A stretch of 64,000 bases of DNA from the NCBI GenBank assembly GCA_965235115.1, contig OZ249436.1, forward strand, positions 558,001-622,000, read 5' to 3'. The position numbers and the translations under genes were made by a program. Of this stretch, positions 1 to 64,000 are shown one piece after another. This stretch comes from Laetmonice hystrix. Lineage: Eukaryota. The notes under the pieces were generated by a model. The model was not told the origin of the DNA. It ran no database searches and was given only the letters and a program-made list of their open reading frames with translations. Within the stretch, counting starts at the first letter, position 1. Each line of letters starts with the position of its first letter.

Positions 1-3000
1 GGGGAGTGGCTTCCTCTACATGTTCCCGTTAACTGAGACCCACATCAGTGAGTGTATCCACACGGGGAGTGGCTTCCTCTACATGTTCCCGTTAACTGAG
101 ACCCACATCAGTGAGTGTATCCACACGGGGAGTGGCTTCCTCTACATGTTCCCGTTAACTGAGACCCACATCAGTGAGTGTATCCACACGGGGAGTGGCT
201 TCCTCTACATGTTCCCGTTAACTGAGACCCACATCAGTGAGTGTATCCACACGGGGAGTGGCTTCCTCTACATGTTCCCGTTAACTGAGACCCACATCAG
301 TGAGTGTATCCACACGGGGAGTGGCTTCCTCTACATGTTCCCGTTAACTGAGACCCACATCAGTGAGTGTATCCACACGGGGAGTGGCTTCCTCTACATG
401 TTCCCGTTAACTGAGACCCACATCAGTGAGTGTATCCACACGGGGAGTGGCTTCCTCTACATGCTCCCGTTAACTGAGACCCACATCAGTGAGTGTATCC
501 ACACGGGGAGTGGCTTCCTCTACGTGCTCCCGTTAACTGAGACCCACATCAGTGAGTGTATCCACACGGGGAGTGGCTTCCTCTACATGCTCCCGTTAAC
601 TGAGACCCACATCAGTGAGTGTATCCACACGGGGAGTGGCTTCCTCTACATGTTCCCGTTAACTGAGACCTACATCAGTGAGTGTATCCACACGGGGAGT
701 GGCTTCCTCTACATGTTCCCGTTAACTGAGACCCACATCAGTGAGTGTATCCACACGGGGAGTGGCTTCCTCTACATGTTCCCGTTAACTGAGACCCACA
801 TCAGTGAGTGTATCCACACGGGGAGTGGCTTCCTCTACATGTTCCCGTTAACTGAGACCCACATCAGTGAGTGTATCCACACGGGGAGTGGCTTCCTCTA
901 CATGTTCCCGTTAACTGAGACCCACATCAGTGAGTGTATCCACACGGGGAGTGGCTTCCTCTACATGTTCCCGTTAACTGAGACCCACATCAGTGAGTGT
1001 ATCCACACGGGGAGTGGCATCCTCTACATGCTCCCGTTAACTGAGACCCACATCAGTGAGTGTATCCACACGGGGAGTGGCTTCATGCTCCCGTTACCTG
1101 AGACCCACATCAGTGAGTGTATCCACACGGGGAGTGGCTTCCTCTACATGTTCCCGTTAACTGAGACCCACATCAGTGAGTGTATCCACACGGGGAGTGG
1201 CTTCCTGCTCCCGTTAACTGAGACCCACATCAGTGAGTGTATCCACACGGGGAGTGGCTTCCTCTACGTGCTCACGTTAACTGAGACCCACATCAGTGAG
1301 TGTATCCACACGGGGAGTGGCTTCCTCTACATGTTCCCGTTAACTGAGACCCACATCAGTGAGTGTATCCACACGGGGAGTGGCTTCCTCTACATGCTCC
1401 CGTTAACTGAGACCCACATCAGTGAGTGTATCCACACGGGGAGTGGCTTCCTCTACATGCTCCCGTTAACTGAGACCCACATCAGTGAGTGTATCCACAC
1501 GGGGAGTGGCTTCCTCTACATGTTCCCGTTAACTGAGACCCACATCAGTGAGTGTATCCACACGGGGAGTGGCTTCCTGCTCCCGTTAACTGAGACCCAC
1601 ATCAGTGAGTGTATCCACAAGGGGAGTGGCTTCCTCTACATGTTCCCGTTAACTGAGACCCACATCAGTGAGTGTATCCACACGGGGAGTGGCTTCCTCT
1701 ACATGCTCCCGTTAACTGAGACCCACATCAGTGAGTGTATCCACACGGGGAGTGGCTTCCTGCTCCCGTTAACTGAGACCCACATCAGTGAGTGTATCCA
1801 CACGGGGAGTGGCTTCCTCTACATGCTCCCGTTAACTGAGACCCACATCAGTGAGTGTATCCACAAGGGGAGTGGCTTCCTCTACATGTTCCCGTTAACT
1901 GAGACCCACATCAGTGAGTGTATCCACACGGGGAGTGGCTTCCTCTACATGTTCCCGTTAACTGAGACCCACATCAGTGAGTGTATCCACACGGGGAGTG
2001 GCTTCCTCTACATGTTCCCGTTAACTGAGACCCACATCAGTGAGTGTATCCACACGGGGAGTGGCTTCCTCTACATGTTCCCGTTAACTGAGACCCACAT
2101 CAGTGAGTGTATCCACACGGGGAGTGGCTTCCTCTACATGTTCCCGTTAACTGAGACCCACATCAGTGAGTGTATCCACACGGGGAGTGGCTTCCTCTAC
2201 ATGTTCCCGTTAACTGAGACCCACATCAGTGAGTGTATCCACACGGGGAGTGGCTTCCTCTACATGTTCCCGTTAACTGAGACCCACATCAGTGAGTGTA
2301 TCCACACGGGGAGTGGCTTCCTGCTCCCGTTAACTGAGACCCACATCAGTGAGTGTATCCACACGGGGAGTGGCTTCCTCTACATGTTCCCGTTAACTGA
2401 GACCCACATCAGTGAGTGTATCCACACGGGGAGTGGCTTCCTCTACATGCTCCCGTTAACTGAGACCCACATCAGTGAGTGTATCCACACGGGGAGTGGC
2501 TTCCTGCTCCCGTTAACTGAGACCCACATCAGTGAGTGTATCCACACGGGGAGTGGCTTCCTCTACATGCTCCCGTTAACTGAGACCCACATCAGTGAGT
2601 GTATCCACACGGGGAGTGGCTTCCTCTACATGTTCCCGTTAACTGAGACCCACATCAGTGAGTGTATCCACACGGGGAGTGGCTTCCTCTACATGTTCCC
2701 GTTAACTGAGACCCACATCAGTGAGTGTATCCACACGGGGAGTGGCTTCCTCTACGTGCTCCCGTTAACTGAGACCCACATCAGTGAGTGTATCCACAAG
2801 GGGAGTGGCTTCCTCTACATGTTCCCGTTAACTGAGACCCACATCAGTGAGTGTATCCACACGGGGAGTGGCTTCCTGCTCCCGTTAACTGAGACCCACA
2901 TCAGTGAGTGTATCCACACGGGGAGTGGCTTCCTCTACATGCTCCCGTTAACTGAGACCCACATCAGTGAGTGTATCCACAAGGGGAGTGGCTTCCTCTA

Positions 3001-6000
3001 CATGTTCCCGTTAACTGAGACCCACATCAGTGAGTGTATCCACACGGGGAGTGGCTTCCTCTACATGTTCCCGTTAACTGAGACCCACATCAGTGAGTGT
3101 ATCCACACGGGGAGTGGCTTCCTCTACATGTTCCCGTTAACTGAGACCCACATCAGTGAGTGTATCCACACGGGGAGTGGCTTCCTCTACATGTTCCCGT
3201 TAACTGAGACCCACATCAGTGAGTGTATCCACACGGGGAGTGGCTTCCTCTACATGTTCCCGTTAACTGAGACCCACATCAGTGAGTGTATCCACACGGG
3301 GAGTGGCTTCCTCTACATGTTCCCGTTAACTGAGACCCACATCAGTGAGTGTATCCACACGGGGAGTGGCATCCTCTACATGCTCCCGTTAACTGAGACC
3401 CACATCAGTGAGTGTATCCACACGGGGAGTGGCTTCATGCTCCCGTTAACTGAGACCCACATCAGTGAGTGTATCCACACGGGGAGTGGCTTCCTCTACA
3501 TGTTCCCGTTAACTGAGACCCACATCAGTGAGTGTATCCACACGGGGAGTTGCTTCCTGCTCCCGTTAACTGAGACCCACATCAGTGAGTGTATCCACAC
3601 GGGGAGTGGCTTCCTCTACGTGCTCACGTTAACTGAGACCCACATCAGTGAGTGTATCCACACGGGGAGTGGCTTCCTCTACATGTTCCCGTTAACTGAG
3701 ACCCACATCAGTGAGTGTATCCACACGGGGAGTGGCTTCCTCTACATGCTCCCGTTAACTGAGACCCACATCAGTGAGTGTATCCACACGGGGAGTGGCT
3801 TCCTCTACATGCTCCCGTTAACTGAGACCCACATCAGTGAGTGTATCCACACGGGGAGTGGCTTCCTCTACATGTTCCCGTTAACTGAGACCCACATCAG
3901 TGAGTGTATCCACACGGGGAGTGGCTTCCTGCTCCCGTTAACTGAGACCCACATCAGTGAGTGTATCCACAAGGGGAGTGGCTTCCTCTACATGTTCCCG
4001 TTAACTGAGACCCACATCAGTGAGTGTATCCACACGGGGAGTGGCTTCCTCTACATGCTCCCGTTAACTGAGACCCACATCAGTGAGTGTATCCACACGG
4101 GGAGTGGCTTCCTGCTCCCGTTAACTGAGACCCACATCAGTGAGTGTATCCACACGGGGAGTGGCTTCCTCTACATGCTCCCGTTAACTGAGACCCACAT
4201 CAGTGAGTGTATCCACAAGGGGAGTGGCTTCCTCTACATGTTCCCGTTAACTGAGACCCACATCAGTGAGTGTATCCACACGGGGAGTGGCTTCCTGCTC
4301 CCGTTAACTGAGACCCACATCAGTGAGTGTATCCACACGGGGAGTGGCTTCCTCTACATGTTCCCGTTAACTGAGACCCACATCAGTGAGTGTATCCACA
4401 CGGGGAGTGGCTTCCTCTACATGTTCCCGTTAACTGAGACCCACATCAGTGAGTGTATCCACACGGGGAGTGGCTTCCTCTACATGTTCCCGTTAACTGA
4501 GACCCACATCAGTGAGTGTATCCACACGGGGAGTGGCTTCCTCTACATGTTCCCGTTAACTGAGACCCACATCAGTGAGTGTATCCACACGGGGAGTGGC
4601 TTCCTCTACATGTTCCTGTTAACTGAGACCCACATCAGTGAGTGTATCCACACGGGGAGTGGCTTCCTGCTCCCGTTAACTGAGACCCACATCAGTGAGT
4701 GTATCCACACGGGGAGTGGCTTCCTCTACATGTTCCCGTTAACTGAGACCCACATCAGTGAGTGTATCCACACGGGGAGTGGCTTCCTCTACATGCTCCC
4801 GTTAACTGAGACCCACATCAGTGAGTGTATCCACACGGGGAGTGGCTTCCTGCTCCCGTTAACTGAGACCCACATCAGTGAGTGTATCCACACGGGGAGT
4901 GGCTTCCTCTACATGCTCCCGTTAACTGAGACCCACATCAGTGAGTGTATCCACACGGGGAGTGGCTTCCTCTACATGTTCCCGTTAACTGAGACCCACA
5001 TCAGTGAGTGTATCCACACGGGGAGTGGCTTCCTCTACATGTTCCCGTTAACTGAGACCCACATCAGTGAGTGTATCCACACGGGGAGTGGCTTCCTCTA
5101 CGTGCTCCCGTTAACTGAGACCCACATCAGTGAGTGTATCCACAAGGGGAGTGGCTTCCTCTACATGTTCCCGTTAACTGAGACCCACATCAGTGAGTGT
5201 ATCCACACGGGGAGTGGCTTCCTGCTCCCGTTAACTGAGACCCACATCAGTGAGTGTATCCACACGGGGAGTGGCTTCCTCTACATGCTCCCGTTAACTG
5301 AGACCCACATCAGTGAGTGTATCCACAAGGGCAGTGGCTTTCTCTACATGTTCCCGTTAACTGAGACCCACATCAGTGAGTGTATCCACACGGGGAGTGG
5401 CTTCCTGCTCCCGTTAACTGAGACCCACATCAGTGAGTGTATCCACACGGGGAGTGGCTTCCTCTACATGTTCCCGTTAACTGAGACCCACATCAGTGAG
5501 TGTATCCACACGGGGAGTGGCTTCCTCTACATGTTCCCGTTAACTGAGACCCACATCAGTGAGTGTATCCACACGGGGAGTGGCTTCCTGTTCCCGTTAA
5601 CTGAGACCCACATCAGTGAGTGTATCCACACGGGGAGTGGCTTCCTCTACATGCTCCCGTTAACTGAGACCCACATCAGTGAGTGTATCCACACGGGGAG
5701 TGGCTTCCTCTACGTGCTCCCGTTAACTGAGACCCACATCAGGGAGTGTATCCACACGGGGAGTGGCTTCCTCTACATGCTCCCGTTAACTGAGACCCAC
5801 ATCAGTGAGTGTATCCACACGGGGAGTGGCTTCCTCTACATGTTCCCGTTAACTGAGACCCACATCAGTGAGTGTATCCACACGGGGAGTGGCTTCCTCT
5901 ACATGTTCCCGTTAACTGAGACCCACATCAGTGAGTGTATCCACACGGGGAGTGGCTTCCTCTACATGCTCCCGTTAACTGAGACCCACATCAGTGAGTG

Positions 6001-6191
6001 TATCCACACGGGGAGTGGCTTCCTCTACGTGCTCCCGTTAACTGAGACCCACATCAGTGAGTGTATCCACACGGGGAGTGGCTTCCTCTACATGTTCCCG
6101 TTAACTGAGACCTACATCAGTGAGTGTATCCACACGGGGAGTGGCTTCCTCTACATGCTCCCGTTAACTGAGACCCACATCAGTGAGTGTA
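1..6191. repeat. 63-bp minisatellite (57-bp variants), ~100 copies, truncated by window start
   Basis: Unit GGGGAGTGGCTTCCTCTACATGTTCCCGTTAACTGAGACCCACATCAGTGAGTGTATCCACAC read directly; accounts for the 2060-aa ORF 20..6202. Confidence 0.99.
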
Positions 6192-6725
6192 CCAGACAAT
6201 AGCGAGGAGTCTTCTCATTATCATTCTTATCTAGACTCTATGGTCAGCCGTATATCAACGTGGTTAAAAGGGACCGAACTTTCAAAACCTTTGTTATCGA
6301 TAATGATACTGACTGAGTTAGGGGTCCCTAACAGGTCCACTATTTCTAAAATTGCCCATCTCTTCTAAAAGGTCCGCATTTTCCGCATTATGACCAACCC
6401 CTTAATTTTAAAACATGTCTACGTGCCTGAGGCACTTCAGAAGTTCAGACTCCACAACCAGACATTTGGCCAAGACGAGCCAACGATTGCAGTAATAAGA
6501 GCAAGTTGCGAGGCTAACCAGGCGTAACATGATTATACCGGACACATTGCATGCACGACAACTGTACGCGCGTCATATCGCCTTTTGATCTCCTTAAAAG
6601 GTCCCTTCGTGAAATTAATGTCGGCGGAGGATCTCGTAGATCTTTACTCAAGGTCGAGTCAAGGACTCGGTGTGAACCCTGTTCCCGTCTGGCACGTCAC
6701 GAGAAAGTACAACCGTAAACTGCAG

Positions 6726-8852
6726 ACGCCGGTCGTGGTGATGCCCTGACGTATACACGCCGGTCGTGGTGATGCCCTGACGTATACACGCCGGTCGTGG
6801 TGATGCCCTGATGCCCTGACGTATACACGCCGGTCGTGGTGATGCCCTGACGTATACACGCCGGTCGTGGTGATGCCCTGACGTATACACGCCGGTCGTG
6901 GTGATGCCCTGACGTATACACGCCGGTCGTGGTGATGCCCTGACGTATACACGCCGGTCGTGGTGATGCCCTGATGCCCTGACGTATACACGCCGGTCGT
7001 GGTGATGCCCTGATGCCCTGACGTATACACGCCGGGCGTGGTGATGCCCTGACGTATACACGCCGGTTGTGGTGATGCCCTGACGTATACACGCCGGTCG
7101 TGGTGATGCCCTGACGTATACACGCCGGTCGTGGTGATGCCCTGATGCCCTGACGTATACACGCCGGTCGTGGTGATGCCCTGATGCCCTGACGTATACA
7201 CGCCGGGCGTGGTGATGCCCTGACGTATACACGCCGGTCGTGGTGATGCCCTGACGTATACACGCCGGTCGTGGTGATGCCCTGATGCCCTGACGTATAC
7301 ACGCCGGTCGTGGTGATGCCCTGACGTATACACGCCGGTCGTGGTGATGCCCTGATGCCCTGACGTATACACGCCGGTCGTGGTGATGCCCTGATGCCCT
7401 GACGTATACACGCCGGGCGTGGTGATGCCCTGATGCCCTGACGTATACACGCCGGTCGTGGTGATGCCCTGATGACCTGACGTATACACGCCGGTCGTGG
7501 TGATGCCCTGATGCCCTGACGTATACACGCCGGGCGTGGTGATGCCCTGACGTATACACGCCGGTCGTGGTGATGCCCTGACGTATACACGCCGGTCGTG
7601 GTGATGCCCTGACGTATACACGCCGGTCGTGGTGATGCCCTGACGTATACACGCCGGTCGTGGTGATGCCCTGACGTATACACGCCGGTCGTGGTGATGC
7701 CCTGACGTATACACGCCGGTCGTGGTGATGCCCTGACGTATACACGCCGGTCGTGGTGATGCCCTGATGCCCTGACGTATACACGCCGGTCGTGGTGATG
7801 ACCTGACGTATACACGCCGGTCGTGGTGATGCCCTGATGCCCTGACGTATACACGCCGGTCGTGGTGATGCCCTGACGTATACACGCCGGTCGTGGTGAT
7901 GCCCTGACGTATACACGCCGGGCGTGGTGATGCCTTGACGTATACACGTCGGTCGTGGTGATGCCCTGACGTATACACGCCGGTCGTGGTGATGCCCTGA
8001 CGTATACACGCCGGTCGTGGTGATGCCCTGACGTATACACGCCGGTCGTGGTGATGCCCTGACGTATACACGCCGGTCGTGGTGATGCCCTGATGCCCTG
8101 ACGTATACACGCCGGTCGTGGTGATGCCCTGACGTATACACGCCGGTCGTGGTGATGCCCTGACGTATACACGCCGGTCGTGGTGATGCCCTGACGTATA
8201 CACGCCGGTCGTGGTGATGCCCCGACGTATACACGCCGGTCGTGGTGATGCCCTGACGTATACACGCCGGTCGTGGTGATGCCCTGACGTATACACGCCG
8301 GTCGTGGTGATGCCCTGACGTATACACGCCGGTCGTGGTGATGCCCTGACGTATACACGCCGGTCGTGGTGATGCCCTGACGTATACACGCCGGTCGTGG
8401 TGATGCCCTGATGCCCTGACGTATACACGCCGGTCGTGGTGATGCCCTGACGTATACACGCCGGTCGTGGTGATGCCCTGACGTATACACGCCGGTCGTG
8501 GTGATGCCCTGACGTATACACGCCGGTCGTGGTGATGCCCTAACGTATACACGCCGGTCGTGGTGATGCCCTGACGTATACACGCCGGTCGTGGTGATGC
8601 CCTGACGTATACACGCCGGTCGTGGTGATGCCCTGACGTATACACGCCGGTCGTGGTGATGCCCTGATGCCCTGACGTATACACGCCGGTCGTGGTGATG
8701 ACCTGACGTATACACGCCGGTCGTGGTGATGCCCTGATGCCCTGACGTATACACGCCGGTCGTGGTGATGCCCTGACGTATACACGCCGGGCGTGGTGAT
8801 GCCCTGACGTATACACGCCGGTCGTGGTGATGCCCTGATGCCCTGACGTATA
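6726..8852. repeat. 31-bp minisatellite (39-bp variants with GATGCCCT duplicated)
   Basis: Unit GACGTATACACGCCGGTCGTGGTGATGCCCT in tandem. Confidence 0.99.
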
Positions 8853-9295
8853 AATAAGATGACTCGTGAATCATTTATCGACGGCATTGAATGGAAAATT
8901 CCCAACAAGCAACTCAATTGTCTGATTTCTTTTTACGTCATCTGAACTCGTACCAAGCGAAAAAAGATGTTGAGTTTACGAGCTAAAAATACAATTCTCT
9001 AAAGGTATAGGTAGGCACTGTTTTCCCTATAATCTACGGTGACTGGTTTTCTGACGTCATCACAAATAATCGATGGCAACGTTTGCATTCGTCTCAGTAC
9101 AAATAGTCTCGCTTTAAAGACAATTCCTGATTAGGGCCCCCACACAAAAAAAGCTCTGGACTGTTCCTAACAAGAAAATATTAAGGGAGAAGAAAGCGTA
9201 CTTGGTCAGGCAGGGAATTATAGTGGATGGTATTAGGTCAATGCGTCGTAAGTAGGGGAAATTTATCGGTGAGAGGATAAAGTGAGCTGGCGTCA

Positions 9296-9887
9296 TTGGT
9301 ACACGGCATGCCTTGGTACACGGCATGCCTTGGTACACGGCATGCCTTGGTACACGGCATGCCTTGGTACACGGCATGCCTTGGTACACGGCATGCCTTG
9401 GTACACGGCATGCCTTGGTACACGGCATGCCTTGGTACACGGCCTTGGTACAAGGCATGCCTTGGTACACGGCCTTGGTACACGGTATGCCTTGGTACAC
9501 GGCATGCCTTGGTACACGGCATGCCTTGGTACACGGCATGCCTTGGTACACGGCCTTGGTACACGCCATGCCTTGGTACACGGCATGCCTTGGTACACGG
9601 CATGCCTAGGTACACGGTATGCCTTGGTACACGGCCTTGGTACACGGCATGCCTTGGTACACGGCCTTGGTACACGGTATGCCTTGGTACACGGCATGCC
9701 TTGGTACACGGCATGCCTTGGTACACGGCATGCCTTGGTACACGGCCTTGGTACACGCCATGCCTTGGTACACGGCATGCCTTGGTACACGGCATGCCTA
9801 GGTACACGGTATGCCTTGGTACACGCCATGCCTTGGTACACGGCATGCCTTGGTACACGGCATGCCTTGGTACACGGCATGCCTTGG
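9296..9887. repeat. 17-bp minisatellite (13-bp variants)
   Basis: Unit TTGGTACACGGCATGCC; contains palindrome GGCATGCC. Confidence 0.99.
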
Positions 9888-10341
9888 CCTCTTGTCGGGC
9901 TCCTGCATATCTGAGCTATCGCCGCGCGGCCACAAAAAGGGAGGACCATGCTTGAATTAAAGGGACACTCGTGGGAGCAAGTCCACATCATAGGGCGAGG
10001 CAAGATAATTTAATATAATGAACGGTCATGTACCTACTCACTTCTCGTTTATAGAAAGCGACAGTTGACGAGGTCTGCCTGCCGACTTCTTTAATAACAC
10101 ACAGTCCCGACTGACACGCTAATCAGCGCGCCTCCCTAGCCGCACTGTTTGTATATTCACAAGGCGAGCTTTGCAACATTTATAAGTTTAGAGACGACTG
10201 CTGGGAGTATAGAGTTGGAGTTGAATTCTGATTGAGCCCACGCGTTCCAACACCAGCGTCTCCAGCTCAGACCGAACCAACGACCGCCACGTCAGGCAAT
10301 GAATATTTTCATATTCTTACTGAGCGACCTGAATCATCTAT

Positions 10342-11996
10342 TAGTTAGAGTGGTCGTACTTCTAGTTAGAGTGCGCCTAGTCGTATCTAGTTAGAGTGCG
10401 CCTTGTCCTTTCTTCTAGTTAGAGCGCGCCCAGTCCTATCTTCTAGTTAGAGTGCGCCCAGTCCTATCGTCTAGTTAGAGTGCGCCCAGTCTTATCTTCT
10501 AGTTAGAGTGCTCCTAGTCTTATCTTCTAGTTAGAGTGCTCCTTGTCTTATCTTCTAGTTAAAGTGCGCCCAGTCTTATCTTCTAGTTAGAGTGCGCCTA
10601 GTCCTATCTTCTAGTTAGAGTGCGCCCAGTCCTATCTTCTAGTTAGAGTGCTCAGAGTCCTATCTTCTAGTTAGAGTGCGCCTTGTCCTATCTTCTAGTT
10701 AGAGTGCGCCTTGTCCTATCTTCTAGTTAGAGTGCGCCTTGTGCTATCTTCTAGATAGAGTGCGCCTTGTCCTATCTTCTAGTTAGAGTGCCCCCAGTCC
10801 TATCTTCTAGTTAGAGTGCGCCTTGTCCTATCTTCTAGTTAGAGTGCCCCCAGTCCTATCTTCTAGTTAGAGTGCGCCCAGTCCTATCTTCTAGTTAGAG
10901 TGCCCCCAGTCCTATCTTCTAGTTAGAGTGCTCCTAGTCCTATCTTCTGGTTAGAGTGCGCCCCGTCCTATCTTCTAGTTAGAGTGCGCCTAGTCCTATC
11001 TTCTAGTAAGAGCGCGCCTAGTCCTATCTTCTAGTTAGAGTGCTCCTAGTCCTATCTTCTAGTTAGAGCGCCCCCAGTCCTATCTTCTAGTTAGAGCGCG
11101 CCTAGTCCTATCTTCTAGTTAGAGTGCTCCTAGTCCTATCTTCTAGTTAGAGTGCGCCTTGTCCTATCTTCTAGTTAGAGTGCTCCTAGTCCTATCTTCT
11201 AGTTAGAGTGCTCCTAGTCCTATCTTCTAGTTAGAGTGCGCCTAGTCCTATCTTCTAGTTAGAGTGCTCCTAGTCCTATCTTCTAGTTAGAGTGCGCCTA
11301 GTCCTATCTTCTAGTTAGAGTGCGCCTTGTCCTATCTTCTAGTTAGAGTGCGCCTTGTCCTATCTTCTAGTTAGAGTGATCCTAGTCCTATCTTCTAGTT
11401 AGAGTGCGCCTTGTCCTATCTTCTAGTTAGAGTGCGCCTTGTCCTATCTTCTAGTTAGAGTGCGCCCAGTCCTATCTTCTAGTTAGAGCGCGCCTAGTCC
11501 TATCTTCTAGTTAGAGTGCGCCTTGTCCTATCTTCTAGATAGAGTGCGCCTTGTCCTATCTTCTAGTTAGAGTGCTCCTAGTCCTATCTTCTAGTTAGAG
11601 TGCGCCCAGTCTTATCTTCTAGTTAGAGCGCGCCTAGTCCTATCTTCTAGTTAGAGTGCGCCTAGTCCTATCTTCTAGTTAGAGTGCGCCCAGTCCTATC
11701 TTCTAGTTAGAGTGCGCCCAGTCCTATCTTCTAGTTAGAGTGCGCCCAGTCCTATCTTCTAGTTAGAGTGCTCCTAGTCCTATCTTCTAGTTAGAGTGCT
11801 CCTAGTCCTATCTTCTAGTTAGAGTGCTCCTAGTCCTATCTTCTAGTTAGAGTGCGCCCAGTCCTATCTTCTAGTTAGAGTGCGCCCCGTCCTATCTTCT
11901 AGTTAGAGTGCGCCTTGTCCTATCTTCTAGTTAGAGTGCGCCCAGTCCTATCTTCTAGTTAGAGTGCGCCCAGTCCTATCTTCTAGTTAGAGTGCG
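10342..11996. repeat. 28-bp minisatellite with a variable central segment
   Basis: Unit CTAGTTAGAGTGCGCCCAGTCCTATCTT; centre varies (GCGCCCA/GCGCCTT/GCTCCTA/GCCCCCA); left-edge copies degenerate. Confidence 0.99.
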
Positions 11997-12383
11997 AATA
12001 GTCCCATCTTTTGAAGACGCCTCTCCCAACTGGTGGGTGGGCTTTATTCATGCACTTTGCGTGTCATCGTCCCTCCCCCCCGAGCTATATGCAAAGGCAA
12101 TGCGGGATCAAATCGTTTGAAGACAGATTAAATTTGAGTCGAGTCAATCCCTCCTCGAGCTAGGCTCTACAGAAAGTTTGCAGGCATTCAGTTCCCCATA
12201 ATTATATAAAGGGAATCGAAATCCTTGGAGACTATTTGCATGTTAGAAACACCGATCACAAGACTCGAACATTCGGACTACAAATACCCGTTCATTTACC
12301 GTCAGCCTCATTACGATTGGATGCAATCACGTGTGGGGATTAGGTTACAGGATAGCTGGGTCTTTCTCTGCATGGCTGCCCAA

Positions 12384-13511
12384 GTAGGGGTCTTTCTCTG
12401 GTTGTCTATGTAGGGATCTTTCTCTGGTTGTCTATGTAGGGGTCATTCTCTGGTTGTCTATGTAGGGACCTTTCTCTGGTTGTCCATGTAGGGGTCTTTC
12501 TCTGGTTGTCTATGTAGGGGTATTTCTCTGGTTGTCTATGTAGGGGTCTTTCTCTGGTTGTCTATGTAGGGATCTTTCTCTGGTTGTCTATGTAGGGGTC
12601 ATTCTCTGGTTGTCTATGTAGGGGTCTTTCTCTGGTTGTCTATGTAGGGGTCTTTCTCTGGTTGTCTATGTAGGGGTCTTTCTCTGGTTGTCTATGTAGG
12701 GGCTTTTCTCTGGTTGTCTATGTAGGGGTCTTTCTCTGGTTGTCTGTGTAGGGGTCTTTCTCTGGTTGTCTATGTAGGGGTCATTCTCTGGTTGTCTATG
12801 TAGGGGTCTTTCTCTGGTTGTCTATGTAGGGGTCTTTCTCTGGTTGTCTATGTAGGGGCTTTTCTCTGGTTGTCTATGTAGGGGTCTTTCTCTGGTTGTC
12901 TGTGTAGGGGTCTTTCTCTGGTTGTCTATGTAGGGGTCATTCTCTGGTTGTCTATGTAGGGGTCTTTCTCTGGTTGTCTATGTAGGGGTCTTTCTCTGGT
13001 TGTCTATGTAGGAGTCTTTCTCTGGTTGTCCATGTAGGGGTCTTTCTCTGGTTGTCTATGTAGGGGTCTTTCTCTGGTTGTCCATGTAGGGGTCTTTCTC
13101 TGGTTGTCTATGTAGGGGTCTTTCTCTGGTTGTCCATGTAGGGGTCTTTCTCTGGTTGTCTATGTAGGGATCTTTCTCTGGTTGTCTATGTAGGGGTCTT
13201 TCTCTGGTTGTCTATGTAGGGGTCTTTCTCTGGTTGTCTATGTAGGGGTCTTTCTCTGGTTGTCTATGTAGGGGCTTTTCTCTGGTTGTCTATATGTAGG
13301 GATCTTTCTCTGGTTGTCTATATGTAGGGATCTTTCTCTGGTTGTCTATGTAGGGGTCTTTCTCTGGTTGTCTATGTAGGGATCTTTCTCTGGTTGTCTA
13401 TGTAGGGATCTTTCTCTGGTTGTCTATGTAGGGACCTTTCTCTGGTTGTCCATGTAGGGGTCTTTCTCTGGTTGTCTATGTAGGGGTATTTCTCTGGTTG
13501 TCTATGTAGGG
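12384..13511. repeat. 26-bp minisatellite
   Basis: Unit GTAGGGGTCTTTCTCTGGTTGTCTAT in tandem. Confidence 0.99.
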
Positions 13512-13900
13512 TGAGTCCCTCTCAAGGTCTTTCCCTGAGGAGTGAGTCCCTCTCGAGGTCTTTCCCTGAGGAGTGAGTCCCTCTCGAGGTCTTTCCCTGA
13601 GCTGGAGTGAGTCCCTCTCGTGGTCTTTGTCTGATAAGTGAGTCCCTCTCGGGGTTTTTCCCTGAGGAGTGAGTCCCTCTCGAGGTCTTTCTCTGAGGAG
13701 TGAGTCCCTCTGGAGGTATTTCCCTGAGCTGGAGTGAGTCCCTCTTGGGGTCTTTCCCGGAGGAGTGAGTCCATCTCGAGGTATTTCCCTCAGCTGGAGT
13801 GAGTCCCTCTCGAGGTCTTTCTCTGAGAAGTGAGTCCCTCTCGAGGTTTTTCCCTGAGCTGGAGTGAGTCCCTCTCGAGGTGTCACGGGAGTGAGTCCCT
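13511..13900. repeat. 31/34-bp minisatellite directly abutting the 26-bp array
   Basis: Unit GGAGTGAGTCCCTCTCGAGGTCTTTCCCTGA(GCT), ~12 moderately diverged copies. Confidence 0.97.
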
Positions 13901-14288
13901 GAGGATACCTAACTCCTCACGGTCGCCAATAAGTTTGACCTTAGATCAGGTTTACAGAAGAAAAGAACTTTAAAAAAAATCAGTTTAAGTCATCCAGTAT
14001 GGTTCGGTTGAAAGGCACGGCGGAGTCCTTCCCATGTTGTCAGGGTTTGATTAATAGTAGTCGTGACTGCTCTTTCTGTTTTCGAGACAGACACGCAAAG
14101 GGAATGTGAGAAGTTACCATAGCCGACATTCCCCCAGAGAGATTATGCACATATAGATCTTGTTTGACATAAATACTTGAACGCAGAGAACAGCACTGGG
14201 GTAGTCCAACAGCGAAGGTATAATCTCAGTTACAGGTATTAGTCATGGCTGTGGAAATATATAACGGTAGTAGATGTATATATCTACT

Positions 14289-14525
14289 GGTATCCAGACA
14301 TAATGTCCCATGACATTTTGTCCCGTGACATTGTGTCCCGTGATATTGTGTCCCGTGACATTGTGTCCCGTGACATTGTGTCCCGTGACATTGTGTCCCG
14401 TGACATTGCGTCCCGTGACATTGCGTCTCGTGACATTGCGTCCCGTGACATTGCGTCCCGTGACATTGTGTCCCATGACATTGTCTCCCGTGACATTGTG
14501 TCCCGTGACATTGTGTCCGGCATTC
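14289..14525. mobile_element. Small non-autonomous MULE/Foldback-like element filled with a 15-bp tandem repeat
   Basis: Perfect 9-bp direct repeat ATATCTACT at 14280-14288 and 14526-14534; imperfect inverted ends GGTATCCAGACA / TGTCCGGCATTC; interior is (TGACATTGTGTCCCG)n. A 9-bp TSD is typical of the Mutator superfamily. Confidence 0.7.
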
Positions 14526-14728
14526 ATATCTACTAGCACTCGGTATCTTTTAAAACAAAACAGATCTCAAACAAACGTTCTGTTGTTAGTAAATGGTCTC
14601 CTCGTCAATGTGGCCCGTGGTAGATGTGGTTGGTATGTAGCACGTTATAAGTACAAATGTAACGAAGATAAACTGCTTTAAACAACTCAGAAACCCCACG
14701 GGAGGAATATGGGGACAACGACAAAGAC

Positions 14729-17032
14729 GATGGGGGATTTATCCCTTCACTGTGTTAGAGATGGGGGATTTATCCCTTCACTGTGTTAGAGATGGGGGAT
14801 TTATCCCCTCACTGTGTTAGAGATGGGGGATTTATCCCCTCACTGTGTTAGAGATGGGGGATTTATCCCCTCACTGTGTTAGAGATGGGGGAGGGGGGAT
14901 TTATCCCCTCACTGTGTTAGAGATGGGGGATTTATCCCCTCACTGTGTTAGAGATGGGGGATTTATCCCTTCACTGTGTTAGAGATGGGGGATTTATCCC
15001 CTCACTGTGTTAGAGATGGGGGATTTATCCTCTCACTGTGTTAGAGATGGGGGATTTATCCCTTCACTGTGTTAGAGATGGGGGATTTATCCCCTCACTG
15101 TGTTAGAGATGGGGGATTTATCCCCTCACTGTGTTAGAGATGGGGGATTTATCCCCTCACTGTGTTAGAGATGGGGGATTTATCCCCTCACTGTGTTAGA
15201 GATGGGGGATTTATCCCCTCACTGTGTTAGAGATGGGGGATTTATCCCCTCACTGTGTTAGAGATGGGGGATTTATCCCCTCACTGTGTTAGAGATGGGG
15301 GATTTATCCCCTCACTGTGTTAGAGATGGGGGAGGGGGGGATTTATTCCTTCACTGTGTTAGAGATGGGGGATTTATCCCCTCACTGTGTTAGAGATGGG
15401 GGATTTATCCCCTGACTGTGTTAGAGATGGGGGATTTATCCTCTCACTGTGTTAGAGATGGGGGAGGGGGGATTTATCCCCTCACTGTGTTAGAGATGGG
15501 GGAGGGGGGGATTTATTCCTTCACTGTGTTAGAGATGGGGGATTTATCCCCTCACTGTGTTAGAGATGGGGGATTTATCCCCTCACTGTGTTAGAGATGG
15601 GGGATTTATCCCCTCACTGTGTTAGAGATGGGGGAGGGGGGGATTTATTCCTTCACTGTGTTAGAGATGGGGGAGGGGGGGATTTATTCCTTCACTGTGT
15701 TAGAGATGGGGGATTTATCCCCTCACTGTGTTAGAGATGGGGGATTTATCCCCTCACTGTGTTAGAGATGGGGGATTTATCCCCTCACTGTGTTAGAGAT
15801 GGGGGATTTATCCCCTCACTGTGTTAGAGATGGGGGAGGGGGGATTTATCCCTTCACTGTGTTAGAGATGGGGGAGGGGGGGATTTATTCCTTCACTGTG
15901 TTAGAGATGGGGGATTTATCCCCTCACTGTGTTAGAGATGGGGGATTTATCCCCTCACTGTGTTAGAGATGGGGGATTTATCCCCTCACTGTGTTAGAGA
16001 TGGGGGATTTATCCCCTCACTGTGTTAGAGATGGGGGATTTATCCCCTCACTGTGTTAGAGATGGGGGAGGGGGATTTATCCCCTCACTGTGTTAGAGAT
16101 GGGGGATTTATCCCCTCACTGTGTTAGAGATGGGGGATTTATCCCCTCACTGTGTTAGAGATGGGGGATTTATCCCCTAACTGTGTTAGAGATGGGGGAT
16201 TTATCCCCTCACTGTGTTAGAGATGGGGGATTTATCCCTTCACTGTGTTAGAGATGGGGGATTTATCCCTTCACTGTGTTAGAGATGGGGGATTTATCCC
16301 CTCACTGTGTTAGAGATGGGGGATTTATCCCCTCACTGTGTTAGATATGGGGGATTTATCCCTTCACTGTGTTAGAGATGGGGGATTTATCCCCTCACTG
16401 TGTTAGAGATGGGGGATTTATCCCCTGACTGTGTTAGAGATGGGGGATTTATCCTCTCACTGTGTTAGAGATGGGGGAGGGGGGATTTATCCCCTCACTG
16501 TGTTAGAGATGGGGGAGGGGGGATTTATCCCCTCACTGTGTTAGAGATGGGGGATTTATCCCCTCACTGTGTTAGAGATGGGGGATTTATCCCCTCACTG
16601 TGTTAGAGATGGGGGATTTATCCCCTCACTGTGTTAGAGATGGGGGATTTATCCCCTCACTGTGTTAGAGATGGGGGAGGGGGGATTTATCCCCTCACTG
16701 TGTTAGAGATGGGGGATTTATCCCCTCACTGTGTTAGAGATGGGGGATTTATCCCCTCACTGTGTTAGAGATGGGGGAGGGGGGATTTATCCCCTCACTG
16801 TGTTAGAGATGGGGGATTTATCCCCTCACTGTGTTAGAGATGGGGGATTTATCCCTTCACTGTGTTAGAGATGGGGGATTTATCCCTTCACTGTGTTAGA
16901 GATGGGGGATTTATCCCCTCACTGTGTTAGAGATGGGGGATTTATCCCCTCACTGTGTTAGAGATGGGAGATGGGGGATTTATCCCTTCACTGTGTCAGA
17001 GATGGGGGATTTATCCCCTCACTGTGTTAGAG
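14729..17032. repeat. 31-bp minisatellite with internal hairpin
   Basis: Unit GATGGGGGATTTATCCCCTCACTGTGTTAGA (GGGGAT-TT-ATCCCC stem); variants carry an extra G-run. Confidence 0.99.
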
Positions 17033-17221
17033 TGAAGGTAATTACGCTCTATCCAAACGTTCATGTACAATTACAATACAATCGAGATCCTTTGATAATC
17101 AATTCTTGTAATCAACGCGATAGTCATCAGTAAAAAAAACAACGATCTTGAAGATCTTTTGTAAAGTCCAAATGTAGGACAACCGTGCCTCGTGCTACAA
17201 GGAATGTGTATGAATGTGATT

Positions 17222-17668
17222 GCGGGGAGGAATCTCTCACTGAACGTGACAGTGTGCGGAGTGTTGGGGAGTGAAGAGCGGGGAGGAGGGAGACAGTGTG
17301 CGGAATGTCGGGGAGTGAAGAGCGGGGAGGAATCTCTCACTGAACGTGACAGTGTGCGGAGTGTTGGGGAGTGAAGAGCGGGGAGGAATCTCTCACTGAA
17401 CGTGACAGTGTGCGGAGTGTTGGGGAGTAAAGAGCGGGGAGGAGGGAGACAGTGTGCGGAGTGTTGGCGAGTGAAGAGTGGGGAGGAATCTCTCACTGAA
17501 CGTGACAGTGTGCGGAGTGTTGGCGAGTGAAGAGCGGGGAGGAATCTCTCACTGAACGTGACAGTGTGCGGAGTGTTGGGGAGTGAAGAGCGGGGAGGAA
17601 TCTCTCACTAAACGTGACAGTGTGCGGAGTGTTGGGGAGTAAAGAGCGGGGAGGAGGGAGACAGTGTG
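17222..17668. repeat. ~56-bp minisatellite with shorter variant units
   Basis: Unit GCGGGGAGGAATCTCTCACTGAACGTGACAGTGTGCGGAGTGTTGGGGAGTGAAGA. Confidence 0.97.
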
Positions 17669-17796
17669 CCAGCCGAGGTCGAGGGCCCGTTCTTCAAAGA
17701 AGCATATTCCCGCAAGGAATGCACATTTATGTGAATTGTCTTGGAGGGGCTTGATGTATTGTCTTTAAGATCTCGATCTCGTGATCGGCTCCCTGT

Positions 17797-17811
17797 GGCT
17801 CCCTCTGGTGG
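17797..17811 (-). promoter_or_regulatory. CTCF-like motif
   Basis: Reverse complement reads CCACCAGAGGGAGCC, close to the CTCF core CCASYAGRKGGCRS; motif match only. Confidence 0.4.
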
Positions 17812-17882
17812 TGTCATTATTCTTATGATGGATCAATGCTGGCCGTGGCCGCCAGACAGTTTCGGTTTCTCTGTCAGATTGT

Positions 17883-20028
17883 GGTAACCAACTGTGGCTG
17901 ACCTGCTGGTAACTAACTGTGGCTGACCTGCTGGTAACCAACTGTGGCTGACCTGCTGGTAACTGACTGTGGCTAACCTGCTGGTAACAACCAACTGTGG
18001 CTGACCTGCTGGTAACCGACTGTGGCTGACCTGCTGGTAACAACCAACTGAGGCTGACCTGCTGGTAACTGACTGTGGCTGACCTGCTGGTAACAACCAA
18101 CTGTGGCTGACCTGCTGGTAACCGACTGTGGCTGACCTGCTGGTAACAACCAACTGTGGCTGACCTGCTGGTAACTGACTGTGGCTGACCTGCTGGTAAC
18201 AACCAACTGTGGCTGACCTGCTGGTAACCGACTGTGGCCGACCTGCTGGTAACAACCAACTGTGGCTGACCTGCTGGTAACAACCAACTGTGGCCGACCT
18301 GTTGGTAACCGACTGTGGCCGACCTGCTGGTAACAACCAACTGAGGCTGACCTGCTGGTAACAACCAACTGTGGCCGACCTGTTGGTAACAACCAACTGA
18401 GGCTGACCTGTAGGTAACCGACTGTGGCCGACCTGCTGGTAACAACCAACTGAGGCTGACCTGCTGGTAACAACCAACTGAGGCTGACCTGCTGGTAACC
18501 GACTGTGGCTGACCTGCTGGTAACAACCAACTGTGGCTGACCTGCTGGTAACTGACTGTGGCTGACCTGCTGGTAACCAACTGTGTCTGACCTGCTGGTA
18601 ACCGACTGTGGCTGACCTGCTGGTAACTGACTGTGTCTGACCTGCTGGTAACTGACTGTGTCTGACCTGCTGGTAACCAACTGTGGCTGACCTGCTGGTA
18701 ACCGACTGTGGCTGACCTGCTGGTAACCGACTGTGGCTGACCTGCTGGTAACCAACTGTGGCTGACCTGCTGGTAACCAACTGTGGCTGACCTGCTGGTA
18801 ACCAACTGTGTCTGACCTGCTGGTAACTGACTGTGTCTGACCTGCTGGTAACCAACTGTGGCTGACCTGCTGGTAACCGACTGTGGCTGACCTGCTGGTA
18901 ACAACCAACTGAGGCTGACCTGCTGGTAACAACCGACTGTGGCTGACCTGCTGGTAACCAACTGTGGCTGACCTGCTGGTAACAACCAACTGAGGCTGAC
19001 CTGCTGGTAACCGACTGTGTCTGACCTGCTGGTAACCAACTGTGGCTGACCTGCTGGTAACCGACTGTGGCTGACCTGCTGGTAACAACCAACTGTGGCT
19101 GACCTGCTGGTAACCGACTGTGGCTGACCTGCTGGTAACCGACTGTGGCTGACCTGCTGGTAACCGACTGTGGCTGACCTGCTGGTAACAACCAACTGAG
19201 GCTGACCTGCTGGTAACCGACTGTGGCTGACCTGCTGGTAACAACCAACTGTGGCTGACCTGCTGGTAACCAACTGTGGCTGACCTGCTGGTAACAACCA
19301 ACTGTGGCTGACCTGCTGGTAACCGACTGTGGCTGACCTGCTGGTAACAACCAACTGTGGCTGACCTGCTGGTAACAACCAACTGTGGCTGACCTGCTGG
19401 TAACAACCAACTGTGGCTGACCTGCTGGTAACCGACTGTGGCTGACCTGCTGGTAACAACCAACTGTGGCTGACCTGCTGGTAACCAACTGTGGCTGACC
19501 TGCTGGTAACAACCAACTGTGGCTGACCTGCTGGTAACCGACTGTGGCTGACCTGCTGGTAACAACCAACTGTGGCTGACCTGCTGGTAACAACCAACTG
19601 TGGCTGACCTGCTGGTAACAACCAACTGTGGCTGACCTGCTGGTAACAACCAACTGTGGCTGACCTGCTGGTAACCAACTGAGGCTGACCTGCTGGTAAC
19701 CGACTGTGGCTGACCTGCTGGTAACCAACTGTGGCTGACCTGCTGGTAACCAACTGAGGCTGACCTGCTGGTAACTGACTGCGGCTGACCTGCTGGTAAC
19801 TGACTGTGGCTGACCTGCTGGTAACCGACTGTGGCTGACCTGCTGGTAACCAACTGTGGCTGACCTGCTGGTAACCGACTGTGGCTGACCTGCTGGTAAC
19901 AACCAACTGAGGCTGACCTGCTGGTAACCGACTGTGGCTGACCTGCTGGTAACAACCAACTGAGGCTGACCTGCTGGTAACCAACTGAGGCTGACCTGCT
20001 GGTAACTGACTGTGGCTGACCTGCTGGT
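17883..20028. repeat. 25/28-bp minisatellite
   Basis: Unit GGTAAC(AAC)CAACTGTGGCTGACCTGCT; accounts for the minus-strand ORFs at 17765-20062. Confidence 0.99.
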
Positions 20029-20144
20029 GCGGCAGGAGAAGGAACCGCCTCCGTCCCTTCATCCAGCGACAGACTACGGTTTATAACTTTAGAAGGTCAC
20101 TGAGCCAGGGTTGTTCCCGTCAATCACATTATATAAAGACCAAA

Positions 20145-21298
20145 TTGTAGCACCCCACGCATGGTTCGATAGGTAGACATACTACTTGTAGCACCCCACG
20201 CATGGTTCGATAGGTAGACATACTACTTGTAGCACCCCACGCATGGTTCGATAGGTAGACATACTACTTGTAGCACCCCACGCATGGTTCGATAGGTAGA
20301 CATACTACTTGTAGCACCCCACGCATGGTTTGATAGGTAGACATACTACTTGTAGCACCCCACGCATGGTTCGATAGGTAGACATACTACTTGTAGCACC
20401 CCACGCATGGTTCGATAGGTAGACATACTACTTGTAGCACCCCACGCATGGTTCGATAGGTAGATATACTACTTGTAGCACCCCACGCATGGTTCGATAG
20501 GTAGACATACTACTTGTAGCACCCCACGCATGGTTCGATAGGTAGACATACTACTTGTAGCACCCCACGCATGGTTCGATAGGTAGACATACTACTTGTA
20601 GCACCCCACGCATGGTTCGATAGGTAGACATACTACTTGTAGCACCCCACGCATGGTTCGATAGGTAGACATACTACTTGTAGCACCCCACGCATGGTTC
20701 GATAGGTAGACATACTACTTGTAGCACCCCACGCATGGTTCGATAGGTAGACATACTACTTGTAGCACCCCACGCATGGATCGATAGGTAGACATACTAC
20801 TTGTAGCACCCCACGCATGGTTCGATAGGTAGACATACTACTTGTAGCACCCCACGCATGGATCGATAGGTAGACATACTACTTGTAGCACCCCACGCAT
20901 GGATCGATAGGTAGACATACTACTTGTAGCACCCCACGCATGGTTCGATAGGTAGACATACTACTTGTAGCACCCCACGCATGGTTCGATAGGTAGACAT
21001 ACTACTTGTAGCACCCCACGCATGGTTCGATAGGTAGACATACTACTTGTAGCACCCCACGCATGGTTCGATAGGGAGATATACTACTTGTAGCACCCCA
21101 CGCATGGTTCGATAGGTAGACATACTACTTGTAGCACCCCACGCATGGTTCGATAGGTAGACATACTACTTGTAGCACCCCACGCATGGTTCGATAGGTA
21201 GACATACTACTTGTAGCACCCCACGCATGGTTCGATAGGTAGACATACTACTTGTAGCACCCCACGCATGGTTCGATAGGTAGACATACTACTTGTAG
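20145..21298. repeat. 41-bp minisatellite, ~28 near-identical copies
   Basis: Unit TTGTAGCACCCCACGCATGGTTCGATAGGTAGACATACTAC; array begins and ends in TTGTAG. Confidence 0.99.
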
Positions 21299-21857
21299 TC
21301 ACCAGAAACTGGCCCCACTGCTTTGATTTCAGACGACAAAGTACTAACAGACAGACTCACTCTAACATTAGCCGTGCGTGTGTCACGCATATCTCAGCAT
21401 CTTCATACGTGAGCAGGAACAAATATAAACTACCAGAGAAGACATCAGTATTACATACATGATCTGGTTCCATAAAGTCGCTAATATTTCATGGGTACAA
21501 ATGGGGACTTTACTCATCTTGTATTTAGATCAACACTCAAATGTTGCTAAACGTCTCAAACACGAGCGTATTTATGAGGCAGCACCGGGATATGCTCCCC
21601 TTCCGGTTTTAAATGTAATGTATACGGTCATGATCCCTCCTTCAAAATCTTTGCCCCATTACGGATTTTCTCTATACGAGAACTGTCTTGTGAAGACTGC
21701 ACAAGCTTGGCCGCTGATAGCTGTGCTGGCCAGACCAGGCATCGGTCGTTAATGATCAGAACGGTTGGCATTCAGCATCCGGCTGGGACTATGTCATCGC
21801 TGCAAACGTTCATCTCTTCACCACCGAACATTCACCACTCGCAAATACCGCTTTGAG

Positions 21858-21937
21858 GAAATTGCACGCTTAATCTTGCTCCTAGAAGGTTTCCCAGAAA
21901 TTGCACGTGTAATCTTGCTCCTAGAAGGTATCCCAGA
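21858..21937. repeat. 39-bp tandem duplication (2 copies)
   Basis: GAAATTGCACGYKTAATCTTGCTCCTAGAAGGTWTCCCA occurs twice. Confidence 0.9.
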
Positions 21938-22423
21938 CGTGCCTTTAACACGAGTCCTGTGCAAACGCACGCGGCGCACACGGACGAGTGGTACGCCGAC
22001 AGGTGTACGCCAGGAGGAGGTAATCTACCGTCTGTGTCAACACCTCGCGAGCCGTGCATGCCATTAATGTCCGCGCAGAATGTTTGCTCTGCTGGCTTAA
22101 GTAGTTGAAATAATCTTTTGAAGACAGAGATAAAGATTGATACTTTGCCTCGAAAACGAATCGGATATGTCATTGTGCAGTGTGGAGAAACAGAGCGTGT
22201 GTGTTCAATGGGGGGAATTTACCAAAGGAACGGAGTGAAAGAGAACCAATTTTTTGTTTCGGGGAAGATGTGGGTCTGAAAATAATATGCCACAGATCTG
22301 TGTGAGTTATAATGTTATGGTGACAATTAGGATTCTAGCAACCATTCTCTCTTATGGCGGCAATCGTGACTGATTTGCAATATAATTGTCCGCGTTGTCT
22401 GTCGAGAGAGCGAGAACGGGAGC

Positions 22424-22434
22424 GATAGAGAGAG

Positions 22435-22474
<40 letters not shown>

Positions 22475-22497
22475 AGAGAATGAGAGAGAGAGAGAGA

Positions 22498-22537
<40 letters not shown>

Positions 22538-22629
22538 ATGAGAGAGAGAGAGAGAGGGAGAGAGAGAATGAGAGAGAGGGAGGGAGAGAGAGAGAGAGAG
22601 TGAGAGAGAGAGAGAGGGAGAGAGAGAAT

Positions 22630-22704
<75 letters not shown>

Positions 22705-22705
22705 C

Positions 22706-22778
<73 letters not shown>

Positions 22779-22780
22779 GA
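22424..22780. repeat. (GA)n imperfect microsatellite
   Basis: GA dinucleotide run with GGGA/AATG interruptions. Confidence 0.99.
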
Positions 22781-23169
22781 GTTTTCCGAACAGGATAGGT
22801 TATGGTTAACTCCAATCAAACAATAGCATTTAATATATTTATATTGTCCTCAGTGGATCGATATATCAACAGACGACGGGCAGGAGGAGAACTTTGAAAT
22901 ACAGCAGTAGTGTTCTAAAATGATCTCAAGAGGTTTCCTAATTACACAGTGGGAATCAATATATTCATAGTTTATACCTCAATATCTCCCGCGTTTTCTT
23001 CCACAGACATTCACCAATCTTTGAATGTGAACATATAAATCCGGTCAGTGAATATGTATAATGGTAGAAATCGATACACAGTGCCCCAGTAGGACTACGG
23101 AACCCAAACTAACAAGATATCTAGTCATCTGTGTGTTTCCATTGTTTGATATACCGAGTCCTGGGATGA

Positions 23170-24390
23170 CTCGTGTATATTGACTACACGTACACGATAC
23201 TTCCATCTTACAAAGGCATCTTTTCCTTGATTCTATGCCCAACCATGCCGAACAAGTATAGACCAACTTCTCGTGTATATTGACTACACGATACTTCCAT
23301 CTTACAAAGGCATCTTTTCCTTGATTCTATGCCCAACCATGCCGAACAAGTATAGACCAACTTCTCGTGTATATTGACTACACGATACTTCCATCTTACA
23401 AAGGCATCTTTTCCTTGATTCTATGCCCAACCATGCCGAACAAGTATAGACCAACTTCTCGTGTATATTGACTACACGATACTTCCATCTTACAAAGGCA
23501 TCTTCTCCTTGATTCTATGCCCAACCATGCCGAACAAGTAGGCCAACTTCTCGTGTATATTGACTACACGATACTTCGATCTTACAAAGGCATCTTTTCC
23601 TTGATTCTATGCCCAACCATGCCGAACAAGTAGGCCAACTTCTTGTCTACATTGACTACACGATACTTCCATCTTACAAAGGCATCTTCTCCTTGATTCT
23701 ATGCCCAACCATGCCGAACAAGTAGGCCAACTTCTCGTGTATATTGACTACACGATACTTCGATCTTACAAAGGCATCTTTTCCTTGATTCTATGCCCAA
23801 CCATGCCGAACAAGTAGGCCAACTTCTCGTGTATATTGACTACACGATACTTCCATCTTACAAAGGCATCTTTTCCTTGATTCTATGCCCAACCATGCCG
23901 AACAAGTAGGCCAACTTCTGGTGTATATTGACTACACGATACTGCCATCTTACAAAGGCATCTTTTCCTTGATTCTATGCCCAACCATGCCGAACAAGTA
24001 GGCCAACTTCTCGTGTATATTGACTACACCATACTGCCATCTTACAAAGGCATCTTTTCCTTGATTCTATGCCCAACCATGCCGAACAAGTAGGCCAACT
24101 TCTCGTGTATATTGATTACACCATACTTCCATCTTACAAAGGCATCTTTTCCTTGATTCTATGCCCAACCATGCCGAACAAGTAGGCCAACTTCTCGTGT
24201 ATATTGACTACACGATACTGCCATCTTACAAAGGCATCTTTTCCTTGATTCTATGCCCAACCATGCCGAACAAGTAGGCCAACTTCTTGTCTACATTGAC
24301 TACACGATACTTCCATCTTACAAAGGCATCTTCTCCTTGATTCTATGCCCAACCATGCCGAACAAGTATAGGCCAACTTCTTGTCTATAT
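23170..24390. repeat. 92/94-bp tandem repeat, ~13 copies
   Basis: Unit CTCGTGTATATTGACTACACGATACTTCCATCTTACAAAGGCATC...CCGAACAAGTA(TA)GGCCAACTT; TCGTGTA/TACACGA stem in most units. Confidence 0.98.
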
Positions 24391-24654
24391 TTCTCCTTTA
24401 ATCCCTAATGTAGCTTGCAGATGCAGTGAAGCAGACAGTGTAATACTACTTTGTAATACTACCTTGGATATGTCTGTTATATAGTTTGATCTCTTAGATG
24501 TTTATGGCCTGCCTTGCGAAGAATGGCCAGATTTTGAGGGTAGGCTAATATATAGATCTATATAGGCCTACTCTTGTGATAAATACGGGGCATATATCGT
24601 CATTCACTGGCGAGCTTCAAATCCATCAGATTCCCGTTAATCAGGTCTGTCCCT

Positions 24655-25258
24655 AAACATATAATCTCTGGGTTATTGCCGACCTGAAGATTAACCTACA
24701 ACATATCACATATCACATATAACATATCACATATCACATATCACATATAACCCCTGGGTTATTGCCGACCTGGCGATTAACCTATAACATATCACGTATC
24801 ACATATCACATATAATCCCTGGGTTATTGCCGACCTGACGATTAACCTATAACATATCACATATCACATATCACATATCACATATCACATATCACGTATC
24901 ACATATCACATATCACATATAATCCCTGGGTTATTGCCGACCTGAAGATTAACCTATAACATATCACATATCACATATCACATATCACATATCACATATC
25001 ACATATAACATATAACATATCACATATCACATATAATCCCTGGGTTATTGCCGACCTGAAGATTTACCTATAACATATCACATATCACATATCACATATC
25101 ACATATCACGTATCACATATCACCTATAACCCCTTGGTTATTGCCGACTTGAAGATTAACCTATAACCTATCACATATCACATAATCACATATAACATAT
25201 CACATATAACATATCACATATAACCCATGGGTTATTGCCGACCTGAAGATTAACCTAT
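24655..25258. repeat. Compound repeat: ~40-bp core x7 separated by variable (ATATCAC)n tracts
   Basis: Core AATCCCTGGGTTATTGCCGACCTGAAGATTAACCTATAAC alternates with 7-bp microsatellite runs of differing length. Confidence 0.96.
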
Positions 25259-25434
25259 TTAATTACAAAAGACGGTGATGGTCGTATTCCCTGTGTCGGT
25301 GACAGCTATTGCAATACAGAACGGATAGTATACAAACCAACATGTAGGATGAGGGAGTTATTTATACACCGTAAATATCATAGACTACCAGTTTCATTCC
25401 CTGAACACTTGGCGAGAGTAAATGGATCCCCATG

Positions 25435-25806
25435 ACACCCAGTCACTGAACACTTCACTGTCTGTTAAACTGTGCGGGCTGAGTTCACGATAACACCCAG
25501 TCACTGAACACTTCACTGTCTGTTAAACTGTGCGGGCTGAGTTCACGATAACACCCAGTCACTGAACACTTCACTGTCTGTTAAACTGTGCGGGCTGAGT
25601 TCACGATAACACCCAGTCACTGAACACTTCACTGTCTGTTAAACTGTGCGGGCTGAGTTCACGATAACACCCAGTCACTGAACACTTCACTGTCTGTTAA
25701 ACTGTGCGGGCTGAGTTCACGATAACACCCAGTCACTGAACACTTCACTGTCTGTTAAACTGTGCGGGCTGAGTTCACGATAACACCCAGTCACTGACCA
25801 CTTCAC
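25435..25806. repeat. 58-bp tandem repeat, ~6 identical copies
   Basis: Unit ACACCCAGTCACTGAACACTTCACTGTCTGTTAAACTGTGCGGGCTGAGTTCACGATA. Confidence 0.98.
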
Positions 25807-27286
25807 ACTCTGTGCCGACTGAGCGGTAGGGTATTATACCGACCAAGTGCTGGCCCTAACGATGGTCACTAATTTGACATGCGGGCCAATAGGGACAATA
25901 GAGAGGTCTCTGGACACTCGTCAGAGGGGAGAGTGAGATGGGGTGAGGAGACCACTAAAGATGAATATATATGTTTTCTGATCCTCAAACGTACAGGCTG
26001 CGTCTGTATATTTTCGTTATGTTCGTCGTTCTAGATGTCATCGTAAAGTCCTATAACACGTAGTTTTGTTGGCTTGTGGTGTTCGACCTGATACATTCAT
26101 TATACCCGTTATAATGATTTACATTGACCTTTCTTTGACCTTGAAGACGATGGTCAGGTTCTGAACTACAGAATTATAATAAGTGGGGGCCTAGTTATTT
26201 CTTAACAATTGATAAGGCCATAATTACCCAATCTGAAAATTTTAGTTCATGCATTAAGTCGCCATACGGAAATACATGGGGAATTTAACGAACGGAATTC
26301 ATGGAACTGTCGCAAGCACATTGGTAAGGGGCTGCGGGAGGGGCATTCCTTAACCTGCCAATATACTTCTTGCCGGCGTCAATTAGGCATTGATGGGTTG
26401 TGTGTGGGCCATCATTCCTACCCTTAACGGCCTTCGCCCGGGGACGGCCTGGCTTGTTGCCGGCCGGGCTATTACTGCTTTTCTTCCGGCACTACAAAAT
26501 TTCCGTCGGAATGACGAAATTCAATGTATTTGAGCAGGGCATCGGGCGAGACGTTCGGGGGAATATAAAGTGTCAATCCATCGATTGCGACCTTGGCGAC
26601 GTGAATACTGATGGCCTGGCGGGGGGGGGGGGGGGGATTCAACCACGCCAGGGAGGCGTGTTGGCGGGAGGATCAACATCCGGTAGACAGCCCTGACCCC
26701 GTGTATATAAACGTTGATATCACCAGGCGGCTGTCTGGGTTACCAAAGGTTTCAAGTGAAGCTGAAGGAAAGTCCAAAACAAATTGTTTTTCTTTAACTT
26801 CACTTGACTGAGAACGTTTTCTGTATCATTCTCGGGCGAGCCGCCAGTGGCATATCACGACGGTAAATATTGGCAAATGTTGAGAAATGCTAAACGATTT
26901 GCGACATCGGGAGAATTAATCCGAACAATTACAAGTTACGGCCGCGTGACAGCTTTCCGTTCAATATTAATGTGGTTCGATTATTGATGGGCTACAGATG
27001 GCATATCTAAATAAAGTCAAGCCGACCATCATGTTTTTATCCGCTATTTTGTCGTCTTCTTGAAAGTTTGATGTGGTCTGCGAGACTGGTTGTCTGCTGG
27101 CTGTCTGCTGGCTGGTTATAAATGACAGGGTAACATCTCTGTCCGTAACTCGCTTCCTGAAATCATATCGACAGCAAGGTCGTCCAAAGTCAAACTCTCC
27201 CTCATATACTTCTATTACCACGTTCTTTCTCACAGTAAATCCCCGCTTTTCCTTAGAAAGTTGTAGGCCGACAGCTGTCTATTATA

Positions 27287-27370
27287 TGGTTAGGGTTAGG
27301 GTTAGGGTTAGGGTTATTATACCGGTTAGGGTTAGGGTTAGGGTTATTATAGCGGTTAGGGTTAGGGTTA
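27287..27370 (+). repeat. Interstitial telomere-type (TTAGGG)n blocks
   Basis: Three short GGTTAG runs separated by TTATTATACC/TTATTATAGC. Confidence 0.93.
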
Positions 27371-27393
27371 TTATACCGGTGGGGTTGGTACAA

Positions 27394-28340
27394 TGGGAAC
27401 CCGATGTGAAGGTGGACCCATCCTGGGCTGGATGAGGGTGGTGGTTAGGGTTAGACCGGTCCAGGGTGACATTAACACCAACCACCATCTGTATAATAGG
27501 TCCGAGAGGAACAGGTGCGTGTACCGTTAGGTTTGGTGCGTGTACCGTTAGGTTTGGTGCGTGTACCGTTAGGTTTGGTGCGTGTACCGTTAGGTTTGGT
27601 GCGTGTACCGTTAGGTTTGGTGCGTGGACCGTTAGGTTTGGTGCGTGTACCGTTAGGTTTGGTGCGTGGACCGTTAGGTTTGGTGCGTGTACCGTTAGGT
27701 TTGGTGCGTGAACCGTTAGGTTTGGTGCGTGTACCGTTAGGTTTGGTGCGTGTACCGTTAGGTTTGGTGCGTTTACCGTTAGGTTTGGTGCGTGTACCGT
27801 TAGGTTTGGTGCGTGGACCGTTAGGTTTGGTGCGTGGACCGTTAGGTTTGGTGCGTGTACCGTTAGGTTTGGTGCGTGGACCGTTAGGTTTGGTGCTTGT
27901 ACCGTTAGGTTTGGTGCGTGTACCGTTAGGTTTGATCAGAATGACAGAAACATTAAGAGAATGAGACCACCTGTTAAAATCGTTTCCTCGACTGACGGAT
28001 CTTAGATCAGAGAATGGGTCTCTCGCTTCCCGGCAGGCCTCACGACATCCGGGCTGTGGAGAACGACTGTGTTTGCGCGCGCGCTCGAAGGTCATGTTGA
28101 CTCTGCTGGCAGACGACATTCGACAAATAGCCACACGCCATGTTTGGTCACGTTGACCACTTGGTTTTTGTGGCGTTCCAAGAACGCACACACTCGGCAG
28201 TCGGTGCGAGAAGGCGTGGGTAAACATGCCGACAGTATACTCGGCCGCTCTCCGCTCTGAGGGCCTCCCTTCCCCTTCCAATCCCACCACCACCCTCATC
28301 CAGCCCAGGATGGGTCCACCGCCTCCACATCGGGTTCCCA
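27394..28340. repeat. ~52-55-bp inverted repeat pair (27394-27445 and 28286-28340)
   Basis: TGGGAACCCGATGTGAAGGTGGACCCATCCTGGGCTGGATGAGGGTGGTGGT matches the reverse complement of 28286-28340 apart from a 3-bp indel and a substitution. Confidence 0.9.
27514..27934. repeat. 21-bp minisatellite, ~20 copies
   Basis: Unit GTACCGTTAGGTTTGGTGCGT; lies between the inverted repeats. Confidence 0.99.
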
Positions 28341-28515
28341 ATCCTATGACGTCAGACAGCCAGGAATCCGGAGCCAAGATGGTGGCCAGTACCTAACCCT
28401 ATTTGCGCGTAGCCACCTAGGGTTAGGGAACCAAACTAGGCAGTACCCAGCCTGTGGCAGAGATTGAATGAAGTGAACGATCTCTGTCCGGAGGGTGAAT
28501 AACCCCAAGACGTTC

Positions 28516-29138
28516 TGACACCAGGGACCACCGCCAGGGGCAGGCCGCGCGGTGAGGGCCCCGAGTGTGACATCAGGGACAGCCGCCAGGGGCAGGCCGC
28601 GCGGTGAGGGCCCCGAGTGTGACACCAGGGACCGCCGCCAGGGGCAGGCCGCGCGGTGAGGGCCCCGAGTGTGACACCAGGGACCGCCGCCAGGGGCAGG
28701 CCGCGCGGTGAGGGCCCCGAGTGTGACACCAGGGACCGCCGCCAGGGGCAGGCCGCGCGGTGAGGGCCCCGAGTGTGACACCAGGGACCGCCGCCAGGGG
28801 CAGGCCGCGCGGTGAGGGCCCCGAGTGTGACACCAGGGACCGCCGCCAGGGGCAGGCCGCGCGGTGAGGGCCCCGAGTGTGACACCAGGGACCGCCGCCA
28901 GGGGCAGGCCGCGCGGTGAGGGCCCCGAGTGTGACACCAGGGACCGCCGCCAGGGGCAGGCCGCGCGGTGAGGGCCCCGAGTGTGACACCAGGGACCGCC
29001 GCCAGGGGCAGGCCGCGCGGTGAGGGCCCCGAGTGTGACACCAGGGACCGCCGCCAGGGGCAGGCCGCGCGGTGAGGGCCCCGAGTGTGACACCAGGGAC
29101 CGCCGCCAGGGGCAGGCCGCGCGGTGAGGGCCCCGAGT
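28516..29138. repeat. 52-bp GC-rich minisatellite, ~12 copies
   Basis: Unit GACACCAGGGACCGCCGCCAGGGGCAGGCCGCGCGGTGAGGGCCCCGAGTGT. Confidence 0.99.
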
Positions 29139-29406
29139 AGCAGCAATACCAGCGCGGCTAGATTGACTCCTCCACTTTGGTTGATATGCCGCAAGGGTAA
29201 TGGCATTTTGGTTTGTGACCTTTAGCGGGCAGATAGCGAGAGAGGTCAGTACCCTGTAGACATGCGCTGCACCCCTATCTATAAGGATACTGTTTGATAA
29301 ACGAGGGTTATCGCAACAACAGCTTTATACCAATCAATGATTCTTCTAAACACTGCAGTACCGTATAATGTCATGGGCTCCGAACCGCTCTATTGACGAC
29401 CGCCAA

Positions 29407-30140
29407 GCCGCCCTGCCCCAGAATACCACAGACAAACACCGACAGCAGCCGCTCTGCCCCAGAATACCACAGACAAACACCTACAGCAGCCGCTTTGCCC
29501 CAGAATACCACAGACAAACACCTACAGCAGCCGCTCTGCCCCAGAATACCACAGACAAACACCTACAGCAGCCGCTCTGTCCCAGAATACCACAAACACC
29601 TACAGCAGCCGCTCTGCCCCAGAATACCACAGACAAACACCTACAGCAGCCGCTCTGCCCCAGAATACCACAGACAAACACCTACAGCAGCCGCGCTGCC
29701 CAAGAATACCACAGACAAACACCTACAGCAGCCGCTCTGCTCCACAATACCACAGACAAACACCTACAGCAGCCGCTCTGCCCCAGAATACCACCGACAA
29801 ACAGCTACAGCAGCCGCCCTGCCCCAGAATACCACATACAAACACCTACAGCAGCCGCTCTGCCCCAGAATATCACAGACAAACACCTACAGCAGCCGCT
29901 CTGCCCCCGAATACCACAGGCAAACAGCTACAGCAGCCGCCCTGCCCCAGAATACCACAGACAAACACCTAGAACAGCCGCTCTGCCCCAGAATACCACA
30001 GACAAACACCTACAGCAGCCGCTCTGCCCCAGAATACCACAGACAAACACCTACAGCAGCCGCTCTGCCCCAGAATACCACAGACAAACACCTACAGCAG
30101 CCGCTCTGCCCCAGAATACCACAGACAAACACCTACAGCA
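29407..30140. repeat. 41-bp minisatellite, ~18 copies
   Basis: Unit CAGCCGCTCTGCCCCAGAATACCACAGACAAACACCTACAG. Confidence 0.99.
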
Positions 30141-30382
30141 GGCCTTGCAAACCCAGCCATCAGAGGTCTCAGATTTCTTCACTGTCTAGACACTGTCACC
30201 CATCCTTTAGGACTGTAGAGTAAGGTGATCACCAAAGTCTGTGCCAATCATTTATATGTCACAAAGTAAAATCTCAAATTGGGAGAAGAATTGCTGGACA
30301 CTAAGTCGACGGTAATTGACTCGGCCTGTCCCACCCTCGGGTTATAAAAAAGTACAAATACGTATTTGCCCGATCTTGGTTG

Positions 30383-31876
30383 GATTTGAATTGTCTTTGG
30401 ATGCTGACTTATAATAACGGTTCGATCACCTCGGGGATATAGAATTTCTTTGTTTGATTTGAATTGTCTGGATGCTGACTTATAATAACGGTTCGATCAC
30501 CTCGGGGATATAGAATTTCTTTGTTTGATTTGAATTGTCTGGATGCTGACTTATAATAACGGTTCGATCACCTCGGGGATATAGAATTTCTTTGTTTGAT
30601 TTGAATTGTCTGGATGCTGACTTATAATAACGGTTCGATCACCTCGGGGATATAGAATTTCTTTGTTTGATTTGAATTGTCTGGATGCTGACTTATAATA
30701 ACGGTTCGATCACCTCGGGGATATAGAATTTCTTTGTTTGATTTGAATTGTCTGGATGCTGACTTATAATAACGGTTCGATCACCTCGGGGATATAGAAT
30801 TTCTTTGTTTGATTTGAATTGTTTGGATGCTGACTTATAATAACGGTTCGATCACCTCGGGGATATAGAATTTCTTTGTTTGATTTGAATTGTCTGGATG
30901 CTGACTTATAATAACGGTTCGATCACCTCGGGGATATAGAATTTCTTTGTTTGATTTGAATTGTCTGGATGCTGACTTATAATAACGGTTCGATCACCTC
31001 GTGGATATAGAATTTCTTTGTTTGATTTGAATTGTCTGGATGCTGACTTATAATAACGGTTCGATCACCTCGGGGATATAGAATTTCTTTGTTTGATTTG
31101 AATTGTCTGGATGCTGACTTATAATAACGGTTCGATCACCTCGGAGATATAGAATTTCTTTGTTTGATTTGAATTGTCGGGATGCTGACTTATAATAACG
31201 GTTCAATCACCTCGGGGATATAGAATTTCTTTGTTTGATTTGAATTGTCTGGATGCTGACTTATAATAACGGTTCGATCACCTCGGGGATATAGAATTTC
31301 TTTGTTTGATTTGAATTGTCTGGATGCTGACTTATAATAACGGTTCGATCACCTCGGGGATATAGAATTTCTTTGTTTGATTTGAATTGTCTGGATGCTG
31401 AGTTATAATAACGGTTCGATCACCTCAGGGATATAGAATTTCTTTGTTTGATTTGAATTGTCTGGATGCTGACTTATAATAACGGTTCGATCACCTCGGG
31501 GATATAGAATTTCTTTGTTTGATTTGAATTGTCGGGATGCTGACTTATAATAACGGTTCGATCACCTCGGGGATATAGAATTTCTTTGTTTGATTTGAAT
31601 TGTCTGGATGCTGACTTATAATAACGGTTCGATCACCTCGGGGATATAGAATTTCTTTGTTTGATTTGAATTGTCTGGATGCTGACTTATAATAACGGTT
31701 CGATCACCTCGGGGATATAGAATTTCTTTGTTTGATTTGAATTGTATGGATGCTGACTTATAATAACGGTTCGATCACCTCGGGGATATAGAATTTCTTT
31801 GTTTGATTTGAATTGTCTGGATGCTGACTTATAATAACGGTTCGATCACCTCGGGGATATAGAATTTCTTTGTTTC
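30383..31876. repeat. 71-bp tandem repeat, ~21 copies
   Basis: Unit GATTTGAATTGTCTGGATGCTGACTTATAATAACGGTTCGATCACCTCGGGGATATAGAATTTCTTTGTTT. Confidence 0.99.
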
Positions 31877-32901
31877 ATCATGAGGTCTGTCTAGTCCAGA
31901 CTTTACTGTGCCTTAGTGTTTTGTCCTAAAACCCTTCACCCATTCTGGATCAATATATTTTTGTAACAACAAAGACTGGAGGAATAAGAGTAGATGTACA
32001 TACATAGAAATGTGCCTTGAGGGGAATCAAGCAATGAATCAAGGAATCAAAATGACCAATGCCACCAAGTCAGCCTAGGGGCAAGGACTATCAGCCTCAC
32101 TGACTGACCGAAAGGTCTGTGGTCAATTTATCTCCGTCCAAAACCTGTAGCAATTCATCAGACACTGCATGCCAGTCGTGGATTCGGTGTTTCACTAAAA
32201 GCTAAGGTCACGGAGGTAATTGCGGCACTTAAAACTTGGTATGGCTAGTTGAAGTGAAGTGGTCGGCACTGGAGAGGGAGCCCAGGCCACCAGAAACACG
32301 GTCTGGTGTGATCCTATCAATAAAACTGACTAAACAAACAAAAAACAATTCATGTAGGAAACAATAATCATGTCTTTCATTTCAAACTCACAAAGCGGCC
32401 CTGATTTTTCATTAAGTTGAGCTCGGAGCTTAGTGCGGATTATCCACCGTGATGACAAAACACGGACCATATCTATGGGTTATTTATGCGGAGAGTGATT
32501 AGGAAATCTTTTCTCCGTAGTTTGCAATTTTCCGCTTTTTGTGGCGGGGGTAATGGTATACGACTGGCACCCTTCAATCACCCGCTAACAGATTAGTGTA
32601 TGCTGTAGATATTAAGGAGCCATATGATGAAAGGCTGGCCTCCCTCACCCGGATTCATCCACGGAGTACAGAAGTAACTTAGAAGAACCAGCTTTACATA
32701 ACCAGCGGTAGCTTGATTAAATTGGCCGTAGTTACTGCCTTGGCGTAACGCTAACGTTACACAAACTTGAAGCAGGCAGACTGGAGTGTAGTGTAGTTTA
32801 TTACACTGAAGACAGCAGCAACACTTTGCTCCGATACGTAAATCATTCGATAAGTAATTGGACGAAAGGAGGTCCATTTGATTGCCGAGGATATTGGCAA
32901 G

Positions 32902-33716
32902 GTCCTCTAGAACTTATGAACTTATGATCACAGCTGGAGGGAAGCCATGCTTGGCTAGAAGGCGCCCTGCCTGCTGCCCTCAAGTCGGGACGAAACCACG
33001 TCCTGTAGAAACTATAAACTTATGATCACAGCTGGAGAGTAGGGAAGCCATGCTTGGCTAGAAGGCGCCCTGCCTGCTGCCCTCAAGTCGGGACGAAACC
33101 ACGTCCTGTAGAAACTATAAACTTATGATCACCGCTGGAGAGTAGGGAAGCCATGCTTGGCTAGAAGGCGCCCTGCCTGCTGCCCTCAAGTCGGGACGAA
33201 ACCACGTCCTCTAGAAACTATAAACTTATGATCACAGCTGGAGAGTAGGGAAGCCATGCTTGGCTAGAAGGCGCCCTGCCTGCTGCCCTCAAGTCGGGAC
33301 GAAACCACGTCCTGTAGAAACTATGAACTTATGATCACAGCTGGAGAGTAGGGAAGCCATGCTTGGCTATAGAAGGCGCCCTGCCTGCTGCCCTCAAGTC
33401 GGGACGAAACCACGTCCTGTAGAAACTATAAACTTATGATCACAGCTGGAGAGTAGGGAAGCCATGCTTGGCTAGAAGGCGCCCTGCCTGCTGCCCTCAA
33501 GTCGGGACGAAACCACGTCCTCTAGAAACTATGAACTTATGATCACAGATGGAGAGTAGGGAAGCCATGCTTGGCTAGAAGGCGCCCTGCTGCCCTCAAG
33601 TCGGGACGAAACCACGTCCTCTAGAACTTATGAACTTATGATCACAGCTGGAGAGTAAGGAAGCCATGCTTGGCTAGAAGGCGCCCTGCCGCCCTCAAGT
33701 CGGGACGAAACCACGT
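32902..33716. repeat. ~103-bp tandem repeat, ~8 copies
   Basis: Unit GTCCTSTAGAAACTATRAACTTATGATCACAGCTGGAGAGTAGGGAAGCCATGCTTGGCTAGAAGGCGCCCTGCCTGCTGCCCTCAAGTCGGGACGAAACCAC. Confidence 0.98.
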
Positions 33717-34542
33717 GCATACTTTGCCCTGGTCCACATTCGCCCGTCCTGGCCGCTAGGGGAGCCACATGAGATTGTGGCGGGTGGCCCTCGCCAGAAT
33801 ATGACGGATGCCGTCACGAGTATCCGGCCTAATTTCCCGGCGGGGGTCAGCCATTGTTAACGTTTCTCTCAGTCCTCAGCCAAGAGGTTCACAAATGTGA
33901 AGGTTCACATTAAAACATCTCCTCACCACTTTTGCTAAAACGAATTATTGTTAAGAAGTAATGGCACAAGACGGTTACCTAAAAGCAGTTCGAGATTCGT
34001 GGCCAAGATTTAAGGTGCAATTTGTGGCAGAAAGCCAATTCATCGGGCAGTCTTAATATCCAGGCCGCTCTAAGAGGCACACGGGAATGACAGGGGAAAC
34101 AAGGGAATAAAACTATCCAAATCGCTATCCAAAATCTTGATAGATTAATGTAAAAGTAGGATAGTTCACGAAATGAACCTATTGTTCACAAGAAACCCAA
34201 TGCATAAGAAATATTAATGGATGCTGTCAGTTTAATTTTCATCCGAAATACGCAGTCGTTTTCCAGTGTACACATACACACAGGAATACAACGTGTAATT
34301 AGCCGGCAGCAGTTGGCCAGGGACAGGTCAAAGGGAACTCTCTATAAAAGGACTTAATAACTTGTAATAATCTGGCCATTGGCTTACAATTGCTCATGGT
34401 TCCATTTGAATTACTCCTACGATATAAAATGTCGTTATTGTTCATAATGTAATGTGAGAAGATCTGGTACGTATTGATATGAACTTTTCATAGTTTCCCT
34501 ACTTTCAAGGTCAATGTGGCAGTAGATCTAGATTACCATCTG

Positions 34543-37275
34543 TCCTACCTTATAGGTTCCTAGTATCCTATCTCACCTCATACTGTGGTGTTAGTATCCC
34601 GGGATCCTACCTTATAGGTTCCTAGTATCCTATCTCACCCCATACTGTGGTGTTAGTATCCAGGGATCCTACCTTATAGGTTCCTAGTATCCTATCTCAC
34701 CCCATACTGTGGTGTTAGTATCCCGGGATCCTACCTTATAGGTTCCTAGTATCCTATCTCACCCCATACTGTGGTGTTAGTATCCCAGGATCCTACCTTA
34801 TAGGTTCCTAGTATCCTATCTCACCCCATACTGTGGTGTTAGTATCCCGGGATCCTACCTTATAGGTTCCTAGTATCCTGTCCCCCCCCCATACTGTGGT
34901 GTTAGTATCCCAGTATCCTACCTTATAGGTTCCTAGTATCCTATCTCACCTCATACTGTGGTGTTAGTATCCCAGGATCCAACCTTATAGGTTCCTAGTA
35001 TCCTGTCCCCCCCCCCCCCATACTGTGGTGTTAGTATCCCAGGATCCTACCTTATAGGTTCCTAGTATCCTGTCCCCCCCCCCCACACACACTGTGGTGT
35101 TAGTATCCCGGGATCCTACCTTATAGGTTCCTAGTATCCTATCTCACCCCATACTGTGGTGTTAGTATCCCAGGATCCTACCTTATAGGTTCCTAGTATC
35201 CTATCTCACCCCATACTGTGGTGTTAGTATCCAGGGATCCTACCTTATAGGTTCCTAGTATCCTATCTCACCCCATACTGTGGTGTTAGTATCCCAGGAT
35301 CCTACCTTATAGGTTCCTAGTATCCTATCTCACCCCATACTGTGGTGTTAGTATCCCGGGATCCTACCTTATAGGTTCCTAGTATCCTGTCCCCCCCCCC
35401 ATACTGTGGTGTTAGTATCCCAGTATCCTACCTTATAGGTTCCTAGTATCCTATCTCACCTCATACTGTGGTGTTAGTATCCCAGGATCCAACCTTATAG
35501 GTTCCTAGTATCCTGTCCCCCCCCATACTGTGGTGTTAGTATCCCAGGATCCTACCTTATAGGTTCCTAGTATCCTATCTCACCTCATACTGTGGTGTTA
35601 GTATCCCGGGATCCTACCTTATAGGTTTCTAGTATCCTATCTCACCCCATACTGTCGTGTTAGTATCCCAGGATCCTACCTTATAGGTTCCTAGTATCCT
35701 ATCTCACCCCATACTGTGGTGTTAGTATCCCAGGATCCTACCTTATAGGTTCCTAGTATCCCATCTCACCCCATACTGTGGTGTTAGTATCCCAGGATCC
35801 TACCTTATAGGTTCCTAGTATCCTATATCACCCCATACTGTGGTGTTAGTATCCCAGGATCCTACCTTATAGGTTCCTAGTATCCCATATCCTCCCATAC
35901 TGTGGTGTTAGTATCCCAGGATCCTACCTTATAGGTTCCTAGTATCCTATCTCACCCCATACTGTGGTGTTAGTATCCCAGGATCCTACCTTATAGGTTC
36001 CTAGTATCCTATCTCACCCCATACTGTGGTGTTAGTATCCCGGGATCCTACCTTATAGGTTCCTAGTATCCTATCTCACCCCATACTGTGGTGTTAGTAT
36101 CCCAGTATCCTACCTTATTGGTTCCTAGTATCCTATCTCACCCCATACTGTGGTGTTAGTATCCCGAGATCCTACCTTATAGGTTCCTAGTATCCTATCT
36201 CACCCCATACTGTGGTGTTAGTATCCCAGTATCCTACCTTATAGGTTCCTAGTATCCTATCTCACCCCATACTGTGGTGTTAGTATCCCAGGATCCAACC
36301 TTATAGGTTCCTAGTATCCTATCTCACCTCATACTGTGGGGTTAGTATCCCAGGATCCTACCTTATAGGTTCCTAGTATCCTATCTCACCCCATACTGTA
36401 GTGTTAGTATCCCAGGATCCTACTTTATAGGTTCCTAGTATCCTATCTCACCCCATACTGTGGTGTTAGTATCCCAGGATCCTACCTTATAGGTTCCTAG
36501 TATCCTATCTCACCCCATACTGTGGTGTTAGTATCCCGAGATCCTGCCTTATAGGTTCCTAGTATCCTATCTCACCCCATACTGTGGTGTTAGTATCCCG
36601 GGATCCTACCTTATAGGTTCCTAGTATCTTATCTCACCCCATACTGTGGTGTTAGTATCCTAGGATCCTCCCTTATAGGTTCCTAGTATCCTATCTCACC
36701 CCATACTGTGGTGTTAGTATCCCAGGATCCTACCTTATAGGTTCCTAGTATCCTATCTCACCTCATACTGTGGTGTTACTATCCCAGGATCCTACCTTAT
36801 AGGTTCCTAGTATCCTATCTCACCCCATACTGTGGTGTTAGTATCCCAGGATCCTACCTTATAGGTTCCTAGTATCCTATCTCACCCCATACTGTCGTGT
36901 TAGTATCCCGGGATCCTACCTTATAGGTTCCTAGTATCCTATCTCACCCCATACTGTGGTGTTAGTATCCCGGGATCCTACCTTATAGGTTCCTAGTATC
37001 CTATCTCACCCCATACTGTGGTGTTAGTATCCCAGGATCCTACCTTATAGGTTCCTAGTATCCTATCTCACCCCATACTGTGGTGTTAGTATCCCGGGAT
37101 CTTACCTTATAGGTTCCTAGTATCCTATCTCACCCCATACTGTGGTGTTAGTATCCCGGGATCCTACCTTATAGGTTCCTAGTATCCTATCTCACCCCAT
37201 ACTGTGGTGTTACTATCCCAGGATCCTACCTTATAGGTTCCTAGTATCCTATCTCACCTCATACTGTGGTGTATC
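34543..37275. repeat. 62-bp minisatellite, ~44 copies, degenerate copies continue to ~37410
   Basis: Unit TCCTACCTTATAGGTTCCTAGTATCCTATCTCACCCCATACTGTGGTGTTAGTATCCCRGGA; some units carry a poly-C variant. Confidence 0.99.
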
Positions 37276-37448
37276 CTAGTATCATACCTTACGCCGTGCT
37301 GCTAGGCTCCTAGGCTCCGATCTCACCCCATAGTCTACTGTTAGTATCCTAGTATCCTAGTACAGTATTATCACCCATACTGTGCCGTTGATGACCTACC
37401 TAGTCCTAACCCTAGGACTACAGAATATTATATCTTATTTACAAGCAT

Positions 37449-38017
37449 TTACCTTGGACTAGTGTGAGATTAATCTACAGGTAATATACCTTGGACTAGT
37501 GGGAGATTAATCTACAGGTAATATACCTTGGACTAGTGGGAGATTAATCTACAGGTAATATACCTTGGACTAGTGGGAGATTAATCTACAGGTAATATAC
37601 CTTGGACTAGTGGGAGGTTAATCTACAGGTAATATACCTTGGACTAGTGGTAGGTTAATCTACAGGTAATATACCTTGGACTAGTGGGAGATTAATCTAC
37701 AGGTAATATACCTTAGTGGGAGATTAATCTACAGGTAATATACCTTAGTGGGAGATTAATCTACAGGTAATATACCTTAGTGGGAGGTTAATCTACAGGT
37801 AATATACCTTGGACTAGTGGTAGGTTAATCTACAGGTAATATACCTTGGTCTAGTGGGAGATTAATCTACAGGTAATATACCTTGGACTAGTGTGAGATT
37901 AATCTACAGGTTATATACCTTGGTCTAGTGGGAGATTAATCTACAGGTAATATACCTTGGACTAGTGAGAGATTAATCTACAGGTAATATACCTTGGACT
38001 AGTGGGAGATTAATCTA
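37449..38017. repeat. 37-bp minisatellite (32-bp variants)
   Basis: Unit TACCTTGGACTAGTGGGAGATTAATCTACAGGTAATA; palindrome AGATTAATCT. Confidence 0.98.
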
Positions 38018-38537
38018 AGATTATATCGAGTTGACTACTAGGGTTTTCTCATTTCCGTTTACGCCATATCAAGTCAAAGATAGCCGAGAGAGGTGATACA
38101 CATACTGCCATTCTCGGTGATACTGGCGTATCCAACTACAAGAATGTGGGATTACACGTTACAATTCCATGGTATACCCATCTTGTTATTTGCATTCCAT
38201 ATATTCCGCTCAGGGTGGTCTAGTTGAGGACGTGAACTGTGCCATGATCGTTACTCCTTATGTCATTCATGAGAACATTATGACTTGGCGTCGTCTTCCA
38301 AACCAAGCTTGACAAACTTTGCTTGGATGGTTGTAGCCAGACAAGTAATAATTGCTCAGACGGTGTGGAGGCCGCGGCGGGTCTTCCCGAGGAAACATTT
38401 TCTTAAATTTCGGAGACAAAATGATTTTTGTCCCTCTGTGCCGAACTGTCCGACCCCCCCCCCCCCCCCCCCCCCCATTGTTACATAATTTAGGTATTGT
38501 CGTTACTATTACCCCCAAACCTCCGAATCGGTCATAT

Positions 38538-39411
38538 ATCCTGACTGACTGAGGCCATCGTCATCAGGATAAGTATACTATACACAACCAATCCTGAGTG
38601 ACTGAGGCCATCGTCATCAGGATAAGTATACTATACACAACCAATCCTGAGTGACTGAGGCCATCGTCATCAGGATAAGTATACAACCAATCCTGAGTGA
38701 CTGAGGCCATCGTCATCAGGATAAGTATACTATACACAACCAATCCTGAGTGACTGAGGCCATCGTCATCAGGATAAGTATACTATACACAACCAATCCT
38801 GAGTGACTGAGGCCATCGTCATCAGGATAAGTATACAACCAATCCTGAGTGACTGAGGCCATCGTCATCAGGATAAGTATACTATACACAACCAATCCTG
38901 AGTGGCTGAGGCCATCGTCATCAGGATAAGTATACTATACACAACCAATCCTGAGTGGCTGAGGCCATCGTCATCAGGATAAGTATACTATACACAACCA
39001 ATCCTGACTGGCTGAGGCCATCGTCATCAGGATAAGTATACTATACACAACCAATCCTGGCTGAGGCCATCGTCATCAGGATAAGTATACTATACACAAC
39101 CAATCCTGGCTGAGGCCATCGTCATCAGGATAAGTATACTATACACAACCAATCCTGAGTGGCTGAGGCCATCGTCATCAGGATAAGTATACTATATACA
39201 ACCAATCCTGAGTGGCTGAGGCTATCGTCATCAGGATAAGTATACTATACACAACCAATCCTGAGTGACTGAGGCTATCGTCATCAGGATAAGTATACTA
39301 TACACAACCAATCCTGAGTGACTGAGGCCATCGTCATCAGGATAAGTATACTATACACAACCAATCCTGAGTGACTGAGGCCATCGTCATCAGGATAAGT
39401 ATACTATACAC
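38538..39411. repeat. 53-bp minisatellite, ~17 copies
   Basis: Unit ATCCTGAGTGACTGAGGCCATCGTCATCAGGATAAGTATACTATACACAACCA; ATCCTGA/TCAGGAT inverted repeat. Confidence 0.99.
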
Positions 39412-39422
39412 TACTATACTAT

Positions 39423-42074
39423 CGCTCCGACAGCTGGCGGCCGGGGCGACCTGTACAGACGGTCCGGTACGTACGCTCCGACAGCTGGCGGCCGGGGCGA
39501 CCCGTACAGACGGTCCGGTACGTACGCTCCGACAGCTGGCGGCCGGGGCGACCTGTACAGACGGTCCGGTACGTACGCTCCGACAGCTGCCAGCCGGGGC
39601 GACCTGTACAGACGGTCCGGTACGTACGCTCCGACAGCTGGCGGCCGGGGCGACCCGTACAGACGGTCCGGTACGTACGCTCCGACAGCTGGCGGCCGGG
39701 GCGACCTGTACAGACGGTCTGGTACGTACGCTCCGACAGCTGGCGGCCGGGGCGACCCGTACAGACGGTCCGGTACGTACGCTCCGACAGCTGCCGGCCG
39801 GGGCGACCTGTACAGATGGTCCGGTACGTACGCTCCGACAGCTGCCGGCCGGGGCGACCCGTACAGACGGTCCGGTACGTACGCTCCGACAGCTGCCGGC
39901 CGGGCCGGGGCGACCTGTACAGACGGTCCGGTACGTACGCTCCGACAGCTGGCGGCCGGGGCGACCTGTACAGACGGTCCGGTACGTACGCTCTGACAGC
40001 TGCCGGCCGGGGCGACCTGTACAGACGGTCCGGTACGTACGCTCCGACAGCTGCCAGCTGTACAGACGGTCCAGCTGTACAGACGGTCCGGTACGGTCCG
40101 GTACGTACGCTCCGACAGCTGCCGGCCGGGGCGACCTGTACAGATGGTCCGGTACGGTCCGGTACGTACGCTCCGACAGCTGCCAGCCAGGGCGACCTGT
40201 ACAGACGGTCCGGTACGTACGCTCCGACAGCTGCCGGCCGGGGCGACCTGTACAGACGGTCCGGTACGTACGCTCCGACAGCTGGCGGCCGGGGCGACCT
40301 GTACAGACGGTCCGGTACGTACGCTCCGACAGCTGGCGGCCGGGGCGACCCGTACAGACGGTCCGGTACGTACGCTCCGACAGCTGCCGGCCGGGGCGAC
40401 CTGTACAGATGGTCCGGTACGGTCCGGTACGTACGCTCCGACAGCTGCCAGCCAGGGCGACCTGTACAGACGGTCCGGTACGTACGCTCCGACAGCTGCC
40501 GGCCGGGGCGACCTGTACAGACGGTCCGGTACGTACGCTCCGACAGCTGGCGGCCGGGGCGACCTGTACAGACGGTCCGGTACGTACGCTCCGACAGCTG
40601 GCGGCCGGGGCGACCCGTACAGACGGTCCGGTACGTACGCTCCGACAGCTGCCAGCCGGGGCGACCCGTACAGACGGTCCGGTACGTACGCTCCGACAGC
40701 TGCCAGCCGGGGCGACCTGTACAGACGGTCCGGTACGTACGCTCCGACAGCTGCCAGCCGGGGCGACCCGTACAGACGGTCCGGTACGTACGCTCCGACA
40801 GCTGCCAGCCGGGGCGACCTGTACAGACGGTCCGGTACGTACGCTCCGACAGCTGCCAGCCGGGGCGACCTGTACAGACGGTCCGGTACGTACGCTCCGA
40901 CAGCTGGCGGCCGGGGCGACCTGTACAGACGGTCCGGTACGTACGCTCCGACAGCTGCCAGCCGGGGCGACCCGTACAGACGGTCCGGTACGTACGCTCC
41001 GACAGCTGCCAGCCGGGGCGACCCGTACAGACGGTCCGGTACGTACGCTCCGACAGCTGCCAGCCGGGGCGACCTGTACAGACGGTCCGGTACGTACGCT
41101 CCGACAGCTGGCGGCCGGGGCGACCTGTACAGACGGTCCGGTACGTACGCTCCGACAGCTGCCAGCCGGGGCGACCTGTACAGACGGTCCGGTACGTACG
41201 CTCCGACAGCTGCCAGCCGGGGCGACCTGTACAGACGGTCCGGTACGTACGCTCCGACAGCTGCCGGCCGGGGCGACCTGTACAGACGGTCCGGTACGTA
41301 CGCTCCGACAGCTGCCGGCCGGGGCGACCTGTACAGACGGTCCGGTACGTACGCTCCGACAGCTGGCGGCCGGGGCGACCTGTACAGACGGTCCGGTACG
41401 TACGCTCCGACAGCTGCCAGCCGGGGCGACCCGTACAGACGGTCTGGTACGTACGCTCCGACAGCTGCCAGCCGGGGCGACCTGTACAGACGGTCCGGTA
41501 CGTACGCTCCGACAGCTGCCAGCCGGGGCGACCTGTACAGACGGTCCGGTACGGTCCGGTACGTACGCTCCGACAGCTGCCAGCCGGGGCGACCTGTACA
41601 GACGGTCCGGTACGGTCCGGTACGTACGCTCCGACAGCTGCCAGCCGGGGCGACCTGTACAGACGGTCCGGTACGATCCGGTACGTACGCTCCGACAGTT
41701 GCCAGCCGGGGCGACCCGTACAGACGGTCCGGTACGGTCCGGTACGTACGCTCCGACAGCTGCCAGCCGGGGCGACCTGTACAGACGGTCTGGTACGGTC
41801 CGGTACGTACGCTCCGACAGCTGCCAGCCGGGGCGACCTGTACAGACGGTCTGGTACGGTCCGGTACGTACGCTCCGACAGCTGCCAGCCGGGGCGACCT
41901 GTACAGACGGTCTGGTACGGTCCGGTACGTACGCTCCGACAGCTGCCAGCCGGGGCGACCTGTACAGACGGTCTGGTACGGTCCGGTACGTACGCTCCGA
42001 CAGCTGCCAGCCGGGGCGACCTGTACAGACGGTCCGGTACGGTCCGGTACGTACGCTCCGACAGCTGCCAGCCG
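39423..42074. repeat. 51-bp CpG-rich minisatellite (61-bp variants), ~50 copies
   Basis: Unit CGCTCCGACAGCTGSCRGCCGGGGCGACCYGTACAGACGGTCCGGTACGTA; accounts for the five overlapping 676-926-aa ORFs. Confidence 0.99.
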
Positions 42075-42160
42075 GCCGCCGACCGCGTGTATTCACAAAC
42101 ACTGTTCACTCAAGTGCTGGCAGCGTGTTTACTGTCAAGGGCCTCGTATAAAAAGGCATC

Positions 42161-42670
42161 TGATGACACCGTGATGTGGCCACGAGTCGTGTCCTGTGAT
42201 GACACCGTGATGTGGCCACGAGTCGTGTCCTGTGATGACACCGTGATGTGGCCACGATTCGTGTGATGACACCGTGATGTGGCCACGATTGGTGTCCTGT
42301 GATGACACCGTGATGTGGCCACGATTCGTGTCCTGTGATGACACCGTGATGTGGCCACGATTGGTGTCCTGTGATCATGACACCGTGATGTGGCCACGAT
42401 TGTAGTCCTGTGATGACACCGTCATGTGGCCACGATTGGTGTCCTGTGATGACACCGTGATGTGGCCACGATTGGTGTCCTGTGATGACACCGTGATGTG
42501 GCCACGATTCGTGTCCTGTGATGACGCCGTGATGTGGCCACGATTCGTGTCCTGTGATCATGACGCCGTGATGTGGCCACGATTCGTGTCCTGTGATCAT
42601 GACACCGTGATGTGGCCACGATTGGTGTCCTGTGATCATGACACCGTGATGTGGCCACGATTGGTGTCCT
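42161..42670. repeat. 36/39-bp minisatellite, ~14 copies
   Basis: Unit TGATGACACCGTGATGTGGCCACGATTGGTGTCCTG; GACACC/GGTGTC stem around palindrome GTGGCCAC. Confidence 0.98.
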
Positions 42671-42942
42671 ACATACGATATGGGGAGGACAAGAGTAGGG
42701 AGAAGGAGGTGGGGGAGGAGGAGGAGAAAATAAATAAAGTATCAGAAGTATAGAATTAAACCGGATGGAACTATCTGACTCTCCGCTTTAAGAATGAAAT
42801 GCACTTTATATTTAAATGCGATCAACTTAGTTCCATTTGCGAGGTATTGAAAGTCGAGGACTGTGAAGAATACCGCAAACGTAATAACAGCCTCTAAGGT
42901 CAAATTAACTTCAATTCAGTTTCAAACGAGTTCCACCCACGG

Positions 42943-43046
42943 ACCTGCGCCTGACCTGCCATGCCTGCGCCTGACCTGCCATGCCTGCGCCTGACCTGCC
43001 ATGCCTGCGCCTGACCTGCCATGCCTGCGCCTGACCGGCCATGCCT
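42943..43046. repeat. 20-bp tandem repeat, ~5 copies
   Basis: Unit ACCTGCCATGCCTGCGCCTG. Confidence 0.95.
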
Positions 43047-43090
43047 AGGCGGAGCTGGGTGCCTCGTACCGCCTGTACCCGCGGACGGTC

Positions 43091-43832
43091 TCCCGGCCCT
43101 CCCCGGCCCTCCCCGGCCCTCCCCGGCCCTCCCCGGCCCTCCCCGGCCCTCCCCGGCCCTCCCCGGCCCTCCCCGGACCTCCCCGGCCCTCCCCGGCCCT
43201 TCCCGGCCCTCCCCGGCCCTCCCCGGCCCTCCCCGGCCCTCCCCGGCCCTCCCCAGCCTCCCCAGCCCTCCTCGGCCCTGCCCGACCCTCCCGGCCCTCC
43301 CCGGCCCTCTCCGCCCCGGCCCTCCCCGGCCCTCCCCGGCCCTCTCCGCCCCGGCCCTCCCCGGCCCTCCTCGGCCCTGCCCGACCCTCCCCGGCCCTCT
43401 CCGCCCCGGCCCACCCCGGCCCTCCTCGGCCCTCCCCGGCCCTCTCCGCCCCGGCCCTCCCCGGCCCTGCCCGGCCCTCTCCGCCCCCGCCCTCCCCGGC
43501 CGTCCTCGGCCCTGCCCGACCCTCCCCGGCCCTCCCGGGCCCTTCCCCGGCCCTCCCCAGCCCTCCCCGGCCCTCTCCGCCCCGGCCCACCCCGGTCCTC
43601 CCCGGCCCTGCCCGGCCCTCTCCGCCCCGGCCCATCCCGGTCCTCCCCGGCCCTGCCCGGCCCTCTCCGCCCCGGCCCACCCCGGCCCTCTCCGCCCCGG
43701 CCCACCCCGGTGCTCCCCGGCCCTGCCCGGCCCTCTCCGCCCCGGCCCACCCCGGTCCGCCCGTGTCTCCCGGCCGTCGTGTTTGAACAAGGCCCGGCGG
43801 TCGGGCGGGCGGGCGGGCGGGCGGGCGGGCGG
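43091..43832. repeat. 10-bp C-rich satellite (CCCCGGCCCT)n, degenerating rightwards, followed by (GGGC)n
   Basis: Direct reading; the minus strand is a dense series of G-runs. Confidence 0.97.
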
Positions 43833-44160
43833 TAAGTCCTGCGAGCTCAATACAAGACCACCCTGGCCCAGATGAGGCTAACAGTGGATGGCGGGAGGCC
43901 AGCCTGGGGGCTTTACTGTTACATTAAAAAGGGATGACTGGATGGGGAGTGAGTCGGCCGCCGATTGGGCCTTGACACTGAGGCACCCACTGAGGTGGAC
44001 AGTCTGTCGTTAGAGATAGACCTAAAGATTGGTTCAGTGAGGACCAGGCCTGGTCCCGAGGAACACCGCAAACAATCCAATCTTACACTGACCTCTCACG
44101 CTATCCCACGTTACACTTTCTCACGACACATATTACAACATTACTATATGCATACCAACT

Positions 44161-44490
44161 AACACCTGATACAAATATCTCATCCAATGTACTACTTACA
44201 GTGGCAAACTCTGCTCGCAATAACAATATTTTAACTATAGCAACACCTGATACAAATATCTCACCCTATTGTACTACTTACAGTGGCAAACTCTGCTCGC
44301 AATAACAATGTTTTATAAAACCAACACCTGATACAAATATCTCATCCTATTGTACTACTTACAGTGGCAAACTCTGCTCGCAATAACAATGAACAACTAT
44401 ACCAACACCTGATACAAATATCTGATCCTATGTACTACTTACAGTGGCAAACTCTGCTCGCAATAACAATGTTTTAACTATACCAACACC
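44161..44490. repeat. ~81-bp tandem repeat, 4 copies
   Basis: Unit AACACCTGATACAAATATCTCATCC...TACTTACAGTGGCAAACTCTGCTCGCAATAACAAT... Confidence 0.95.
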
Positions 44491-45355
44491 TTGTCAAATA
44501 CGGTCATGGGAGAGGACATACGGTAGAAATACATACATTTAAACTGGTATTTTTTTGGATCGTGCAAGAACCTACAGGACGTCGCCGAGGACGACGAAAC
44601 ATCCTTTTGGTCCCTCCACATTTTTTGTTGGAAAAAGATTTTTCCTTTTCAACTACAAGAACATGAACCAGAGTTTCTATTACTTTTTCTCCGAATCCCA
44701 CGAATGCTTACTTACGTGGCAAGCATTGATACCTCGGTGTGGAGCATGAGATTTGGCATGTGCCAGTAGATCTATTGATGGTATATTGATTCCGTCAATG
44801 TCGCCTGCTGTAGACTAGCAGTATGACCCATTGACGTGCCTTGTTATCCTGATATTACCCACAGTCGGAGGTTGACCATCGCTGTAAGCCACCCAGTCCG
44901 TTCTTATCGTCTGCTTGCTATCTCTCCACCAACCTGACCTCCAACAGACGGGTCTTATCTAAACCCCTGACCTGGCGACCTCCTGTGAGGGACCACCGAC
45001 ATCGATTGAATCCGCTACGAGAGAGATCCACGCACCCAGCTACGTTACACACAGGCGGAGGACCATTAGGACAACACAAACGATATAATTGCGTGTCTTA
45101 GGCTGGTTTCCCTTTATAGTTTATGTGTGCACCGATTCAGCACCCGCCAACAGTTGTTGCCGACTCTCATTGTTCGAGTTCATTTAGCGGGGAAATCTGG
45201 TATGGACATAAGGACACATTGGCGACAATATAACTATGGTTGATAAGGAAGAATAGTCTCTTCCCATAGATAAGGCATCAAGCAAAACACGAAATATTTC
45301 ATGATGAATATCCCTGAGTGTTATTTGTGAACATACTCATGTAAACCGACCGGTG

Positions 45356-45435
45356 ATATCAGAACGAGGCGAGGCCAGGACCCGGTATCAGAACGAGGCG
45401 AGGACCCGATATCAGAACGAGGCGAGGACCCGATC
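45356..45435. repeat. ~24-bp tandem repeat, 3 copies
   Basis: ATCAGAACGAGGCGAGG core repeated three times. Confidence 0.9.
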
Positions 45436-45824
45436 CTCGGTGAGAATTTACGTCACGTGTTCCCATCTCTCGATTAACATTTGTCGTGGCACATGAGAAT
45501 TGAAAAGGTGCTTGGAATTGTCGGCGCAAACCTCGTTAAAGGATCTGTTATATTTCAAAGAGGCCCCAATGATTATTCAAGTAGTTACGCAGGATGACAG
45601 ATTTCACTTCTTCTGAAGCACTCATCCGTCGACCGACACTAGTCACGTGACCTGAATACAAAGTGGCCTTGTTAGTTCCGGTTTCAGCGTTTCTCTGAGC
45701 TCCGCGATGCCCGTACAAGAAATGTCTCGAGTGACGACTTTAAATCTCTAAGTAGCCCTGTCCCGGCCGACGCTTTTATCAAACGACGCTTGACCCTAGA
45801 CGGAAGCTCCTAAATATCGTATCA

Positions 45825-45840
45825 CACTGCCCCCTGCCGG
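45825..45840 (-). promoter_or_regulatory. CTCF-like motif
   Basis: Reverse complement reads CCGGCAGGGGGCAGTG; motif match only. Confidence 0.45.
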
Positions 45841-46066
45841 CTATGGTCGGTACCGTGATGGATGTGACTCGTCGTCCATCTTACCGAGAGTTCAAAGAAC
45901 TTCCATGATCGATCGTACACTAGGGGCTGATGCCCGCCCGGCCTTTTTCTAACACTCAGTTCATCTACCTTAATGTTAATGTTCAATAAAAGACGAAAAA
46001 CAACAGCAAATAGCAGATGTTGCAGGTGCTTGAGTTTAGGGCATTAAGGCTGGTCCTTCCGCTTGA

Positions 46067-46600
46067 TGCCATTATTCCACACAGACCAGGAATCCCACGA
46101 ATTGCCAGGATTCGATAAATTTTAGGATTCGTGAGGATTCGTGATATTTTGCAAATTTCTTGTCCAATTCGTGATGATGTACCCTATCGTGAATTCGTAG
46201 ATATTTCTTACTTGCTTCGTGCCTGCTTCGGTGTGTATTCGTGGGATTCGTGACAGATTCGTAGCCGATTCGTGGTCAAGTCACGAATTCCCGAATGAGT
46301 TAAGAATACCTACGAGTGCCTACGAATCTATTACGACTCAGTTACGATGCCTAAGAATGCACTACGAATTTGTTACGAATTAACTACGATTTTTTGGAAT
46401 CAAGAGTTCGTGGCCAACATTTTGAACAGCTCAAAACTTTTGCCACGAATTCCCGATCACTCAAGAATTGAAAGAACTCACTACGAATAAATAAGAATCA
46501 GTTAAGAACTTTACGAACTGATTAAGATTAAACTACGAATCCGAGAATTCATCAATTCGTAGGGATTCGTGAAATTCGTGGTCTGTGTGGAATAGGGGCA
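46067..46600. mobile_element. MITE, PIF/Harbinger-like
   Basis: Terminal inverted repeats TGCCATTATTCCACACAGACCA / TGGTCTGTGTGGAATAGGGGCA; flanks TGA and TTA (one mismatch from a TWA TSD); interior filled with ATTCGT (left half) and ACGAAT (right half) motifs in fold-back arrangement; no ORF. Confidence 0.8.
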
Positions 46601-46626
46601 TTACTGTTACAGCACAGGACCCAAGT

Positions 46627-47075
46627 CCTTGTAAATGGCATTGCTGTACTACTAGCGGCCTTGTAAATGGAATTGCTGTACTACTAGCGGCCTTGTAAAT
46701 GGCATTGCTGTACTTCTAGCGACCTTGTAAATGTCATTGCTGTACCACTAGCGACCTTGTAAATGTCATTGCTGTACCACTAGCGACCTTGTAAATGTCA
46801 TTGCTGTACTTCTAGCGACCTTGTAAATGTCATTGCTGTACTTCTAGCGACCTTGTAAATGTCATTGCTATACTTCTAGCGACCTTGTAAATGTCATTGC
46901 TGTACTTCTAGCGACCTTGTAAATGTCATTGCTGTACAACTAGCGACCTTGTAAATGTCATTGCTGTACGTCTAGCGACCTTGTAAATGTCATTGCTGTA
47001 CTTCTAGCGACCTTGTAAATGTCATTGCTGTACTTCTAGCGACCTTGTAAATGTTATTGCTGTACAACTAGTAAA
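46627..47075. repeat. 32-bp minisatellite, ~14 copies
   Basis: Unit CCTTGTAAATGTCATTGCTGTACTTCTAGCGA. Confidence 0.98.
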
Positions 47076-47445
47076 TGTCATTGATACCTGGAAGATAAAG
47101 CGGCCATGTTGTGTGCACTAAGCCGGCCAGCCGATTCTGAAAGGGCACGGGTACAGTTGGCCACCAGGATATTTAATATAAAAGGTAAGGTCTATAAAAT
47201 GTGAGCCTGTATATATCGCGTTTTGCATCCAAATATTTGTGTATCATTGTGGCCAACCATAATATTTAGATACAATGGCAAAATTTGACCATCCACCGAC
47301 CGGATGACTGGATACGGTGCTTTACTTTTACATAGGTCAGCCGCTCGCTAATAACGACATCGTTAGTTTGTATAGACATGACAGGAGAACATTCGTTGAT
47401 AACGACATAACGAGTGGCCCAGCATTTACTGGTAGGAAAATTTAA

Positions 47446-47956
47446 AGGAATCATGACACTTATTTCATATAGATGTTACAAATTGGCGAAAATACTGCTT
47501 GTATATAGTCTGGTAATTATGTTCCATAGCACTACCTACTTGCCTGATTGGATTTTTAAAAATATTTAAAAATCGGCAAATTTGGAATGACGCGCGTCTT
47601 CTTCAAGACCTGCAGCCCACCTACGAGATAGAGTTTTGGCCGGGCGACTTTACACCCTTTTCACAGAACGCGAGACTATAGCCGCAATCACGTGATCATC
47701 TCACCCGTTGCAACGCTATGCCTGCAGGTCAGACATTCCCGATGGCGGAAGGCAGCGTTGGTGTTGAGTGTTCTCGACACGAAATGTGAAATGTGAAGGT
47801 AACAGTGCATTTCGCTGCTGTCTGTTTACAATACATAATGTATATTATACCTAGGAAGTATCCTCGGGACAGAAGGTGCATAGATTTTGACGAGATAAAC
47901 GTGAAACCAGGCCGAACTGTCTTCCCGGAACCCTCAACCAGGATGCCATGATTCCT
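47446..47956. mobile_element. TTAA-flanked MITE, Kolobok-like
   Basis: TTAA at 47442-47445 and 47957-47960; TIRs AGGAATCATGACA / TGCCATGATTCCT. TTAA TSD with AG...CT termini fits Kolobok rather than piggyBac (CC...GG). Confidence 0.75.
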
Positions 47957-48404
47957 TTAAAGGTATCTTTATTAACGATGTCTTACTGAAAACGGCCCCC
48001 TGCATGTCTGTGACATGAAGCACTAAAGTTGAGCATTCTGTCAATTTGATCTTTAGTCATTCCAGGCACACTGACGCGCGAGTAAGCCCACAGATTTCCT
48101 GAAAAACTCGTTTTTGAATACCGTTGTTTTGTCGAAAGTTGCAGATACAACACTTGGGATGGAAAATCTAGAAAGAAATGTATGTTATTGCTGACAAAAG
48201 GGCTGAAATCTCATCTTTGATAGAATCTAATTGTGAGTGGGCCTTCTGGCTTCGGAAAACACCACCGAGGTCGGTCGAATAACAAATAATTTCAGCGAGA
48301 GATTTTGATTTGAAATAATATAGATCTTTATGTGTAGGTCAATCAAGGAAATGTAAAGACGAAAGTGAACCCGTAGAGCGTCTGCTTTATAATTAAACCC
48401 TTTT

Positions 48405-48506
48405 ATACACACAATCCGTGCATACACACAATCCGTGCATACACACAATCCGTGCATACACACAATCCGTGCATACACACAATCCGTGCATACACACAAT
48501 CCGTGC
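48405..48506. repeat. 17-bp tandem repeat, 6 copies
   Basis: Unit ATACACACAATCCGTGC. Confidence 0.96.
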
Positions 48507-48966
48507 CTTCTAAGACGCAGTGGCATACATATAGATATTGATGCGTTGCCTGAGGCGCCTACTTGCCGGAACCTCCGGTCTAAGTGGCAATGCATTACGG
48601 GATGTCGGGTGTAGCCAGGGGCCGACACCAGGGGATTTCCCACTGGTATTAAGGAAGCATGTACGTTAATATACCGCCCACCGTGGAGAATCAACTTTGG
48701 TGCATAACATCGTCACCATCTGCCTACACTAAGTATATAATATTGACGCTTCTATTGCTATTCATCGACAACACATGAGTAGTGTTCCCAGGCTTGTGTC
48801 GTCTGTTGGAAAATCTTGCCACTCTGTGCAAGACAAAGGTGACTCGGCCCCGGGGGTTTGTGACTTAGGATTTCTCCCCAGGCTTGATGGCAAGTTCTCG
48901 GAAAGGGTGAACTGAATGCCATTACTTACAGGCCAGAGGATGTTACAAATTAAGGAATACAGCATA

Positions 48967-49354
48967 TCTCTCTCTGTCTCTCTCTCTGTCTCTCTCTCTG
49001 TCTCTCTCACTGACTCTTTCTGTCTCTCTGTCTCTCTCTGCCTCTCTCTCCCCCTCTGTCTCTCTCTCTCTCTCTGTCTGTCTCTCTCACTCTGTCCCTC
49101 TCTGTCTCTCTCTCGCTCTCTCCCCTCTCTCTTTCTCTCTCTCTCTGTCTGTCTGTCTCTCTCTCACTCTGTCCCTCTCTGTGTCTCTCTCCCTCTCTCC
49201 CTCTCTCTCTCTCTCTCTGTCTGTCTCTCTCACTCTGTCTCTCTCTGTCTCTCTGTCTCTCTCTCCCCCTCTCTCTCCCTCTCTCTCCCTCTCTTTCTCC
49301 CTCTCTTTCTCCCTCTCTCTCTCTCCCTCTCTCCCCCTCTCTCCCTCTCTCTAT

Positions 49355-49400
<46 letters not shown>
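48967..49400. repeat. (CT)n imperfect microsatellite
   Basis: CT dinucleotide run with CTGT/CCCT interruptions. Confidence 0.99.
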
Positions 49401-49402
<2 letters not shown>

Positions 49403-51143
49403 ACACACATAGATTTTTAAAGATCGTTCATTTATCCTAGGAATTACATCCGCGAGTGCGTTTTTTTTTCTTGCATCCCCAACATACTTCTAAAATTAAT
49501 CTAAAACTGCATGCTTAATACCGACAGTGCAATAGTACCCATCATAAAGATTGTATTATATATACTACATCTACATACCGAACCCTCTTTCCAATTCTTG
49601 AATTTCCCTGCTCGGAAATGGTCACCCTTGTGCTTAAAATGACCAATGTCTGGAGGGCAGCTGGCCCCTAATCTGACTTTATTCTGACGGTCTTAGTGTC
49701 ACAGATCACCTAACGTTATTCAGGAGGCAGCTGACCAAGGCCTCCGTTCACCTGTGAATAAGGTCACATTCACGATGAGGGAATACACAGCATTACACTC
49801 TTTTCATTAACGTGTAAGTGACCCGAAAATAATGGCTTTGAGGATTGAAGGAGAACGACACAATTGGTGCATTAGAGCCGGGCAGTCGAGCCCCGTCGTC
49901 AGCTCCCCCCGTCCAATATTAACTTCCCGATGCTCCTTGATTATGGCTTTGGAAGGTCGCAGGGAAATGAGAATAAATTGTACTTGGCCATGTCGCCAAG
50001 ACGACAGAAGATGGCGATTTGCTTCGCTAGAAGGGGGGATTAAATGTCTTTAGCCTCGGGCTCATCTGGCCAATGGCGGCCGACCACGGCAATAACGGAA
50101 CCTCCCCGGATGTAACTCATGTGCTGCTCATGTCAACAGACGGAAACGCCCTCTACCGTCGGCTGCTGAGAACAGAGGCGACGATTCTGTCAGATAGAGA
50201 TAGAGACAGCTGAACCTTCGAATGACGCGCTTTGTCCCCCGCAACCATCACGCCTTAAGGTTTCTTCCGACGTTAAATGGACGGCCAGGAAATGAAGTCG
50301 ATCTACAGTACAGGGCGGGTCAGAGCATACAGAGGTCTGTGGACAGGATGTGGGCAGTCATTATGACACCTGGCCTGCCCCAATATAGACAATGGCTTTA
50401 TTAAAAATAAATAAATGTCGCCCTGGCGACGTGTTTGACTGTCAGGTTGGACGGGAATAATTCTCTTCAAGAGTGAGCGAGAAGCCTCTGCTTTTTAAAC
50501 CAATTCTTTCCAGGGAGCAAACTGCATTTGCAAAATCAAAACTTTTTTAAAAATAAGTGCCCTGTTACGATGACACAAGAAAGCAATGTTTGTCGATCCA
50601 GAAAAATGGTGGAGCATAATCTGCAGTCATCTCCTTTGATTGATACAGCCAGGATTTAAAATTTGACGTCACACGCGATATAATTCGTAACCCTTTTATT
50701 GTTTACAACACATCCTAATATAAACACACATAGCTCTACATTTTGACCGCCGGCGTATTTCTTTTTCTGCGGGTTATCTGATGCACCAGTTGTATCCTGG
50801 CAAGACCTCGTTATTTCCTCGAGCATGGAATGGCTGATGGTCAGAGACAGGCTGCAGACAAACCCTCTGTAAAGTCAACGTGTCATTCCTGTCCGCTCGG
50901 TCACTAATTCAATTGTGGAAGGCAATCAATCCGCCTGCCTGGTCTCTGGCTGTGTCGGGGGACCTCGTATCGGCAAACCTCTCATTGTAACTTCTCCATG
51001 AATTCTGTGAGTAAGATCAAATATAATCTATCACTAATCCTAGCCCCAAACATACCGCTAAAACTTCACCGTCTGCCCTCGACCTGCCAACAAACCTGTC
51101 TCTACCCTAGGCCTGCCCATAACCCTTACCCCTATACCTTCAA

Positions 51144-51361
51144 TCTCGCGAGAATGCTACTATGGGGCAATAACCCTTGCATTGCCCAAACGCTATCCCG
51201 CAGGATTAACGATTCTCGGCGAGCAGGCGACCAGACGCACGCGACCCGCATTGGACGGCGCTCGACGAATCAAATTTATCGTCTGTTGACTACATGACGC
51301 ACGTCTTCCGGTCGGAACGACGACGTCAAATCTCCATACTTGTACTTGGCGAGTGGTGAGT
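51144..51361 (+). promoter_or_regulatory. Possible promoter-like motif cluster
   Basis: TCTCGCGAGA palindrome 51144-51153, ATTGG (reverse CCAAT) 51250-51254, CTTCCGG (ETS-like) 51305-51311, GACGTCA (CRE-like) just downstream, then donor-like GTGAGT 51356-51361; locally CpG-rich. Confidence 0.3.
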
Positions 51362-52785
51362 GAAAACTCGTGTTATGTCAGTTCAGTTAGCGTTGGTCGA
51401 AATAAGGCAAGTCGGGGCAGTCATGGAAAGACCTTGGGATGTAAATAAGATGGCAGTGTCCATGTAAAATCCATAGAAAGAATGCCCAGAAGGAACTTGA
51501 GTTTCGTCATTTCTCATCTTTATCTAATAATAAACGCTATACTAACATGATATATACATGATATACTAACAGGATAATATTCTCAGCATACATGAAATTC
51601 AAAAAGCATGCGGCAGACGTTGATACTGACATGGTTAGCTATATCTATGTAGGCCTGGATAATATCAGATCGAGGCTACAAGTTCCTTCTCATCTTAGAA
51701 AACTTTATCCATGATTTTAAATCGGTTTATCCTTCGAGTTGACTGTTTTCTGAGAGCTCCTTGCCATTAGGAGGCATATACTCCTCAGAAATTGGTGCAA
51801 AAGTCTTGTAAGCGCTCGACCCACACTTGCTTCCTGGTACTGGTACCCTGTGTACCGAACTGTCCCGTCTTGCATCCTTGAGTTCGACCCAACTCGCGTC
51901 GCTCCAGCCTCCGTGAACTTCGTGACCTTGGATGAAATCAAAGAGAGTGGCTCGGGTTGCCCCGAGAATAACGCCGAAGGTTTCTATCGATCTGTGTGGC
52001 GTACCCACAAAATGTAACTATGAACGATGGACCTCTCCATGGCGGCGTCGCCCCGGCTCGCGGACGGCCGAGTCTCTTTGATCTATGTGGCTACAGACAA
52101 AGACATGAGTGGACCTATGTGGTGAACGTCATAATAAATGAACGCAACTACAGCAAGTGCGCCTTCCTTTTCATACAGCCAGCCACATGGTACAGCATCC
52201 AAGACTTTCAGGGATTTCAGGATTAAACGGACTTTAGAATTCCAACCATTGATCTTAAATGAAAGTCTTCCATTATTTATAAAAGCAAGCATTAGCTGTG
52301 AGCATCGATCTGGACGTGAGTCTGGACACTTACATTGAGTCGGGCCGCCCATCTCGTTCAGCCAGATGTTTGCTGATTGATCCTATAATAGCAGTGTGGG
52401 AACACACCCCGGGACTTGCTGCCATTACGTGTTCCACTGAAACATGTTGGAACCTTCCCCAGTCATTACATGATCAGGGCATATTGGTAAAATATCTCCC
52501 CCTGGCCATGTCGACATTAGGTGTATCACTGCTGAGGGTCGGACGTAGGATGTTTGAAAGAATCCAGACAATGATTAACTGGGGAAAGATATTGAAATCA
52601 AAATGTCAAGGGTTGGAACACAGAGGAGAGCAAGTTGTTGACTGGTGAACTTTTTTTTCTCGCTGGTTTATATTTCAGCAATCACTGTTCCAACAATACA
52701 GGAAGTATCGACCACGAGGTTCAACAAGGAGCAAATAACAGAGGGAAATCAGTAATGGACGGGAGAACATGTCGGTGTGCCTGCA

Positions 52786-55700
52786 AACGTCCTACCTGAC
52801 GCGTCAAGTGATGGGGGATACATTCAGTGAGCCCAGGCTAGGCCTTCATCACGTGTACCAGGCCCGGCTACAGACGTCCTACCTGACGCGTCAAGTGATG
52901 GGGGATACATTCAGTGAGCCCAGGCTAGGCCTTCATATCGTCATCACGTGTACCAGGCCCGGCTACAGACGTCCTACCTGACGCGTCAAGTGATGGGGGA
53001 TACATTCAGTGAGCCCAGGCTAGGCCTTCATATCGTCATCACGTGTACCAGGCCCGGCTACAGACGTCCTACCTGACGCGTCAAGTGATGGGGGATACAT
53101 TCAGTGAGCCCAGGCTAGGCCTTACCGTCATCACGTGTACCAGGCCCGGCTACAGACGTCCTACCTGACGCGTCAAGTGATGGGGGATACATTCAGTGAG
53201 CCCAGGCTAGGCCTTCATATCGTCATCACGTGTACCAGGCCCGGCTACAGACGTCCTACCTGACGCGTCAAGTGATGGGGGATACATTCAGTGAGCCCAG
53301 GCTAGGCCTTACCGTCATCACGTGTACCAGGCCCAGGTACAGACGTCCTACCTGACGCGTCAAGTGATGGGGGATACATTCAGTGAGCCCAGGCTAGGCC
53401 TTCATCACGTGTACCAGGCCCGGCTACAGACGTCCTACCTGACGCGTCAAGTGATGGGGGATACATTCAGTGAGCCCAGGCTAGACCTTATTGTCATCAC
53501 GTGTACCAGGCCCGGCTACAGACGTCCTACCTGACGCGTCAAGTGATGGGGGATACATTCAGTGAGCCCAGGCTAGGCCTTCATCACGTGTACCAGGCCC
53601 GGCTACAGACGTCCTACCTGACGCGTCAAGTGATGGTGGATACATTCAGTGAGCCCAGGCTAGGCCTTCATATCGTCATCACGTGTACCAGGCCCGGCTA
53701 CAGACGTCCTACCTGACGCGTCAAGTGATGGGGGATACATTCAGTGAGCCCAGGCTAGGCCTTACCGTCATCACGTGTACCAGGCCCGGCTACAGACGTC
53801 CTACCTGACGCGTCAAGTGATGGGGGATACATTCAGTGAGCCCAGGCTAGGCCTTCATCACGTGTACCAGGCCCAGGTACAGACGTCCTACCTGACGCGT
53901 CAACTGATGGGGGATACATTCAGTGAGCCCAGGCTAGGCCTTCATCACGTGTACCAGGCCCGGCTACAGACGTCCTACCTGACGCGTCAACTGATGGGGG
54001 ATACATTCAGTGAGCCCAGGCTAGGCCTTCATCACGTGTACCAGGCCCGGCTACAGACGTCCTACCTGACGCGTCAAGTGATGGGGGATACATTCAGTGA
54101 GCCCAGGCTAGGCCTTACCGTCATCACGTGTACCAGGCCCAGGTACAGACGTCCTACCTGACGCGTCAAGTGATGGGGGATACATTCAGTGAGCCCAGGC
54201 TAGGCCTTCATCACGTGTACCAGGCCCGGCTACAGACGTCCTACCTGACGCGTCAAGTGATGGGGGATACATTCAGTGAGCCCAGGCTAGGCCTTATCGT
54301 CATCACGTGTACCAGGCCCGGCTACAGACGTCCTACCTGACGCGTCAAGTGATGGGGGATACATTCAGTGAGCCCAGGCTAGGCCTTATTGTCATCACGT
54401 GTACCAGGCCCGGCTACAGACGTCCTACCTGACGCGTCAAGTGATGGGGGATACATTCAGTGAGCCCAGGCTAGGCCTTCATATCGTCATCACGTGTACC
54501 AGGCCCGGCTACAGACGTCCTACCTGACGCGTCAAGTGATGGTGGATACATTCAGTGAGCCCAGGCTAGGCCTTCATATCGTCATCACGTGTACCGTGCC
54601 CGGCTACAGACGTCCTACCTGACGCGTCAAGTGATGGGGGATACATTCAGTGAGCCCAGGCTAGGCCTTACCGTCATCACGTGTACCAGGCCCGGCTACA
54701 GACGTCCTACCTGACGCGTCAAGTGATGGGGGATACATTCAGTGAGCCCAGGCTAGGCCTTCATATCGTCATCACATGTACCAGGCCCGGCTACAGACGT
54801 CCTACCTGACGCGTCAAGTGATGGGGGATACATTCAGTGAGCCCAGGCTAGGCCTTCATATCGTCATCACGTGTACCAGGCCCGGCTACAGACGTCCTAC
54901 CTGACGCGTCAAGTGATGGGGGATACATTCAGTGAGCCCAGGCTAGGCCTTATCGTCATCACGTGTACCAGGCCCGGCTACAGACGTCCTACCTGACGCG
55001 TCAAGTGATGGGGGATACATTCAGTGAGCCCAGGCTAGGCCTTCATCACGTGTACCAGGCCCAGGTACAGACGTCCTACCTGACGCGTCAACTGATGGGG
55101 GATACATTCAGTGAGCCCAGGCTAGGCCTTCATATCGTCATCACGTGTACCAGGCCCGGCTACAGACGTCCTACCTGACGCGTCAAGTGATGGGGGATAC
55201 ATTCAGTGAGCCCAGGCTAGGCCTTCATATCGTCATCACGTGTACCAGGCCCAGGTACAGACGTCCTACCTGACGCGTCAAGTGATGGGGGATACATTCA
55301 GTGAGCCCAGGCTAGGCCTTATCGTCATCACGTGTACCAGGCCCGGCTACAGACGTCCTACCTGACGCGTCAAGTGATGGGGGATACATTCAGTGAGCCC
55401 AGGCTAGGCCTTATTGTCATCACGTGTACCAGGCCCGGCTACAGACGTCCTACCTGACGCGTCAAGTGATGGGGGATACATTCAGTGAGCCCAGGCTAGG
55501 CCTTATCGTCATCACGTGTACCAGGCCCGGCTACAGACGTCCTACCTGACGCGTCAAGTGATGGGGGATACATTCAGTGAGCCCAGGCTAGGCCTTCATA
55601 TCGTCATCACGTGTACCAGGCCCGGCTACAGACGTCCTACCTGACGCGTCAAGTGATGGGGGATACATTCAGTGAGCCCAGGCTAGGCCTTCATATCGTC

Positions 55701-56368
55701 ATCACGTGTACCAGGCCCAGGTACAGACGTCCTACCTGACGCGTCAAGTGATGGGGGATACATTCAGTGAGCCCAGGCTAGGCCTTCATATCGTCATCAC
55801 GTGTACCAGGCCCGGCTACAGACGTCCTACCTGACGCGTCAAGTGATGGGGGATACATTCAGTGAGCCCAGGCTAGGCCTTATTGTCATCACGTGTACCA
55901 GGCCCGGCTACAGACGTCCTACCTGACGCGTCAAGTGATGGTGGATACATTCAGTGAGCCCAGGCTAGGCCTTATTGTCATCACGTGTACCAGGCCCGGC
56001 TACAGACGTCCTACCTGACGCGTCAAGTGATGGGGGATACATTCAGTCAGCCCAGGCTAGGCCTTCATCACGTGTACCAGGCCCGGCTACAGACGTCCTA
56101 CCTGACGCGTCAAGTGATGGTGGATACATTCAGTGAGCCCAGGCTAGGCCTTATTGTCATCACGTGTACCAGGCCCGGCTACAGACGTCCTACCTGACGC
56201 GTCAAGTGATGGGGGATACATTCAGTGAGCCCAGGCTAGGCCTTCATATCGTCATCACGTGTACCAGGCCCGGCTACAGACGTCCTACCTGACGCGTCAA
56301 GTGATGGGGGATACATTCAGTGAGCCCAGGCTAGGCCTTATTGTCATCACGTGTACCAGGCCCGGCTA
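52786..56368. repeat. 87/92/95-bp tandem repeat, ~39 copies
   Basis: Unit CAGACGTCCTACCTGACGCGTCAAGTGATGGGGGATACATTCAGTGAGCCCAGGCTAGGCCTT[variable]CATCACGTGTACCAGGCCCGGCTA. Confidence 0.99.
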
Positions 56369-56494
56369 ACGTTATAAAGACAATGCTGTAAACCAGTTAT
56401 GACGTGGCACTAAATACATTAGCCTGGCAATACTGCAAAAATAACAGTAATGACAGCGGATTCCTGATATTGTCGCCGTGTCTCCGAGACGTTT

Positions 56495-57661
56495 GGCAGG
56501 CGGTGACCTCATGCTCCTTGTCTACAGAGAGTTCACCTTTCACCAGGGGCAGGTGGTGACTTCATGCTCCTTGTCTACAGAGAGTTCACCCTTCACCAGG
56601 GGCAGGCGGTGACCTCATGCTCCTTGTCTACAGAGAGTTCACCCTTCACCAGGGGCAGGCGGTGACCTCATGCTCCTTGTCTACAGAGAGTTCACCCTTC
56701 ACCAGGGGCAGGTGGTGACCTTATGCTCCTTGTCTACAGACAGTTCACCCTTCACCAGGGGCAGGTGGTGACCTCATGCTCCTTGTCTACAGAGAGTTCA
56801 CCCTTCACCAGGGGCAGGTGGTGACCTCATGCTCCTTGTCTACAGACAGTTCACCCTTCACCAGGGGCAGGCGGTGACTTCATGCTCCTTGTCTACAGAG
56901 AGTTCACCCTTCACCAGGGGCACATGGTGACCTCATGCTCCTTGTCTACAGAGAGTTCACCCTTCACCAGGGGCAGGTGGTGACCTCATGCGCCGTGTCT
57001 ACAGACAGTTCACCCTTCACCAGGGGCAGGTGGTGACCTCATGCTCCTTGTCTACAGAGAGTTCACCCTTCACCAGGGGCAGGTGGTGACCTCATGCTCC
57101 TTGTCTACAGACAGTTCACCCTTCACCAGGGGCAGGTGGTGACCTCATGCGCCTTGTCTACAGAGAGTTCACCCTTCACCAGGGGCAGGTGGTGACCTCA
57201 TGCTCCTTGTCTACAGAGAGTTCACCCTTCACCAGGGGCAGGTGGTGACCTCATGCTCCTTGTCTACAGACAGTTCACCCTTCACCAGGGGCAGGTGGTG
57301 ACCTCATGCGCCGTGTCTACAGACAGTTCACCCTTCACCAGGGGCAGGTGGTGACCTCATGCTCCTTGTCTACAGAGAGTTCACCCTTCACCAGGGGCAG
57401 GTGGTGACCTCATGCTCCTTGTCTACAGACAGTTCACCCATCACCAGGGGCAGGTGGTGACCTCATGCGCCTTGTCTACAGAGAGTTCACCCTTCACCAG
57501 GGGCACATGGTGACCTCATGCTCCTTGTCTACAGAGAGTTCACCCTTCACCAGGGGCAGGTGGTGACCTCATGCTCCTTGTCTACAGACAGTTCACCCTT
57601 CACCAGGGGCAGGCGGTGACTTCATGCTCCTTGTCTACAGAGAGTTCACCCTTCACCAGGG
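56495..57661. repeat. 53-bp minisatellite, ~22 copies
   Basis: Unit GGCAGGTGGTGACCTCATGCTCCTTGTCTACAGAGAGTTCACCCTTCACCAGG. Confidence 0.99.
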
Positions 57662-59403
57662 ATTTCCCCCAGTTGGATTTACTGATGAGGATTGGTGCTC
57701 ACTGACTTGGCGAGACCGTTGGGACTTGGGGAGAGATCTGCCCATCGCTTGCCGAGTGCAGTTAGCGCCTCATTAGTTCTCAGTATGGAGAGCGCTGGAG
57801 CTCTACGGGACTATTATATTGTGGGCGTGGTCGCCTTAGAAATGTGACTGAAGAGGCGTTTGAGACGCTTCATAGATCCTGTAGACTTTATACTCCGGAA
57901 CCGGGGAACAATCTGAGGCAGGGTTGTAAAGTCTATTAAAGTCTCGACAGAATGAGGTGATGTTCTTTAGTAAATACTTTGTTTAATGTTCTTTAAAACC
58001 TAATATCTGCCTTGATCATTCCTTTTCACGCGTGACCTTTAGACAGGCTCAGAGGCTGCGAATCTTTCAACTATGTATAAAAATATTAAATTCTCTCCGT
58101 TTAAATGGTTTAATGCCTCTGAAAAACCAAGAGGTAGAAACTATGGGACTAGGCAAACATACGGCAAGTTGTATGGCTGAAATAATTTAAATATATAGAT
58201 ATAGGAATACACAACCAGAAACAACATCGAGGTCACTTTGTCACCAACAGTTTTATATCACAATGGTATGACGTCACACGTTAGATTGGAGTAAAGGACA
58301 GGTCATTATTGTTGTATTTTACACCAGAAATCAAGAGGCTCTGCCCTTTTAAAAACATGTAGGTCCTATATACGTTACATAAAATATGCACGTTATCTTA
58401 ATAATAGAAACTGGAACCATATAGCGATGTCCTTGAGACATGCCTCTTGTCCTTGACAGTTTTCTTGTAGTTTTCAATAGTATGGCTACTTCATCCAATG
58501 GACAGAACAGAGTTCATAGAGAACCGTCCAATCAAAACGTCTGCACACATTAACTGTCATACAATATTAAAGTACTATTCGGTGGCAATATGTCCGCCCA
58601 GCACTCCTCTAGCAACCCAGACTTAGTCCACTGTTTTAAAATTACTTGCGTATTTTGAGATCACTCATCATCAACCATACTGTACTCCTGTCGATGAGGG
58701 AAGGACCCCCCCCCCCCCCCCTACAAAACATTATTTATCTTCGTCCAGGAAAATCAGGTGAACGACTTCGATACCGTGTCCGAAAACACACGAGCAGGAT
58801 CGGAGCTGGAAATAAAACAGACTTGCAGGATCGAGTAAACGTCCGTAAGATCGAAGTCAAACGACACTGTGACGACGTTTGAACGACCCTGCGGCAGGAT
58901 TTACACGTCCACACGTCTCCCTCTGTTCATGACATTCACAACAAATAACGTTTTTTATGTCACATTGTGGATGTGGCGACTCCAATACGTTTAGCGTCGA
59001 TGTGATCTATGAAGCGAGTCCACCCCGGGTTTGTACCATTTTCACACCGGACCCCAGCAAACACATTGAAGCGCGTTGATACGCAATATAGAAATCGTAA
59101 CATTCAGACCAGAGACCCAATGTTAACGATTCAATACGTTCTTGAGATCGCATCGCGAGGCGACTTGTAGCATACGCTCCGGGTCGGTATCTGATCGAAG
59201 TGTGGATGGAACAAAAGTGGATCGAAGCGCAGGACGGTGACAAAATGCGTTGCCTGTTCTCATACTTTACTAAGGCGTTTCGTCTCGCTTCCAGAGTGCA
59301 AACAATCGCATTCTATGATATCTAGTTTGAAACGAATCGGATTTTATGATGCGCATGGACACACGTTGTCGTATTAATATCGTGCATTCTGCTGTTCGCT
59401 TCG

Positions 59404-60013
59404 GTTTGTAGGACGTGTGAACGGGGTGATGATGTTTGTAGGACGTGTGAACGGGGTATTAGGTCATGATGTTTGTAGGACGTGTGAACGGGGTATTAGG
59501 TCATGGTGTTTGTAGGACGTGTGAATGGGGTATTAGGTCATGATGTTTGTAGGACGTGTAAACGGGGTGGTGATGTTTCTAGGACGTGTGAACGGGGTGA
59601 TGATGTTTGTAGGACGTGTGAACGGGGTATTAGGTCATGATGTTTGTAGGACGTGTGAACGGGGTATTAGGTCATGGTGTTTGTAGGACGTGTGAACGGG
59701 GTATTAGGTCATGATGTTTGTAGGACGTGTGAACGGGGTATTAGGTCATGGTGTTTGTAGGACGTGTGAACGGGGTATTAGGTCATGGTGTTTGTAGGAC
59801 GTGTGAACGGGGTATTAGGTCATGATGTTTGTAGGACGTGTGAACGGGGTATTAGGTCATGATGTTTGTAGGACGTGTGAACGGGGTATTAGGTCATGAT
59901 GTTTGTAGGACGTGTGAACGGGGTATTAGGTCATGATGTTTGTAGGACGTGTGAACGGAGTATTAGGTCATGATGTTTGTAGGACGTGTGAACGGGGTAT
60001 TAGGTCATGATGT
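59404..60013. repeat. 37-bp minisatellite (shorter variants), ~17 copies
   Basis: Unit TGTTTGTAGGACGTGTGAACGGGGTATTAGGTCATGA. Confidence 0.98.
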
Positions 60014-60064
60014 GGAGGCCAGGTTGGTAATAGGGATTATACACCTGATAGATGGGGGAAGGAC

Positions 60065-61010
60065 TTCAGACATCAGGGCCCGGGAGGCGGGGGGCGGGGG
60101 GCAGGGGTTCAGACATCAGGGCCCGGGGGGTGGGGGGCGGGGGGCAGGGGTTCAGACATCAGGGCCCGGGGGGCGGGGGGCGGGGGGCAGGGGTTCAGAC
60201 ATCAGGGCCCGGGGGGCGGGGGGCGGGGGGCAGGGGTTCAGACATCAGGGCCCGGGGGGCGGGGGGCGGGGGGCAGGGGTTCAGACATCAGGGCCCGGGG
60301 GGCGGGGCGGGGTGGTTCAGACATCAGGGCCCGGGGGGCAGGGGTTCAGACATCAGGGCCGGGGGGGGGGACGGGTTCAGACATCAGGGCCCAGGGGCAG
60401 GGGTTCAGACATCAGGGCCCGGGGGGACGGGTTCAGACATCAGGGTCCGGGGGGACGGGTTCAGACATCAGGGTCCGGGGGGACGGGTTCAGACATCAGG
60501 GCCCGGGGGCGGGGGGGCAGGGGTTCAGACATCAGGGCCCGGGGGGGCAGGGGTTCAGACATCAGGGCCCGGGGGGGCAGGGGTTCAGACATCAGGGCCC
60601 GGGGGGCCAGTGGTTCAGACATCAGGGCCCGGGGGCAGGGGTTCAGACATCAGGGCCCGGGGGGGGGGGGGCAGGGGTTCAGACATCAGGGCCCGGGGGC
60701 AGGGGTTCAGACATCAGGGCCCGGGGGGCCAGGGGTTCAGACATCAGGGCCCGGGGGGGGCAGGGGTTCAGACATCAGGGCCCGGGGGCAGGGGTTCAGA
60801 CATCAGGGCCCGGGGGGCCAGGGGTTCAGACATCAGGGCCCGGGGGGCAGGGGTTCAGACATCAGGGCCCGGGGGGGGGCAGGGGTTCAGAGATCAGGGC
60901 CCGGGGGCAGGGGTTCAGAGATCAAGGCCCGGGGGCGGGGGGTTCAGACATCAGGGCCCGGGGGCGGGGGGGGGGGGGTTCAGACATCAGAGCCCGGGGG
61001 GCAGGGGTGG
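60065..61010. repeat. G-rich minisatellite: constant core with variable G-tracts
   Basis: Core GGTTCAGACATCAGGGCCCGG separated by variable-length G-runs; accounts for the Gly-rich ORFs. Confidence 0.98.
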
Positions 61011-62103
61011 TAATCATGGATGTAATCCTACCCTAGTTCATCGACTCTTACAAACTCCACAGTGACAAAAATGATGATGGTGATAGCATAAATTATGATG
61101 ACAATTATAGTGGAAATAATCACAATAAACAATAATATTCATAAATAATAACAGTGTTTCATATTCCAATGTTCCAATAAATTAAATATAATAAATTATA
61201 TGTATGGTAATGCTATGGGGCACTTTGGATTGGCATGCCTCTGTAATCATAACAACTAATACCATACGGCACACTATACACATTTCTCTGTCGTCATGGC
61301 AACATATGTCTAAACTGGTTTTACGTCGGAATGTAACACACCGTTGTAAATACACCCAAAATAATGCTGCCAAAATTTTCAGGAAATCGGACAATGCAAT
61401 GTGGCACTTAAGAACTGTTCTAGCTTTGCCTTTGCTGAACTTACTAGGATTAATTGTATAGATCTACAGCTAGATCTAGGTTATAACCTAATGGTTTTTT
61501 TGGCAAAGTGCCCGATAAAAAATATCATAGTAATAGCACCATAAGAAAGACCTCTATACTTGCTTTCGTAACAAATGTAACAAACTACTTCGACCTTTCG
61601 TGATACCTAGTTATGACTCATGGCCTGCCCTACGGGTACACAACTTCCCTGTAGGTAGCCCAAAATACTAAGCAATAAATACTACAAAAAGTTTGGCAAT
61701 TAAACTCCTCTCAGCTTCATTCTGGCCCGCCTCTCACCACTCACCGCGCCAAGTGCGGTTGCTGACATACAGAACAATAAATAGTCACACTGAATGGTGG
61801 CATATATTAACCAATGGAGTCGGACGGCCTGTAGCTGCATTTGAGCAAATTAAAGTCGTTCTAATATACACGACTTACTCTATCCATGAGCACAACTCGA
61901 TTGCACACGCCTCCATCTTGGGCTTCCGGTCATACACTGATAAGCCTGTTGTGAGTTAAACAAATATGGACCAACCCGGCGTTTCCAGACCCCTGGTCAG
62001 CCGGTTATAACAAACAGCTGAGGTAAACCAGGCGTTAGGAACGAGAAGATCGACAATGAGGAATATGAATTCTCGACACGATGAAGATCGTCCTTCTGAT
62101 ACA

Positions 62104-62119
62104 CAGCGCCCCCTACAGG
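62104..62119 (-). promoter_or_regulatory. CTCF-like motif
   Basis: Reverse complement reads CCTGTAGGGGGCGCTG; motif match only. Confidence 0.45.
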
Positions 62120-62802
62120 GCAGTCTCCGGACCGACATATGATTTGACAGTGATTGACATTCTTACCTCCGGCAATTGTCATAGGCCTACACCTATCCAT
62201 CACCAGCAATCTATAACAAGTCTACCTACTGAATCGTTCTGAAAATAAATTCAATTACAGATTGTAGAAGATCTTGGCAATGACGAGGACTTATTTCCTA
62301 GTAGGCCTATGTTGAGGCCTTTACGGCTGAATACAAAGTCGACCGGAAATGGACCAGTGATGTCCATAGTAAGTGAGCTCCACGGACTATGCAGAAAAAC
62401 GGACTTTGATCTGGTATAGTTGAGGTCCTACTCAAAACGTGATAATTGGATGCCAACGACAGAGGCCTACTGGATGGATTGGAGGGACGACGGTCATAGA
62501 CTTGACACGTGATTGACTGGCGGCCATTTACAAAATCTTTCAACTGGACACACGACATACACTGACTAACATGTTATGAAAGTCTCTGGTCACGACATCG
62601 AGTTTCTACAGATGGTCAGCCTAGAGGCATTAATCTGGTGTACGCTGTGGATACTAATCCTAACTCATACGACACTGGTATAGATCTACCCGGCGCAGAT
62701 TTATGAGCCTTTGGCAGAACTAATTTCCTGGATATTGGCAATATGTGCAGCTCATTATTTGATACGGGAACACTTAAGATTTGGAAACTTCCCGGCTTCT
62801 TT

Positions 62803-63095
62803 TTCAGCCTAGCTCTGACGATATTAGCCACCATGGCAATATCTGCTGGTCACTCACACACAATCACACAAGTACATTCAGCCTAGCTATCTGCTGGTCA
62901 CCCACACACAATCACACAAGTACATTCAGCCTAGCTCTGACGATATTAGCCACCATGGCAATATCTGCTGGTCACCCACACACAATCACACAAGTACATG
63001 GTCACCCACACACAATCACACAAGTACATTCAGCCTAGCTATCTGCTGGTCACCCACACACAATCACACAAGTACATTCAGCCTAGCTATCTGCT
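62803..63095. repeat. Short nested tandem repeat (~48-bp and longer variant units)
   Basis: TTCAGCCTAGCT...ATCTGCTGGTCACCCACACACAATCACACAAGTACA modules repeated; abuts the 334-bp array. Confidence 0.93.
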
Positions 63096-63198
63096 GTGTA
63101 GCTCTAACTAGGAAAATATGGATTCCGTCTCATTTCAAAAAGATGTGTGTAGGGGGGAGGGTCCATTGTCCTGCTCGACCACCAAAGCTCCTTTTTTA

Positions 63199-63309
63199 GG
63201 GGAGTGGCGGTGGCCTAGTGGGCATGGATGTCGACACCTTATGCTATGCGAATGGGTGCAGTAATCTTAGGGTCTGGGTTCGATTCCTGTAGAGGACTAT
63301 ACAACTTTT
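63199..63309 (+). ncRNA. Putative Pol III type-2 cassette (tRNA-derived SINE head or vault-like RNA), copy 1
   Basis: A box TGGCCTAGTGG 63211-63221, B box GGTTCGATTCC 63277-63287, TTTT 63306-63309; no valid tRNA acceptor stem. Confidence 0.55.
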
Positions 63310-63532
63310 CTCTTTAGGGACATTGTCAAAGTAATTGGGTTACCCCTGATGCCCGTGCATTTCAAAAGAAAAATACAGTCTACGCCAGTGCCAGGATTAC
63401 CTTAACAGTCAATGTTCGGTAGAAATCATGTGTAGCTCTAACTAGGAAAATATGGATTCCGTCTCATTTCAAAAAGATGTGTGTAGGGGGGAGGGTCCAT
63501 TGTCCTGCTCGACCACCAAAGCTCCTTTTTTA

Positions 63533-63643
63533 GGGGAGTGGCGGTGGCCTAGTGGGCATGGATGTCGACACCTTATGCTATGCGAATGGGTGCAGTAATC
63601 TTAGGGTCTGGGTTCGATTCCTGTAGAGGACTATACAACTTTT
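63533..63643 (+). ncRNA. Putative Pol III type-2 cassette, copy 2
   Basis: A box at 63545, B box at 63611, TTTT downstream; same sequence as copy 1. Confidence 0.55.
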
Positions 63644-63866
63644 CTCTTTAGGGACATTGTCAAAGTAATTGGGTTACCCCTGATGCCCGTGCATTTCAAA
63701 AGAAAAATACAGTCTACGCCAGTGCCAGGATTACCTTAACAGTCAATGTTCGGTAGAAATCATGTGTAGCTCTAACTAGGAAAATATGGATTCCGTCTCA
63801 TTTCAAAAAGATGTGTGTAGGGGGGAGGGTCCATTGTCCTGCTCGACCACCAAAGCTCCTTTTTTA

Positions 63867-63977
63867 GGGGAGTGGCGGTGGCCTAGTGGGCATGGATGTC
63901 GACACCTTATGCTATGCGAATGGGTGCAGTAATCTTAGGGTCTGGGTTCGATTCCTGTAGAGGACTATACAACTTTT
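63867..63977 (+). ncRNA. Putative Pol III type-2 cassette, copy 3
   Basis: A box at 63879, B box at 63945, TTTT downstream; same sequence as copy 1. Confidence 0.55.
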
Positions 63978-64000
63978 CTCTTTAGGGACATTGTCAAAGT

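What the first reader, a model, noticed from the sequence alone, without database searches (positions are those of the whole stretch)
63095..64000. 334-bp tandem array carrying an intact Pol III A-box/B-box/terminator cassette that is not a tRNA
Seen: each unit has TGGCCTAGTGG (A box), GGTTCGATTCC (B box) 66 nt later, TTTT 18 nt after the B box, and a T6 run just upstream of the cassette start. The 5' end AGGGGAGT can pair with ACTTTTCT at the 3' end (8 bp, 3 G:U). The A-to-B spacing is ~21 nt longer than in an intronless tRNA and the acceptor stem fails. Established: type-2 internal promoters drive tRNAs, tRNA-derived SINEs and vault RNAs; vault RNAs are ~100 nt with A box, variable centre, B box, closing stem and U-run. 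Inference: this is a homogenised tandem array of a ~110-nt Pol III RNA gene (vault-like or novel), or a SINE-head-derived satellite that kept its promoter. The T6 could insulate successive units.
Basis: partly seen in the sequence, partly recalled or inferred. Interest (0 to 1): 0.7.

Follow-up and report, generated by a model that had tools for sequence, protein, structure and literature searches.

The report
Tandem jumping repeat with tRNA-type promoter
The 334-base repeat does carry a perfect tRNA-type promoter sequence, but it is one copy of a very abundant repeat family in which the whole unit has multiplied, so it is likely a selfish RNA-copied element of a known general kind, not a new small-RNA gene.

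Summary
The sequence is as described: 2.71 identical 334-bp units (cut by the window end), each with an 11/11 A box, an 11/11 B box, T4 and T6. The 110-nt vault-like gene reading fails. Rfam gives no Vault or tRNA hit, the fold is no better than shuffles, and the closing stem is chance-level (542 of 5000 shuffles) and overlaps the proposed terminator. Laid on contigs of the same organism, the whole unit, spacer included, has about 10^4 times the summed depth of the flank (roughly hundreds to 10^4 copies). Common variants are denser in the cassette than in the spacer. Copies join many different flanks: right-hand breaks cluster at 63378-63380 and left-hand breaks are scattered, which fits a retroposon with a fixed 3' end and 5' truncation. 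Best reading: a young non-autonomous tandem retroposon with an internal Pol III promoter, likely read through T4 and likely copied by a Penelope-like reverse transcriptase. The partner was not found here and expression is untested. Pol III-promoter tandem repeats are known (newt PolIII/TAN, Rana/polIII, OAX, schistosome SMalpha). No working hammerhead, so not a retrozyme.

The parts
63095..64000 (+). Head-to-tail array, 2.71 identical 334-bp units, cut by the window end
63095..63096 (+). Left junction: the array starts inside a unit (49 bp after the inferred 3' end), with a 2-nt TG overlap with the flanking minisatellite; read as a 5'-truncation point (inferred)
63192..63197 (+). T6 followed by AG (again at 63526-63531 and 63860-63865): likely the stronger Pol III stop for the unit upstream; broken by an internal T>A in about 9% of family depth
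63198..63200 (+). Predicted Pol III start (box A normally begins about +12)
   Evidence: inference from PMC7279448 passage
63211..63221 (+). A box, 11/11 to consensus; its only common variant (63216, 33%) is at a free position
63277..63287 (+). B box, 11/11 to consensus; no variant at 5% or more, while 63269, 63273, 63275 and 63288 beside it vary
63306..63309 (+). T4 followed by CT: possible weak stop; must be read through if the element is copied from 63380
   Evidence: inference
63199..63380 (+). Head module (promoter plus 3' part), shared with shorter sister repeats that join 63380 back to 63178 or 63205
   Evidence: table 5c
63378..63380 (+). Clustered right-hand breakpoint of family members; inferred fixed 3' end
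   Evidence: table 7: 4 of the 5 'behind' rows shown
63346..63380 (+). Hammerhead-like order of motifs (CUGAUG with A9 changed, GAAA, GUC) with no helix II; not a working ribozyme by the published core
63381..63525 (+). Body ('spacer'): high-copy and the least variable part of the family
62840..63094 (.). Unrelated 48-bp minisatellite into which the array is joined
62308..62832 (.). Low-depth flank, one contig at depth 59.7 in run X1; used as the single-copy reference
   Evidence: tables 2 and 8

Best explanation
This is one locus of an abundant, low-divergence 334-bp repeat family whose whole unit is amplified and which carries tRNA-type A and B boxes; it is likely a non-autonomous retroposon, likely transcribed by Pol III from about 63199 through the T4, and likely copied back into DNA from a fixed 3' end near 63380 by a borrowed, probably Penelope-like, reverse transcriptase. 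Shown: the motifs, whole-unit amplification, many different flanks, a clustered right end and scattered left ends. Inferred: (1) Pol III starts just after the T6 and mostly stops at the next unit's T6, giving an RNA of about 330-334 nt rather than 110 nt; read-through, or copies with a broken T6, give longer RNAs. (2) The RT starts at the 63380 end and makes successive copies (template jump, or a circular template), leaving head-to-tail units with a random 5' cut, as at 63095 here. (3) Arrays may grow further by DNA-level recombination in this repeat-prone genome. All three visible units share an allele at 63273 that only about 2.5% of family depth carries, so this array came from one template.
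For: run X1 (same organism as the best holder): flank depth 59.7; summed depth at single positions 0.68-1.47 million across the unit, in the spacer (63138, 63164, 63397, 63410) as well as the cassette. Summed contig depth is not a copy number; bounds are about 370 (worst-case overlap) to 11,000-25,000, and two minor alleles imply about 1,300-1,600. A marine metagenome (X4) and a run under another organism label (X7) each give a 364-nt cyclic contig (334+30) with no flank, so the tandem form is abundant. 486 of 5109 laid contigs in X1 and 29 of 56 in X6 fit only partly. Of the 14 loose-end rows shown (270 more not shown), 4 of 5 right-hand rows fall at 63378-63380 (19+7 contigs in X1, 2 in X6, with four different continuations), and the 8 left-hand rows inside the unit fall at 8 different places. 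Common variants avoid the fixed box positions (0 of 20 versus 8 of 92; not significant, p=0.35). Frequent 5' truncation and partial or multi-copy head-to-tail insertion are Penelope-like hallmarks, including non-autonomous families and lineages without hammerheads (PMC8557442 passages). T4 suffices in human but T5-T6 is needed in yeasts, and a following CT weakens a yeast T5 while A/G strengthens it (PMC5356446 passages).
Against: No Penelope-like or other RT sequence was found: 0 RT or GIY-YIG hits among 104 non-repeat reading frames of the window, and no genome was held. No target-site duplication or tail could be examined because the right end lies outside the window. The 19 contigs leaving at 63380 share a related continuation (agreement 0.63), so many are a sister family and not independent insertions; 63380 may be a module boundary. 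Only 14 of 284 loose ends were shown. The -31/-24 region upstream of the predicted start is 5/8 G+C (from the sequence), which weakens SINE transcription in mammalian tests (PMC7279448). A linear Pol III RNA would need several T6 read-throughs to template 2.7 or more units. T4 could be a full stop in this animal.
Confidence: 0.55

Rival explanations
1. A satellite spread at the DNA level (unequal exchange, extrachromosomal circles, or carriage inside a DNA transposon). It once captured a SINE or tRNA head, and the promoter is now a passenger.
For: 66% of the window is tandem arrays of unrelated units. The units here are 100% identical. SINE-derived satellites are documented (PMC10702118). The head is more variable than the body. 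No RT partner was found.
Against: The left flank is low-depth, so there is no high-copy carrier on that side. Right ends cluster while left ends scatter. Both boxes are perfect and their fixed positions lack common variants while neighbours vary (not significant). Reptile SINE satellites amplify parts of a SINE, such as a 67-nt unit holding box B.
Confidence: 0.27
2. An ordinary LINE-dependent tRNA-SINE of about 180 bp (63199-63380), of which one copy plus 152 bp of flank was later amplified as a satellite.
For: Fixed right end at 63380; sister repeats share the head but not the body (table 5c); the head is somewhat deeper than the body in X1 (about 1.0-1.7x by site) and 2-3x deeper in X6.
Against: No A-rich or simple-repeat tail at 63380 in the window unit (sequence). 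The body is within about 1.7x of head depth in X1, so head-only copies cannot dominate. The body is the better conserved part, and 63347-63447 has an about 83% homologue across the 63380 point in run X7.
Confidence: 0.1
3. A functional tandem gene array for a ~110-nt Pol III RNA (vault-like or new), ended by the T4 and insulated by the T6.
For: Perfect A and B boxes, with T4 18 nt after the B box. T4 has no variant at 5% or more and can stop human Pol III. A short RNA could be made as a by-product.
Against: No Rfam Vault or tRNA match at the gathering score or at E<=10. Fold z-scores are +0.43, +0.88 and +1.02 for three cassette boundaries. The closing stem is chance-level and runs past the terminator. 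The cassette is more variable than the spacer. The family has hundreds to thousands of copies with truncated members.
Confidence: 0.05
4. An array of intron-containing tRNA genes or recent tRNA pseudogenes.
For: A 66-nt box spacing fits an intron. ARAGORN with introns allowed and the threshold lowered to 90% reports a tRNA-Ile-like fold with a 25-nt intron, score 91.9.
Against: 0 genes at the normal threshold, with or without introns. The sub-threshold fold uses the upstream T-run as acceptor stem, puts the A box out of register and has a G.G mismatch in the anticodon stem. No Rfam tRNA hit.
Confidence: 0.03

Closest known systems
Pol III-promoter tandem repeats of amphibians: PolIII/TAN (~360 nt, newt), Rana/polIII (~250 nt), OAX (Xenopus), Hy/polIII (PMC10702118 Background, read)
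   Same: Abundant head-to-tail units of 200-360 nt with a tRNA-like promoter region and no matching ordinary SINE known.
   Different: Here the host is an invertebrate (earlier unchecked notes suggest a marine annelid). No sequence comparison was made. PolIII/TAN was transcribed in vitro; this one is untested.
Schistosome SMalpha (335 bp) and metazoan non-LTR retrozymes (PMC8490949 passages; PMC7229834 abstract, one section, passages; bioRxiv 10.64898/2026.07.22.740005 abstract, most of Results, Discussion)
   Same: Unit size (170-400 nt class), non-coding, tandem plus dispersed copies, proposed Penelope-like partner.
   Different: No intact type I hammerhead on either strand, and no stable self-paired fold (z +0.35 for the unit-length RNA). 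The RNA ends would be set by Pol III start and stop instead of self-cleavage (inferred).
Non-autonomous Penelope-like elements, e.g. Chlamydomonas MRC1; hammerhead-less Naiad/Chlamys lineages (PMC8557442 passages)
   Same: 5' truncation, multi-copy head-to-tail insertion, no canonical hammerhead.
   Different: A tRNA-type Pol III promoter is not mentioned for them in the passages read. Shared 3' sequence with an autonomous element was not shown here.
tRNA-derived SINEs and SINE-derived satellites (PMC10702118)
   Same: A and B boxes at the 5' end of the predicted RNA, high copy number, fixed 3' end.
   Different: No simple-repeat tail; carries its own T6; mainly tandem; the whole unit, including sequence past the fixed end, is amplified.
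Vault RNA
   Same: Type-2 promoter; about 110 nt from the start to the first T-run.
   Different: No covariance-model match, no significant terminal stem, variable cassette, very high copy number.

Membership tests
Vault RNA | Match to the Rfam Vault covariance model | tested here: not met
   0 hits at gathering; at E<=10 only an 11-nt tmRNA T-loop match
Vault RNA | Stable 5'/3' closing stem ahead of the U-tail (recalled) | tested here: not met
   Stem overlaps and passes the T4; 542 of 5000 shuffles give one; z +0.43
Vault RNA | Few gene copies, RNA part better conserved than flanks (recalled) | tested here: not met
   Hundreds to 10^4 copies; cassette more variable than spacer
Vault RNA | Association with vault particles | not testable with these tools
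   needs experiment
tRNA gene | Cloverleaf with acceptor, D, anticodon and T arms | tested here: not met
   ARAGORN 0 genes at default, also with introns; a sub-threshold, misregistered 91.9 fold only
Non-LTR retrozyme / SMalpha type | Tandem non-coding unit of about 170-400 nt | tested here: met
   334 bp, tandem
Non-LTR retrozyme / SMalpha type | Type I hammerhead (CUGANGA, helix II, GAAA, NUH) | tested here: not met
   No exact core on either strand; one 1-mismatch core without helix II, seen in 426 of 3000 shuffles (57 with a nearby GUC); no Rfam ribozyme hit
Non-LTR retrozyme / SMalpha type | Abundant circular RNA, highly self-paired | tested here: inconclusive
   Fold not better than shuffles; circular RNA not testable
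tRNA-derived SINE | Internal A and B boxes | tested here: met
   11/11 and 11/11
tRNA-derived SINE | Many dispersed copies with a fixed 3' end | tested here: inconclusive
   Many flanks and a cluster at 63378-63380, but only 14 of 284 loose ends were seen, from contigs
tRNA-derived SINE | Simple-repeat or A-rich tail and LINE-derived 3' region | tested here: inconclusive
   No tail inside the unit at 63380; the array's right end is outside the window; no LINE available to compare
Non-autonomous Penelope-like element | 5' truncation and head-to-tail insertion | tested here: met
   Array begins mid-unit; left breaks scattered; polarity inferred from the promoter strand
Non-autonomous Penelope-like element | Terminal sequence shared with an autonomous PLE of the same genome | not testable with these tools
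   No genome held; none in the window; claimed only in the unchecked note e1-7908725
Pol III-promoter tandem repeat (PolIII/TAN, Rana/polIII type) | Abundant tandem unit holding a tRNA-like promoter | tested here: met
Pol III-promoter tandem repeat (PolIII/TAN, Rana/polIII type) | Pol III transcription shown | not testable with these tools
   needs RNA reads or in vitro transcription

The most novel reading that the evidence does not exclude
A ribozyme-free retrozyme: a Penelope-dependent mini-element whose monomer RNA is defined by a Pol III start just after one T6 and a stop in the next T6 (334 nt, exactly one unit). The RNA is joined into a circle or chained by template jumps and reverse-transcribed from 63380 into tandem arrays, so Pol III has replaced the hammerhead, whose decayed core would still mark the 3' end.
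Probability: 0.17. Interest if true: 0.62.

Novelty: new member of a known kind. Interest (0 to 1): 0.3.

Why it matters
As a new species-level repeat family it matters mainly for annotation: it should be masked, and its A/B boxes should not be read as a new RNA gene. If the Penelope link and the unit-length RNA hold, it would connect three loosely described groups (amphibian Pol III tandem repeats, SMalpha-type elements, non-LTR retrozymes). It would also give a young, abundant system for testing how Penelope-like RTs make tandem copies and whether the hammerhead is dispensable.

Tried and rejected
No whole genome was held, so the genome-wide BLAST of cassette versus spacer could not be run. 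Within the window the unit has no second copy (best BLAST E 0.72). Exact-pattern scans found nothing in metagenome contigs, viral contigs (17, 33) or prokaryote genomes (32, 37). Look-up of earlier findings by sequence found 0 windows, so I could not confirm that note e1-7908725 concerns this same family; same genome, same unit length and a Pol III promoter make it likely. Sequencing runs: no RNA holder listed; this says nothing on expression. Run X6 (same sample as X1, library type not on record, no cover of the flank) shows the head 2-3 times deeper than the body; contigs cannot show RNA ends or level, so this is not used as expression evidence. An HDV-like descriptor gave 0 hits on both strands. 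Rfam at E<=10 on 63320-63535 gave two chance hits far below their cut-offs. Sliding folds: 1 of 34 windows reached z below -2 (63498-63557, both strands, the C/T-run facing the G-run across the T6), not taken as structure. The hammerhead-relic idea was kept only as a possibility: 14% of shuffles give the 1-mismatch core, and the homologous contig in X7 does not keep it. My first guess, a SINE head caught in unrelated local DNA, was dropped because the spacer is amplified too. Two literature searches for vault RNA gave no defining paper that I read, so vault features are recalled. Searches listed no paper that by title or abstract start describes a tRNA-promoter, Penelope-dependent tandem element in an annelid; the library lacks most subscription papers. 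No supplements were read; those of the bioRxiv preprint (Repbase matches of retrozymes) could bear on the Penelope link.

Full report
Observation. The region 63095-64000 is an exact 334-bp tandem: two full identical units and an identical 238-bp part, cut by the window end. Each unit has the A box (63211), the B box 66 nt later (63277), TTTT 18 nt after the B box (63306-63309) and T6 upstream (63192-63197). Both boxes fit the published type-2 consensus at every position (PMC7279448 passages). Such a pair arose in 0 of 20000 shuffles and nowhere else in the window. The promoter-like signal is therefore real. The setting is an animal-like genome packed with minisatellites: 42190 of 64000 bp lie in tandem arrays. 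No RT or other clear protein domain is in the non-repeat part (104 frames scanned, one weak sub-threshold DM hit).

Not a tRNA, not a vault RNA. Rfam gave no match at gathering scores for the window and, at E<=10, only the 11-nt T-loop of tmRNA on the B box. ARAGORN found no gene with or without introns; lowering the threshold gave a misregistered fold scoring 91.9. Three cassette boundaries fold no better than shuffles (z +0.43, +0.88, +1.02); a wider 141-nt stretch gave -0.41. The 8-bp closing stem is there, but 542 of 5000 shuffles have one, and its last two bases lie past the TTTT, so stem and terminator cannot both work as proposed.

What is amplified. No genome was held, so I used public runs (10 listed from 5 studies) and laid 4 of them on 62300-63460 (all contigs). 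In X1, probably the sample behind this assembly and so not independent, the flank is one contig at depth 59.7. Single positions across the unit have summed depth 0.68-1.47 million, in the spacer as well as the cassette. Summed contig depth overcounts, so this is no copy number: the bounds are about 370 to 11,000-25,000, and two minor alleles imply about 1,300-1,600. A marine metagenome (X4) and a run under another organism label (X7) each hold a 364-nt cyclic contig, the 334-bp unit joined to itself, with 1 and 3 differences and no flank. X7's depth is about 10, so trace DNA cannot be told from true presence. The amplified thing is the whole unit.

Conservation runs the wrong way for an RNA gene. 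Among X1 variants at 5% or more, sites with a minor allele of 15% or more number 5 of 112 in the cassette and 1 of 222 in the spacer (p=0.017). At about 5% the counts are 7 and 8 (p=0.28). Diversity per site is 0.023 versus 0.007. The fixed box positions carry no common variant (0 of 20 versus 8 of 92 other cassette positions; p=0.35), which fits but does not show selection on the promoter. The T6 region is variable: about 9% of depth has it broken by an A. All three window units share an allele at 63273 held by about 2.5% of family depth, so the array derives from one template.

Ends. 486 of 5109 laid contigs in X1 and 29 of 56 in X6 fit only in part. Of 14 loose-end rows shown (270 more were not shown), 4 of the 5 right-hand rows lie at 63378-63380, with four different continuations. 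The 8 left-hand rows inside the unit lie at 8 different places (63095, 63140, 63178, 63200, 63236, 63279, 63333, 63347). Two joints lead from 63380 through 27-28 other letters back to 63178 or 63205, which points to shorter sister repeats sharing the head (table 5c). A fixed right end with scattered left ends, on the strand of the promoter, is what reverse transcription with 5' truncation leaves. The array here starts 49 bp into a unit in that phase, with a 2-nt overlap to the flank. Against this, the largest group at 63380 (19 contigs) shares a related continuation, and some left-hand rows are diverged relatives, so part of the signal is sister families.

How it likely works. Pol III would start at about 63198-63200 (box A near +12). 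T4 stops human Pol III, but yeasts need T5-T6, and in yeast a following CT weakens a T5 while A or G strengthens it (PMC5356446 passages). Here T4 is followed by CT and T6 by AG, so a unit-length RNA of 330-334 nt ending in the next unit's T6 is the more likely product; this extrapolates from other species. To be copied from 63380 the RNA must pass the T4. Head-to-tail insertion with 5' truncation is typical of Penelope-like elements, including non-autonomous families and lineages without hammerheads (PMC8557442 passages). Tandem 170-400-nt retrozymes are proposed to use such RTs (PMC7229834 section 14; bioRxiv 10.64898/2026.07.22.740005 Results part 1 and Discussion). An earlier unchecked note on a 334-nt Pol III unit 4.36 Mb away in this genome reports shared ends with a Penelope-like element (e1-7908725). 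I confirmed high copy number, low divergence and the chance-level fold for my unit, but could not test the Penelope link, nor prove it is the same family. Weak points: the G+C-rich -31/-24 region, the several read-throughs a linear template would need, and no RNA evidence.

Ribozyme test. No exact hammerhead core lies on either strand. One core with A9 changed sits at 63346-63371 with GUC at 63378-63380, exactly at the clustered end. It lacks helix II, 426 of 3000 shuffles give such a core (57 with a nearby GUC), and the 83%-alike contig in X7 does not keep it. It may be a relic or chance; the element fails retrozyme membership but may work like one.

Comparison and verdict. Tandem repeats with tRNA-like promoters are known: PolIII/TAN (~360 nt, transcribed in vitro), OAX, Rana/polIII and Hy/polIII (PMC10702118 Background), and the 335-bp SINE-like SMalpha with a hammerhead (PMC8490949 passages). 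This family is a new member of that loose kind. Best explanation 0.55; DNA-level satellite 0.27; ordinary SINE later tandemised 0.10; 110-nt RNA gene 0.05; tRNA array 0.03. Interest 0.3. The boldest reading not excluded, a ribozyme-free retrozyme whose monomer is set by Pol III start and stop, has probability about 0.17. Papers were seen as follows: PMC7229834 abstract, one section and passages; the preprint's abstract, most of Results and Discussion; PMC4209133 part 1 of 4; PMC10702118 Background and passages; PMC8557442, PMC8490949, PMC6155905, PMC5356446 and PMC7279448 passages only.

Noticed in passing
window 1-64000: About 66% of the window is tandem arrays of some 40 unrelated units (periods 4 to 334 bp), many over 90% identical.
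   Followed up: partly
run X7, contig 22, on window 63347-63447: A 213-nt contig about 83% alike to the unit across the 63380 point, with 105 unrelated letters upstream. It could be the end of a partner element or a sister family.
   Followed up: no
run X1 joints 63380 to 63178 and 63380 to 63205: Shorter sister repeats of about 200-230 bp that keep the promoter head and replace the body by 27-28 letters (table 5c).
   Followed up: partly
window 63131-63145: A small hairpin (5 bp) whose loop differs in a diverged relative while pairing is kept by a one-sided change (loose ends and 5c); it lies in a stem-loop at 63111-63171 with z -1.91 (folded in unit 2).
   Followed up: partly
window 63131-63140 and 63358-63367: A 10-bp direct repeat occurs twice in each unit, once in the body and once just before the clustered end.
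   Followed up: no
run X6: Same sample as X1, 58 million letters of contigs, no flank cover, unit fragments inside 0.8-1.9 kb contigs; library type is not on record.
   Followed up: partly
window 26224-26424 +: Weak Pfam DM-domain hit (E 0.0024, 18.2 bits, cut-off 27) in a 67-residue frame; the translation does not look like a real DM exon, probably chance.
   Followed up: partly
window 27288-27380: Short interstitial GGTTAG (telomere-like) run with a 30-bp higher-order unit.
   Followed up: no
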